Assembly (NCBI RefSeq): GCF_030144855.1
Contig: NC_082719.1
Coordinates: forward strand, 49,290,001-49,354,000
DNA length: 64,000 nucleotides
Direction of reading: 5' to 3'
Source of the DNA: Hypanus sabinus
Taxonomy: Eukaryota
The notes under the pieces: generated by a model
Seen by the model: only the letters and a program-made list of their open reading frames with translations
Database searches by the model: none
Told to the model about the DNA's origin: nothing
Shown: in pieces, positions 1-64,000 of the stretch
How the letters are laid out: each line of letters begins with the position of its first letter
Position numbering within the stretch: the first letter of the stretch is position 1
Made by a program: the position numbers and the translations under genes

Positions 1-420
1 TACTGATTAAGGAAACCTTACTGAACATATTTGACAAACTCTATCCAGTATGGGAGTCCCAATCAATATGTGAATGTTGAAGTCATCTACTACAACAACT
101 TTTATGTTTCTTCCAGCAGTCAATAATCTCACAGCAAATTTGTTCCTCTAAATCCCTGGGACTGATAGGTGGTCTGTAATATTGCCCCATTAGTGTGGTC
201 ATACCTTTCTTATTTATCACTTCCTCCCATAATGCCTCACCAGATATGTTCTCTAGTCTGTCTGGACTGAGCACTGCCGTAACATTTTCCTTGACTAGTC
301 AAGACACACCTCCCCCTTTAATCCCTCCTGCTCAGTCACATCCAAAATGACAGAACCCAAAAATACTGAGCTGCCAGTCCTACCCTTCTGCAACCAAGTC
401 ACACCAATGGCTGCATTCAT
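1..420 (-). mobile_element. CR1 LINE ORF2 endonuclease fragment
   Basis: ORF 83..274(-) EALWEEVINKKGMTTLMGQYYRPP...LEEQIC matches the CR1 AP-endonuclease region and parallels the CR1 at 29029-29601. Boundaries approximate. Confidence 0.8.
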
Positions 421-2127
421 GGCTACAAGGAGCGTCAACAGAGCTCTACGAAGAGATGTTTCTTACAGGTTGACAGCAGTTATTTAAAAAGGGAGCTTCG
501 AGGGAGTTTGTCCATTGTATGTGGCCTATCGATGGCGTCAACAGAGCTCTACAAACTAAAAAAAAGTACAGAAGAGATAAGCGGAGTTGCCATTTCTGGG
601 AGTAGGCCAGTAGCGAGAGTAGAAGCAACAGGCTTTGGTGCAAAAGAGGCTTCGGCTAGGAAGGGGTGTCAACTCTGTGTAAAGCATCTGTTAAAGCTTC
701 CTTTTTATCCTTTTTTCTCTCTTACTATGCCATTTAAATGGCTGTGGTGTGTACTTTGTGCTGGATGTTGAGGTCTTGGGAAACCCAGAGTCTCTCAGGG
801 AACTACATCTGTGTGAAGTGCACCCGGCTGCAGCTCCTTGAAGATTGTGTTAGGGATCTGGAGCAGCAACTGGATGACCTTTGGTTTGTACGGGAGACTG
901 AGGAGATGATTGATCGAAGTTACAGGGAAGTAGTCACCCCAAAGCTGCAGAGCCAAGTAGCTGGGTGATGGTCAGGAGAAATGGAAATAGGCAGTTAGAG
1001 CAGAGCACCTGTGGCCATTCTCCTCAGAAACAAGTATACCGTTTAAGATACTTTTGTGGGAGATGATATCCCGGGAGAATGCAAATGTGACCAGGCTACA
1101 GGCACTGAGCATGGATCGGTGCTGCAGAACGGTAAGAGAGAGAAGAAGGGAGCAGTAGGGATAGGGAACTCGATAGTGAGGGGAACAGACAGGAGATTCT
1201 GTGGACATGAACGGGACACCTGGATGTTATGTTGCCTCACAGGATCAGGGACATCTCAAATCGTGTCCACACATTTTGGAGAGGGAGGGAGAGCAGCCTG
1301 ATGTCTTGGTACATATTGGGAACAACGACATAGGAAGGAAAAGCAATGAGGTCCTGAAAAGAGAATTTAGACAGCTAGGTAGAAAGCTGAGAAGCAGGAC
1401 TTCCAGGGTATTAATCTCTGGATTGGTGTATGTGCCACATGCCAGTGGGAGTAGAAGCAGGAATGATTTGGCAGATAAATGCGGGACAGGGAAGATGGTA
1501 CAGGGGCAAATACGGTACTCAAAGTGTAGTTAAATGCGTGTAGTATAAGAAATAAGGTGGATCTTGTTGCAATATTACAGATTGCCACATATGGTGTTGT
1601 GGCCATCACTGAATCGTGTCTGAAGGATGGTTGTAGTTGGGAGCTGAATGTCCAAGGTTACATATTATAGGCTGAGCTGGTGGTGAGGCTCTACGGGTAA
1701 AGAATGGCATCAAATCAGTAGAGAGATGTGATGTAGGATTGTTACATGTTGAATCCTTGTGAGCTGAGTTTAGAAATTGTAAGGGTAAAAGGACGCTGAT
1801 GGCAGTTATGTACAGGCCTTCCAACAGGTTACAACAGTAAATACAAAAGGTGAATCAAAAGGGCTATGTTATGATAGTCATGGGAGATTTTAACATGCAG
1901 GTTGATGGGAAAATCAGGTTTGTAATGGATCTCAAGAGAGTGAGTTGTAGAATGCTAAAGAGATAGCTTTTTAGAGCAGTTTGAGCCTACTAGAGAATCA
2001 ACTAGACTGGATTGGGTATTATGTAATGAACCAGAGACAATTAGGGAGATTAGGTTAAAAGAACCCTGAGGAACCAGTGTTCACAATATGATTGAGTTCA
2101 ACTTGAAATTTGATAGGGAGAAAGCAG

Positions 2128-2827
2128 AAAACAAAACAAAAAAAAAAAGAAAAAAAAACTAGGCTGGTATAATTTGTTAATTATAATTATTCTGTCCTTG
2201 ACTCCGTTCCTCCTTCCATAAACAGTTAATAGGAAAAGGATTCAAAAAAAGAAAAAACAAATCAACTGAAGTCATATGTATGGAAATATTGAATAAAAGA
2301 CTCCCAAGCTTTCATTGAACTTAATGGAGGAATTAACCGTGCAACTCCTAATTTTTTCTAGGGTTAAGCAAGCTATAGTTTGAGAGAACCAAGTATATCC
2401 ATAGAAGATAGGGAAAAGATTCTTAAATTAGTTAATACTTCTTCAATGTGTGCTGGACATACTTTAATACAATTCAAAGTGGTTCATAGAACATATATGT
2501 CAAAAGACAAACTAGCCCATTTTTATTCCCATATAAATCCTATGTGTGTTGGATGTAACTCTGAGGTTGCTTCTTTCACCCATATGTTTTGGTCTTGTCC
2601 TCTTTTGAAAATATATAGGAAAGACATATTTGATATTGTTTCAACAGTTTTACATATTGATTTACAACTCCATCCTATTACTGCAATTTTTGGATTACCA
2701 ATGATTGAGTCTAGTTATTTATCATCTTCAGCCTGCTGTTTGATAGCATTTGTTATGCTGATGGCCAGAAGATCCTTTTTATTTAATTGGAAAGATCCTG
2801 ATCCCCCTACTACACTTCAATGGTTCT
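2128..2827. mobile_element. 5'-inverted L1-clade fragment (ORF2 C-terminal zinc-finger region plus part of the 3' UTR) inside CR1
   Basis: 2392-2827(+) encodes IQFKVVHRTY...CVGC...HMFWSC...PTTLQWF. 2391->2128(-) continues WFSQTIACLTLEKIR and then a T-rich UTR. Confidence 0.85.
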
Positions 2828-3797
2828 TGCATCTAAAAAAATCATTAGAAGGAAAAAAATGAAATATGAAAGCAAGCTAGCAAATCATATCAAAGTGGAT
2901 TGTAATTTTTTTTTCAATTATGTTAAAAATAAAAGAGAAATGAGAATGGATATATGACCATTAGAAAATAAGGCAGGAGAAATAATAACAGGGCTGATGA
3001 ACTAAATGAGTATTTTGCTTCAGTCTTCACTGTGGAATATACTAGCAGTTTGCCTGATGTTGTAGTGTCTGAAGGAAGAGAAGTGGGTTCTGAAAGAGGT
3101 AGCGTTAGTGAGTGTGGTGACATTAGAAATGATCTTTCAAAATTTATTGGACTCTGGCATGGTGGCAGAGCACTGGAATATTGCAAATGTCACTCCACTC
3201 TTTAAAAAAGGAGGAAGGCAGTAGAAAGGAAATTATAGACCAGTTAGCCTGACCTCAGTGGTTGGGAAGATGTTAGAGTCAATCGTTAAGGATGAGTTGA
3301 TGGAATACTTGGTGACACAGGACTTGGGATCACTTCTTTTTATGTCAAATATAAATGATTTAGGTGATGGAATAGATGACTTTATTGCCAAGTTTGCAGA
3401 TGATATGAAAATAGGTGAAGGGGCAGGTAGTGTTGAGAAAACAGGTAGGATGCCGAAGGACTAAGACAGATTAGGAGAATGGGCAAGAAAGTGGCAAATG
3501 AAACTCAATGTTGGAAAATGCATGGTCATGCACTTTGGTAGTAAAAATAAATGTGTAGACTATTTTCTAAATGGGGGAAAATCCAGGAATCTGAGACACA
3601 GAGGAACTTGAGAGTACTTGTGCAGAACATCCTGTAGATTAACTTGCAGGCTGAGTCGTTGATGAGGAAAGCAGATGTCATTTCAAAAGGACTAGAATAC
3701 AAGAGCAAGGATGTGTTGCTGAGGCTTTATAAGGCACTGGTGAGGCCTCACCTGGAGTATTGTGAACAGTTTTAGACCCCTCAACCTAGAAAAGATG

Positions 3798-4453
3798 GAA
3801 ACATAGAAAACCTGCAGCACAATACAGGCCCTTTGGCCCACAAAGCTGTGCTGAAAATGTCCTTACCTTAGAAATTACCTTGGGTAACCAATAGCCCTCC
3901 ATTTTTCTAAGCTCCATGCACCTATCCAGGAGTCTCTTAAAAGACCCTAGCATATCTGCCTCCACCACCATCAGCCTATTCCACGCTCTCACCAATCTCT
4001 GAGTAAAAAACTTACCCCTGACATCTCCTCTGTACCTACTCCCCAGCACCTTAACCCTGTGCCCTCCTGTGTGAGCCATCTCAGCCCTGGAAAAAATCCT
4101 TTCTCTATCCACACGATCAATGCCTCTCATCATCTTGTACATATCTATCAGGTCACCTCTCATCCTCTGTTGCTCCAAGGAGAAAAGGCCGAGTTCACTG
4201 AACCTATTCTGATAAGGCATGCTCCCCAATCCAGGCAACATCCTTGTAAATCTCCTCTGCACCCTTTCTATGGTTTCCACATCCTTCCTGGAGTGAGGTG
4301 ACCAGAACTGAGCATAGTACTCCAAGTGGAGTCTGACTAGGGTCCTATATAGCTGCAACCTTACCTCTTGACTCAAACTTAGTCCTACAATTGATGAAGG
4401 CACCATATGCCTTCTTAATCACAGAGTCAACCGGCGCAGCCACTTTGAGTGTC
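3798..4453 (-). mobile_element. 5'-truncated CR1 nested in CR1, 4-bp TSD GATG
   Basis: ORF 3786..4406(-) LYRTLVRLHLEYYAQFWSPH...ERVQRRFTRMLPG. GATG at 3794-3797 and 4454-4457; host CR1 sequence rejoins across them. Confidence 0.85.
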
Positions 4454-5164
4454 GATGTGCTGGCATTGGAGAGGGTCCAGAGGAGGTTCACAAGGATGAT
4501 TCCAGGAATGAAAGGGTTATCATACAAGGAATATTTGATGGCTCTGGGTCTGTATTCACTGGAATTCTGAAGGATGGTGTGGGGGGGGGGGGGGGAATCT
4601 CATTGAAACCTTTTGAATTTTGAAAGGCCTAGACAGAGTAGATGTGGAAAGAATGTTTCCCATGGTGGGATGGTCTAGGACAAGAGGGCACAGCCTCAGG
4701 ATAGAGGGGCACCCCTTCAAAACAGAGATGCAGAGAAATTTCTTTAGCTGAAGTGTGGTGGATTTGTGGAATTTGTTGCCACATGCATCTGTGAAGACTA
4801 GGTCATTGCATGTATCCAAAGCAGAGATTGATAGGTTCTTGATTGGACATGGCATCAAAGGTTATGGGCAGAAGGCTAGTAACTGTGGTTGAGGAGGAGA
4901 TAAACAAAAAAAGGATCAGCCATGATTGAATGGTGGAACAGACTTGATGGGACAGATGGCCTAATTCTGTTCCTATGTCTTATGGTCTTATGGTTTATTA
5001 TCATAATTCCAGATGTTGATCCATGACCTGAGTTCATAGGCCTTTCCTACAACATCTCTTGCATTGAAATATACACAGCTCAGGAATTAATTGCACCATG
5101 CTCAATCTTTTGATTTTGATTGTCTGAGGTCTTAATAACTTCTATCTCCACAACTTCTTCACTA

Positions 5165-5935
5165 ACTATTCGGGCACTCTGCTTCCCATCCTCCTGCAAC
5201 TCTAATCTAAACTCCAACATGCAGCACGAGGAAACCTTCCTGTTAGGATACTAGACTCCTTCCAGTTCAGATGCAAACCATCTCCCCTGTAAAAGTCCCT
5301 CCTTCCCTGGAAGAAAGCCCAATGATCCAAAAATCTTATGCCCTCCCTCCTACACCAACTCCTCAGCCATGTGAAAACTTGCATAATCTTCTGTTTCTGA
5401 CCTCACTAGCAAGAGGCACAGGTAGCAATTCTGAGATCACAACCCTGGAGATCTTGCCCTTTAACTAAGCACCTAACTTCCTAAATTCACTTTACAGAAC
5501 TTTGTCACTCTTCCTACCTATGTCATTTGTACCTACATGGACCACAACCTCAGGCTGCTCACCCTCACACATAAGAATGCTGAAGATTCAATCTGAGATG
5601 TACTGGACCCTGGCATGCGGGAGGCAACATACCATCTGGGAATCTTGTTCTCATCCACAGAACCTCCTTTCTGTTCCCCTAACTAACAGATCTCCTATCA
5701 CCACAACTCACCTCTTCTCACCCTTCCCTTCTGAGTTGCCAAGTCAGACTCAGTTGCTGAGGCCTGACCACTGTGACTTCCTTCTGCTAGATCATCCTCA
5801 GATCCAACCCCAACAACAGTTGTTGAGGGGGTGATCACAGGGGTACTCTGCACAGGCTGTTTAACTCCTTTTTGCCTTCTTGACTGTCACTCAGTTTCCT
5901 ATGTCCTGCATCTTTGGTGTAACTACCCCTCTATA
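5165..5935 (-). mobile_element. CR1 ORF1 (esterase) fragment
   Basis: WLRSWCRREGIRFLDHW...DGLHLN (5202..5384-), homologous to ORF 29685..30254. Confidence 0.8.
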
Positions 5936-5957
5936 TGTTACAATATAATTGTAATAT

Positions 5958-6172
5958 TGTGGCGACCCATTTCCTGGCACATCCGAACCAGCTCACAATT
6001 AGATAGCCTACGGGGGTTTGCGAGCACAGAGCTTTGGAGCCTCTGCGCCACGGGGGGCAGGTTGAGGGAGGCTTAAAAGTGAGGCTGAGGATTTCGAATA
6101 AAGTTTTTTCCTTCGACTGCAGTTACCGACTCCATGTCGTAATTTTAGCGCTGCATGTAGCACACCGCTACA
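5958..6172 (+). repeat. 5' LTR of the CsRn1-clade element (215 bp)
   Basis: TGTGGCG...CGCTACA termini, AATAAA at ~6097, roughly 95% identical by eye to 9940-10155. Confidence 0.95.
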
Positions 6173-6174
6173 AT

Positions 6175-6188
6175 TGGTGACCCCGACG
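6175..6188 (+). promoter_or_regulatory. Primer binding site complementary to tRNA-Trp
   Basis: TGGTGACCCCGACG two nt after the LTR; same as the first 14 nt of the avian sarcoma-leukosis virus tRNA-Trp PBS (TGGTGACCCCGACGTGAT). Confidence 0.9.
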
Positions 6189-6212
6189 GTCCAAACGATT
6201 TTTGGACCAGAA

Positions 6213-6902
6213 ATGACCGACGCCGCCTCTGTTCATGCGGTTTCGTTGAAACTGCCGGGTTTCTGGACACAGCGCCCGGACCTATGGTTCCAGCAAGCCG
6301 AAGCCCAATTCCACGTTCGCCAGATCACCTCAGAAGACACCCGCTACTACTATGTGGTGAGCTCCCTCGACCAGGACACAGCGGCCTAGGTCGCGGAGTT
6401 CGTACAGTCGCCCCCTGTAGACGGCAAGTACATGGAATTCAAAGCCCTGCTCCTCAGGACTTTCGGACTCTCACGGCGCGAGCGGGCTGCCCGTTTACTG
6501 CACCTGGATGGCTTGGGCGACAGACCTCCAATGGCTTTAATGAATGAGATGTTGTCTCTGGCCGACGGACACACACCCTGCCTCATGTTTGAGCAGGCAT
6601 TCCTGGAGCAGCTACCCGAGGACATACGCCTGCTGCTGTCCGATGCGGATTTCAGTGACCGCCGGAAGGTGGCAGCCCGGGCGGACTTGCTGTGGAACGC
6701 CAAAAAGGTGAGCGGGGCGTCCATCACACAGATCTCCCAGCCACGCTCCCAGCAGCAAACCAGTCCAGGCCCGGCCGCAGAGCCCGCCAACCCCCAGCCC
6801 AATGAACACTGGTGCTTCTACCACCAGCGGTGAGGCGCAGAAGCCCGCCGTTGTCGCCCGCCCTGCAAGTTCCCGGGAAACGCCAGGGCCAGTCGCCGCT
6901 GA
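6213..6902 (+). pseudogene. gag: gag with CHCC motif and two premature stops (6387-6389, 6831-6833)
   Basis: MTDAASVHAVSLKLPGFW...WFQQAEAQF; C-terminal C-X2-H-X9-C-X3-C (CFYHQR*GAEARRCRPPC). Confidence 0.88.
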
Positions 6903-6932
6903 TGGCTACGGCGGCTGGCCATCGGGATAGCC
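6875..6932 (+). promoter_or_regulatory. Programmed -1 ribosomal frameshift signal (slippery heptamer + stem/pseudoknot)
   Basis: G GGA AAC in the gag frame (6875-6881), 5-nt spacer, 12-bp stem 6887-6898/6909-6920; pol lies in the -1 frame. Confidence 0.85.
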
Positions 6933-9923
6933 TCCTGTATGTGTGGGACAGAAGGTCCGGACACCGGTTTTCGGTCGACACTGGTGCCGAGATCAGTGTT
7001 TTACCTCCGACGAGTTACGACACCCGCAGCAGGGCACCGGGGCCCCCCCTGAGGGCCGTGAACGGCAGCACAGTAAGGACCTATGGCACCCGTCAGGTGC
7101 AGCTACAGTTCGGCTCCAGCCAGTACACGTGGGACTTTACACTGGCCGCCGTAGCCCAACCACTTCTGGGTGCGGATTTTTTGCTGGCTCACAGCCTACT
7201 GGTCGACCTGCCCAGGAAGAGACTGGTACACGCCAAGACCTTTCAGACGTTCTCCCTGGGTGCAGCCCAGTTGCCAGCCCCTCACCTCGGCTCCATCATG
7301 CTGTCCGACAACGACTTCACCAGGGTCCTGGCGGATTTCCCATCGGTTCTGGCACCGCAGTTCACAGCGGCCATGCCCCGACACGGCATACAGCACCACA
7401 TCCCGACCCAGGGACCACACCCCTCCACGCCCGCGCTCGGCGGCTTCCCCCGGACAAGCTCCAACTGGCGAAGGAGGAGTTCCAGAGGATGGAGGAATTG
7501 GGGATCATCTGACAGACCATGGGCCTCCCCCCTGCACATGGTGCCCAAAGCGACGGGAGGCTGGAGACCGTGCGGCGACTACCGCAGGCTGAACGAGGCT
7601 ACCACACCGGACTGCTACCCTGTGCCGCACATTCAGGACTTTGCAGCAAACCTGCACGGCGCACGGATCTTCTCCAAGGTAGATCTCGTCCGAGGGTACC
7701 ATCAAATCCCGATGCATCCTGACGATGTCCCCAAAATGGCTCTCATCACCCCGTTTGGCCTTTCGAGTTCCTCCGCATGCCGTTCGGCCTGAAGAATGCC
7801 GCACAGACGTTCCAGTGGTTAATGGACACGGTGGGACGGGACCTGGACTTCGTGTTCATCTATTTGGACGACATCCTCATAGCCAGCAGCAGTCATCAGG
7901 AGCATCTGTCCCACCTCCGTCAACTCTGCGCCCGACTGAGTGAGTACGGTCTTACAATCAACCCCGCCAAATGCCAGTTCGGACTCAATACCACTGACTT
8001 CCTGGGCCACAGGATTACTAAAGACAGGGCAACCCCTCTGCCCGCTAAGGTAGATGCGGTCCGCCACTTCCCCTGACCCACCACGATCAAAGGCCTTCAG
8101 GAATTCGTAGGTATGGTCAATTTCTACCGCCGCTTCCTCCCTTCAGCTGCCCGGATCATGCGCCCCCTGTTCGCCCTGATGTCGGGTCCGAGCAAGGACA
8201 TTACCTGGGACGAGGAGTCCGCCGCCGCTTTCGTTCAAACGAAGGAAGCTTTGGCTGACGCCGCAATGCTAGTACATCCCAGAATGGACACCCCTACCGC
8301 CCTCACAGTGGACGCATCAAACACGGCAGTCGGTGGGGTGCTGGAGCAGCTCATCGCAGGTCGCTGGCAACCCCTGGCGTTTTTCAGCAAACACCTGCGG
8401 CCACCCGAGCTCAAGTACAGTGCTTTTGACCGGGAACTGTTGGCGCTCTACCTGGCAATCCGGCATTTCAGGTACTTCCTAGAAGGTCGGCCCTTCACCG
8501 CCTTCACGGACCACAAACCGCTTACCTTTGCGTTTACGAAAGCGTCCGACCCCTGCTCGTCCCGCCAGCAACGCCACCTGTCCTACATCTCTGAATACAC
8601 GATGGATGTCCGGCACGTCTCGGGTAAGGACAATGTTGTGGCGGATGCGCTCTCTCGCCCTATCGTTCATGCCCTTTCCCAAGGGGTAGACTTTGAGGCA
8701 CTGGCAGAGGCGCAGCAGGTAGATGAGGAGATTCCGAGTTACAGGACTGCAGTCTCCGGTCTGCAGCTCCAGGACCTCCCCGTAGGCCCGGGTGAGAGGA
8801 CCCTACTCTGTGACGTCACCACCAGCCAGCCCCATCCCGTCGTCCTGACAGCCTGGCGGCGCTGTGTTTTCGACTCCATTCATAACTTGGTGCATCCCTC
8901 CATCCGGACGACTGTCCAGATGGTTTCCAGCAGGTTCCTTTGGCACGGACTCCGCAAACAGGTCAGTGAATGGTCCAAAACATGCATGCACTGCCAGACG
9001 GCCAAGGTGCTGTGGCACACCAAAGCCCCACCACAGCAGTTCCATCCCACCCACCGGCGTTTCGACCACATTCATGTGGATATCGTGGGCACCCTGCCAG
9101 TGTCGCGCAGAGCGCGGCACCTCCTGACTATCGTGGACTGGTTCACAAGATGGCCAGAGGCGGTCCCGCTCACTGAAACCACCTCCGAATCTTGCGCCCG
9201 AGCCCTGATCACCACCTGGATATCTCGCTTTGGTGTACTGGCCCACATTACCTCCGACAGAGGCGCCCAGTTCACCTCCAGCCTGTGGTCAGCTATGGCC
9301 AGCCTTTTGGGGACTCAGCTGCACCACACAACTGCCTACCACCCACAGTCGAATGGGCTAGTGGAGCGTTTCCACCGTCACCTGAAGTCGGCCCTCATGG
9401 CCCGCCTGCGAGGAGCCAACTGGGTGGACGAGCTTCCCTGGGTCCTACTCAGCATCCGCACAGCGCCCAACGATGACCTGCACGCCTCGTCAGCCGAGTT
9501 GGTATACGGCGCGCCCCACCAGCTGGTTCCTACCAGCAAGAGGAAGATCCCACAGCAGTCCTGGGCAGACTACGCGAGAAGCTCAGTAACCTGGCCCCCA
9601 TACCCACTTCACAGCACGGGCAGAACCCGACCTGCGTACCCAAAGACCTGCAGAACTGTAAGTTTCTGTTTGTACGAAGGGCGGGCATCGGCCACCGCTG
9701 CAGCGGCCATACGAGGGGCTGTTTATGGTGCTCCGGAACAACAGGTCCAGGTTCGTGCTGGACGTTGGGGGGAAAGAGGAGGTTTTCACAGTGGACCGCC
9801 TCAAACCGGCCCATGTGGACCTGGCGCAACCGGCCGAGTTTCCAGCACCTCGGCGCAGAGGCCGACCTCCCAAGCAGGTTCCGGCCCAGACTGTGGACAT
9901 TGGGGGGTGTATCGCCGGTTCTT

Positions 9924-9936
9924 GGGGGGGGGGGGG
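9924..9936 (+). promoter_or_regulatory. Polypurine tract
   Basis: G13 run three nt upstream of the 3' LTR. Confidence 0.85.
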
Positions 9937-9939
9937 TTA

Positions 9940-10155
9940 TGTGGCGACCCATTTCCTGGCACATCCGAACCGGCTCACAATTAGATAGCCTATCGGAGAT
10001 TGCGAGCACAGAGCTTTGGAGCCTCTGCGCCATGGGGGGGCAGGGTGAGGGAGGCTTAAAAGTGAGGCTGAGGATTTCGTATAAAGTTTTTTCCTTCGAC
10101 TGCAGTTACCGACTCCGTGTCGTAATTTTAGCGCTGCGTGTAGCACACCGCTACA
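9940..10155 (+). repeat. 3' LTR of the CsRn1-clade element
   Basis: Direct repeat of 5958-6172; its AATAAA is changed to TATAAA. Confidence 0.95.
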
Positions 10156-10745
10156 ATTGGTGACCCCGACGGTCCAAACGATTTTTGGACCAGAAATGAC
10201 CGACGCCGCCTCTGTTCATGCGGTTTCATTGAAACTACAATATAATAATTATATATTACAATTCTGATGGGCCAAGTACACTGTGAAATGTGCCCAAAGG
10301 GATCAGTGAACTTAACTGCTTGTGACAGAAGAGGAAGCAATATCTTGATGAGTGGACATTTTGGAAGGCATTTCAGGTTAATGCCAGGAGAGGGAAAAAG
10401 CAAAAACACAAGTAGCACACCCTTTTGCGGCACTGCCAAGGAAATAAAATTGTGTTGTTCTGACACACAGTCAATGCTAGTTGCTCTGAAACAACAAGAT
10501 TAATATGGTGGTTCACTATTGATGGATTCCAATAAATACTTTTGAGGCCCTAATCTCCAATCTCTTGCACTGTACAAAAATGAAATAAGGCAGGAGAAGT
10601 AGTTGATGTGGTGTAGAGAGGCTGTTTGGGATTAATGGCCATCATTCTACTAGTCTCAAGATCGTCATGAGGAAAGACTCATTTGATGATACTAAATCAG
10701 TGATTTTCAAAAGTTGATTGGGAGAGCTGTTTACAGGATGTTTGA

Positions 10746-12005
10746 AATCAGAATCAGGTTTAGTATGGCTAGCATAGGATATGAAATCTGTTGTTTTGTG
10801 GCAGTGGTACATTGCAATACAGAATAATAAAAGCAATAATTTACAATATGAGATATATACTGCACAAAAAAAGAAAATTCAATAAGTAGTGCTAAAGAAG
10901 GATAAAATTACTTAGGTAATGTCCTCTGATGACAGAGGTGAAGGAGCTGTTCCTGAAATGTTGAGTGTGGGTCTTCAGGCATCTATACCTCCTCTTTGAT
11001 GGCAGCAATGAGAAAAAAGACCTGTCCTGTGTGATAAGGTTCCTTAAAGATGGATGTCACCTTTTTGAGGCACTGCCTTTTAAAGGTCATGTGGATGTTG
11101 GGAAGCTAGTGCCTTTCATAGAGTTAGCTGAGTTTACAACTTTCTGCAGTTTTTTCCGATCCTGTGCAGTGGTCTCTCCATACGAGATGGTGATGCTACC
11201 TGTCAGAATGCTCTCCATGGTATATCTGTAGCAATTTATGAGTGCCTTTGATTTCATATCAATTCTCCTCAAAATCCTAATGAAGAATAGTCACTGTCAT
11301 GCCTTCTTTGTAATAGCACCAATGGAGGACACAGGATAGATCTACAGAGGTTGTAGACACCCAAGAAGATGAAACTGCTCACTCTTTCCACTTCTGATGC
11401 ATTGATGAAGACTGGTTTGTGTCCCTATACTTCCACTTCCTGAAGTCCACAATTATTTCCTTGGTCTTACTGATGTTGAGTACAACGTTGTTGCGACACC
11501 ACTCACCCTGCTGATCTATCCTGCTCCTGTACGCCTCCTTTTCACCATCTGAAATTCTGCCAACAATATTTGTGTCATCGGCAAACTTATAGATGGCCTT
11601 TGATCTGTACAATCCTGGGTGTTGAGTGAGTAGAGCAGTGGGCTAAGTACACCTGTGTTGATTGTCCGCACAGGCGAGAAGTCATTTCTGATCCACACTG
11701 ACTGGTCTTCCAGTGAGGAGGTTAAAGATTTAGTTGCAGAGGGAGGTATTTGAGGTTTTTGAGCTTGTTGAGTAGAACTGAGGGTTCAGTGTGTTGAATG
11801 CTGAGCTGTAATCAATAAACCACAGCCTGACAATAGGTATTGTCTGAGTAGAGAGCCAGTGAGACAGTGTCCACAATAGACCTATTGTGGTGATAGGCAA
11901 ATTGTAGCAGGTCTAAGTCCATGCTTAGGCAGGAGCTGATTCTAGCCATGAGCGAACTGTCAAAACACCTCATCAGAACACACGTGAGTGCTGCTGGGTG
12001 ATCAT
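10746..12005 (-). mobile_element. Rex1/Babar LINE RT and 3' end, decayed
   Basis: LQFAYHHNRSIVDTVSLAL, GVLSPLLYSL, KFADDTNIVGRI, NISKTKEIIVDFRK, DRKKLQKVVNSA; (TCTGAT)-type tail. Confidence 0.8.
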
Positions 12006-12316
12006 CACTCTTTTTATATCCATTTTGAAAGCTTTGGTAAGTGGAAAGCATAGAAAATTCACACAAAGAGTTGTTAGAATGACAGGTAAAGCTGACGAGA
12101 TTAGGGAACCTTTGTTAACAAGGGATATTGAGGGTCTGATCAAGAAAAAGGAGGAGACATACGTCAAGTACAGACTACCAGGACTAAACAAGTCCTTTGA
12201 AGATTATAAAGAATCTAGGAGTACACTTATGGTAGTTAGATGGGCAAAAAGGGGCCAGGCGATATTCCTCACTGAAAGGATAAAGGAAAATCCTATAAGA
12301 TTCTACAAGTATATTG

Positions 12317-12620
12317 GGGTGGCTCTGTAGTATAGTGTTAACAAAACAGTTTATAGAGTCAGCTGTAAGATCATGTTCAATTCCTGCCGCTATGGTAAAG
12401 AGTTTGTACGTTCTCCCTGTGACTTAATGAGTTTCCTCCTGGGGCTCTGGTTTTCCCTCACGTTCCAAAGCCGTATGGTTAATAATAGTGAGTTGTGGGT
12501 ATGCTGTGTTGGCATCAGAGGCATGGCAACACTTGAGGGTTGCCCAGCACGATCCTCATGTAAACAGCATATTTCACTGCAGGCTCTGATGTACCTGTGA
12601 TGAATAAAGCTCACTTTTAC
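12317..12620 (+). mobile_element. V-SINE (tRNA-derived)
   Basis: B-box GTTCAATTCC; V-core-like GAGTTTGTACGTTCTCCCTGTGAC...GTTTCCTCC; AATAAA tail; homologous to 15025-15325. Confidence 0.7.
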
Positions 12621-13004
12621 TCCTTAACCTTTACGAGAGTAAAAGGATAACTAAGAAGAAGCTAGATCTCCTTCAGGATCCACATGATAGTCTATATGTG
12701 GAGCCAGGAGAGATGGGAGAGGTCTTAAAAGATACTTTTCATCTGTATTTACCATGGAGAAAGTCATGAAAGCTGGTGAGTTCTGGGAAGAGAACAGTGA
12801 TATCCTGGAGCATATCAATATTATGTGAGAGGAGATGTTGGAAGCCCTGGAACTCTTAAATCTAGATAAATCACCTGAGCCTGACTAGTTCTATCCTAGA
12901 ATAACATTGGTCAACATACTAACCAAATGTAAATCACAAGTTCCAGTGGTATGCAGTTTAGTAGCAGAATCACACTTGAAAGAAGCAGAAGAAGTAGTTT
13001 TGTG

Positions 13005-13160
13005 AAAGAACTCAGCAGCTCAGACAGCATCCGTGGAAACGGACAGTCAACGTTTCGGGCTGAGACCTGACGAAGGATGCACAGATGCTGTCCGACCTGC
13101 TGAGTTCCTCTAGCTTGTTGTACGTGTTGCTTTGACCACAGCATCTGCAGTGTACTTTGT
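13005..13160. mobile_element. Palindromic Penelope-derived element with hammerhead-core remnants
   Basis: Inverted arms GAACTCAGCAG...CAGCATC / GATGCTG...CTGCTGAGTTC; CCCGAAACGTTGAC on (-) and CTGACGAAGG on (+). Confidence 0.6.
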
Positions 13161-14221
13161 GTTTACAAGTAGTTTTGTGAACTGTCTGTATGGCATCACC
13201 ATTGTCTAACATGCACAATGTGGTAAATGTTGACCAGATGGATGTCAGTAAGATCTTTGACAACGTCTTGCATGGTAGTCTGGCCAAGAAAGCTTAGAAC
13301 ACAAGCGATCCTTTGGGGGAGGGGTAGTCTGATAAGTAGGATATAGAATTGACTTGTTGGCAGGAGGCAAAGGGTAGCAGTGGAAGGCTGGTTTTCAGAT
13401 TGGAAATAACAATGCAGGGTGCTGGATCCACTGTTGTTTGCTATATATATTAACAACTTGGATGAGAAAGCAGGTGGCATAATCTGTAAGTTTGCTGGTG
13501 ACACAAAAATTGGTGGTATAATGGACAGTGAACAGTGTCCAACTCTTCTTACAAAGAAATATTGGTAAACTAGGCAAAGGAATGGTAAATAGAATTTAAC
13601 TCACATGAGTGTGAAGTAATAGATTTTGGAACGTTACACCAAGGCAGAACAAACCCTGTGAATGGCAGGCCTCTGGGGAGAATTGTTCAATAGTGAGACC
13701 TTGGACTGCATGAAGTGATAACATTCTGTAGGTAAACTGAGTGGTGAAGGTGGTGTATGGCACACTTGCCTAGAATAAGCTGCACTAGAGGGTGGTGGAG
13801 ACAGGAACAGTGATAACATTTAAAAGGCATCTGGACAGGTATTTGAATGAGCAAGGCATAGAGGGATATGGAATTAATGTAGGCAAATGTGATTAGTATG
13901 GATAAACCTGATGTCGGCATAGATGCTGTGTCTATTTCTATTGGCGTCACTTCTATTCCATTCCTATAATTCTATATTTATAGTCTTGGTTGTTTGTTGC
14001 TTTAAGAGTATCATCTTGAATCTATGACTCAAGTAATTGTATTTCCTGTAAGGAGCGTATAGAGCAGCTATTACAGTGAAAAGCAATTTCTCAGCCAAAT
14101 GTTCTTAACTGAGCAGAATCATTCTTTCGATTTAATTGAAAAATACTTGTTTTGCTTTTAAAGCACCTGAAATAGAATAGTTAATGGTGCAGGAGGAAAA
14201 TGTGAAATGCCGGGAGATCAT

Positions 14222-14315
14222 GAACACAAGAGATTCGGGAGGTACTGGAAATCCAGAACGACACACACAAAACGTTGGATCTGCTGAGTTCCTCCAGCAT
14301 TTTGTGTGTGTCATC
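14222..14315. mobile_element. Remnant of the same palindromic family
   Basis: ACAAGAGATTC...CTGGAAATCCAGA...ACACACAAAA facing CTGCTGAGTTCCTCCAGCATTTTGTGTGTG. Confidence 0.55.
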
Positions 14316-14689
14316 ATGCTGGGAGATCAGTAGGTACCAGAATCAACTTGGCAAGTCACAGTAAATGTAACTGTCAATAATAATGACAAAGGCAACAGGT
14401 CCTAGCTCAGGTTCTGTGTTATGAGAACCAGCAACATTTTCCATTTTGGAAAAGACAATGCCTGTGACTGAGTCACATTTATAACATGGCTATCAAAACC
14501 TCTTTAGCCTCTGCCTTCCGTCCTCACTTGTTACATTCATCACTCACTCTCAGGCAGTTTGAATAACCATGCCCAGCCCTTGAGAAGACATTACGGTGCT
14601 ACTAAACAATTATTTCATCTACTTAGCATATCACTTTGTTGGAGGCTATTCTTATGCTGGCAGTAAGAATAGCAAAGGGGAAATAACCC

Positions 14690-14960
14690 ATGATAGAACC
14701 AAAGGACACAGCCTCAGAATAGGATGTCCCTTTAGAACAGAGATAGAACATAGAACTGTATAGCACAATACCAGCCCTTTGGCCCATAATGTTGTGCTTA
14801 CCCTTTAACTTTTGATAGGTATTCAATTAGTAAGGATGCAAAAATATCATGGGGAGAAGACAAGAGAATGGTATGAAGAAGGAAAATGTATCAGTCATGA
14901 TTGAGGAAGATATGATGGGCAGATGGCCTAATTCTGCTCCTATATCTTATGATCCTATGG
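14690..14960 (+). mobile_element. CR1 3' end fragments
   Basis: Similar to 4680-4995 (CACAGCCTCAG, ATGGCCTAATTCTG, TCTTATG tail), with a short antisense CR1 tail inside. Confidence 0.65.
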
Positions 14961-15024
14961 CTCCTTCTATTGATGTGTTCTATATTTCTAGAGTTGAAGT
15001 AGGAACATAGGGAGTCAATATGCA

Positions 15025-15325
15025 TGGCATCATGGCAGTTCAGCAGTTAGTGCAATTGCTTCACAGCGCCAGTTAAGTTTCAATTCCTGCCACTGTGTGT
15101 AAGGAGCTTGGATGTTCTTGCTGTGACTGTGTAGGTTTCCTCCTACATTCTAAAGATGTATTGTTAGGGTTAGTAAGTTGTGGGCAATCTTGTTGGTGAC
15201 TGAAGCGTAGCGACACTTGTGGGCTTTCCCTACCACAATCCTTGTTGTTTAGATTGATGCAAACAAAGTGATTCACCGTATGCTTTGATGTTCATGTGAC
15301 AAATAAAGCTAATCAATAAATCTTC
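15025..15325 (+). mobile_element. V-SINE
   Basis: tRNA-like head, V-core-like GGAGCTTGGATGTTC...GGTTTCCTCC, tail GTGACAAATAAAGC. Confidence 0.7.
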
Positions 15326-16389
15326 AATTCTCCAAAATGCAGAATCGTCTATCTTAAGGAAATGTGAAAAGTGATTTATTCTGGCTGGAAGATACAAGGA
15401 ATAAAACAAATGCGCAGTGTTGGCTTGGTTGTTCTCCCAGTTCCAGTGGTGCACAGCCAAAATTGATGAGGCTGGAGGGTGTGAAGCACGACATAGAAGG
15501 GACATTAGGGTGCAAGCCCTGACCGTTAGGGTGAATTCAGTGATGCATCTGTCAGCCTTTGTCTATGCACCCAACAAATCAGAATCTCTACATTTCAGCT
15601 TAGGGAAGCTACTGCATACAAAGTCAATACTCACAGCTCACATCAAAGGAATACAAGGTCATGAATAACGTGTTCAGCGTGTTGAGCCTGCCTCACCATC
15701 GGTTTATATCTTAGATGGCCTATAATTCAGCTTCATTCCCTGACCTTTGATACAATCTCATGATAGCCTTAATAAAAATCTGTCAGTCACAGTACACAGC
15801 TAAACATTTGGGAAACATACTGCCAACTACGTGAGTTCTACAGCGATCATTTCCACTACTCAGCCGAAAGTTGCATCCAGAGGCATTGCCATATAGGCAC
15901 AAACTATGCAGCTGAAAAAAAATCACCAGAATTCTGACCTAAGTTAATGACATGTGTAATTAAAATACATATAAGTTTCCTTTATCATTTACAGGCATAT
16001 ATCCACCCACAAAGCTGTTTACACCCTCCTGCCTTACACAACAGTCTCCTTCAAGGCTGCTTGCTCTGAAGTTCTGCATATTGCAACACACTGTTTTAGA
16101 TGAGTTATTATTTGCACAAAGACCTATTTTGTCTTGATTATTATTAATAATTTGTGTGGCTTAACAAATGCAGAGTTTTTCCAATTCAAACCTGATAAGG
16201 AAGCAGCAAGGCTGTGTTTTGTACTATCCATGGGAACTTTATTTCTCCTAATTTCAGTAGTTTTGACCCATTTTCATTTAAGTGTGTAAGAACACTATTG
16301 GACAGATAACCAGCATCAGAAAGCTCATGTGATTTAATTGAAGCTTGAGACCAAATTCCAGGTTGATTCTGTTATATTCCCTGAAATCC

Positions 16390-16760
16390 AGAAGAATGAG
16401 AGGCAACCTTATCGAAGTGTTTAAAATTATGAGACCAGCTGGTGGGGGGATGTCCTATCCCTAGGACAGGGGAGTCCAAAACAATGGGGGCATAGGTTTA
16501 GGGTGAGAAGGGAAAGGTTTGAAAGAGACATGAATGGCAACTTTTTCACGCAGAGGGTGATGAGTATATGGAATGTGCTGCCAGAGGAAGTAGCTGAAGC
16601 AAGTATAGTAGTAACATTTAAGAAGGACTTTAATAGGTATCTGGATGAGTGAGAATTAGGGAGATATGGTCAGTGGCAGAAAATTGGAACTTGCTGGATG
16701 GGCACCATGGTCAGTGCGGACTGGTTGGGCCCCAGGGTTGGTATTATTGCTCTATGAATC
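16390..16760 (+). mobile_element. CR1 3' fragment
   Basis: Translates to RMRGNLIEVFKIMR...FFTQRVMSIWNVLPEEV, followed by a CR1 UTR. Confidence 0.75.
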
Positions 16761-17547
16761 AATGAAGAAGCTTCATTTCCCCGTCAGCATAAATCCAACT
16801 GCTCATATCAGGAAGTAGTCCAATGCTCTCCACTAATGCAGTGAGTTTAGAAAACTAGTACTCTGTTATCTTCTCTGGGACCTGGAATCGGGTTGAAGTG
16901 ATGGATCAGAAGCTCTTTGAGCTTTGAGGTTTAGATGGGTGCCTGGAAAGCTTGCATGAAGCTGCATGTATTGAAGAACACCTAACCTGACAACATTTTG
17001 CACTGAAACTAAGTAGAAAGAAAACTACAATCCATTCATAGTATTCCCAACCATTACTTGGACAAACGTGCAAAAATACCCCTTTTTTGTTTTGTAACAA
17101 CTCTTCTTTTGCCTCTTCACTTTTTTACAGATTGCTGTATCTTAAATCTCTGATTGTGACTGAAAATAACAGCCTGATGCCTGATCACTGTTTTTTTCTC
17201 ATAAGGCTTGAAAAAAACTGGTTAAATCCCAAAGCACTGAGAACTTGTACTCCCCAAGTGTTTTGCAAATGACCATAAAGTATAGGATTCTTGAGTTCCT
17301 TTTTCTTAAATCTTAACAATTTTGTTAAAATAGCAAAGTAGCCTCTCCTGTTATCACAGACTCCTGCTGTCAGGGTATGAATCAATTATTTTATTTTTCA
17401 AGTGCTGATTTGTGGGCTTTGCGCTGTCTGTGTAATTTGCTACAAATACTTAGCATCATAAAATTGGATGCATCAACACAATGAAAACTACTAAAGACAG
17501 CAGTAACATCTAGCAATCACATCAATTCTTCAAGAAACATCTCTGAG

Positions 17548-17797
17548 GCAATGAATATTGTGTTTAATATTTCAGTAATAGTTGAGTAATATTATAAATA
17601 TTGTTTGATTAAGCATTCTCATTCATTTAAATAATTCACTACAGGTTATATGTAAAAATATGTGAATTGCATATGTCATGATGCTACCTCGTGATAAAGG
17701 TGTGACTCACAAGAAGAACAAAGACCTGCATCTCCTGGGCTTTGTCTTTTTATTGCAATTACAGTAGTTTTTATGTTTTGAGGTTACAAAACATAAC
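17548..17797 (+). repeat. Possible degraded solo LTR
   Basis: LTR-like size and an ending in ...CAAAACATAAC; no clean TG start or TSD found. Confidence 0.25.
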
Positions 17798-18434
17798 GCT
17801 GACCTCTGTTCCTTCACTCATTTAAGATGAATGAGAATTTGTAGAGATCCACCCCCCCCAAAAAAAAAGCCTGTGTTTGAATCATAATTTTATGCATGTT
17901 TTTACCATTATTCTTTTATGCCATTTTATAGTTTTTGTTAATAAAATCATTAAAATTAACTTGAACTACTATCCACGGCTTAGACCAGCTATGTGCTCAT
18001 TGTTAGTCAGTAGAAACTCAAGCAGAGTCTAAAGCAAAAATCAGATGCTTTGCTCTTTCAGAGTTTTAAATATACCCATAGCTCACGGAGAGACAAGGCA
18101 TTGAAATATGAGTTCACACAGTTCATGTTCAGTCTACCTGGAACCTTAGCTGCTTTACCACTATGCTTTCCCACCCTTGCCGACCTTTCAAGACTCTGCC
18201 ACAGAAATCAACATCAGCCATGAGCATTTGTTGAGCCAAAGGTGACTGGTCCTGGGTTCCCACTCCCCGGAATTTAAATGTCTTGTAATTAGAAGCTTTT
18301 CAAAAGTAGTTCAAATGGATGGAAACAAAATAAAAGATTAACAAGTATGAAAATCTAACCAATCTTTTACTACTGAAATAACTTCAAATATCAGATGAAG
18401 TACAGTAAAAGAGCTGCTTGTTTCTTAGAGTCAT

Positions 18435-18836
18435 TGTCAGAATCAGAGACTTGGCTGTGCTGCTGAATTGGCAATTGAGCTCATGAATGTGTGCATGTCA
18501 GCTAATCAGTATCTCATTATGGTGGCATTTAACTCCCTCTTTTCGTTGTAGCACTTGAGCAAAGCACAGCAACGTTATGCTGCCTGCTTGCATTCGGCCT
18601 TGCCTGAGAAAGTGGACTAGCTGGTCGACCGATGCTGAAGCCTCGCATTATTTGATTTATATTTAGATATTCCTTTCAGCTGCCGTGGTGGCATCTAGTT
18701 TTCTGTTTACGAGTTTTAGTTAACAGCCCTGTTTGACCTAGTATATTTTTCCCTTTAAAATCCTGTTCGAAGTCTGAACTATCGACCTGCCTCAATGTCT
18801 CTCTCTGCACACGAGCCATTACTGAGCGAACTGACA
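18435..18836 (+). repeat. 5' LTR of the Sushi-like element
   Basis: Diverged direct repeat (about 80% by eye) of 23034-23463. Confidence 0.85.
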
Positions 18837-21800
18837 GCAAGTCTCAACCACACAAAGATGTACAGAGCAGCTGACCTTGGCCCTGAGACTCTTTGATCAG
18901 GTATGGGACAAGCTACAGGCAATTTAGTCTGTTCTGGGTGAAGTTTCTAAAGGAATGAGGCAGATAATCTTGTGCTGACAAATCCAGTCTCACCTAGAAC
19001 AACAGGCATCATTCTTCACAGCAACTGTTTGCCAGTTCACCACAAACCATCAGTCAGGTGTGTATGATTTCTGCTCTCAGAGCCACCATCCACATATTCA
19101 CTGCAGACAGTAAGCATCCCTTTATCGCCATTAGCGTTCTTGCCAATGCAAATCAGCAGCCTCGGGCCATGTCAGCCCCACTCCCAGCAAATCGCAGGCC
19201 CTCCTTTCCTGCTGCGCCGACAGTCTCTGCCACTACTGCTCACAATCCTGTGCTCAGTCCAGAAATGACTCCTGCTTTCAAACTATCACGATCTCCTGTG
19301 TCTGTACAAGAACCGGGCAGACATACTGGTGATCCCGAAGGCTGCAGAAATTTTACTGCCCAATGTGAGCTGACATTCCAAGCCCAGCCTGCTCATTTTG
19401 GTGATGATGTGTGAAAATGGACCCCCACTCAGCCTGTTCAACACCTTACGGGAGCAAGGACACACCACAGCACAGTCTTTCTGACATTTTGTTGCAGAGA
19501 TAGGGAGGGTTTTCGGCTTTCCAGTGTGGGGTCAGGAGGCTGACACCTGACTCCTGGACCTGTGCCAAGGTCGAGGAATGGTGAAGATTTACACAATCAA
19601 ATTCTGCATGCTTGAAGTAGAGATGGGTTGGAATGAGAGATCTCTCATCATTGCCTTCTAGCGAGGACTGAACAGAGGAGTCTGGTACAAAATTGCTGTC
19701 CATGACAAACAGGATCGGCTGGATGACTTGATTAATCTGGCTATTCAAGTTGACGACCAAGTAACTGGGTGATGCAGGGAAAGAATGTCTCAAGTTTCCT
19801 ACACCCTGTCTGATCAGTGTCTTTCCTCGACCTCTCCCTCCTAACACAGCACCCAGTCCACGGAGGAGCCTATACCAGTGGGGGTCATGTGGCTGTCTCA
19901 GGAGAAGTGAGAGTGGCGCAGGAGAACGGCATCCTGCCTCTGTCATGGTGATCCAGGACATTTCCAGGTGGCATGTCCCAAGCATCCGGTAAAAGAGGAT
20001 ACCCGTCAGCAGGGTGGGGAATCTTGCCGGGTGGGTTCTCTCTTCGGTCACCTTCCCCTAATTGTGTTATACTCATAGCTTCCTCATCGTGGACGACTCA
20101 AACCCATGAACTTGAAGCATTTATCCACTCCAGAGCAACGTGGACGTATCTGCAGCTCAAAGACAGGGAGTTCCGACTCGGCAATTAAGAGAAAACGTCG
20201 ATGTCAAGGCCCTGGATGATCAGTCTCTGGGCACTGGCCAGTTCCACCTTTCCAGCCAACCCCTCAAACTTGTGCTCAAAGGCAACCATAGTGAAGAACT
20301 CTCCTTCCATCTGGTTGATTCGCCTGAACTGCCACTGGTGCTTGATCTTCCCTAGTTATCTCAACATAACCCACGGATCGAATATTCTGATTTTCTTGAG
20401 GCCTTCAGTAAAAGGAATGCCACCTCGCTGCCTCTTTACTGGCCATATGACTGTGCCATAGACCTCCTACCTGGCACTAGTCCTCCCCGGCTCTGGTTCT
20501 TTTCCCTCTCTCATCCTGAAACAATGGCCATGGAGGAATACATCGAGGGGGCAATGGCCATGGGTTTATCCATCCATCAACCTCACCAACAGGAGCAGGT
20601 TTCTTTTTTGTGAGCCAGAAAGATGGCAAGCTCTGTCCCTGCATCGATTAATGGCCCCAGAATAATATCACTGTGAAGAAACTCTGTCCTCTTTCCCTGC
20701 TGGTGTCTGCATTTGAATATCTCCAAGGAGCAACCATTTTTTTCCCCTAAATTGGTCTGTGTAATGCTTACAAACTTGTTTGTATGAGATAATGGGATGA
20801 GTGGAAGACAGTTTTCAATACCCCTAACAGCCTGTATGAGTACCTTGTGATGCCCTTTGGTCTCACCTATGTCCACACTGTTTTCCAGGTCTTAGTTAAC
20901 AATGTGCTCAGGGACATGTTGAACTAGTCTGTTGTTGTGTATTTAGATGTCATCCTTATCTATTCCTGCTCTTATCAGGAACATATCCAGCATATCCGCA
21001 GAGTTTTCAGACAGCTCCTCCAAAATTACCTGTACGACAATCCCATAAGGACCAGGTGTTGATTATGGGCCATCCAGTGTTCAAATAAAACCTAGTAAAG
21101 CTCAGTCAGTTACAGAGTGACTCAGACCCAATAGATACAATATGGAGTTTGCGAACTTTTATCGCTGCTTCGTCCAGAATTACGGCTCTATCACGCCTCC
21201 CATCAATGCACTCATCCAGAAATCCTCTGCTGGATTCCATTGGATGGACCATGCCGACATAGCATTTTTGGAGTTAAAACAGTGTTTTGCTCCTGCCCCA
21301 TGCTGCAAAACACAGACCCATCATGGCCATTCATAGTCGAGAAGGATGCATCAGATCTGTACCTCCTCAGTGTTCTTCTGTCAATAACCAACTGCACCCT
21401 TGTCCCTTTCTTTCCCATTGCTTGACTCCAACCAAGAGTAATTACGATGTTGGGAACTGGGAACTTCTGGCTGTTAAGGAGGCCTTGGGGGAATGATGAC
21501 ACTGGCTGGAAGGGGAAGAGCATTCTTTCTTGGTTTGAACAAATCACAAAAATCTCTCTTACATTCAGGATGGGTTCTCGTCTTCACTTGGTTTAATTCC
21601 ATCCACACATATCCCAGCACAAGAATATCAAGGTCAACGCCCTCTCCTGGCAGCTTGATGGATCTGAGGACAATATCAATGCAGAGCTCATCCTTCATTG
21701 CTCATGCATTGCTGCCCTGGTGATCTGGGCAATAGAGGACCATCTAACATTTGGATCCAGGCCCGAGTGGGGGACATCCCAACTGACTGGTTGCCCTGCT

Positions 21801-23033
21801 ATGTTGCACTCCAAAGTGTTGGAATGGGATCACTCTCCCATCTAGCTGGTCATCCAGAAATTCAAAGGACCCAGGAGTTTATTAAAAGACATGGTAGCCA
21901 TGACTTCGTATCTGCCTGTCACACCCACACACAGAACAAGACATCACGCTGGTGCCCTGTGGATCTGCTACGACTGCTGCCTGTGCCTCACTGCCCCTGG
22001 TCCCGTCTTGGTGGATTTCATCACTAGTCTGCCCTCATCGAATGGAAACACTACCATTTTAGTCATTGTGGACCAATTTACCGAGGCTGCCCACTTCACT
22101 GCTCTCCCTAAGCTCCTGTCTGCTCAAGAGACTGCCATACTCATTGTTCAACACATGTTCAGGCTCCACAGCTTCTTTCCAGACATAGCGTCTGATCGTG
22201 AACCACAGTTTACTTCCCGCTTTTGGAAGGCTTTCTGCCTACTTGTAGGAGCCACGGCCACCTCTAGTCTGGTCTCCACCCCCAATCCAATGACCAGACT
22301 GAGAGTGAATCAGGAGTTGGAGACAACCCTTCTCTGCCTTGTTTCTTTCAACCCCATGTCCGAGAGCTCCTAATTGGTTTGGGCAGAGACCAGCCACAAT
22401 AACCTCCAGTCGTCCTCCACAGTTATAACCCCTTTGAATGCCAGAAGGGATTCCAGCCCCCACTCTTCCCTGACCAGGAGATTGATGTAGGAGTTCCTGC
22501 TGTTGAGCAGCCGATCCAGCGCTACAGGCACACCTGGAGAAGAGCTAGCACTTCTCTGCTGTGTGCCCAGAAACACCATTCCCGGCAGGCTGATCAGCTC
22601 CTACAAGTGAGACCTTTCAAGTCAGGAGAGGAGGTCTGGTTGGCATCAAGGGATCTTTCCCTGAAAATTGAGCAGCGCCAATTGGCTCTGAACTACATGG
22701 GACCATTTGAAGTGGAAAAGGCTGTCAACAAGATCTCGTGTAGATTGCATCTACTAGCATCAATGAAGATCCACCCAGTGTTCCATATTTACCAGCTCAA
22801 GCCAGTTACTATCAGTCCCCTGGCCAAAGTCACTCTACCACCCCTTCTTCCCTGGACATTATTGTACAGGACCTCCAGGCATCTTGCTAGGTATGTGGTG
22901 CACGGCACAGTACCTTGTAGATTTGGAAGTGCATGCTCCTGAAGAACATTCTTGGATCCGGGCAAAGGACATCGTGGGCAAGATGCTCAGGTCTGTGGAG
23001 CCTCAGAAGCTGTGCCTCGGGAAGGGGGAGCTC

Positions 23034-23463
23034 TGTCACAACCATGGACTCAGCAACACAGCTGATTTGGCAATTGCACTCGTGAATATGCATGAGTCAG
23101 CTAATTATTACTTTATTATGACTGTACTTAACTCCTTTCTTTTCATTGCAGTGCTTGTGAAGACTTGAGCAAAGCACGGCAATGTTACGGTACCTGCTTG
23201 CATTCCGCCTGAGAAAGTCAACTATCAAGTCAACTGACACTGAAGACTAGCAATATTCATTTTAGATCGATATTCCTTTCAGCTGCATTGTTGGCATTTA
23301 GTTTTTCTGTTTAAGAGCTTTAAAAAACTGCCCTGATTAGTCTAGCTTTTGTTTTTTCTTTTAAAATCCTATTCACATTAAAGTCTGTGAACTGTCGACC
23401 TGCTTCAGTGTCTCTCTCTCTCTCTCTCTCTCTGCACTTGGGCCATATCTGAGCGAACTGACA
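23034..23463 (+). repeat. 3' LTR of the Sushi-like element, with an expanded (CT)n
   Basis: Follows the PPT and shares both termini with the 5' LTR. Confidence 0.85.
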
Positions 23464-24960
23464 GGTATAGAGCACTACAGCACAGAAACAGGTCCTTAGG
23501 AGCCATTTTCCTTGTAATTAAGGTAGTCAACCTCATTCTAGTAAAAAGAGATACAGTGGATTGAACTCCTCATCTCCTAAAACCAGGCCAACTTTAGATC
23601 CAATCTGTCAAACTGTTCTGAATCATATGGGATCTTATTTTTTGGATTAATCTCTTATGTGGGACCTCATCAAGACTTGACCAAAATCTATGTGAACTAC
23701 ATCTAGCTATGTTGCCCTCAGCAATACATTAAATCAAATTGGACAGATGGGATTTTATCCTAATAATATGCTAATCAATCCTTGGTTCCCCAAGTGAAGA
23801 TCAATCGTGTCTCTCAACATTCCTTCCAAAGTCTGTAATGGCATGTGAGAACAAATTTCTGGCCTATTATCTGGAAATAAATAAGACATCACACAAGGAA
23901 AATTCTATCTAAGGTAGAAAGGCCATCCCCAAGTAATTTTCGATTTGTAACCAATGGTCAGGTATAACAGGATAGACTGAGCTTGCCTGAGGCTGGTGAT
24001 TCTTACAGGCAAGATTGTAACTAAGAAAGGATATGACTCTTTGGGGACTGACATAAGAGGCAATCTGAGAGTGGAGAATAGAAAAAAATGTTAATTTTAC
24101 TGAGTCACATTAACCATGGAAGGCTGATTGTAACATACGCATGCGACTTTCCAAAGACCTATACAAAGTAAACGTCTGTGCGTGGGAGAGGTCTATCGAT
24201 CTGCTAAGTAATGGATTGACAGATGTGTATTTGCTATCATTCTGCTGAACAATTGACAGGGGCATGCATGCAATCTTGCCACATTCTTGATAGGGTTAAC
24301 AACTTTTTTCTTCTTGGGTATGAATATCCCAAATGAAATCAACACTAATAAAACACTAAAAAATACTTCTGTAATGGACTTTTCAATCTCACTGGTCTGT
24401 AAACAGTTCTTATTGAATTATTATTGAGCAGGTTGCCCTAAACCTGTATTTCATGAAATTCTGCTGGAGCCAGCACTCCAAGTGCACTGATTTGCCTTCA
24501 CTGAGTTCTGTGACTTTCTGGGACCTCAGACACAATCTCACATATGTTACTCCCAACAGAGGGTTTCAGCCTGAAATAGCAACTGTGTATTCCAAAAGCT
24601 GAAGATGCTCTTGTGTTTACAATGACACATCGATGTACCAACTTCTTGGCTCCTGAACTTCAAGATCATGGGACTTCTCCAACTCTGCAAGGATCATCTG
24701 CTTTTCTGGATTATCTGGATTGGGCACATAAATTACTTAGAGTACAAGTGTTCTGATGTTGCACTGCCGTCATGACAGATCCCACCTGGCAACTTACTGC
24801 GAGGAACACTTGGCTGTAACCACAGAGCATCTCCTTAGAGAAAGGGCATACCTAATTTGGACAATATCCTTCAGCAGCCTCTACAGGTCTCCTTTTCAAC
24901 ACTCTCTCATTCTTGTCCCTTCATTGCATCATCTAATTATTCATTAGCCAACAGTCTCCT

Positions 24961-25177
24961 TGCGGTGAACTACGTGTGCCTGTCTGGACACGCCCCCTGC
25001 TGACTGCTCCTGTGGCTCCTCCCACAGGCCCCTGTATAAAGGCGATCAGAGCCTGGGGCCGGTCTCTCAGTCTCCAGGATGTAGTATGGTGGTCACTCAC
25101 TGCTGGTTCCTTCTTCCAGTCAATAAAAGCCGATATCTCGCCTTTACGTCTCAGAGTGAGTTATTGATGGTGCATCA
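24961..25177 (+). mobile_element. Solo LTR (family of 51834-54173), TSD CTCCT
   Basis: TG...CATCA; TATAAA at 25035, AATAAA at 25122; CTCCT at 24956-24960 and 25178-25182. Confidence 0.93.
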
Positions 25178-26779
25178 CTCCTGTAACTGGAGGAGTCTTA
25201 CTTGCATTGTGATATGTTCCACTAACAACTAGGAACTACCTACAAGGCTATATACTGACTGTGAGAAGTGAAACTCTGCTTTAATGCAAAGAAAAGATTA
25301 GCACAGAGCAATTTCTGGGCCAACCTTTCTCTGATACCGAAAATTAACTTCGACAATCATTCAGTACCTCATCCCTAAAGATTTTACTTTATTGTTGCAG
25401 ATTTAAAAAGTAATATTGTTTTGATATTTTTGTCTCTCTTCTCTCACTCTTAATTCCACCTTAATTTCCCATTCTGTTTTGCCTTATGTACTTGATTTGC
25501 CTTTGAATTAAATTTTCTCATGGCCCTTTTCTCAGATTGATTCTATATTGCTGGTTAACAATTCTTCAGTCTGAATGACAAAGAGGATACATAAGTATTT
25601 GTCCTGTTGACTAACATCCCAGAATCCCCGATGAGAGATGCCACGAAGACTTGTGTTTCATCTCTTTTCTGAAAATTTAATGTCAAGAAGAGTGATGCTG
25701 CTCTTTGTTACTGGCTGCAAAATTTGCATTTTCAGATTCTTTTAATTAACTTTTATTCTTTTTGGCTTGCAGGGGATTTAGTTTGAAAATTCATTTGCAG
25801 AGTGGTTAAAAAAAGAAGAGAAACAACATTGCAGCTTAAGGAATCAACTGAACACTGGAAATTCACATCCTAAGATGACTGGACAGACCTCCTGGGGACC
25901 CCAATTACTTGTTTCTGCAGATTTCAAGGCAGCAGGGCAATCCACAAAAAGTCAGACAAGAGTCCTGTACTACATAACACTGTCAGAATTTAGATAGAGA
26001 CATCCCATTAAAGACAGCAGTGAGCAAACAATATGATCAAGAAAAATTTAAGTGAAGGACACTTTTGGGTTTGTGGTGTACAATAAGGTGAGAAATTTAC
26101 AAAGGAGACCACAGTTATGTTTCTTACATGACAAACATATTGTCCATAACCTTGTCTTTAAAAGTAGTAAGAAATATGAAGCATCTCTCCTAACAATGGA
26201 TCATATTCTCAGAGGCTTATAAAAATGATTTGTGGGATTAAATTTAGTGTGCAAGCTTCCAACATTGACTCATTCAATTTATTATTTGTAACTACTTGAT
26301 TCAACTGAGTGTCATTCTAAGTCATGTACAAGGCTCTGTTGAAAAGAGCTTACTCCAATTTGGGTAAGCAGGGCAGCACTGTGAGCACTGTGTCAAGTGC
26401 CTTCAATACCATACAGCCCTCATGGCTGGGGAAAAGCTTTGTTCAAAGCAAATTGGCAATTCCGTTGTATCCTGGATAATGGGCCACTGACTGGCAGACC
26501 ATAGTTGGTGCAGCTTCAGAGCTGTGAGTCAGAAAAGCAGCAATGGGGCCCGACAGGGGACTGTATTGGTTCCCTTCCTGTTTACCCTGTGTATGTTGGA
26601 CTTTAGATGCAAGTTGTCTGCAGACATTCTCTGATGACTCAGCAATAGCTGGGTGTTTAAAGGAAGGACTGGAGGATGAATATAGGGCCCTGCTGGAGGA
26701 TTTTGTCAAATGGTGCATAGAACATAGAATAGTACAGCTCATTACAGGCCCTTTGGCCCACAATCTTGTGCTGACCCTC

Positions 26780-29560
26780 AAGCCCTGCATCCCATATAAC
26801 CCCCCACCTTAATTTCCTCCATATACCTGTCTAGTAGTCTCTTAAACTTCACTAGTGTATCTGCCTCCACCACTGACTCAGGCAGTGCATTCTACGCACC
26901 AACCACTCTCTGAGTGAAAAACCTTCCCCTAATATCCCCCTTGAACTTCCATCCCCTTACCTTAAAGCCATGTCCTCTTGTACTGAGTAGTGGTGCCCTG
27001 GGGAAGAGGTGCTGGCTGTCCACTCTGTCTATTCCTCTTAATATCTTGTATACCTCTATCATGTCTCCTCTCATCCTCCTTCTCTCTAAAGAGTAAAGCA
27101 TTAGCTCCCTTAATCTCTGATCATAATCCATACTCTCTAAACCAGGCAGCATCCTGGTAAATCTCCTCTGTACACTTTCCAATGCTTCCACATCCTTCCT
27201 ATAGTGAGGTGACCAGAACTGGACACAGTACTCCAAGTGTGGCCTAACTAGAGTTTTATAGAGCTGCATCATTACATCGTGTCTCTTAAACTCTATCCCT
27301 CGACTTATGAAAGCTAACACCCCATAAGCTTTCTTAACTACCCTATCTACCTGTGAGGCAACTTTCAGGGATCTGTGGACATGTACCCCCAGATCCCTCT
27401 GCTCCTCCACACTACCAAGTATCCTACCATTTAGTCTGCCTTGGAGTTAGTCCTTCCAAAGTGTACCACCTCACACTTCTCTGGTTTGAACTCCATCTGT
27501 GACTTCTCAGTCCACTTCTGCATCCTATCAATGTCTCTCTGCAAACTTCGACAATCCTCTACACTATCTACAACACCACCAACCTTTGAGTCATCTGCAA
27601 ACTTGCCAACCCACCGTTCTACCCCCACATCCAGGTCGTTAATAGAAATCACAAAAAGTAGAGGTCCAAGAACAGATCCTTGTGGGACACCACTAGTCAC
27701 AACCCTCCAATCTGAATGTACTCCCTCCACCACAACCCTCTGCCTTCTGCAGAAAAGCCAATTCTGAATCCACCTGGCCAAACTTCCCTGGATCCCATGC
27801 CTTCTGACTTTCTGAATAAGCCTACCATGTGGAACCTTGTCAAATGTCTTACTAAAATCCATGTAGACCACATCCACTGCACTAACCTCATCTATATGCC
27901 TGGTCACCTCCTCAAAGAACTCTATCAGGTTTGTTAGGCATGATATGTCCTTTACAAAGCCATGCTGACTGTCCCCGATCAGACCATGATTCTAAATGCC
28001 CATAGATCCTATCTCTAAGAATTTTTTCCAAAAGCTTTTCCACCACAGATGTAAGGCTCACTGGTCTATAATTACCTGGACTATCCCTACTACCTTTTTT
28101 GAACAAGGTGACAACATTTGCCTCCCTCCAGTCCTCTGGTACCATTCCCATGGACAACGAGGACATAAAGATCCTAGCTAGAGGCTCAGCAATCTCTTCC
28201 CTCGCCTCGTGGAGCAGCCTGAGGAATATCCCGTAAGGCCCCGGGGACTTATCCATCCTAATGTATTTTAACAACTCCAACACCTCCTCTCCCTTAATAT
28301 CAACATGCTCCAGAACATCAACCTCACTCATATTGTCCTCACCATCATCAAGTTCCCTCTCAGTGGTGAATACCGAAGAGAAGTATTCATTGAGGACCTC
28401 GCTCACTTCCTCAGCCTCCAGGCACATGTTCCCACTTTTATCTCTAATCAGTCCTACCTTCACTCCTGTCATCCTTTTGTTCTTCACATAATTGAAGAAT
28501 GCCTTGGGGTTTTCCTTTACCCTACTCGCAAAGGTCTCATGCCCCCTTCTTGCTCTTCTTAGCCCCTTTTTAAGCTCTTTTCTTGCTACCCTATAATCCT
28601 CAAGAGACCCATCTGATCCTTGCTTCCTAAACCTCATGTATGCTGCCTTCTTCCACCTGACTAGATTTTCCACTTCACTTGTCCCTTCCTTCACCCTACC
28701 ATTCATTATCTTCCTCACCGGGACAAATTTATCCCTAACATCCTGCAAGAGATCCTTAAACATCAAACACATGTCCATAGTACATTTCCCTGCAAAAACA
28801 TCATCCCAATTCACACCTGCAAGTTCTAGCCTTATAGCCTCATAATTTGCCCTTCTCCAATTAAAAATGTTCCTGTCCTCTCTGATTCTATCCTTTTCCA
28901 TGAGAATGCTCAAGGTCAGGGAGCAGTGATCACTGTCCCCCAGATGCTCACCCACTGACAGATCTGTGACCTGACCCGGTTCGTTACCTAATACTAGATC
29001 TAGTATGGCATTCCCCCTAGTCAGCCTGTCAACATACTGTGCAACATCCGTCCTGGACACACTTAACAAACTCTGCCCCATCTAAACCCTTGGAACTAAA
29101 CATGTGCCAATCAATATTAGGAAAGTTAAAGTCACCTATGATAACAACCCTGTTATTTTTGCACCTTTCCAAAATTTGCCTCCCAATCTGCTCCTCGGAA
29201 TCTCTGTTACTACCAGGGGGCCTATAGAATACTCCCAATAGAGTAACTGGTCACTTCCTGTTCCTGACTTCCACCCATACTGACTCAAAAGAGGATCCTG
29301 CTACATTACCCACCCTTTCTGCAGCTGTAATAGTATCCTTGACCAGTAATACCACCCCTCCTCCCCTTTCTCCCCCCTCTCTATCCCTTTTAAAGCACTG
29401 AAATCCAGGAATACTGAGAATCCATTCCTGCCCTGGTGCCAGCCAAGTCTCCGTAATGGCCACTGCATCATAATTCCATGTATGTATCCAAGCTCTCAGT
29501 TCATCACCTTTGTTCCTGATGTTTCCTGCATTGAAGTACACACATTTTAGCCCTTCTACC
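26780..29560 (-). pseudogene. CR1 ORF2: AP endonuclease + reverse transcriptase
   Basis: YFNAGNI, ITETW, GDFN, SDH, NYRPVSLTS, DFSKTFDKVPH, GVPQGSVLGP, KFADD, spread over frameshifted ORFs. Confidence 0.9.
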
Positions 29561-29684
29561 TTACAACCTTTACACCCTTTATTCTGCTTCTCTTTCCTCA
29601 AAGCCTCTCTATATGTTAGATCTGGCTTTACTCCATGAATTTATTTCACTGCTCTATCGCTCCGGGTCCCATCCCCCTTGCAAA

Positions 29685-30624
29685 TTAGTTTAAACCCTCC
29701 TGAACCATGCTAGCAAACCTACCAGCAAGAATATTGCTCCCCCTAGAGTTCAGGTGCAACCCACCCAATTTGTACAGGTCCCACCTTCCCCAGAAGAGAT
29801 CCCAATGGTCCAAAATTCTAAAACCCTGCCCCCTGCACCAAGTCCTCAGCCACGCATTCAACAGCCATCTCCTCTGCTTCTTACCATCACTATCACGTAG
29901 TACTGGCAGCAATCCTGAGAACGCCACCCTTGAGGTCCTGATCTTCAGCCTTCTGCCTGGTTCCCGAAACTCACACTTCAGGACCTCATCCCTCTTCCTG
30001 CCTACGTCGTTGGTCCCAACATGAAAAACGACTTCTGGTTGCTTTCCCTCTGGTACCAGGATGTCACGCACCCGGTCAGAGACAACCCGGACCCTGGTAC
30101 CCAGGAGGCAACAAACCATGCGGGTTTCCTTCTCACGTCCACAAAATCTCCTGTCTGCTCCCCTGACTAGAGTCTCCAATGACGACAGCTCTCCTCTTCT
30201 CCGTCCCATCCTTCTGCACCACAGGGTCAGACTCAGTGTCAGAGGCCCTGCCACCGTGGCTCACACCTGGTCGGTCGTCCTCACCAACAGCATCCAGGAC
30301 GGTAAACTTATTATTCAGTGGAATGGCTACAGGCGTGCTCTGCACTACCTGTCTACTCTCCTTTGCTTTCCCCCCTCGGACTGTCACCCAGTGACCTGCT
30401 TCCGGCAGCCTAGGTGTGACTACCTCCCTGTAGCTCTCATCTGTGACTGCCTCATTCTCCCTTATGAGTCGAAGGTCATCCAGCTGCTGCTCCAGATTCC
30501 TCACATGGTCTTCCAGATCGCCCAGCCGCAAGCACTTCTGGCAGATGTGACTCTGCGGGAGAGGGGAGTTCCCCCAAGACTGCCACATCTCACAGGAGAG
30601 GCACATCACCATCTCAGGAGGCAT
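29685..30624 (-). pseudogene. CR1 ORF1: zinc finger/leucine zipper + SGNH esterase
   Basis: CLSC...CQKC, VVIGDS, VFHVGTND, GLHLN; one frameshift near 30165. Confidence 0.88.
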
Positions 30625-32768
30625 TGTAAAGACTAACGGGGAACAAGATCATCCTCCGCCTCTTCTCATCGAAGCGTCTCGAGTCAAAGCCTCAAATCTC
30701 CACTCCTTCACTGGCCCACTCACTCAATGGCCTCTTTCCACATTACAAACTGAATCATCTGCAACTCAACATTACTAAGACAAAGAAGATGGTGATGGAC
30801 TTTAGGGAGACTAAGCCTGCATTGTTCCTTGTTACTATTGATGGTGAGGATGTGGATGTGGTGAGGACCTACAAGTACCTGGGGGAGTACCTGCATGACA
30901 GATTAAGGGAAGCACCAACACAGAGGCTGTGCACAAGAAGGGCCAGAGTCATCTTTACTTCCTAAGGAGACTGAGGTGCTTTGGAGTGTGCAGGCCTCTC
31001 TTTCACATGTCCTACCAGTCTGTTGTCACTAGTGCAATCTTCTGTGCGGTGGTGTGCTCGGGCTATGGCATCAACACGATTGATGCCAACAGGCTCAAAA
31101 AACTGATTGGAAAGACTGTCTCTGTTATCGGAGTCAAACTGGAAACACCGGATGCTGTGCCAGAACAAAAGACCCTACTGAAGATCTTGCCAATTCTGGA
31201 CAATGTTTCTCACTCTCTGCATGCCACCTTGGCTGAACAGAGAATCACTGTCAGTAATAGACCAAGACAACTGTGCTGCTCCAAAGAGCACTATATGAGG
31301 TCATTTTTACCCTTGTCCATTTGGGGAAGTGATGACCATCTCCTGTTAAACTGTTTGAGGTAACATATTTTTTATTCTTTCTTACTTCTCTTCGAAGATC
31401 TGTATATTACTTGTAACGCTACCGTGACACCGTAATTTCCTTTGGGATCAATAAAGTATCTATCCATCTAAAATCTCTGCTGTATTTATTTTGTAGACAA
31501 TCACACAAGATTAATGATAATGGGCATAAGAGGCATATTGTCAATGAGTGAAACAATGGAACAGATATTACACTAATCCTGTAAAATTCTTCCCAGCCAA
31601 TAATTTGGAACTGGTGCTCAAATTGGGAGAGCTCCATCACAAGCTCATCAAAGAACAGCAAGACAGTCATGCACAAAGTCACATAAATAAGATCCAAGAC
31701 CCTTCCATGGCCTATTCCTCCTCCAGACTTAATGCACCTGATTGGAAAATTACTTTTTGCTGAGTAGCTTCAGACCTAGTGGATAAATACTTACGACGTC
31801 TTTTCCTAACTTATCAGATAATGCAATCTAAAAGAAAATATCATCTGCTAATGATTATCTGTCTTATTCTTATAAAAGATGCACTGGATTTCCTTCAGAT
31901 TGAACACACTGGCAAACAATGTCAGAGAATTCTCTTTGTGTGGAGGAGCTGCAAACTTCACCAGAAAGAATGTCTTGGTGATATTGTTACCAACTGAGCT
32001 GGTTACGTTCTCAGGAGCACTTTGTGAAATTTGACCAGTGGGTAGGAGTCACCATGTACTGTGCTTGTTAAGGCAAAAGTTTAATTTTATAGCAAGGAAA
32101 CTTTACACTATCATATGCCAACTGGGACAATTATCAAAATACTGAGTTGTATTAAACATACCCTGGGACCACTTCATGACGATGTAAAACTATAACCAAT
32201 TAAGTAAATAGGAAATTGAGCTAAGCTAACAAATATTGCTAATATGTTCACACCCACTACTAATTACAGATGAATAGCAGTTAATTGACAGGAGGTCTGA
32301 GAGGCTATATGAGTGAAAAAGAATGCCAAATATTTCCAGACACTTTCAGTGAAGTGTGAAATAAAAAATTATTTGTTCTACGTTATTTCACATCAGACTC
32401 AGGTTTCCACTAGACATTTCAAGGAATGTCCCTGATAGTCTCCAGTGCACCCGAATCTACAATCTCTATTGGATCTGTAAAGTCAGTCTCCTGTAGTGAA
32501 GTAGCGAAAAGCATCGGGCTCCAATGCTGTCCCTGGCCATGTCCATAGAGCTTACGCAGGTCTGCTGGCAGAGGTATTTGCAGACCCTCCCTGCTTCAAA
32601 CAGTGGTTCCCTCCTGCTATAAGAAGATCACTATTGGTTCTGGTGATGTCATCGTTGAGAATGGCAGCTTAAGTCACAAGCTCCTCCGGAAAAACGCGTA
32701 TTAAGCCCCGTTATTCCATCAAATATAATATTTTTCGAAAAATATTTGAACTGAAAAGAGGTGCAAGA

Positions 32769-33780
32769 ATGAGGAGAAGAAATGGAAATTAAAAAGGTGA
32801 CACTGCGGATCCTGCGTCCGAGAGGAGTGCAGCGAGTGGTTCTCCGACCCGACCGTGTGTTAGCGAGGCGGCCACCAGGCTTCATTCGGGCGAAGTGGCG
32901 AATATTTTCGAAATCCTGAAAGAAATAATGGAGGTCCAGGAAGATATAAAGCAACAGCTCCGTGATATTAAGGCAGAGCTTGCCAGCGTTAATCAAAAAA
33001 TAGTGGTGGCAGAGACTCAAATTGAGAAGGTGGAAGATCACGTTCAAAACGTGGACTGGATACTGAGCAAGGCAATAAAAATCATACATCACCAAGAAGG
33101 TAAACTGCTTGATCTAGAGGGAAGATCACGGCGGAAAAATATCAGAATCTACAACGTTCCTGAAGGAACGGAGGGCCCGTCCATGACAGAGTTTGTCGAA
33201 AAGTTACTGCGGGACACGCTGGATCTTCCCTTGGTTATGAAGCTGGAAGTCGAGAGAGCCCACCGCACGTTCGTTCCGAAACCTACCCAGGATAGAAAGC
33301 CACCCTCAATAATAATTAAATTCCTGCGGTACAGCACCAAGGCACAGATTCTACAAAGGGCCTGGGGTAAGATGAGATTAATTTATACGACGATAAGTTA
33401 ATATATTTCGACCAGGATTACCCCCCCCCCCCCCCGCGGTCCTGCAGAAATGCAAAGAATACTCTGAAGTAAAACAAATACTAAAGCAAAACAAGATTAG
33501 ATTTCAAACTCCGTACCCTGCTAAACTTAGAGTGTTTTATGACAACGGGACGCTGTTGTACCAGACAGTGGAAGAGGTGACTACAGACATGAAGGCCAGA
33601 GGGTTGCCCGTCAGCGTGACCAAAACGAAGGAAAGCCTAACTGAGGAATTATCCTGCTCCGCTTGGGAAATAGTGTGAGAATCGAGAAGGCAGGAGACGG
33701 GAGGAGGCCGAGAAAAATATATCAGGAAGAGACTGGGAGTTTCCCAAAGACAGTCCTCACCCCCTTCAGAAGAGCCATAA
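32769..33780 (+). pseudogene. L1 ORF1p (coiled coil + RRM + CTD), disrupted
   Basis: LLDLEGRSRRKNIRIYNVPEG, ERAHR, IYFDQDY, FQTPYPAKLRV; stops and frameshifts near 32790, 33400 and 33678. Confidence 0.85.
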
Positions 33781-33937
33781 GGTTTGGCTAAGTTTAAAAA
33801 TGCTGAGAAGCTAAACAGAAGCATAACTGCACGGTGATATACCTATCTCGAGAAATACTTACTATAATGTGGATTTGATATTACTTAGTTATTATTCTTT
33901 ATTCTCTCACTTACTCCTTTTTCCCCACCAAAATGAG

Positions 33938-34012
33938 AATATATATATGTAATGTATGTATGTATAGTGTGTGTGTGTGTGTGGGTGTGTGTATATATAT
34001 ATATATATATAT
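33938..34012. repeat. Compound (TA)n/(TG)n microsatellite in the L1 inter-ORF spacer
   Basis: Read directly. Confidence 0.9.
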
Positions 34013-34911
34013 AGGAGGAGTACACAGAGAAATCTTTTCTGTGTAATGGATTTGTTCACTGACATTTATGAATACTGCAATGGGGGCCACAACCCACAAG
34101 TAGGTGGGGTCATCCCCCACAGCTAGACATTTCCTCTAGCTCAACGCAGGGTCATCTACTAGAGACCTCAGCCTTGGAATCACACCTTTGTTGCCATTTT
34201 TGTCGTTATTTGTGGTTCTTGGTTCTTATTTGTTCAGGGAGTAGATTGATTAAGTTTTATTCTAATTTCACTGGTACATTGACAGATAAATACAGATGGC
34301 TAAGGACAAGGTAAAATTAATTTCTTTTAATGTCAATGGGCTATTAAATCCAATCAAACATAAGAGAATTTTATCCAATTTGGAACAATTTGATTCATAC
34401 TGGGAAAAATGGTTTAACTACTTAAATGCCTCATAGGCCTGATTTTATTCTCACAAATCAATGAATCTGTTGCAAAAAAAAAGATCACTCCCTACTTGTA
34501 CATAGTTCTTTCCTTTTGCTTGTTTTTTCTTTCCACTCTTTTCTATAAGTGTATACCCCAGATAAATACTTTGTGGAGATTTGTGATATATATGATTATA
34601 TGATATATATGTACAATGTCTGAGATACATCTTATGGAAATGTTTGTTTGATGATGAACTTCAATAAAAAAAATAAATTATAAAAAAAAGATCACTATCG
34701 CCCCAGTATCCAAGAAAAACAAGATAGTGTGCCTTGATGTGATTCTGGTATTTATCATCATGAAGTGCTTTGGAAGCATCAACAGCAGCCGTCCAAACAA
34801 TCTTGACCCACTGCAATTAGCATATCACTGGAACAAGTCTAAGGCCAACGCCATCTCCCTGGCCCTACACTCATTTCTGGAGCATCTGGATAGTAAAGGC
34901 ACCCATGTCAG

Positions 34912-35065
34912 ATGAGTTAGATAGTGCTGTTATATATAGCGGGGTCAAGGGATATGGGGAGAGGGCAGGAATGGGGTACTGATTATGTATGATCAGCCAT
35001 GATCACAGTGAATGGCGGTGCTGACTAGAAGAGCCGAATGGCCTACTCCTGCTCCTATTGTCTAT
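34912..35065 (+). mobile_element. Short CR1 3' end
   Basis: GATCAGCCATGATC...GAATGGCCTACTCCTGCTCCT and a TATTGTC tail. Confidence 0.75.
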
Positions 35066-35718
35066 TCTTTATTAGAATAACTCTACCTTCAAAATAATTT
35101 CCAAGCAAACTCATCACCAAACTCCAGACCCTGGGGTCAATGTCACCATCTGGAAATGGATCTCTGATATCCTGACCAACAGACCACATTCAGTAAGAAC
35201 AGGTAGCAACAGCTCTGCCATGATTATTCTAAGCACAGGTGCTCTAACAAGGCTGTGTCCTCAGACCCCTTCTCTGCTCGCTATACACTCATGGCAGTAT
35301 GGATAGCTTCTGCTTTGACTCCATCTACAGGTTTGCAGATGATACCACCATAATGGGCCAAATCTCAAATAGTGATGAGTTGACGTACAGGAAGGACAGA
35401 GAGAGCTTAGTGACATGGCATCATAGCAACAGACTTTCCCTCAATGTAAGGCCAATAAAGGAGCTGATCATTGGCTTCAGAAAGGGGTAGAGTCTGTGCA
35501 TATGCCCTGTCTACATAAATGGTGTAGATTTGAGAGGGTTGAGAATTTAATGTTCTGGAGAGACCATCCTGATCCAACCACACTGATGTCACAGCTAGGA
35601 AGGCTTATCATTGCCTCTACTTCCTAAAGAAATTTGCCAAGTTCCCATCAACCTTTACCAATTTTCATTGATGCACCATAAAGAGCATTCTATCTGGAAG
35701 CACAAGGGCTTGTTCTGA

Positions 35719-36250
35719 CCATTGCTCTGCCCATGACCACAGGAAACTTCAGAGAGTTGTGGCCATTGCTCTGCCCGTGACCACGGGAAACTGCAGAGAG
35801 TTGTGGCCATTGCTCTGCCCGTGACCACAGGAAACTTCAGAGAGTTGTGGCCATTGCTCTGCCCGTGACCACGGGAAACTGCAGAGAGTTGTGGCCATTG
35901 CTCTGCCCGTGACCACGGGAAACTGCAGAGAGTTGTGGCCACTGCTCTGCCCGTGACCACAGGAAACTGCAGAGAGTTCTGGCCACTGCTCAGCCCGTGA
36001 CCACAGGAAACTGCAGAGAGTTCTGGCCACTGCTCAGCCCGTGACCACAGGAAACTGCAGAGAGTTGTGGCCACTGCTCTGCCCGTGACCACAGGAAACT
36101 GCAAAGAGTTGTGGCCACTGCTCTGCCTGTGACCTCAGGAAACTGCAAAGAGTTGTGGCACTGTTCAGCCCGTGACCACAGGAAACTGCAAAGAGTTGTG
36201 GCCACTGTTCAGCCCGTGACCACAGGAAACTGCAGAGAGTTGTGGCCACA
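35719..36250 (+). repeat. 44-bp minisatellite, about 12 copies
   Basis: Unit CCA(T/C)TGCTCTGCCCGTGACCAC(A/G)GGAAACTGCAGAGAGTTGTGG starting at 35719, 35763, 35807... Confidence 0.97.
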
Positions 36251-36867
36251 GCTCAGCACGTTGCAGAAACCAGCCTCCTCTCTATGGACTACTTATTGCT
36301 GAAACAGTAAACATCATCAAAAATCCCCCCCACCCCAGACATTCTTTCTTCTCCTCTCCCTCATCAGGCAGAAGACAAAAAAAAGCCTGAAATTACATAC
36401 CACGACATTCAAGGACAATTTCTAGTCGACTGTTATCAGAGTCTTGAGTGGACTTCTTGTATGATAAGATGGACTCGACGTCAAAATCTACCTTGTTATG
36501 ATCTTGCCCTTTATTGTTTACCTGCACTGCACTTTCTCACTATTCTACATTGTTATTGTTTTAGTTTGTTTACCTCCATGCACTATGTAATGATTTGATC
36601 CACATAACAGTATGAAAGAGAAGCTTTTCACTGTATCTTGGTACAAGTGACAATAATAAACCAATATCAATACCAATGACACGATGTCTCCATGAGCAGT
36701 GAGTGGAATTATGTGATCCCCGACACGGCAATCCTTTTATAGCAATGTGGGAAGTTGGATGGACTTATCGCTCACACCAACCCGGTCGTCGCAATACAAC
36801 TCCAGGATGGAATGGTGCCAGGTTACCTCCTGCATCTGCTTCCCAGTCTCTGTGGACATGTGCAATT

Positions 36868-36903
<36 letters not shown>
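36868..36903. repeat. (CA)n microsatellite
   Basis: Read directly. Confidence 0.95.
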
Positions 36904-36909
<6 letters not shown>

Positions 36910-37214
36910 ATTTACCACAGGTCATGTTGCAACCATTCATCCTGCAGATAAATCATTCTGCAGAATGGTTGCAACAGATGATGTTACAACCATTCATCCC
37001 ACCCCCATACTACCTCCTGATGTGCCAGGACACAATCTTTTTCCTATACGTTCCAAAGGTGGTAGGATTTTTGTTCACTCACAATCCTCTCTTTTTAGCA
37101 GCAACAGAGGACAATGGAACGTTTGACACCTTCCCACACCAGTGCTGCCCATACTGAGCCTGGGCACAGAGTTCCAGGTTGTTGTGGGTTGACGTATGAG
37201 CTGATGTTTGCACT

Positions 37215-37485
37215 GAGGGTTTGCACTGGATCCTGGGTTTTCCCACTTGCAGACGGTTCGGATTGACAAAAACATCTCCTCCACAGTCTCCATCCCCACA
37301 GAGATGTGTGCTTAGTCCCCTGCTCTACTCACTTTACACCTCTGACTGTGTGGCTCCAGCACCGGATACAAGTTTGCTGAAGGCACGACTGTTGTGGGCT
37401 GAACCAAAGGTGCTGATGAATTAGCATATAGAAGGGACTGAGTGGTGTAATAACAACAACCTCTCACTCAATGTCAACAAGATCG
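37215..37485 (+). mobile_element. Rex1 RT fragment
   Basis: WIL..., CVLSPLLYSLYTSDC, KFA, LSLNVNK motifs. Confidence 0.7.
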
Positions 37486-37699
37486 ATCTCATCAATCTTT
37501 TAAGAGACACTTAGCAAATATATCTTAAATATCTAAACATAGACTAAACATCCCCTGGTTCCTATTTATTTAATCTTATCACAGCAGCTCAGAAATGCTC
37601 TCTTAAATTTGTCAAATAAACATGTAGGCAATAAGGGAAGTCTTTGCTTAGTGTCCTCTATCTCTCCTTTAATAATGGATTCCAGCGTCTCATTGACAC

Positions 37700-40040
37700 T
37701 GATCTGCATGCAGAGTTTTCTTTCTCCCTCATACATGCTTTGTGAACCATATAGGGAAGACATCAACGGACTCACTGGTTGCATGGCTGGCTGCATCAAC
37801 TTCTGTGTCAATGCTCTAACACCATCAAGGACTGTTCGCTGCTTCCCTAACAAAAGCCATGGGTCACCAGTGATCTGAAGGCTCTTCTCTACCACAGAAG
37901 GAGTCTTTAGATCAGGAGACGTGGAGGTATTGAAGCATGGGCAGAGGGAATTATAAAGAGGAACACGGGAGCAAGCTGGAGAACAAACGTGGGCAGAGTG
38001 GCAAACGGGAGGTGTGAAGAACATCACTAGCTTCAATCAGCCTAGATGTAGCACCTTGGACTGCCGCCACGAATGGGCTGATGAGGTAAGCCAATTTTTC
38101 TATAGGTTTGACAATTGCCCTGCCATTCAGACTCCTTTCAGCACACCAGCTCCCTCAGCACCAATGCCTCACCTCTTTCCTCCTCCCCCCTCCAGTTCAA
38201 TATGTGGATGAACAACACAGGCTACCACTCCTCTCCTTGCCCTGCACCTACCATCCACACTTCCATATATGAACTGTTAATGTCCCGATCTTCACCTCCC
38301 CCATCCCCCACCTTCCGCCAACTCCCCAGTCATCATGGACTCAGCTTCACTACTGAGCAGGTGAGAAGGGCTTTGGGGAAATTCAGACATGGCAAAGCAG
38401 CAGGACCAGATGGTGTGAACCCCAAGGTGCTGAAGGAGTGTGGAGTGTGGAGTCTCCAGAGCGTTTTCAATCTGAATCTCAGCCTGGAAAGGGTCCCAAC
38501 TGTGTGGAAAACATCATGCGTGATCCTAGTACCCAAGAAGGGCTGACTAAAAGTCTTGAATGACTACCGTCCAGTGGCCCTGACAACACACATCAAGAAG
38601 ACCCTAGAGAGGCTGATCCTGGCTCACCTCTGACCCCTGGTCAGATCAAACAGTCTCCTGCAGTATGCCCACCAGGAGCACATTGGAGCCAATGATGCTG
38701 TATCTACCTGCTGGGCAGAGCCTGCTCCCATCTGGATTAGCAGGGCAGCACTGTGAGGATCATGTTTTTGATTTCTCAAGTGCCTTCAATACCATGCAGC
38801 CCTCATTGCCGGGGGAAGAGCTCCATTCAATGCAGTTTGGTGCTTCCAATGTTTCCTGGATAATGGACTACCTGACTGGCAGACCACAGTTTGTGCAGCT
38901 TCAGAGCTGTGTGTCAGACATGGCTATAAGCAGCACTGGGGCCCCACGGGGGACTGCATTGGCTCCCTTCCTATTTACCCTGTATACTTCAGAATTTAAA
39001 TGCAACACTAAGTCATGTCATCTGCAGAAGTTCTCTGATGATTCAGTAATAGTTGGGTGTATAAAGGGAGGATGGGAGGATGAATACAGGCCCTGGTGAA
39101 GGACTTTGTCAAATGGTACAAGCTGAATCATCTGCAGCTCATCATCAGTAAGACAAAGGAGATGCTGATGGACTTTAGGAAGACTAAGGCTATACTGCTC
39201 CCTGTTACTATTGATGGGGAGGATGTGGATGTGGTGAGGACCTCCAAGTACCCGGGGGTGCATTGGACGACAACCTTTAGAGGAGCACCAATACAGAGGC
39301 TGTGTACAAGAAGGGCCAGACTCGCCTCTACTTCCTGAGGAGACTGAGGTCCTTTGGAGTATGCAGGCCTCTCCTTCACATGTTCTACCAGTCTGTTGTC
39401 AGCAGTATTATCTTTTATGTGGTGGTGTGCTGGGGCAATGGCATCAACATGGCTAATGCCAACAGGCTCGATAAACTGATTAGAAAGGCTGGCTTTGTTA
39501 TAGGGGTTAAACTGGAAGCTGTGGTAGAACAAAGGACTCTCTGGAAAATCCTAAAAATTCCGAACAATGTTTCTCACCCTCTGCACACCAGCTTGGCTGA
39601 ACAGAGGAGCACTTTTAGTAATAGACAAAGCCAACTGCGCTGTCCAAAGAGCGCTATACAAGGCCATTCTTACTCTCAGCCATTAGGCTCAAGTGAGTCA
39701 ACCTATAGCCGGGAATGTTATGAATCTCTCCTGTTAGACTGTTATCCCCCTGCTTAACTGTTTACCCCACCCTGTGTAATACTGGCATCAATTCTTATCT
39801 GGATGGCATGAATGTGCACCCATTACTGTACAATATTATGGTAATTCTTGCACTACTATCTCATCAGGTTGAACTTGTAAATCTTGTAAGCATTGACGTG
39901 TAAATCTTGTACATCTTATTTTTAAGGTAACAACTTTTTTTACTCGTTCTTACTTCTCTTTTAATATTTGGATATCTGTGCACTTGTAACACTACTGTGA
40001 CACTGGAATTTGCTTTGGAATAAATAAAGTATCTATCTAT
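37700..40040 (+). mobile_element. Rex/Babar LINE, 5'-truncated
   Basis: CINFCV...FPNK, KAAGPDGV, VPTVWKTSCVILVPK, DFSSAFNT, GAPRGTALAPFLF, KFSDD, YFLRRLRSFGV; (ATCT)n tail. Confidence 0.88.
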
Positions 40041-40813
40041 TGTATCTTTCTTAAAGTGGCAGCATTACCATTGCTGTTTTCTAATTCAATGGTAGTGTTA
40101 TAAAATCTGGAGGATTTTGGTGTCTCTGCTGTCACCTAGAATTCCAGGGACCAGGCATTAGGTTGAGGATTTTGTTAACCATCAACCTTATTACCTATGT
40201 GCTGGTTTCCCTCAATTAATTAGTCTGAAATCCTCATTCTTATTTATATACTCAGTTCCCTACTATATTTAGAATAGTTTTGAACCCTTTACAAAAAAGA
40301 TGAATGTAAAATACTTACTTAAATTTCAATACATTTCTTACTGTATTTTTCTGACTCTGTCTCCACGGGGAACACACTTCATTACTCCTTTTATTGTTAC
40401 ATATTTGGAAAAGCTCTTCCGATTAGTTTCATATTTCTTGCTAAATTACTCATTTAATACTTCTGGTTTTTCAATCTTCAATGCTTTTTAAATCCTCCCA
40501 CTGTTTAAGCCTAAGATCTGTTCCAATGATTTGTTGTTGTTTAGCTAAAAGACTTCTTTATGGAGCATATATTTCTAAATAAAATGAAACTTAATTAAAA
40601 ATTTTCAGGTATTTCAAATATAAATGTGTATGGTTGTACATCCTGTCAGAAAATTAACTATAAATTTATGATTCATTTTCATCACTTTTACTGATGTAAT
40701 CAGCTTTGTATATGTTGTGACTTCAGTTTCAGACTCGAGAATTTATCATTAAACTAAAGGAGGAATTCTATCATATAATGATCAGTCTTCCCCAAGCAGC
40801 AGAGCTGATACTG

Positions 40814-40960
40814 AATGTTTGCTTGTAATGAATGAGTTTGAGGCTTTAGAAAAAAGCAGAATATTGATCATTGTAAATGAATGATGGGTTGAGATACATA
40901 ACATTCGTTTTCTTGATTTCTCTTTTTCTAGCCAAACATTTTTCCAGAATTGGAAAGGGA
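40814..40960 (+). repeat. Diverged ~150-bp direct repeat, copy 1
   Basis: Shares AATGTTTGCTTG, AAAAAGCAGA, GAATGAT, CCAGAATTGGAAAGG in order with 41639-41790. Confidence 0.75.
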
Positions 40961-41638
40961 ACTACAAACTTAATATGAGATCATCTCTCATTACATTAAA
41001 TCAGTTTTGAAATAGCCTGGTTTAACCTCATTGCATTTATTTGGTCCAAATGCATTCTATGAACTCATCTTCTTATCAACGTATCAATAAGAAAATTATT
41101 GGAATCATTTTGACAAGCTCTTATTTTCCTTGATCAATGTCCTGTTAAATGTTTACTGTTAGAGTGCCTCAAAGCAAAGGGGCATAAGGAATGGACTAAT
41201 TGGCTGCTTGAACATCCTCTGCCAATGAATTTGATCACAATTAATCTGATGTCAGCCTCAGTTTTAACTTCCTAACTGATTTCCATTTCCATTTATTATC
41301 ATTCTGCTAAACTCCACAAACGTATCGTTTGTTCTTAAAGATTTAAAGACCATGAATGTTCTTAAAGACTTATAGTGCCTATGTCTCTCCGGAGTAGAGA
41401 ATTCCAAGGTCAGAACTGAGGGTAGGTTCTTCCTTGTTTCAGTCTTAAATGTCCAGTCCTTTAACTTGTGACTGAACTCTGTTAGTTAGGAACATTGTTT
41501 TATTTACGATCATAATTTTAAAATGTTCATTTTCAGATCATTAAAGAAAACATGAACTCTGCAATAGGTAAAATATTTTGTCACTTCATATTATATTTAT
41601 TTTAACAGGTGTTCATCCTGTCAAGAGAATTGGTAATA

Positions 41639-41790
41639 AATGTTTGCTTGCAATAAATGAGTTAGAGTCCTGAGGAAAAAGCAGACAATGAGTGAGAATA
41701 AAGGAATGATTGGTTGTGATGGATGATGTATTCATTTTATTGGTTTCCATCTCCTTTTCCAGCAAAATCTTTTACCAGAATTGGAAAGGA
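41639..41790 (+). repeat. Diverged ~150-bp direct repeat, copy 2
   Basis: Collinear with 40814-40960. Confidence 0.75.
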
Positions 41791-42704
41791 CAGTTCAAGG
41801 TTTCATCCTGGGATTCCTGTTATAGACAATCATTGACTATCCCCCTCATTCAATGAATCCATACAATGAAAGTCTGTTGTCTTACTAGTTGGAAATGCTG
41901 ATTATTGTCATCTTGCTCTCTCATTCAAGTCTGCAGGACACCCTTCCTGATCTCCCACACTTCATTTCAAGTTACCAGGACCACTGTTGCCACTCACCCT
42001 AGAATGCATTTGGACCATGTTAGTGCCCTGCTTTTAAATTCACTGGGGTCCCAGTTCGTACGCTCGTTTTAGACTAACCAGGCCCCCATTGCCTACGCTC
42101 CCTCAAAGCTTACAGGATTCACTGGAAAACTTATTATAACATCAAAACTTGTGAATTAAAATTTGTTTGGGTATTAGTAGACATAATATCATTAATCTAA
42201 AAGAGAAAAAAATAGTCAATCCAGCACCACTAAGGTTTTGAGTATAATCAGAATTTTACTGTTACGTCATGTTAATCACCACTTGTAGGAGGCACTGAGA
42301 GCAGCAAATGCACAAACATACTGCCTGTGGATGACTCCATTCTCAGTCACCAAAATCAGCCGACAGCCTGACCACCAGGTGAACTACCTAATTCATGCAG
42401 GACTTAGTTCCTGGACTAAGCTTGTGGTCTCTGGTCCAACATAAATCAATGCAAAGGGATAGTTTATCTGATGAACAAGGTACTTGCTAGATCCCTGCAG
42501 ATTTAGTAGGATAGACGACAAAGTAGCTTTTTGGAGAGTAGGAGCTACCTTGATTAACCATGAACCCATTGAATGTAAAGTCTGAATGGTGGAGGAGGTT
42601 ATTGATTAGAAGATATGATTTGGTAAGTCTTCATTAATTGCTTTTGAATTTATTTGACTTATATTCCCTGCAGTGGATGACAAAGAACTCTCTGGAATTT
42701 TATT

Positions 42705-43265
42705 GAGATTATTTTATTAGTATTTGCATTGGTTTATTATTGTCACATGTATCAAGATAAGTGAAAAGCTTGTCTCGCATACTGGTTATACAGCTCAAAT
42801 CATTACACAGTGCATTCAGATAGAATAAGATAAACAGTAACAATGAAGACAAAAGTGTAAAATCTAGAGAAAGTGTAGTGCAGGTAAACAATAAGGTGCA
42901 ATATCATAACCAGCTAAATTGTGAGGCCAAGTGTCCATCTTTTTGTACAGGAGGTCAGTTCATGATTCTGATAAAGTGGGATAGAAGCTGTCATTGAGCC
43001 TGGTGGTGTGTGCTTTAAAGCCTTTGAGTCTCCTGCCGGACGGGAGAGGGTTGAGAAAACAATATCTGGCATGGGCGGGGACGTTGATTATGCTGGCTGC
43101 TTTACTGAGGCAGTGGGAAGTGTAGACAGAGATGTAGATGGGATTCTGGTTTCTGTGATGCATTTCTAATGGTCATGTGCACAGCAGTTGCCACAGCAAG
43201 ACGTTATGCATCCACGTGGAATGCCTTCTATGGAGCATTGATAAAAATTGGTAAGAATTGATTGG
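42705..43265 (-). mobile_element. Rex1 3' fragment
   Basis: HCLSKAASII...PLPSGRR...TTRLNDSFYP; UTR homologous to 36400-36670. Confidence 0.8.
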
Positions 43266-46200
43266 TATATCTTACACATACTTGGCTGCAGTAATTTTTA
43301 ATTTAACTTTAGATCCTATGCTAAAAAATCGTATCATATGATACACTGTAACTTAGCGTTTTCTCCCTGAAGATCCATTATCAGTCTGAAACTAACCCTT
43401 CAAGGTATTAAAGTAGATTTTGCTGTTTCCAGGATCTTGCTATCCAGAAATTTGTCTTTGTCCAGCAACTCTTCTCAAAAATAAAATGTTGACTATGAAG
43501 GGCTTTTGAATGTTCTGCAGGTGTAAGCTGTTCCATATAAATGTCAATTCTTTTTTAATGTGATCACTGCAGATCATATCCATTTAGCTTACAAATTCTT
43601 TTAAGTAGTTAAACACTACAGGCCTAACTCAGGCAAATGGAATTAATGTAGATAGGCTTATAGTTGGCGTGGCAAGGTGGGCTGACAGGGCTCATATCTA
43701 TGTTGTATGTTTCTAAGAGAATTTTAAGTTAATACAACTTTGAAATAAATAGTTTACACCATATCAAGGTGTTTGGGGAGGAGTGCAATAAAAGCTTTGT
43801 GACTATGATCAAAATAGAACTGCCACTTGCATCACATATGTCTTCTCAATTCAATGTCACATCCTTCTAATTGCAGCCAAAAACTGAATATTCTACTGCT
43901 GACCAAGAACAAATCTTCATAGATATGGGCATATTTTTCATACATTCAAACATCTTTGAGTTATATTTTACGTTCAATTTCCGTGCCCAAGGCACTCCAT
44001 CTACTTGCTTGAGAATGGCCCTCACTTTTCTTTCCTCCTTCATATGCATTTGTCATGTTGAATGAAGGCTGGATACTAACATTGGCTGTACCAGCCACGA
44101 GTGGAAATTGCTCATAATATTATTAAAAGTAGGGCTCAATGTTCTCTGCATATTTTACTAAATTGAATGTAATTGGTTTACATTAGCTCTTGATTTTAAC
44201 TCCATAAAGCCCTCGCTGCCACTTTTACATTTTATATGCATTTTACAAAATCCATTTTAAACCATTTAGAACAATTGAAGAGAGGAAAATAGATGAATCA
44301 TTAGAATATTTCCTATCAGTGTAAATAGGGTAATTTCAGAACAACAGCTTTCTTTAAAAATATTTATTTTAAACACTATTCATTATTTTCATGTTTTACA
44401 TCTTATTGGCAAGCCACAATTTTTCATTGTTTTTCTATTTATTTAAAACTATTTTTTAGGTTTTCTGCATAAGGACCACACAGTAACTTTAACTATTTTG
44501 GGTTTTTTCTTAGAATTAAATGCTCAAGCAAATATAGCTTTAAGCAAAATTATAATTTAATATCAAGTAAAGCATAAGTAACCTAGTAATAACTCCAATA
44601 AATGCATAATGTTCCTCATTAGCAAAAGTATTTAGGAAAATGTTTTGCTATCTTTAATAAATCAACAAACTTAAAGTACAATGAATTGCTGAAGCACATA
44701 GAATGAGTTCCAACTCTGCTCCATAACATTATTTTAAAATTTTGAAATTACATGACCTGGCAGATCTATTTCCTGGGCTTTACAGAAATTATGGTTTCTT
44801 TTCCTTCTTTATTATTCTAAAACGGTACACGCAGATACAAGTCTATCTTCCAAATGGCAGAAAGGCTTTGTGTGTTAAAATACGTGTCTCTGGTAATGAG
44901 TGGAGTTTGCACATTTCAATATTCAGCTTTCTAAACAAAGACAAAATATGCTTGTCCTAAATTCCAGCTGTTGTGTGGAATTCACCAAACACAAGATTCA
45001 CCCAAGGGCATAACCTGCTTTGGCTGCATGCTGAGGAATGCATTCATATACAATTTTGTTGTGCATTACTTTATGACAGGCATTAAGCAATTTAAAATAA
45101 AAACAATGATTTTGTAAAAACACATGCTATGAGAGGAAAATTAAGTCCCAAAATAATATGAATATTTGCTTAAGGGATTTCCTCAAGGACAGTATGTTAT
45201 TTTTCGGTTGAAATTGCTTTATTTCCATACAGCTCCAGAACAGAAACTACCATTTTAAATCTGCCATACAGCAGTTCAATATAATGTCATTTGATCTGTG
45301 TTTCAAAATATTTTTTAAAATTGTGTAATATTATCATCCTTTAATTCTATTAATTATGCAGCACAACCATTCAAATCTTTGGTGTCACAGCATTGTAGAA
45401 GAGTGGAGATGGAAGCAAGTACTGGTTATTGGTTAAAGGATGTCCCACTACTAAAAGATTCTCATGTATGAGAAAAGTTAAAGTTGAAATAACTTTACGA
45501 ATTATCTTTTCTATCTGAAATTAAGATTTTTAGTTGGATTTCATTTCCACAATTGCTTCTCCAGTCAGCTTGGAGATTTTATGGTTATAATCAACTATTG
45601 CCAGTAGATCAAAACTAAATTCTGCATATACAGAACAAATTGTTGAATAGTTCAGTATTTCTACCATTTTGTTTAGCTTTCAAATGATAGGTTATTTAAT
45701 AATTCACAATGGTTTAAAAGAGCCTAGAATACTAGCTTTTGCAAGCTTCATGATGAATGGTGTTGCGTTCAATAAACCAGTAAACAGTAACAAAATATAT
45801 GAACTATGTTCTCCTGAAGTTGTAATGGTTAGCAAATAACTTACTGAAAGGAAACTGTTTAACTTGGGATTTATAAAAATGTCGTACAGATAACAAAATT
45901 TTGGAAGCATCTCAGATTGTTATTAGACAAAGATTTTTCAGATTCTGATGTATTTTTAGTGCCTATTTGTTGCACAAGGAGACATGAAAACAGTTACTGA
46001 ATCAAAACCAACCAAAGTAATGCAAGTGACCTGAGGGGCCAATGTATTAATGTGTGAGAGCTGGTTTCTTTATTCCAGTTGGTAAAATAAATAACAAGTT
46101 TTGTTGCCTGTGCCTAAAGGCTTAATTTGGAAAAGTTGACTTTTGGCCACCTTATCCAAAGAAAGTAATGGATTTATGTTAACATGGTATTAATTTTGAG

Positions 46201-46319
46201 CCACTGACAAATTCTGAAGGTGAGGAGGCATTACATGGATTCATCAAACTCTACGGGATAGAAAATGGACGTTTGGCCAACCATGTTGGCATGGACTTGA
46301 TGGGACAATTGATGGGAGG

Positions 46320-46502
46320 GTCTGTAGTCTAGTGTAGTTGTGTGTTTTTTCTATGTAGTTCAGTCTAATTTTTGTAATGTGTCATGTAACACCATGGTCC
46401 TGAAAAACATTGTCTCATTTTTACTATGTACTGTACCAGCAGTTATGGTTGAAATGACAATAAAAGTGACTTGACGACTTGATTTGACTTGACTTGACTT
46501 GA
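46320..46502 (+). mobile_element. LINE/SINE 3' tail ending in (GACTT)n
   Basis: AATAAAA followed by GACTT repeats. Confidence 0.55.
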
Positions 46503-47599
46503 ATTGGCCCACTTCCAAGGAGACCACCAAGCATCTCTCTACAATAATTCCATTTTATCTTCTCACTTTCTATCAATTCCCCACAAATTTGTACCATTCC
46601 AGGAACAATTTACTTTATCTGCTGAACGGTAGCAGTCAGGCTTTGATCAGAATGGACCTGAAATACAATGGCTGCAGACATATGCCCTGACAGTCTAGAT
46701 AAGTTGTGAGGAGTGTCATCTGCTAAGATGCTCTGCAGGTCTATGTGGTGTCAGATTCATTTGGGAAGGAAGGAAATGCAAATACATTTTTTAGTACTTT
46801 TGAAATATCTTTATAAGCCATTTTTGCATGCACCCTGCATCAGTTTCCAAACTATTTGACAAGATGTGGTAACAGGCAATTACGATGCATTGCTAATGAG
46901 TAGCATTCCCGTGGGAAAGGACACTTGGAAAATTAACCTACCTTAACATTATCATAACAGTATATTGTAAATGTAACTTGACTGTTGGTTAATCTTTCAG
47001 TTTCCCAGCCAATGACTTAGTCCTTACATAACGAATCACTGAATAGTTAGGGCACACTGAGTTCCTTGTAAACACCCACATATAAATTTCTAAAGGTTTG
47101 TCCTAGTATGACAGGTGGTTACTACAGAAAATCTCATCATTTATTTCCAAAGGAATATCAAAAAAAATTACATGACAAGGTAGGAGGATTGTCACATTTC
47201 TTTGATATATTAAAAATGCTAACTTAAGTGTCAGAAACAAAAATAAAAAGGAACAGCTTCTGGGTTTGACATTTATTTTGCTGAAAGAGCTGGAAGATCT
47301 ACAAAAGTTTTCCACCTACACAAATGATGTAATTGTGATGATGTCAACATGCCATCCCTTAATGGTAATGAAATAGCAAAATGGAAAAAAATATCGCTAT
47401 CAAATCACTAAAATAAATAATGAGTCATTGTGTTGTACAGTATAGAAATGGGCTTTTCAGCCCACCATATCAATGCTGGCCATTTTGACCATTGACACTC
47501 ATCTCATTTGCCCACAATAGGGCTGCAGGCGACAGTCTATAGTAGCAACCAGCTTTAAGCAGGCTTCACGTATACAGGTGTGCACAAAAAATGTGGTAA

Positions 47600-48300
47600 C
47601 CTGCCTCGATGTCTGTCATCCAGGAGTACCTACGTCCACAGTGATGAAATGCTTTGTGAGGTTGGAGGTGAAACATAACAACTCCTACCTGAGATACGAG
47701 TTGGGTCCACTCTAATTTGCCTACCGTCACAACAGGTCAGCAAAGGATGCCATTTCATTGGCTCTTCACTAAATCCTGGAACATCTGGACAGAGATGCTC
47801 TTCACTGACTACAGCTCTGCACTCAACACTATCATCCCTTTAAAACGAATCAGTAACCTTCAAGATGTTGGCCCCAATACTTCCATGCACAAATGATCCT
47901 CGATTTCCTCACTTGCAGACCTGAGTCAGTTCAGGTTGGCAACAATGTCTTCACAATCACCATCAGCACAGATGCACCACAAGGCTCTGTGCTTAGAACC
48001 CTGCTTTATTTGCTTTATACTTATGACTGTGAGGCTGAGTACAGCGTGAGTACAACATATGGCTCACTTTCAAGGACTTTGCAGCTAATGTTCTCAATAT
48101 TCATTGCTTATTCATTTATTACTATTTTTATCTTTTTGTACTATTTGTTGTCTTTTGAACATTGGCTGTTTGTCTGTCTTTGCTGTTTCCTGTCTCATTA
48201 ATTTTATTGTGTTTCTTTGTATTTCTGTGAATGTCGGCAAGAAAATAAATCCCAGGGGAGTATGTGGTGACATATTGATAATAAATTTACTTTGAACTTT
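47600..48300 (+). mobile_element. Rex1 RT fragment plus 3' UTR
   Basis: ILDFLTCRPESVQVG...APQGSVL...LYTYDC; tail AATAAATTTACTTTGAACTTTG. Confidence 0.75.
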
Positions 48301-48399
48301 GTATCCATCTAATGTCTTGGATGTTTAATTGTCTGTTTAAATTCCTCTTCATCGTTTAAATGATTATGACTTTCTTATGAGACTAAACTCCTAGTCATA

Positions 48400-49500
48400 G
48401 ACCCTTCCAAGACTGATCAGATCGCCTCTCATGTTTCAAAATCTCAATGATATCAGATCCATCTTGTTAAGATAGATATTCCTATCTTTCATTATAAGAT
48501 AGCCCTTCCACGCACAGGGTCCTTTCTGAATTGCCTCCAATAACATTTATTGTCCTTTAAAGAATGAAATCATAACTGTATTTAGTAATCTTGATGTAGC
48601 CTCACAAGTGTTTTGTATGGCTGTGGTAAGACTTTTGCTTTTCTTATATTCCAACTCTCTTGAAGGAAAAGCCAGCATTCCATTAATGTATACAATTACC
48701 TGTTATGCCAGCATGCTCGCTCTCTGTGCTTTATATATGAGAACCCCACAATACCTTTATGCTGCAGATTTCTGAAGACCATGCCTAATTAGAGTATTAT
48801 CAGCTTTATCATTCTTCCCTTCAGAATGAAGTGGACACCTTGACATTTTTCAATACTATATGCAATTTAGTAACTTTTTACCTCATTCATTAATCAATCA
48901 GTATAACTCTGCAAACTGTTTGCATCCTCCCTACATCCAGCCTTCCCATTATGCATCATTTAGAAAATTAGCTTCAAGGCATTTGCTTCACTCCTTTAAA
49001 TCAATAATATATATTGTAAACATCCGGCGTCCCTGTACTGTTCACTGCCAACATAAAAATGATCCCCTCATCCCACTCACTGCATCCTGCAGGCTAGTCA
49101 GTCATCCGACATGCTAATATATTACCTACATTAAGTGTTCTTGTTCAGTAACCTTTTGCATAGCATTTTGACAAAAGCCTTTTAAAAATCCATATTTATT
49201 ACATCTATGAGTTTCCCTATATCTAATCTGGCTGATATATTTGTCAAGAACTCCAATTAATTTTTGGATGCTCCTTTCCCTTCATAAACCAATGATGACT
49301 CTGGCTATGACTTTCCAAATGTTCTGTTATTATTTCCAAATAAACAATTTTAACAGTTTTAACAGTCTATAGTTAGCTGCATTTACCTGCAATGCTTTTT
49401 GAATAAAGGTATCAGCAAAGTAAAGGTATCTTCAGTCCTTGGTTATCTTTCCAGAATGTAACGACATTTGGAAGATAACAACTATTGTGTCCACTATTTC
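48400..49500 (-). mobile_element. Ancient CR1-like ORF2 remnant
   Basis: Collinear weak similarity to the minus-strand CR1 at 57295-58715 (e.g. TTTTGACAAAAGCCTTT, AAACCAATGATGACT). Boundaries uncertain. Confidence 0.5.
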
Positions 49501-51833
49501 TTTTTGAATCCAAGTGTTCAAGCCATCAGGTCTTGGAGATCACCTTTCACACCACTGACTTGCTTAAACCAAATTTTCCAGTGAAACATAGAATATCTAT
49601 GTCTGTGCAATCAGAGTATCAGGCTAAACTAGTGCTTATCTGTTTGCACAAAGTCCATATCTGTCTATTCCCTGATACAGTTGGTACTTAATTCCTCTTC
49701 AGCATTATTCAGTATTTATGGGCAGCTCATCGTTCTTTTCTTTTACTATAAAAACTCATCTGGAATATGTTTAATTCCTCTGCTATTTCCTCATTCCTTA
49801 TTATTATATCCCTAGCTTCATGTTCTGTAAGGTAGCTTGCTTCCTTTTCATGGGCTCAAAAAAGCTCTTATTCTAAGTATTTTTTATATTTCTCATTTGG
49901 TTTAAGGTTATTTTCTCCCTCCTTGTTTTTTTGTTGGCCTTCTTTTGCAGGATTCTGGTTTTATCACATTGTTTCCGCCTACCACTTGTGTCACTTCATC
50001 TCAATATCCTTCTTAATTTACTTGGTTAGCCATAAATGGTTCATTCTGCAAAATCACGATTGCTCATTCCAACCTTCTAATAATCCTTCCTTTTCATTGG
50101 ACAGTATTTTGACTAGCATTCATAAATCAGCCCTTTAGGTTTCTACTGCTCCTTTCTTAACAAGTAACCAATAACCTGCTACTTTCTTAACAAATAACCA
50201 ATTTACAGTCCACTTTAACCAATTCTATCCTCATTCCTTTGCATTTCCCCTTAAGCTTGATACAGTTGTTTCAGACTCAAGTTTCCCCTTCTCAAGCTGC
50301 ATCTTAAATCCTAACATGCTGTCTCCTCTTGCTACTAAGAGATCTTTTACTCAGTGACCATTTATAGAACTTATTTCATTATTTATTACCAGATTTAAAC
50401 TCATAGATTGGAATAGGTTTCTAGAGCAATACATCTGGTTCCATGATGTATTGCTCTGGGAAACTATTCCAAATACATTCTATTTTCTTGGCTATCAGTT
50501 CCAATTTGATTAACCTGATCAATACGAAGACTGAAGTTACCCATGGTTTATATATTATTCATTTTACCCACCTTCTGGTTCAGCCGTGACTGGCTTCATG
50601 GATGCGGACTCACTTCGGTGAGCTTCAGTTCTGATGTTATTTGCTTACTTTTATTGTTTACATGATTTGTGTTTTTTCTGCACATTGGGTGCTTGATGGT
50701 CTTTTTTAAATGGGTTTTATTGGGTTTCTTTGTTTTGCAACTGCTGTAAGGAGACGAATCTCAAGGTTGTATATAGTATGCATACTCCGATAATAAATGT
50801 GCTTGGAACTTTGAACATCCATTATTTCTTGATTTATACTATTTTGGGGCATTATTTGGAGGACTAAATGCTATTCTCCAACTGTTTTCTTCCTTTTGAC
50901 ATTTTATCTGGAGACAAATCATCTCTCAGTCCTGTCAGCTCAAAGAAAAAGAATTCCAGTTACTCTAGCCTATTCTTGCAAATGAATTTCCCCATTCATG
51001 AAAAGATCTTCCCAAGTATCTCCTGCATATTTTCAGGATTTTTATTTCCTTTCTCTAACATAGTACCCACAATTGGATGTATTACTCTGCCACCTGCCTT
51101 AGATTCAGATTTATTTATCGCATGTATGTCGAGACATTGAAATGCATCAATTATATTAACAACTAATACAGCCAAGAATGTGCTGGGGACAAGTGCTGCC
51201 ATACAATCCAACCTTGTTCTTCTTATTCCTGTTATTACCTCTTTACTGTATAGGAATGTTGTAATCGTTGTGTATCTTGTACACCTAAATCCAAATCATT
51301 GATCTCCACACAGAGTGGATTTTCCTGAACTACTGACCTTCAAGAGAATGTTATTGGGCATCAACTGTTATGGGAAAGATAACTTAACAGTTGACTGTGA
51401 AGACAGTAGTAAATCAAAGCAACAAAACCAATAGCCAAAAAACAGAACAGGTTTTATAGTAGAGAAAATGATAAATGTCACCTTTATTTGAAGTAAAACT
51501 GGAATCCAAAGTTGATATTGGAAATTGTGGAACTGACACTAGGCTCAATGTTTTAGAGAAGCTAGCTAGATTCATAACTTTATTATACAGTTTCATTTTC
51601 TCATTTATTGAACACAATATATAAATTGGAATGTTCAATTACTCTTCCACTGCAACTTGTCCACTTTGTTTTACTTTCATCAAGCAATTGCACACATCAC
51701 TTCAGGAGTAAGGGATCCCGGTCTGGTTGAAAGGGACTATCAAGCATCACAAGGGAGGCAAAGTAATTGAGCCATCAAGGAAAGTGACACAGAATTAGAA
51801 CAGGTCAAATAACAAAAGGCATGTCTGCGATGT

Positions 51834-52050
51834 TGATGCACCATCAATAACTCCCGGAAATGGGAGGCGAACGATAGGCTTTTATTAGCTGCAAAAGACC
51901 ACCTTTCGCAGCAAGAGACCACCACACAACATCCTGGAGACTGAGGGAGGAGCAGTACCTTCAACCACCTTTATACAGGGGTCTGTGGGAGGAGCCACAG
52001 GAGCAGTCAGCAGGGGGGCATGTCCAGACAGGTATATGTAGTTCAACACA
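51834..52050 (-). repeat. 3' LTR
   Basis: Reverse complement of the 60220-60434 LTR family, preceded on (-) by the PPT AAGGGGGGGGGTGAA. Confidence 0.93.
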
Positions 52051-52109
52051 TTCACCCCCCCCCTTGTTTTAAAAGAGTCCCCATGGGGCGAAGTTTCTTA
52101 CAAGTATAT

Positions 52110-53805
52110 TTACAGGTTAAGTCTATCGGGTGGTCGAATCTGTCGCTGCGATCTACGTAGCACCGGTGGTGATTGCACCAGTGACGGTGGGTTGTGCTGG
52201 CTCCGGCCTGACTCGAGGTGTCAGCCCATTAGGCGTCAGTAATCCCTCATGCGTGTGCGAGGCACCCGGTATGGGAGAGTCATGAGGAGTCTGTTTAGGG
52301 CTTGGTGTGCGCGGTGTTTCGTGGATATACACCTCGGTGGGTACGGGGTTCATAGTCACCGTGGAGTGTTCGGGGTATGGGTCTGGCGCTCCTGCGGGCA
52401 CCAGGTCGCGGACAGAGACCGTGTCCTCCCGCCCATCAGGTAAGACCACGTAGGCATACTGGGGTTTGCATGAAGTAGGTGAACCCTCTCGACCATCGGG
52501 GAGTATTTATTGCTCCTCGCATGTTTCCGGAGCAGCACTGGCCCTGGGGACGTCAGCCAAGCCGGTAGGGTGGTCCCAGTGGCAGACTTCCTGGGAAAAG
52601 AAAAGAGTCGCTCATGAGGGGTGGCATTGGTGGACGTGCATAACAGGGAGTGGATGGAGTGGAGCGCCTCGGGGAGGACCTCCTGCCAGCGAGAGACCCG
52701 CAACCCTTTGACCTAAGTGCTAAGAGTGTGGCCTTCCACACTGTGGCATTCTCCCTCTCCACCTGTCCATTTCCCCAGGGATTATAGCTCGTGGTCCTAC
52801 TAATAGCAATGCCCCTAGCCAGCAGGTAATGGCACAGCTCGTCACTCATAAAGGAAGACCCTCTATCACTGTGTATATAGCAGGGATATCCAAACAGAGT
52901 GAAGAGCTGGCGCAGGACTTTTGTGACAGATGTGGCAGTGGTATTGGGACAGGGGATGGCAAAGGGGAATCGCAAGTACTCATCGATTATGTTGAGAAAG
53001 TAGACATTGTGGTCAGTGGAGGGAAGGGGGCCCTTAAAGTTGACACTCAGTCGCTCAAAGGGGCGGGTGGCCTTGATAATTTGTGCCTTTATGGGATGGT
53101 AGAAGTGTGGTTTGCACTCAGCGCAGACTTGGCAGTCCCTGGTCATCGTCCTGATGTCCTCAAGGGAGTAAGGCAGGTTCGGGGCTTTCATGAAATGGTA
53201 AAATCGGGTGACTCCCGGGTATATGCATGGAGGGCATATAGCCGGTCGAGCTGCACACTGGCACACGATCCCCGGGATAGGGCATCAGGGGGCTCATTGA
53301 GCCTTCCAGGCTGGTACAGGATATCATAGTTGTAGGTGGAGAGTTCTATTCTCCACCGCAAAATTTTATCATTTTTGATTTTGCCCCGCTGTTGGTTGCT
53401 GAACATGAACGCAACCGAGCCGAGCGCTGGTCGGTCAGCAAGGCGAATCTTTTGCTGGCGAGATAGTGCCTCCAGTGCCTAATAGCTTCCACTATGGCCT
53501 GGGCTTCTTTCTCCACCGCGGAGTGCCGAATTTCAGGGCCTTGAAGGGTATGAGAGAAGATTGCTACCGGCCTTCCTGCCTGATTGAGGGTAGCAGCCAG
53601 CGCAAAATCGGAGGCGTCACTCTCTACTTGGAAGGGAATGGTCTCGTCCACCGCATGCATCGCTGCTTTGGCAATGTCCCCTTTAATGTGGCTGAAGGCC
53701 GTGCGGGCCTCGGCTGAGAGGGGAAATGCGGTGGACTTGACCGGGGGCAGGCCTTGTCTGCGTAGTGAGGTAGTGAGGGACCCATAGGGTGTAATAGGAA
53801 AACCT
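52110..53805 (-). pseudogene. pol: pol remnant: end of RT, RNase H, integrase
   Basis: FSYYTLWVPHY, FQVESDASDFAL, EKEAQAIVEAIRHWRHYL, LTDQ, PDALSR, CQVCAECK, FKGPLP, IHSDRGSSF, GNGQVER. Confidence 0.9.
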
Positions 53806-54001
53806 GTCAGGACACGCCCCTCTGCTGACTGCTCTTGTGGCTCCTCCCACAGACCCCTGTATAAAGGCGATTGGAGGCACTGCTTCTCCCTCATTCTCCA
53901 GGATGTTGTGTGGTGGTCTCTTGCTGCTAAAGGTGGACTCTTGCAGCTAATAAAAGCCTATCGTTCGCCTCCCGTCTCCGAGAGTTATTGATGGTGCATC
54001 A
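53803..54001 (+). repeat. Inverted internal LTR copy missing the first ~17 nt
   Basis: CCTGTC...GGTGCATCA; TATAAA at 53860, AATAAA at 53949. Confidence 0.92.
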
Positions 54002-54002
54002 A

Positions 54003-54173
54003 TTTTATTAGCTGCAAGAGACCACAATTAGCAGCAAGAGACTACCACACAACATCCTGGAGACTGAGGGAGGAGCAGTGCCTCCAATTGCCTTTATACA
54101 GGGGTCTGTGGGAGGAGCCACAGGAGCAGTCAGCAGAGGGGCGTGTCCAGACAGGTATATGTAGTTCACCACA
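54003..54173 (-). repeat. 5' LTR truncated immediately after AATAAAA
   Basis: On (-) reads TGTGGTGAAC...TTGCAGCTAATAAAA. Confidence 0.92.
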
Positions 54174-56254
54174 AATGTGTAAAGGACATCAAAATAACAA
54201 GGACAATACTGAACACAGCATGGCAAAGAACATGGAGGAAAACAAATGTTTTTATAAAGGAAGTCTATGGGCCAGTAAAACTGGGTTGGGTAAGAAGATG
54301 GCAACTGAATATTGCACACAAGGAACAGCTCCTCATGTAATTTCACCCAGAATTTAACTAAGCAATAGGTGGATAATGCATTGTTAAGGGCCAGCTCGGA
54401 GACATCTTAAGTTTCTTAAGGAAATACATGAACTAATTGCAGGGGCTCGTGCAAATCTTCTGGAAATCACGACATCCAGAAAGGAATGATTAATCAAGCA
54501 GAAAGGAAACAGGGTAGATGAAGAATGAAATAAATTTAGGGGTTATGACTTATAATAAATTGAAGCACTTCAGCAATGTTCTGCAGCACTGAGCAGTGAA
54601 ACAGATACTGCGATGGATTCAGGGGACAGAATAGTGAGGTGTCATACTTCAGCAGTGTGCCCACTTTTGTAATTCTCTGTGCAATCTGTTCATGACAGAA
54701 CATAATATTATAGAATATTGCATAATTCCAGAAAAAAACAAAGGTGGAGAAAATGGTATTTACTGGATTACAAGACATGATGAAGCAGGCATTTTCTTAA
54801 TGAAAATACATGGCTGTTAAGTGATAAAAACAAAATGATGGCAATAGTGGAAATCAGAAATAAAAACTGAAAATGCTAGGAATATTCAGAAGGTCTGGCA
54901 GCTACTGTAGAATTAGAAACAGGGATAATGTAAATTAGTTGAAAATGGGGAAATAAAAAAAAATTCTGATTGTCTACCCTATCTATGCCTCTCATAAGTT
55001 TGCAAATTTCTATCAGAACTCCCTTCAGCCTCTAACGCTCCAGAGAAAACAGCTCAAGTTTATCCAACTTTTTCTTACAGCTCATACTCTCTAATCTAGC
55101 CAGCATCCTGGTAAAGGATCTGTGCACAACCTATCATTTCTTTCCAAATCAAACTCGGTGTACTATCAAAGACAGTGTGGGAGGGCACTGTGATAGGGGG
55201 GATAACAGTGGAACACATTGAAAGCACAATGCTGTCTCAACAAACATTGGGGAGTGGAGTGGGAGGCGGGTGATGGAGTGATGGTGGTTGGTAACACTAA
55301 AAAGAAAGTGTGGCTATGAAAAGTGTATTACTGTCTTAAGTCTATGCGTATGAGCCAAGTCATCAGCGAACAAGCACTGGCTGTCAACTGTACGGGTTGT
55401 TACTAGTAGGGTGTCGGCAGTGACCAACATATTCTCTAAATGATCTGCAGGCAGTACACACAGTAGAGGTGCCATGGGTCCACACTAGATCTTTTAACTA
55501 TCCACAAAATGGACACACAAGGAATGAGGGCTAAGCACTATGGATAGATAAAACACTTCAAAGTTTAAAAAAAAGGTTTCTTTATGCTTGTTTTGATTTT
55601 TTTATTTGCCAATTCCTTTCATTCCACATCCTGATTCCTACCACCACTGGGATCAGTTCCCACAAACCCCAATTCTCTGCCTACAGCATCTCAGTCCTGT
55701 TGCACTCCTATAAGACCAGTGTCCAGATGACCTCTCCTTTCTTCTGTTTAGTAACTATTAACATAGGAACATAAGAATAAATAAAGTAAAATAAACAATG
55801 GAATATAAAATAAACAATTAACAACATGGAGCACCCAGATCAAATGCTTGCAGCCTCCAAAGTGATTGCATGATGATTCATCCAAAGCTTGACCTTCGAT
55901 TGTGAAGGTGAATAGTCATTAAATTGAGCTTTGCAGTGACCAGACCTATTCGTGTGCCAGAATAAAGCATGCGTTTTAACAATCATGGCTTGATAATGCA
56001 TGTATTGCCAAAAATCCTAACACAATAGAAAATCTATCATATCTATCTGGATCTCTCTAGAAACAGATTGGGAGTTTATATTTAACCCACTTAACTCTAG
56101 TCTTTGTCATGCAGCTATGTGAAAAAATATTGTATGTGTCAAACCATGAATTGAGTAGTTCATTCTCTAGGTGCATAAAAATTAAGTAAACGAGAATGTA
56201 AGGGGATGGTATACTTATCATTCAAAGCCAGAAGAGATTCAAAAGTAATTTTTC

Positions 56255-56885
56255 CTACAAGTATCTAGGGATGCACCTGGATGACAGACTTGAGTGGAGC
56301 ACCAACACAGGGGTTGAGTACAGGAAGGGCTGGAGTCGCCTCTACTTCCTGAGGGGACTGAGGTCCTTCGGAGTATGCAGGCCTCTCTTTCACGTTCTAC
56401 CAGTCTCTTGTTGCCAGTACAGTCTTCCATGTGGTGGTGTGCTGGGGCAATGGCATCAACACAGGTGATGCCAACAGGCTTAATAAACTGATTAGAAAGG
56501 CTGGCTCTGTAACAGGAGACAAACTGGACACACTAAGGCTGGTGGTAGAACAAAGGACCCTACAGAAAATCCTGCCAATGCTGGACAATGTTTCTCACCC
56601 TCTGCAGGCTGCCTTGGCGGAAAAGAGGAGAACTTTTAGTAATAGACTAAGACAAATACGATGCTTTAAAGAGCACTATATGAGGTCATTTTTACCCTCG
56701 GCCATTAGGCTCTATAATGAGTCAACCGAGAGCTGGGGAAGTGATGAACCCCTCCTGTTAGACTGTTTGAGGTAACTTATTTCTTACTTCTCTTCTAATA
56801 TTTGTATATTTATAAATCTGTGCACCTGTACTGCTACTGAGACACTGCAATTTCCTTTGGAATCAATAAACTATCAATCTATCTA
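56255..56885 (+). mobile_element. Rex/Babar 3' fragment
   Basis: RLYFLRGLRSFGV...SFLPSAIRLYN; same family and tail as 30746-31470. Confidence 0.85.
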
Positions 56886-57014
56886 TATATCTAACAATGC
56901 CTATATAGAAAAAAGCGAACTCATTCACTTTGACAGTTTCATCTGCAAAAAGACTTCTTTTTTTGATTTTCAGTTTGCTAACTACAAACTGTTGACCTTA
57001 ATGGGCCCAAAAAT

Positions 57015-57116
57015 ATCCAGAGCAACACACACAAAACGTTTGAGGAACTCAGCAGGTCAGGCAGCATCTACGGAAATGAATAAACAGTCAACGTTTCAAG
57101 CTGAGACCTTCCTCAT
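57015..57116. mobile_element. Single arm of the Penelope-derived palindromic family
   Basis: GAGGAACTCAGCAGGTCAGGCAGCATCTA...CAGTCAACGTTTC...TGAGACC. Confidence 0.6.
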
Positions 57117-57294
57117 TTAACTTTGTCTCATAGATGGTAGAAATATGATATAATCACAGAATGGATATAGTATAGAGAAGGGCAGAGGCATAAGGCCAGA
57201 GTTATACTGGATCCATATTAGAGAGATCTAACTAGTCATATTCCTCTGCCATTACCTCAAAACTTCTTTTAAATATTCTTTCAATTCTCTCTTC

Positions 57295-58715
57295 ATAAGA
57301 TCATAAGACATAGGAGCAGAATTAAGTGATTTGGCCATTGAGTCTGCTCCACTATTTCATCATAGCTGATCCATTTTTCCTCGCAGCCGGATCCCTGCCT
57401 TCTCCTTGTGTCCCTTCATGTCCTGAACAACCAAGAATCTATCAACCTCTGCCTTAAATATACATAAAAATGTGGCTTCCACAGCTGCCTGTGGCAAAGA
57501 ATTCCAGAGTTCCATCACTTTCTGGTTAAAGAAGTTCCTTCTCGTTTCTGTTCTAAAAGGATGCTCCTCTATTTTCAGGCTGTTTCCTCTGGCCTTCAAC
57601 TCTCCCACCATAGGAAACATCTTCTCCACATCCAACCTATCAAGGCCTTTCACTATTCAATTGGTTTCAATGAAGTCACCCCTCATTCTTCTGAATTCCA
57701 GCAAGTACAAGTCCAGAGCCACCAAATGCTCTTCATATGACACGCCGTTCAAACTTGGAATCATTTTCATGGAACTCCTCTGAACCCTCTCCAGTTTCAG
57801 CACATCCTTGCTAAAATGGGAGACCCAAAACTGCTCACAATCCTCCAATTGTGGCCTCCCCAGTGCTTTATAAAGTCTCAACATCACATTCTTGCTTTTA
57901 TATTCTAGTCCTCTTGAAATGAATGCTAACATTGCATTTACCTTCCTCACCACAATCTCAATCTGCAAATTAACCTTTAGGGAATCCTGCACTACCACTC
58001 CCAAGTCCATTTGCATCTCAGTTTTATTTAAATTTTCTCTCTATTTAGAAAATAGTTAACCCTTTAATTTCTTCTACCGAAGTGCATGACCATACACTTC
58101 CCGACACTATATTCCATCTGTCATTTCTATGCCAATTCTCCTAATCTGTCTAAATCCATTGTAGCCCTTCTACTTCCTCAAAACTACCTGCCCCTCTACC
58201 TACATTCATAAGATCTACAAACTTTGCAACAAAGCCATCAATTCCATCAACCAAATCATTAACATAAAAGGAATCGGTCCCAACACAGACTCCTGTGGAA
58301 CACCACTAGTCACTGGCAGCCAACCAGAAAAGGCTCTCTTTATTCCCATTTATTGCCTCCTGCCAGTCAGCCACTGTTTTATCCATGCTAGAATCTTCCC
58401 TGTAATAATATGGGCTTGTGGCTTGTTAAGCAGTCTCATGTGTGACACTTTGTCAAAGGCCTTCTGAAAATCCAAGTACACAACATCAACCAATTCTCCT
58501 TGGTCTATCCTGTTTGTATTTCTTCAAAAAATTCCAACAGATTTATCAGGCAAGATTGCCCCTTAAGAAAACCATGCTGAATATGGCCTATTTTATCATG
58601 TGCCTCTAAATACCCCAAAACCACATTTTCCCAGCCACTGGATTCAGGCCTGTAGTTTCATTTCTTCTTCTGCCTTTCTCCCCTCTTGAAGAATAGACTG
58701 ACACTGGCAACATCA
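57295..58715 (-). mobile_element. CR1 RT and 3' end
   Basis: MLAFISRGLEYKSK...LERVQR, FFNQKVMELWNSLP; (TCTTATG)-type tail at 57295-57310. Confidence 0.88.
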
Positions 58716-58750
58716 CTATAGAATCTAATTTATTCAATATTTATTCATAT

Positions 58751-59318
58751 TGCTCAAATGAGAACCTCTCCTTCAAAGAGGAATAATCTCAAAGGGAAAA
58801 TTATGAACGGACACCACATAATAAATGAGATATGCCAACTGTCCACTTTCTACAGCACATGGTTTTATTTCTGCATAATTAAAGCTCAATTTATTTCTTG
58901 TTGCATGCATTATAAATTATTATTAGAATAGCATAATTTTCTCTATTTTTTCATAGGTCTGTGTCCAAAGTTTTAATTTTCTTCACTTAACCTAATACCA
59001 TTGTAAAATGTAGAAGAATGGAAGAGTCAATCACTCCAACTAAATCTTCAATGGCTTAAATCCTCTTTCTAAAATCTAACACTCTGAATGGGTTAGGGAA
59101 ACGTTGGATTTAATTTAATGCCTTTGGAATTAAAACTTCTGAAATTCTCTTATTGATATACCTGCACCAAAAGAGCTCTGAATTTCAATGCTAGTTTGGT
59201 ATTCTGCATGCATAACCCAAAGCAGGCATCTTTAGAAATGTGACTCTGGATCCTCTGCAACCAAATGTAAAATTCAGTCAAAATGACTGTTCTACTGTTA
59301 ATGCTACACCTTGTTGTA
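58751..59318 (+). repeat. ~570-bp local duplication, copy 1
   Basis: Collinear with 62775-63348, e.g. GGACACCACATAATAAATGAGATATG, CCTTTGGAATTAAAACTTCTGAAA, CTGTTCTACTGTTAATGCT. Confidence 0.92.
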
Positions 59319-59322
59319 ACAA

Positions 59323-59544
59323 GACAAGAAAATCTGCAGATGCTGGAAATCCAAACAACACACAAAAATGCTGGAAGATCTCAGCAGGCCAGGTAGCATC
59401 TATGAAAAAGAATAAACAATCTATGTATCTGGCCGAGACCCTTCATCAGGACTGGAAAAAATGATCTGAAGTTCTGGCCTGCTGAGTTCCTCCAGCATTT
59501 TGTGTTTGTTGCTTGGCTTTCCAGCATCTGCAGATTTACTTGTC
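59323..59544. mobile_element. Palindromic Penelope-derived element with ~70-bp inverted arms and a hammerhead-core remnant
   Basis: GACAAGAAAATCTGCAGATGCTGGAAA / TTTCCAGCATCTGCAGATTTACTTGTC; CCTGATGAAGGGTCTCGGCC on (-) at 59450->59431. Confidence 0.7.
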
Positions 59545-60219
59545 CTAGAGTATAATCTGACTGGTACATAGGTAATTTACACCAGTCTTTTAATATCCAT
59601 AACAAATTTACTTCCTAATCACTTTTCTACTCCTAATCATTAACAATCTATTTCCCCTTGTTCTGATCTCTCTGCCAGTTGCATTAGTTCCATTCTGTCT
59701 ACAATACCTGTACCCATCATAATTTTAAATAGATTTACTAGAATATATGTAAGCGTCCTCCGTTCCAAGGAGAACATCCTCAGCTTCTCCAGTCTATCCA
59801 CATAACTCAAGACCCCAGCTCTGGAATCATTTTGCTAAATTTCTCCTGCAACCTCTCTAAAGAATCCAGATGTTTCCTAAAAATGCAAACACCGAGAAAA
59901 GGACACAATGTTCCAGTTGTGGCCAAACCATTGTTTTATTGAGGCTCATTGTGATTTCCTTCTCCACACACCTGTCAGTTGATTTATCTCTATGCTCTAT
60001 TTTACACTCTTTTTGGTTAAATAAGGATGACTGACTTCTATTTCTTTATCCTTCTCTCTCATGGGAATGCATCTATACTGTTAATGAAACATTGTCAATT
60101 CATCATGTTAATTAACACACACCAAATGGTGACTCTTCCTCAATTGACTAGTTTAACTTTAGATGGGCCCTATATCCATTTATTACAATGCTCCTCCACT
60201 GATATCTTTCCTCTATGAC

Positions 60220-60434
60220 TGTGGTGAACTACATATACCTGTCTGGACACGCCCCTCTGCTGACTGCTCCTGTGGCTCCTCCCACAGGCCCCTGTATAAA
60301 GGCGATTGGAGGCACTGCTCCTCCCTCAGTCTCCAGGATGTTGTGTGGGGATCTCTTGCTGCTGACTGCTCTCTTCCAGTGAATAAAAGCCTATCTCTCG
60401 CCTCACGTCTCCGAGAGTTATTGATAGTGCATCA
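60220..60434 (+). mobile_element. Solo LTR, TSD ATGAC
   Basis: TGTGGTGAAC...GTGCATCA; ATGAC at 60215-60219 and 60435-60439. Confidence 0.93.
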
Positions 60435-62184
60435 ATGACCTTGGTTCATTCCCCAGAACTCAGTTCAGTAATGCTATCTTCCTTAATGGACCAGAAACAA
60501 ACTAATCAAGAAAGTTTTTAATATAGTTCTGAAAGTGAGGCACTGTCTTAGCTGCAAATCATATTCTGAGAGGTTATGAATATATTTTTAATGAAGAAAG
60601 AGGAAAACCACCTTCCCTAAATTCACTTCAGATTACAATGACCCATTCCTGTCTCTTGATCAAATGTTCCCTGAGATATTAAGTGATTATTATTTTAGTT
60701 TTCCAAGTTATTTTAAAGCAAGCTACAATAAAATTTTTGGTTCTTTGGGAAAAGAACCAATTTTTTCAGATGTTTCCCACCACCATAACATAGACGTTAA
60801 AAATAAATGGTCAGTAGGAAAGGAGAAATAGATCAGTGAAAATGTGGAAGTAAGAGAAAGAGAGATGTAGAGTCATGGCATATCTATATATATGTCATGC
60901 TACATTTTAGAAATACCTCTTTTTTAGCATGTTGTATTTGAAGATAACAATTGTTTGTACAGTATATGGAGATAAATTCATTAAATAATATTTTTCAACC
61001 CCTGAGAGGGAGGATAAAATAATTTTTATGCATTTTAAAATACTTGCTTTGTTACCTAGGGGCAAAATCTGACACATTTCTTTTGAAATTGTGTTACCAG
61101 AGTTCTACATCCATTACTCACTTCCACATTGGAGAAATGCAAAACCACTGCCTTGTGAGCATCAAATCTCAGGCTCAAAGCAAAGTTTTAAACCAGACAG
61201 CAGCAATTGTTGCTCAGAGTCCAGTTCTCAACCTACAAATGGAAAGGTGTACCCAATTAATTAATTTCATGAACATCCAGAATGCATTGCTTTAAAAGAT
61301 AGAAAAGTAATGCGATAAATTTATTGGCTTAATATCTGGCGCATACAATGTTGATGTCCTAGCTAATAATATCTATGGGCAGGACAAAATGGTGACTAGA
61401 AACCCTACCTTTACGTGATAAGGAGGGACAGCCACATTTCTCCAGGCTTCATTAAACTCTGCTGCCAGCAGATCCCACTGATGCCTTAATTGAGTGTAAG
61501 TAGATGTGTAATCCAAACTTGTCTGTCACCTATGCCTCTCTGTGCCCATTTCAGGTGGACTGCTAAATGTTAACTTGATTTGGCCATTTGAATCAGCTGG
61601 TATCCCACATAGATTGCAAATCCAAAACAACTTCCCAGCTTTTTCTTTGGAAATTAAAATCTCCTAAATGAGTAACATATTAATAACTCATTTTATTAAT
61701 CCTGAAACACCTTATTTAATGTCTTATCTTGCAAATGTCTTTCGGCAAGCAGACATACGAACATAACTGTAATAGAATTAAAATGAATAATATGTTCCTG
61801 TATTTTCCATGAAGATTATGCTAAATAAAAAAATTATTAAATAATCGCGTAAGAGTAGAGAATAGATTTTCCATGGATGGTGGGGGGAAACTTAGTGAAT
61901 TACAACCTCAGCATAAACCTAATGTACACTGTCATTTATGTCATTTTTTTCAGCATTCCTGCCACTTTTCTACACAAGTGATCAATGAACAGGAAATAGC
62001 TCCTTGGAAATTCTAACTGATTAATGTACACAAAAATCTCCTCCTTCATAATAGAAGTTCACCTACAATGTTGGGAATATTGTGGCTTCATTGAATTCTG
62101 GTCAGGATTAATGATGCAAACATCATTTTCACAAGCAATAGGGTAAATGGATTTAAAGTCATGCTGCGTAAGATTTTTTTTCCT

Positions 62185-62364
62185 CTTCACGCCATGTGGC
62201 GTACTGGGCAGCCATTGCCATTTCTTTAGCACTTGTCTCCTTTTTTATGAGGTCGAGTTGATAGCTTGATAGCACCGAAGAAAAGTGTACAAAAAGCCAG
62301 CTGGATTTGAACCCGGGACCACTTGCCTTGATGTTCAGAGTGGATGCCAGTAAACCACGCCGGC
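62185..62364 (-). mobile_element. tRNA-derived SINE
   Basis: On (-): GCCGGCG, A-box TGGTTTACTGG, B-box GGTTCAAATCC, then a non-tRNA body. Confidence 0.6.
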
Positions 62365-62774
62365 TATATACTACTGTACATATCTATAAAAACTTAATAT
62401 TTACTTCTCACTGATATTTCAAATTATGTTAAGAAAGTAATTTGAGACACATATGCAGTCCATATTAGTGAGCCCAAAAAAAAGTCCAATTTATTTAAAG
62501 GTTTGCATTACTGAAGCAGAGATGGGTTATTAAATTTCTTTTGATCAGACCAATACCAGAAGTAATTACGTAGTAATGTTGTACTTTCCATTCACTATTG
62601 CTTAGTGAGCATGCAATCTATAACATCCTTAATTGGAGCAATGCAGCCAATCCGCATTCATTATTAGATAAGATAGCAGGCTGAGATATGTTCTTTGGCA
62701 TTTATAGTTCATATAGGAAAATATCTGCCGTGCTTGTAAGGATGTTTCCAAAGCTGTGAACTAAGAAACTCAAC

Positions 62775-63348
62775 TTCTCAAATTAGAACCTCTACTTCAA
62801 AATGGAATAATCCCAAAGGGAAAATTTATGAAAGGACACCACATAATAAATGAGATATGCTAACTGTCCACTTTATACTGCACATAATTTTATTTCCGCA
62901 TAATTAAAGCTCAATTTATTTCTAGTTGCATGCATTATAAATAAACATTAGAATAACATAATTTTCTCTATTCTTTCATAGGTCTTTGTCCAAAGTTTTA
63001 ATTTTCTTCACTTAACATAACACCATTGTGGTCTAAAATCCTGAAGAATGAGAGAGCCACTTACTCCAACTACATCCTCAGCAGCTTCTATCCTCTTTCT
63101 AAATCTGATACTCTGATTGGATAAGGGGCAGGTAGAATTTAATTCAATACCTTTGGAATTAAAACTTCTGAAACTCTTTTAACACTTTCCTTGCACCAAA
63201 ACGGCACTGAATTTCAATGTTACTTGGGTGTTCTGGATGCATACCTAATACCGACTTCTTTAAAAATATGACTCTCGATCCTATTACCAGCGCCAAATGG
63301 AAAATTGAGCCATAATGGCTGTTCTACTGTTAATGCTCCACCTTGTTT
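62775..63348 (+). repeat. ~570-bp local duplication, copy 2
   Basis: Collinear with 58751-59318. Confidence 0.92.
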
Positions 63349-63499
63349 TACTGAGTAGCTGTACCAGTAATCTGAGTCTAGGCACACAAAAAAGATGGGG
63401 GAAATTTGCAAATTTATTGCAAAGACCATTTGGAATCCTGTTGTGCAAAGCAAATTAAATCTGGGATTGAGGATTCTCGCACTCCAACCAGCCATATGG

Positions 63500-64000
63500 A
63501 GGAGATTGCGGGGATTTTAACAGAAATATTCAATCCTCCTCCATCCACTGAAGAGTTCCATATGACTGGAGGACAGCCAGTGGGCTCTCTACCTCTCTTC
63601 AGATCAGCAGGGAAAAGGCAGGTATTTATAAGCTGATAAGGAAACATAATGGAAAAAAATTTGATGGTCTTACTTTGCACTTGAACAATCTGGATTTGAT
63701 CAAAAATAGTCAGCACCATTTTATTAATGGGAGATCCTGTCCACAAACGTTAGTGAACATTTTTTTGAAGAGTTGACAAAGAGTGTCAATGAAGGTAGTG
63801 CAGTGATGTAGTCTAAATTGATTTCAGTGTGCCCTTTGATAAGGTTCTACATGGGAGATTGTTTTAAATGGTAAGATAGAAGGTTGACAGCTGGTGGGGG
63901 GGGGGGGGGGTGGGGAAGAGGGGTTGTTTTTGTGATTGAAATCCGGGTAACTGAGGGGCTTGATCTTGAGACCCTTGGTCTTTTTGTTTGTCACTTATGT
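63500..64000 (+). mobile_element. Old CR1 RT fragment
   Basis: EEIAGILTEIFN, SQHHF, FFEELT, DV.*IDF...FDKVLHGRL motifs. Confidence 0.65.

Follow-up and report, generated by a model that had tools for sequence, protein, structure and literature searches.

A rearranged retrotransposon in a 64,000-nucleotide stretch of DNA (the window, whose positions are used throughout) raises the question of how reverse transcription is primed in the family to which it belongs. The element, whose closest named proteins in a protein search come from the stingray Hypanus sabinus (98–99% identity), is read on the minus strand. As the first-pass annotation had described and the sequence confirms, its LTR runs to 54003, adds one T, continues as a reversed LTR from the terminal CA, and then joins pol. 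The parts of the element are as follows.

54174..54178, minus strand: 5′ copy of the 5-bp target duplication (ACATT), read from the sequence.
54003..54173, minus strand: partial LTR, bases 1–171, comprising U3 and R to the end of AATAAAA (CAGCTAATAAAA), placed by LTR alignment; TATAAA lies at 54098–54093 and the initiator A at 54065.
54003..54017, plus strand: 15 bases that read as the native primer-binding site (TTTTATTAGCTGCAA).
54002, plus strand: lone spacer A between LTR end and primer site (T on the minus strand), also present in native copies.
53803..54001, plus strand: inverted LTR, from base 18 to the terminal CA, with TATAAA at 53860, TCATT at 53891 and the initiator A at 53893.
53941..53955, plus strand: tract in R with AATAAAA at its end, complementary to the primer site.
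52110..53802, minus strand: pol remnant (RT end, RNase H and integrase) with several frameshifts and stops.
52051..52070, minus strand: polypurine tract.
51834..52050, minus strand: complete 3′ LTR, TG...CA.
51829..51833, minus strand: 3′ copy of the target duplication (ACATC, one mismatch to ACATT).

The intact 3′ LTR and the target duplication are additions to the first-pass annotation. The element lacks gag, protease and most of RT. Its inverted LTR meets pol at the RT end with a 1-base overlap, and after TTTTATTAGCTGCAA the reversed R continues in place of the native TTTTAAAACATG. It is a rearranged Gypsy retrotransposon that was inserted at once as a whole unit. The palindrome is not a product of assembly, a concern attached to the original description, because its arms are 91–94% alike and each carries its own substitutions. 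Two LTRs of other subfamilies of the same family, apparently solo, lie at 24961–25177 and 60220–60435. A second Gypsy element at 5958–10236, which we take to be CsRn1-like, has direct LTRs and an ordinary TGG primer site near 6176 and serves as a control from the same window.

The joint had been taken to mean that the native primer site of the family is complementary to the poly(A)-signal segment of its own LTR. In the 4.0-Gb genome searched, the LTR used as an unbiased query gave 10 loci, of which two lead into gag, each with the reading CA-A-TTTTATTAGCTGCAA-TTTTAAAACATG. The LTR end followed by TTTTATT has 4012 genome matches compared to 4 for the reversed control, and 30 loci read among the matches listed comprise 27 native copies, 2 fold-backs and 1 unrelated locus. 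With the two copies from the LTR query, this gives 29 native copies. The tract lies 46–49 bases upstream of the LTR end, and in 22 of the 29 the site is a perfect 14–16 base complement of the copy's own AATAAAA-ending tract, in the same register; the other 7 have mismatches or have lost the tract. The search pattern fixed the first 7 bases of the site, and the pairing test rests on the next 7–9 bases, which vary by subfamily on site and tract alike in five variants (AGCTGCAA, GACTGGAAG, AGCAGCAA, AGCTGGAA and GACTGAAAG).

The prediction thus holds for intact copies, where one A is followed by 14–16 complementary bases, and the sites foretold for the window's subfamily (ATTTTATTAGCTGC, in native copies) and for the 24961-type LTR (ATTTTATTGACTGGAAG) were both found. 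The site foretold for the 60220 type (TTTTATTCACTGGAA) failed: it occurs in 7 copies only and matches the tract in none of them. The actual partner pair near this type is CAGCGAATAAAA with TTTTATTCGCTGG, of which the 60220 tract looks like a CpG-decayed form. Among 15 loci read of the 19 matches to the CGCTGG site, 9 are of the CGCTGG type, with perfect pairing in 4 of them and the 60220 tract in one; co-variation is absent from the 6 CGCWGCAA copies. An LTR end followed by TGG, as expected of a tRNA site, occurs 1661 times in the genome, and none of 10 sampled cases leads into gag; 9 of the 10 are solo LTRs in which the TGG is host DNA. Fully read copies have LTRs of 188–217 bases and a 5-bp duplication. 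Unbroken copies have a single Gag-PR-RT-RH-IN frame with two CCHC motifs and no chromodomain, and an open-frame copy carries the RNase H acidic motifs. Judged from its sequence, this is a Gypsy family with a primer-binding site that pairs with its own LTR and not with a tRNA.

The same arrangement extends well beyond the stingray. A protein search found 1456 relatives among 7981 candidates scored, the named ones being from sharks and rays, Actinostola, Trichuris, Ischnura and Apostichopus. Contigs of metagenomes and genomes supplied 89 loci, of which 33 start close to the beginning of Gag and 28 include sufficient DNA upstream. A perfect 9–18 base repeat lies upstream of gag in 24 of these 28 testable distant loci (shuffle p ≤ 0.03; near-copies included) and is absent from 4, two of which are contigs whose ends overlap inside coding sequence. 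Moreover, 23 families were compared, 18 of them distant families chosen for having the repeat and 5 from this genome. The site directly follows CA-A, one base past the LTR end, in 23 of 23, and duplex pairs 5–13 are complete in 21 of the 23 own pairings compared to 0 of 506 cross-family pairings. The tract contains AATAAA in 11 families, ATTAAA in 6 and neither in 6. No relatives were found among viral contigs. Animal Gypsy elements of this kind also occur on contigs filed in bacterial genome bins (L229–L236), which are probably host DNA.

The fold-back joint is likewise recurrent. Its pattern has 457 genome matches and none in reversed controls, which, together with the counts for the LTR end and TTTTATT, upholds the view that a chance rearrangement is unlikely. 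The native pattern has 3504 matches, some double-counted, so that about one-eighth of the insertions keeping the primer site carry the joint. The census of 91 joints consists of the window copy and 90 of the 100 places among the matches listed. Breakpoints differ mostly from copy to copy and across subfamilies.

The reading favoured here is that a cut leader primes: the front 34–74 bases of the element's own RNA, cut at the end of AATAAAA, probably prime the minus strand, and it is very probable that the tract primes in some form. Transcription would start at the initiator, 33–34 bases past TATA. The RNA would then fold and bring tract and primer site into a duplex. Cutting at the last A of AATAAAA, or in some cases perhaps as many as 7 bases before it, would free a 3′ end. 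RT would extend this end by one T and 47–54 bases of minus-strand strong-stop DNA, and the primer would remain attached long enough for copying. The joint could be fixed in two ways. The growing strand may copy the chimera through the primer and then transfer by R homology onto U3, or the plus strand may switch template across the same repeat; integrase would then insert the fixed joint. The cutting enzyme is assumed, by analogy with Tf1, to be the element's own RNase H. In RNA folding the leader forms the tract/primer-site duplex (z −3.7), which appears in 9 of 9 leaders folded. Compared with Rfam, including the known small self-cleaving ribozymes, the leader gave one chance match, far below the cut-off.

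Duplex pair 10 is G-C in 21 of 23 families and pair 11 is A-U in 20 of 23, with adjacent pairs varying, and the four bases just past the tract are GCCT or ACCT in 14 of 23; these may be recognition marks for the cut. A second stem directly past the tract was not significant in a longest-stem test (p 0.86); scored as a fixed 4-bp stem it occurs in 10 of 17, which is significant over a null mean of 2.6, but slid controls reach 9 and 7. A primer built by splicing was considered on account of an AG 11–10 bases before the tract end in most families, and was rejected: the pairing extends upstream of the AG, and three families lack it.

The ends of the joints on the initiator side bear on where the primer begins. 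The distance from TATAAA to the initiator A is 33–34 bases in all 25 LTRs, of 28, in which both were found, while the distance from initiator to tract end varies from 34 to 74 bases in the same set. On the primer side of the 91 joints, 63 extend to LTR base 1–3 and so include all of U3 (the window copy among them), 13 end after 17–20 bases, and 15 end in between, one of these being an alignment artefact in a G run. In six of the 14 partial read-throughs the end lies no more than 3 bases from the initiator (binomial p ~3e-5), some with 1–8 bases of microhomology; of the rest, 5 end at other points of R and 3 close to the start of the LTR, and bases 20–105 hold no ends. The first-pass annotation had placed the start about 50–60 bases upstream (TATAAA 53860, TCATT 53891), and the read-throughs that end at the initiator back this. 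Several joints reach into the polypurine tract. In the most frequent subfamily the 16-base site is followed by the R-derived AAG 267 times compared to 8 times by C or G, which indicates that strands read on into R sequence. One copy with an otherwise normal 5′ end (L093) has three extra R-derived bases (AAG) past its primer site.

Complete U3 in 63 of 91 joints would be absent from a primer that starts at the initiator. This means that either one more transfer is needed or the plus strand switched without a primer. The 13 joints that end after 17–20 bases are equally expected from a shorter primer.

The ends on the poly(A)-signal side bear on the cut. Since tract and primer site are exact complements, the joint itself is blind to the cut position, and it is the arm stops that can show it. 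Among 55 partial left arms, 24 start inside the tract, 18 further into U5 and 13 upstream. Seventeen start in the last 7 bases of the tract or at the next base (two of them snap-backs scored on the other arm), and 7 start at −11 to −16. The upstream starts include 1 at the initiator and 3 that lie ten bases past it. Twelve copies are snap-backs with a second reversed LTR end nearby. Seven of them stop at the last A of AATAAAA, with landing sites that differ, and 5 of these 7 stops at −1 have their last 1–2 bases matching the landing site too; the other five stop at −3, −9, +2, +10 and +22, and none of the 12 stops at the initiator. The arm stops fit a template whose 5′ end would lie at the end of AATAAAA. 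Those at −4 to −16 may reflect cuts elsewhere or a stall that followed transfer. The stops are spread (snap-backs at −1, other joints at −4 to −7, seven at −11 to −16), and stalling due to self-complementarity may account for some of the pile-up. In addition, the four left arms at the initiator or ten bases past it imply that some templates are uncut. The three independent arms that start exactly 10 bases past the initiator (L064, L091 and L112) possibly reflect a second transcription start or a preferred RNase H cut.

It is unlikely, though conceivable, that the tract primes from another source, either the LTR end at the 3′ end of the RNA or an early-ended 5′ LTR transcript trimmed to AATAAAA, with the 5′ end of the template left whole. 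The 63 joints with unbroken U3 and the several that run into the polypurine tract appear as from a 3′-end primer, and the four left arms that start at or near the initiator suit a whole template. However, a whole template predicts strong-stop ends at the initiator, which are seen in 1 of 55 left arms and in 0 of 12 snap-back arms. A 3′-end primer also leaves the six read-throughs that end at the initiator unexplained, and an early-ended short transcript accounts for those six but not for the stops at the tract.

Plain Tf1 geometry, in which the packaged RNA begins at or just before the tract and the primer is about 16–20 bases long, is improbable. It has a precedent in Tf1, which uses its first 11 bases according to parts of PMC7175516, and it would account for the 13 joints that end after 17–20 bases. 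Three of these 13 (L131, L132 and L137) share a breakpoint with a 13-base microhomology inside pol, which is either a hot spot or a small amplified derivative, and the joint search pattern is blind below about 18 bases; both points weaken the support from the short joints. The fixed TATA-initiator spacing beside a variable initiator-tract length, and the six read-throughs at the initiator, also argue against such a short RNA.

There is similarly little probability that the repeat serves some other purpose, for instance concealing the 5′ poly(A) signal, while a host RNA primes and the joints are all template switches across the repeat. AATAAA or ATTAAA does lie within the tract in 17 of 23 families, and a plus-strand switch gives the window copy in two jumps, equal to the primer route. 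Yet in all 23 families the site lies one base past the LTR end, the position at which a primer has to stop; its sequence follows each family's LTR, so that no single host RNA fits; none of the 10 sampled TGG sites leads into gag; and stops at the initiator are not predicted. A role of the duplex in hiding the 5′ poly(A) signal is plausible in itself; in 6 of 23 families the tract has neither AATAAA nor ATTAAA.

Whether the joints arose before integration was examined at 61 long loci, of which 35 have a rearranged block bounded on both sides by LTR termini; the remaining 26 lack two recognisable LTR ends and were left out of the duplication scoring. A 5-bp duplication (at most one mismatch) flanks 31 of the 35 units, 23 of them exactly, compared to 8 of 350 control positions, and the ends that it flanks are often both reversed LTR termini. 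Given the established behaviour of integrase, the joints would therefore have formed before integration, during reverse transcription. Joints made by later rearrangement of chromosomal copies, or as assembly palindromes, are highly improbable and largely refuted already: inverted repeats do favour replication errors and 26 of 61 long loci are unscored, but the duplications surround 31 of 35 scored units, often around two reversed LTR termini, and the joint arms have diverged by about 4–5%. Six minis of 219–244 bases (L098, L101, L109, L121, L133 and L136) consist of LTR pieces only (U3-R, reversed U5 and U5), each with a target duplication, and are integrated snap-back products. RNA contigs of four runs offered no usable ends and no strand-changing joint.

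For the window copy itself, the junction had been explained as a primer/strong-stop joint or a template switch. Self-priming is supported at the level of the family, but the window's inverted arm is not plain strong-stop DNA, because it is about 200 bases long and passes the initiator into U3. On one route, the minus strand would fold from pol onto its own U3, copy the LTR and the attached primer, and move onto U3. On the other, the plus strand would switch across the repeat and later return to pol. LTR bases 147–148 are AG in the window's inverted and 3′ LTRs and TT in its partial LTR. The TT is closer to the TC seen in two further copies, a pattern that favours another template for the partial R. 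A separate origin of the R part received no support from variant sharing over 13 copies (mismatches R 37/747, U3 62/1368); the window copy is the only one with shared R differences (two).

Experimental proof of self-priming, as far as the available sources go, comes from fission-yeast Tf1, with its relatives and a few plant lineages added by inference only. In Tf1 the RNA's first 11 bases anneal to the primer site and RNase H makes its cut between bases 11 and 12 (as given in parts of PMC7175516 and PMC4600332), and about half of the cDNAs keep the copied primer (parts of PMC11042837). Like Tf1, Tf2 (Schizosaccharomyces pombe), Tj1 (S. japonicus) and the Tf1/sushi chromoviruses, as portrayed in those excerpts, the ray family has no tRNA site and a primer site that pairs with its own LTR RNA, and like Tf1 it would need a cut to free the primer. 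Unlike in the Tf1 described there, the paired bases would end a leader of 34–74 bases, usually over the poly(A) signal, and would not be the first bases of the transcript. The ray family and its relatives also differ from Tf1 in a 26–66 base loop between tract and primer site. For plant TAR elements (Houba, Osr-1; Copia) and Tcn1 (Gypsy), the prediction of self-priming rests on complementarity of 10 bases or more between post-LTR sequence and LTR, a likeness to the present family, and the accessible portion of the source (PMC6317226) gives no primer-end mapping. Unlike the family described here, TAR and Tcn1 belong to another superfamily or to a chromovirus lineage.

Within Ty3/Gypsy, the ray family resembles the Mag lineage in its short LTRs, one reading frame, 5-bp duplication and two CCHC motifs in Gag, the last being a feature of Mag Gag. 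Culex Mag elements have tRNA-Leu, -Ser or -Arg primer sites (in the text available of PMC3286476), which this family lacks; the comparison with Mag is by description only. Motif searches of two papers' supplements gave no match to a named Mag sequence, and no established name for the clade was found in the papers and supplements searched.

The pol order PR-RT-RH-IN, a best solved relative in Ty3 RT, direct TG...CA LTRs, a polypurine tract and a short target duplication place the family in Ty3/Gypsy. Membership of the Tf1/sushi group, with which the element had been linked, is not borne out: there is no chromodomain, and RT-RH identity to the elements of this genome that carry one is only 20–37%. 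A quick RT-RH tree of 47 rows, built without named references, puts 26 relatives on a long branch (support 100), a grouping by construction since they were chosen by similarity. They fall outside the 5 chromodomain-bearing rows (support 100), and a sister link has a support of 37. Among the chromodomain loci of the same genome, 2 of 14 have a 10–11 base site that pairs about 300 bases before the LTR end, which is the sushi pattern. DIRS elements have a tyrosine recombinase and inverted ends as their normal structure, and were excluded by the DDE integrase and the direct LTRs of intact copies.

A search of the full-text literature found no published description of this primer site or joint; subscription papers, Repbase and GyDB lay outside its scope, and an earlier remark is possible. 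The site is not described in the accessible text of PMC3601003, PMC5443660, PMC6934838, PMC8220671, PMC8556966, PMC10886601 and PMC13524379, or in the available parts of the supplements of PMC6238403 and PMC8556966.

The observation is real, the self-complementary site is family-wide and clade-wide, and the joints, as genomic fossils, make the steps of self-priming testable. Self-priming would thereby extend to a separate lineage whose hosts include sharks and rays, sea anemones, nematodes, insects and sea cucumbers. Its geometry would differ, with an internal tract, a long leader as primer and an overlap with the poly(A) signal. The fossil joints also yield candidate positions: a start at LTR base 106–109, a cut at AATAAAA and a strong-stop of about 47–54 bases. 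If this is true, such elements would be independent of tRNA supply and out of reach of tRNA fragments that silence through the primer site; annotation software searching for a tRNA site would overlook them. With slightly more doubt than belief, we propose a large animal-wide Gypsy lineage that primes with a long capped leader cut at its own poly(A) signal. A single conserved hairpin would conceal the 5′ poly(A) signal while transcription proceeds and also set the place of the cut. About one-eighth of the insertions in this genome that retain the primer site would then be frozen intermediates, from which start, cut and strong-stop length could be read off with no experiment.

Other repeats were also noted. 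For a repeat pair at window 58791–63243, no RT-RH match was found. A tandem array with a period of 44 bases occupies window 35624–36239, and elsewhere (L286–L301; G000 C110, ~10.59–10.87 Mb) RNase H matches of another Gypsy family recur at steps of about 13 kb in a long tandem array.
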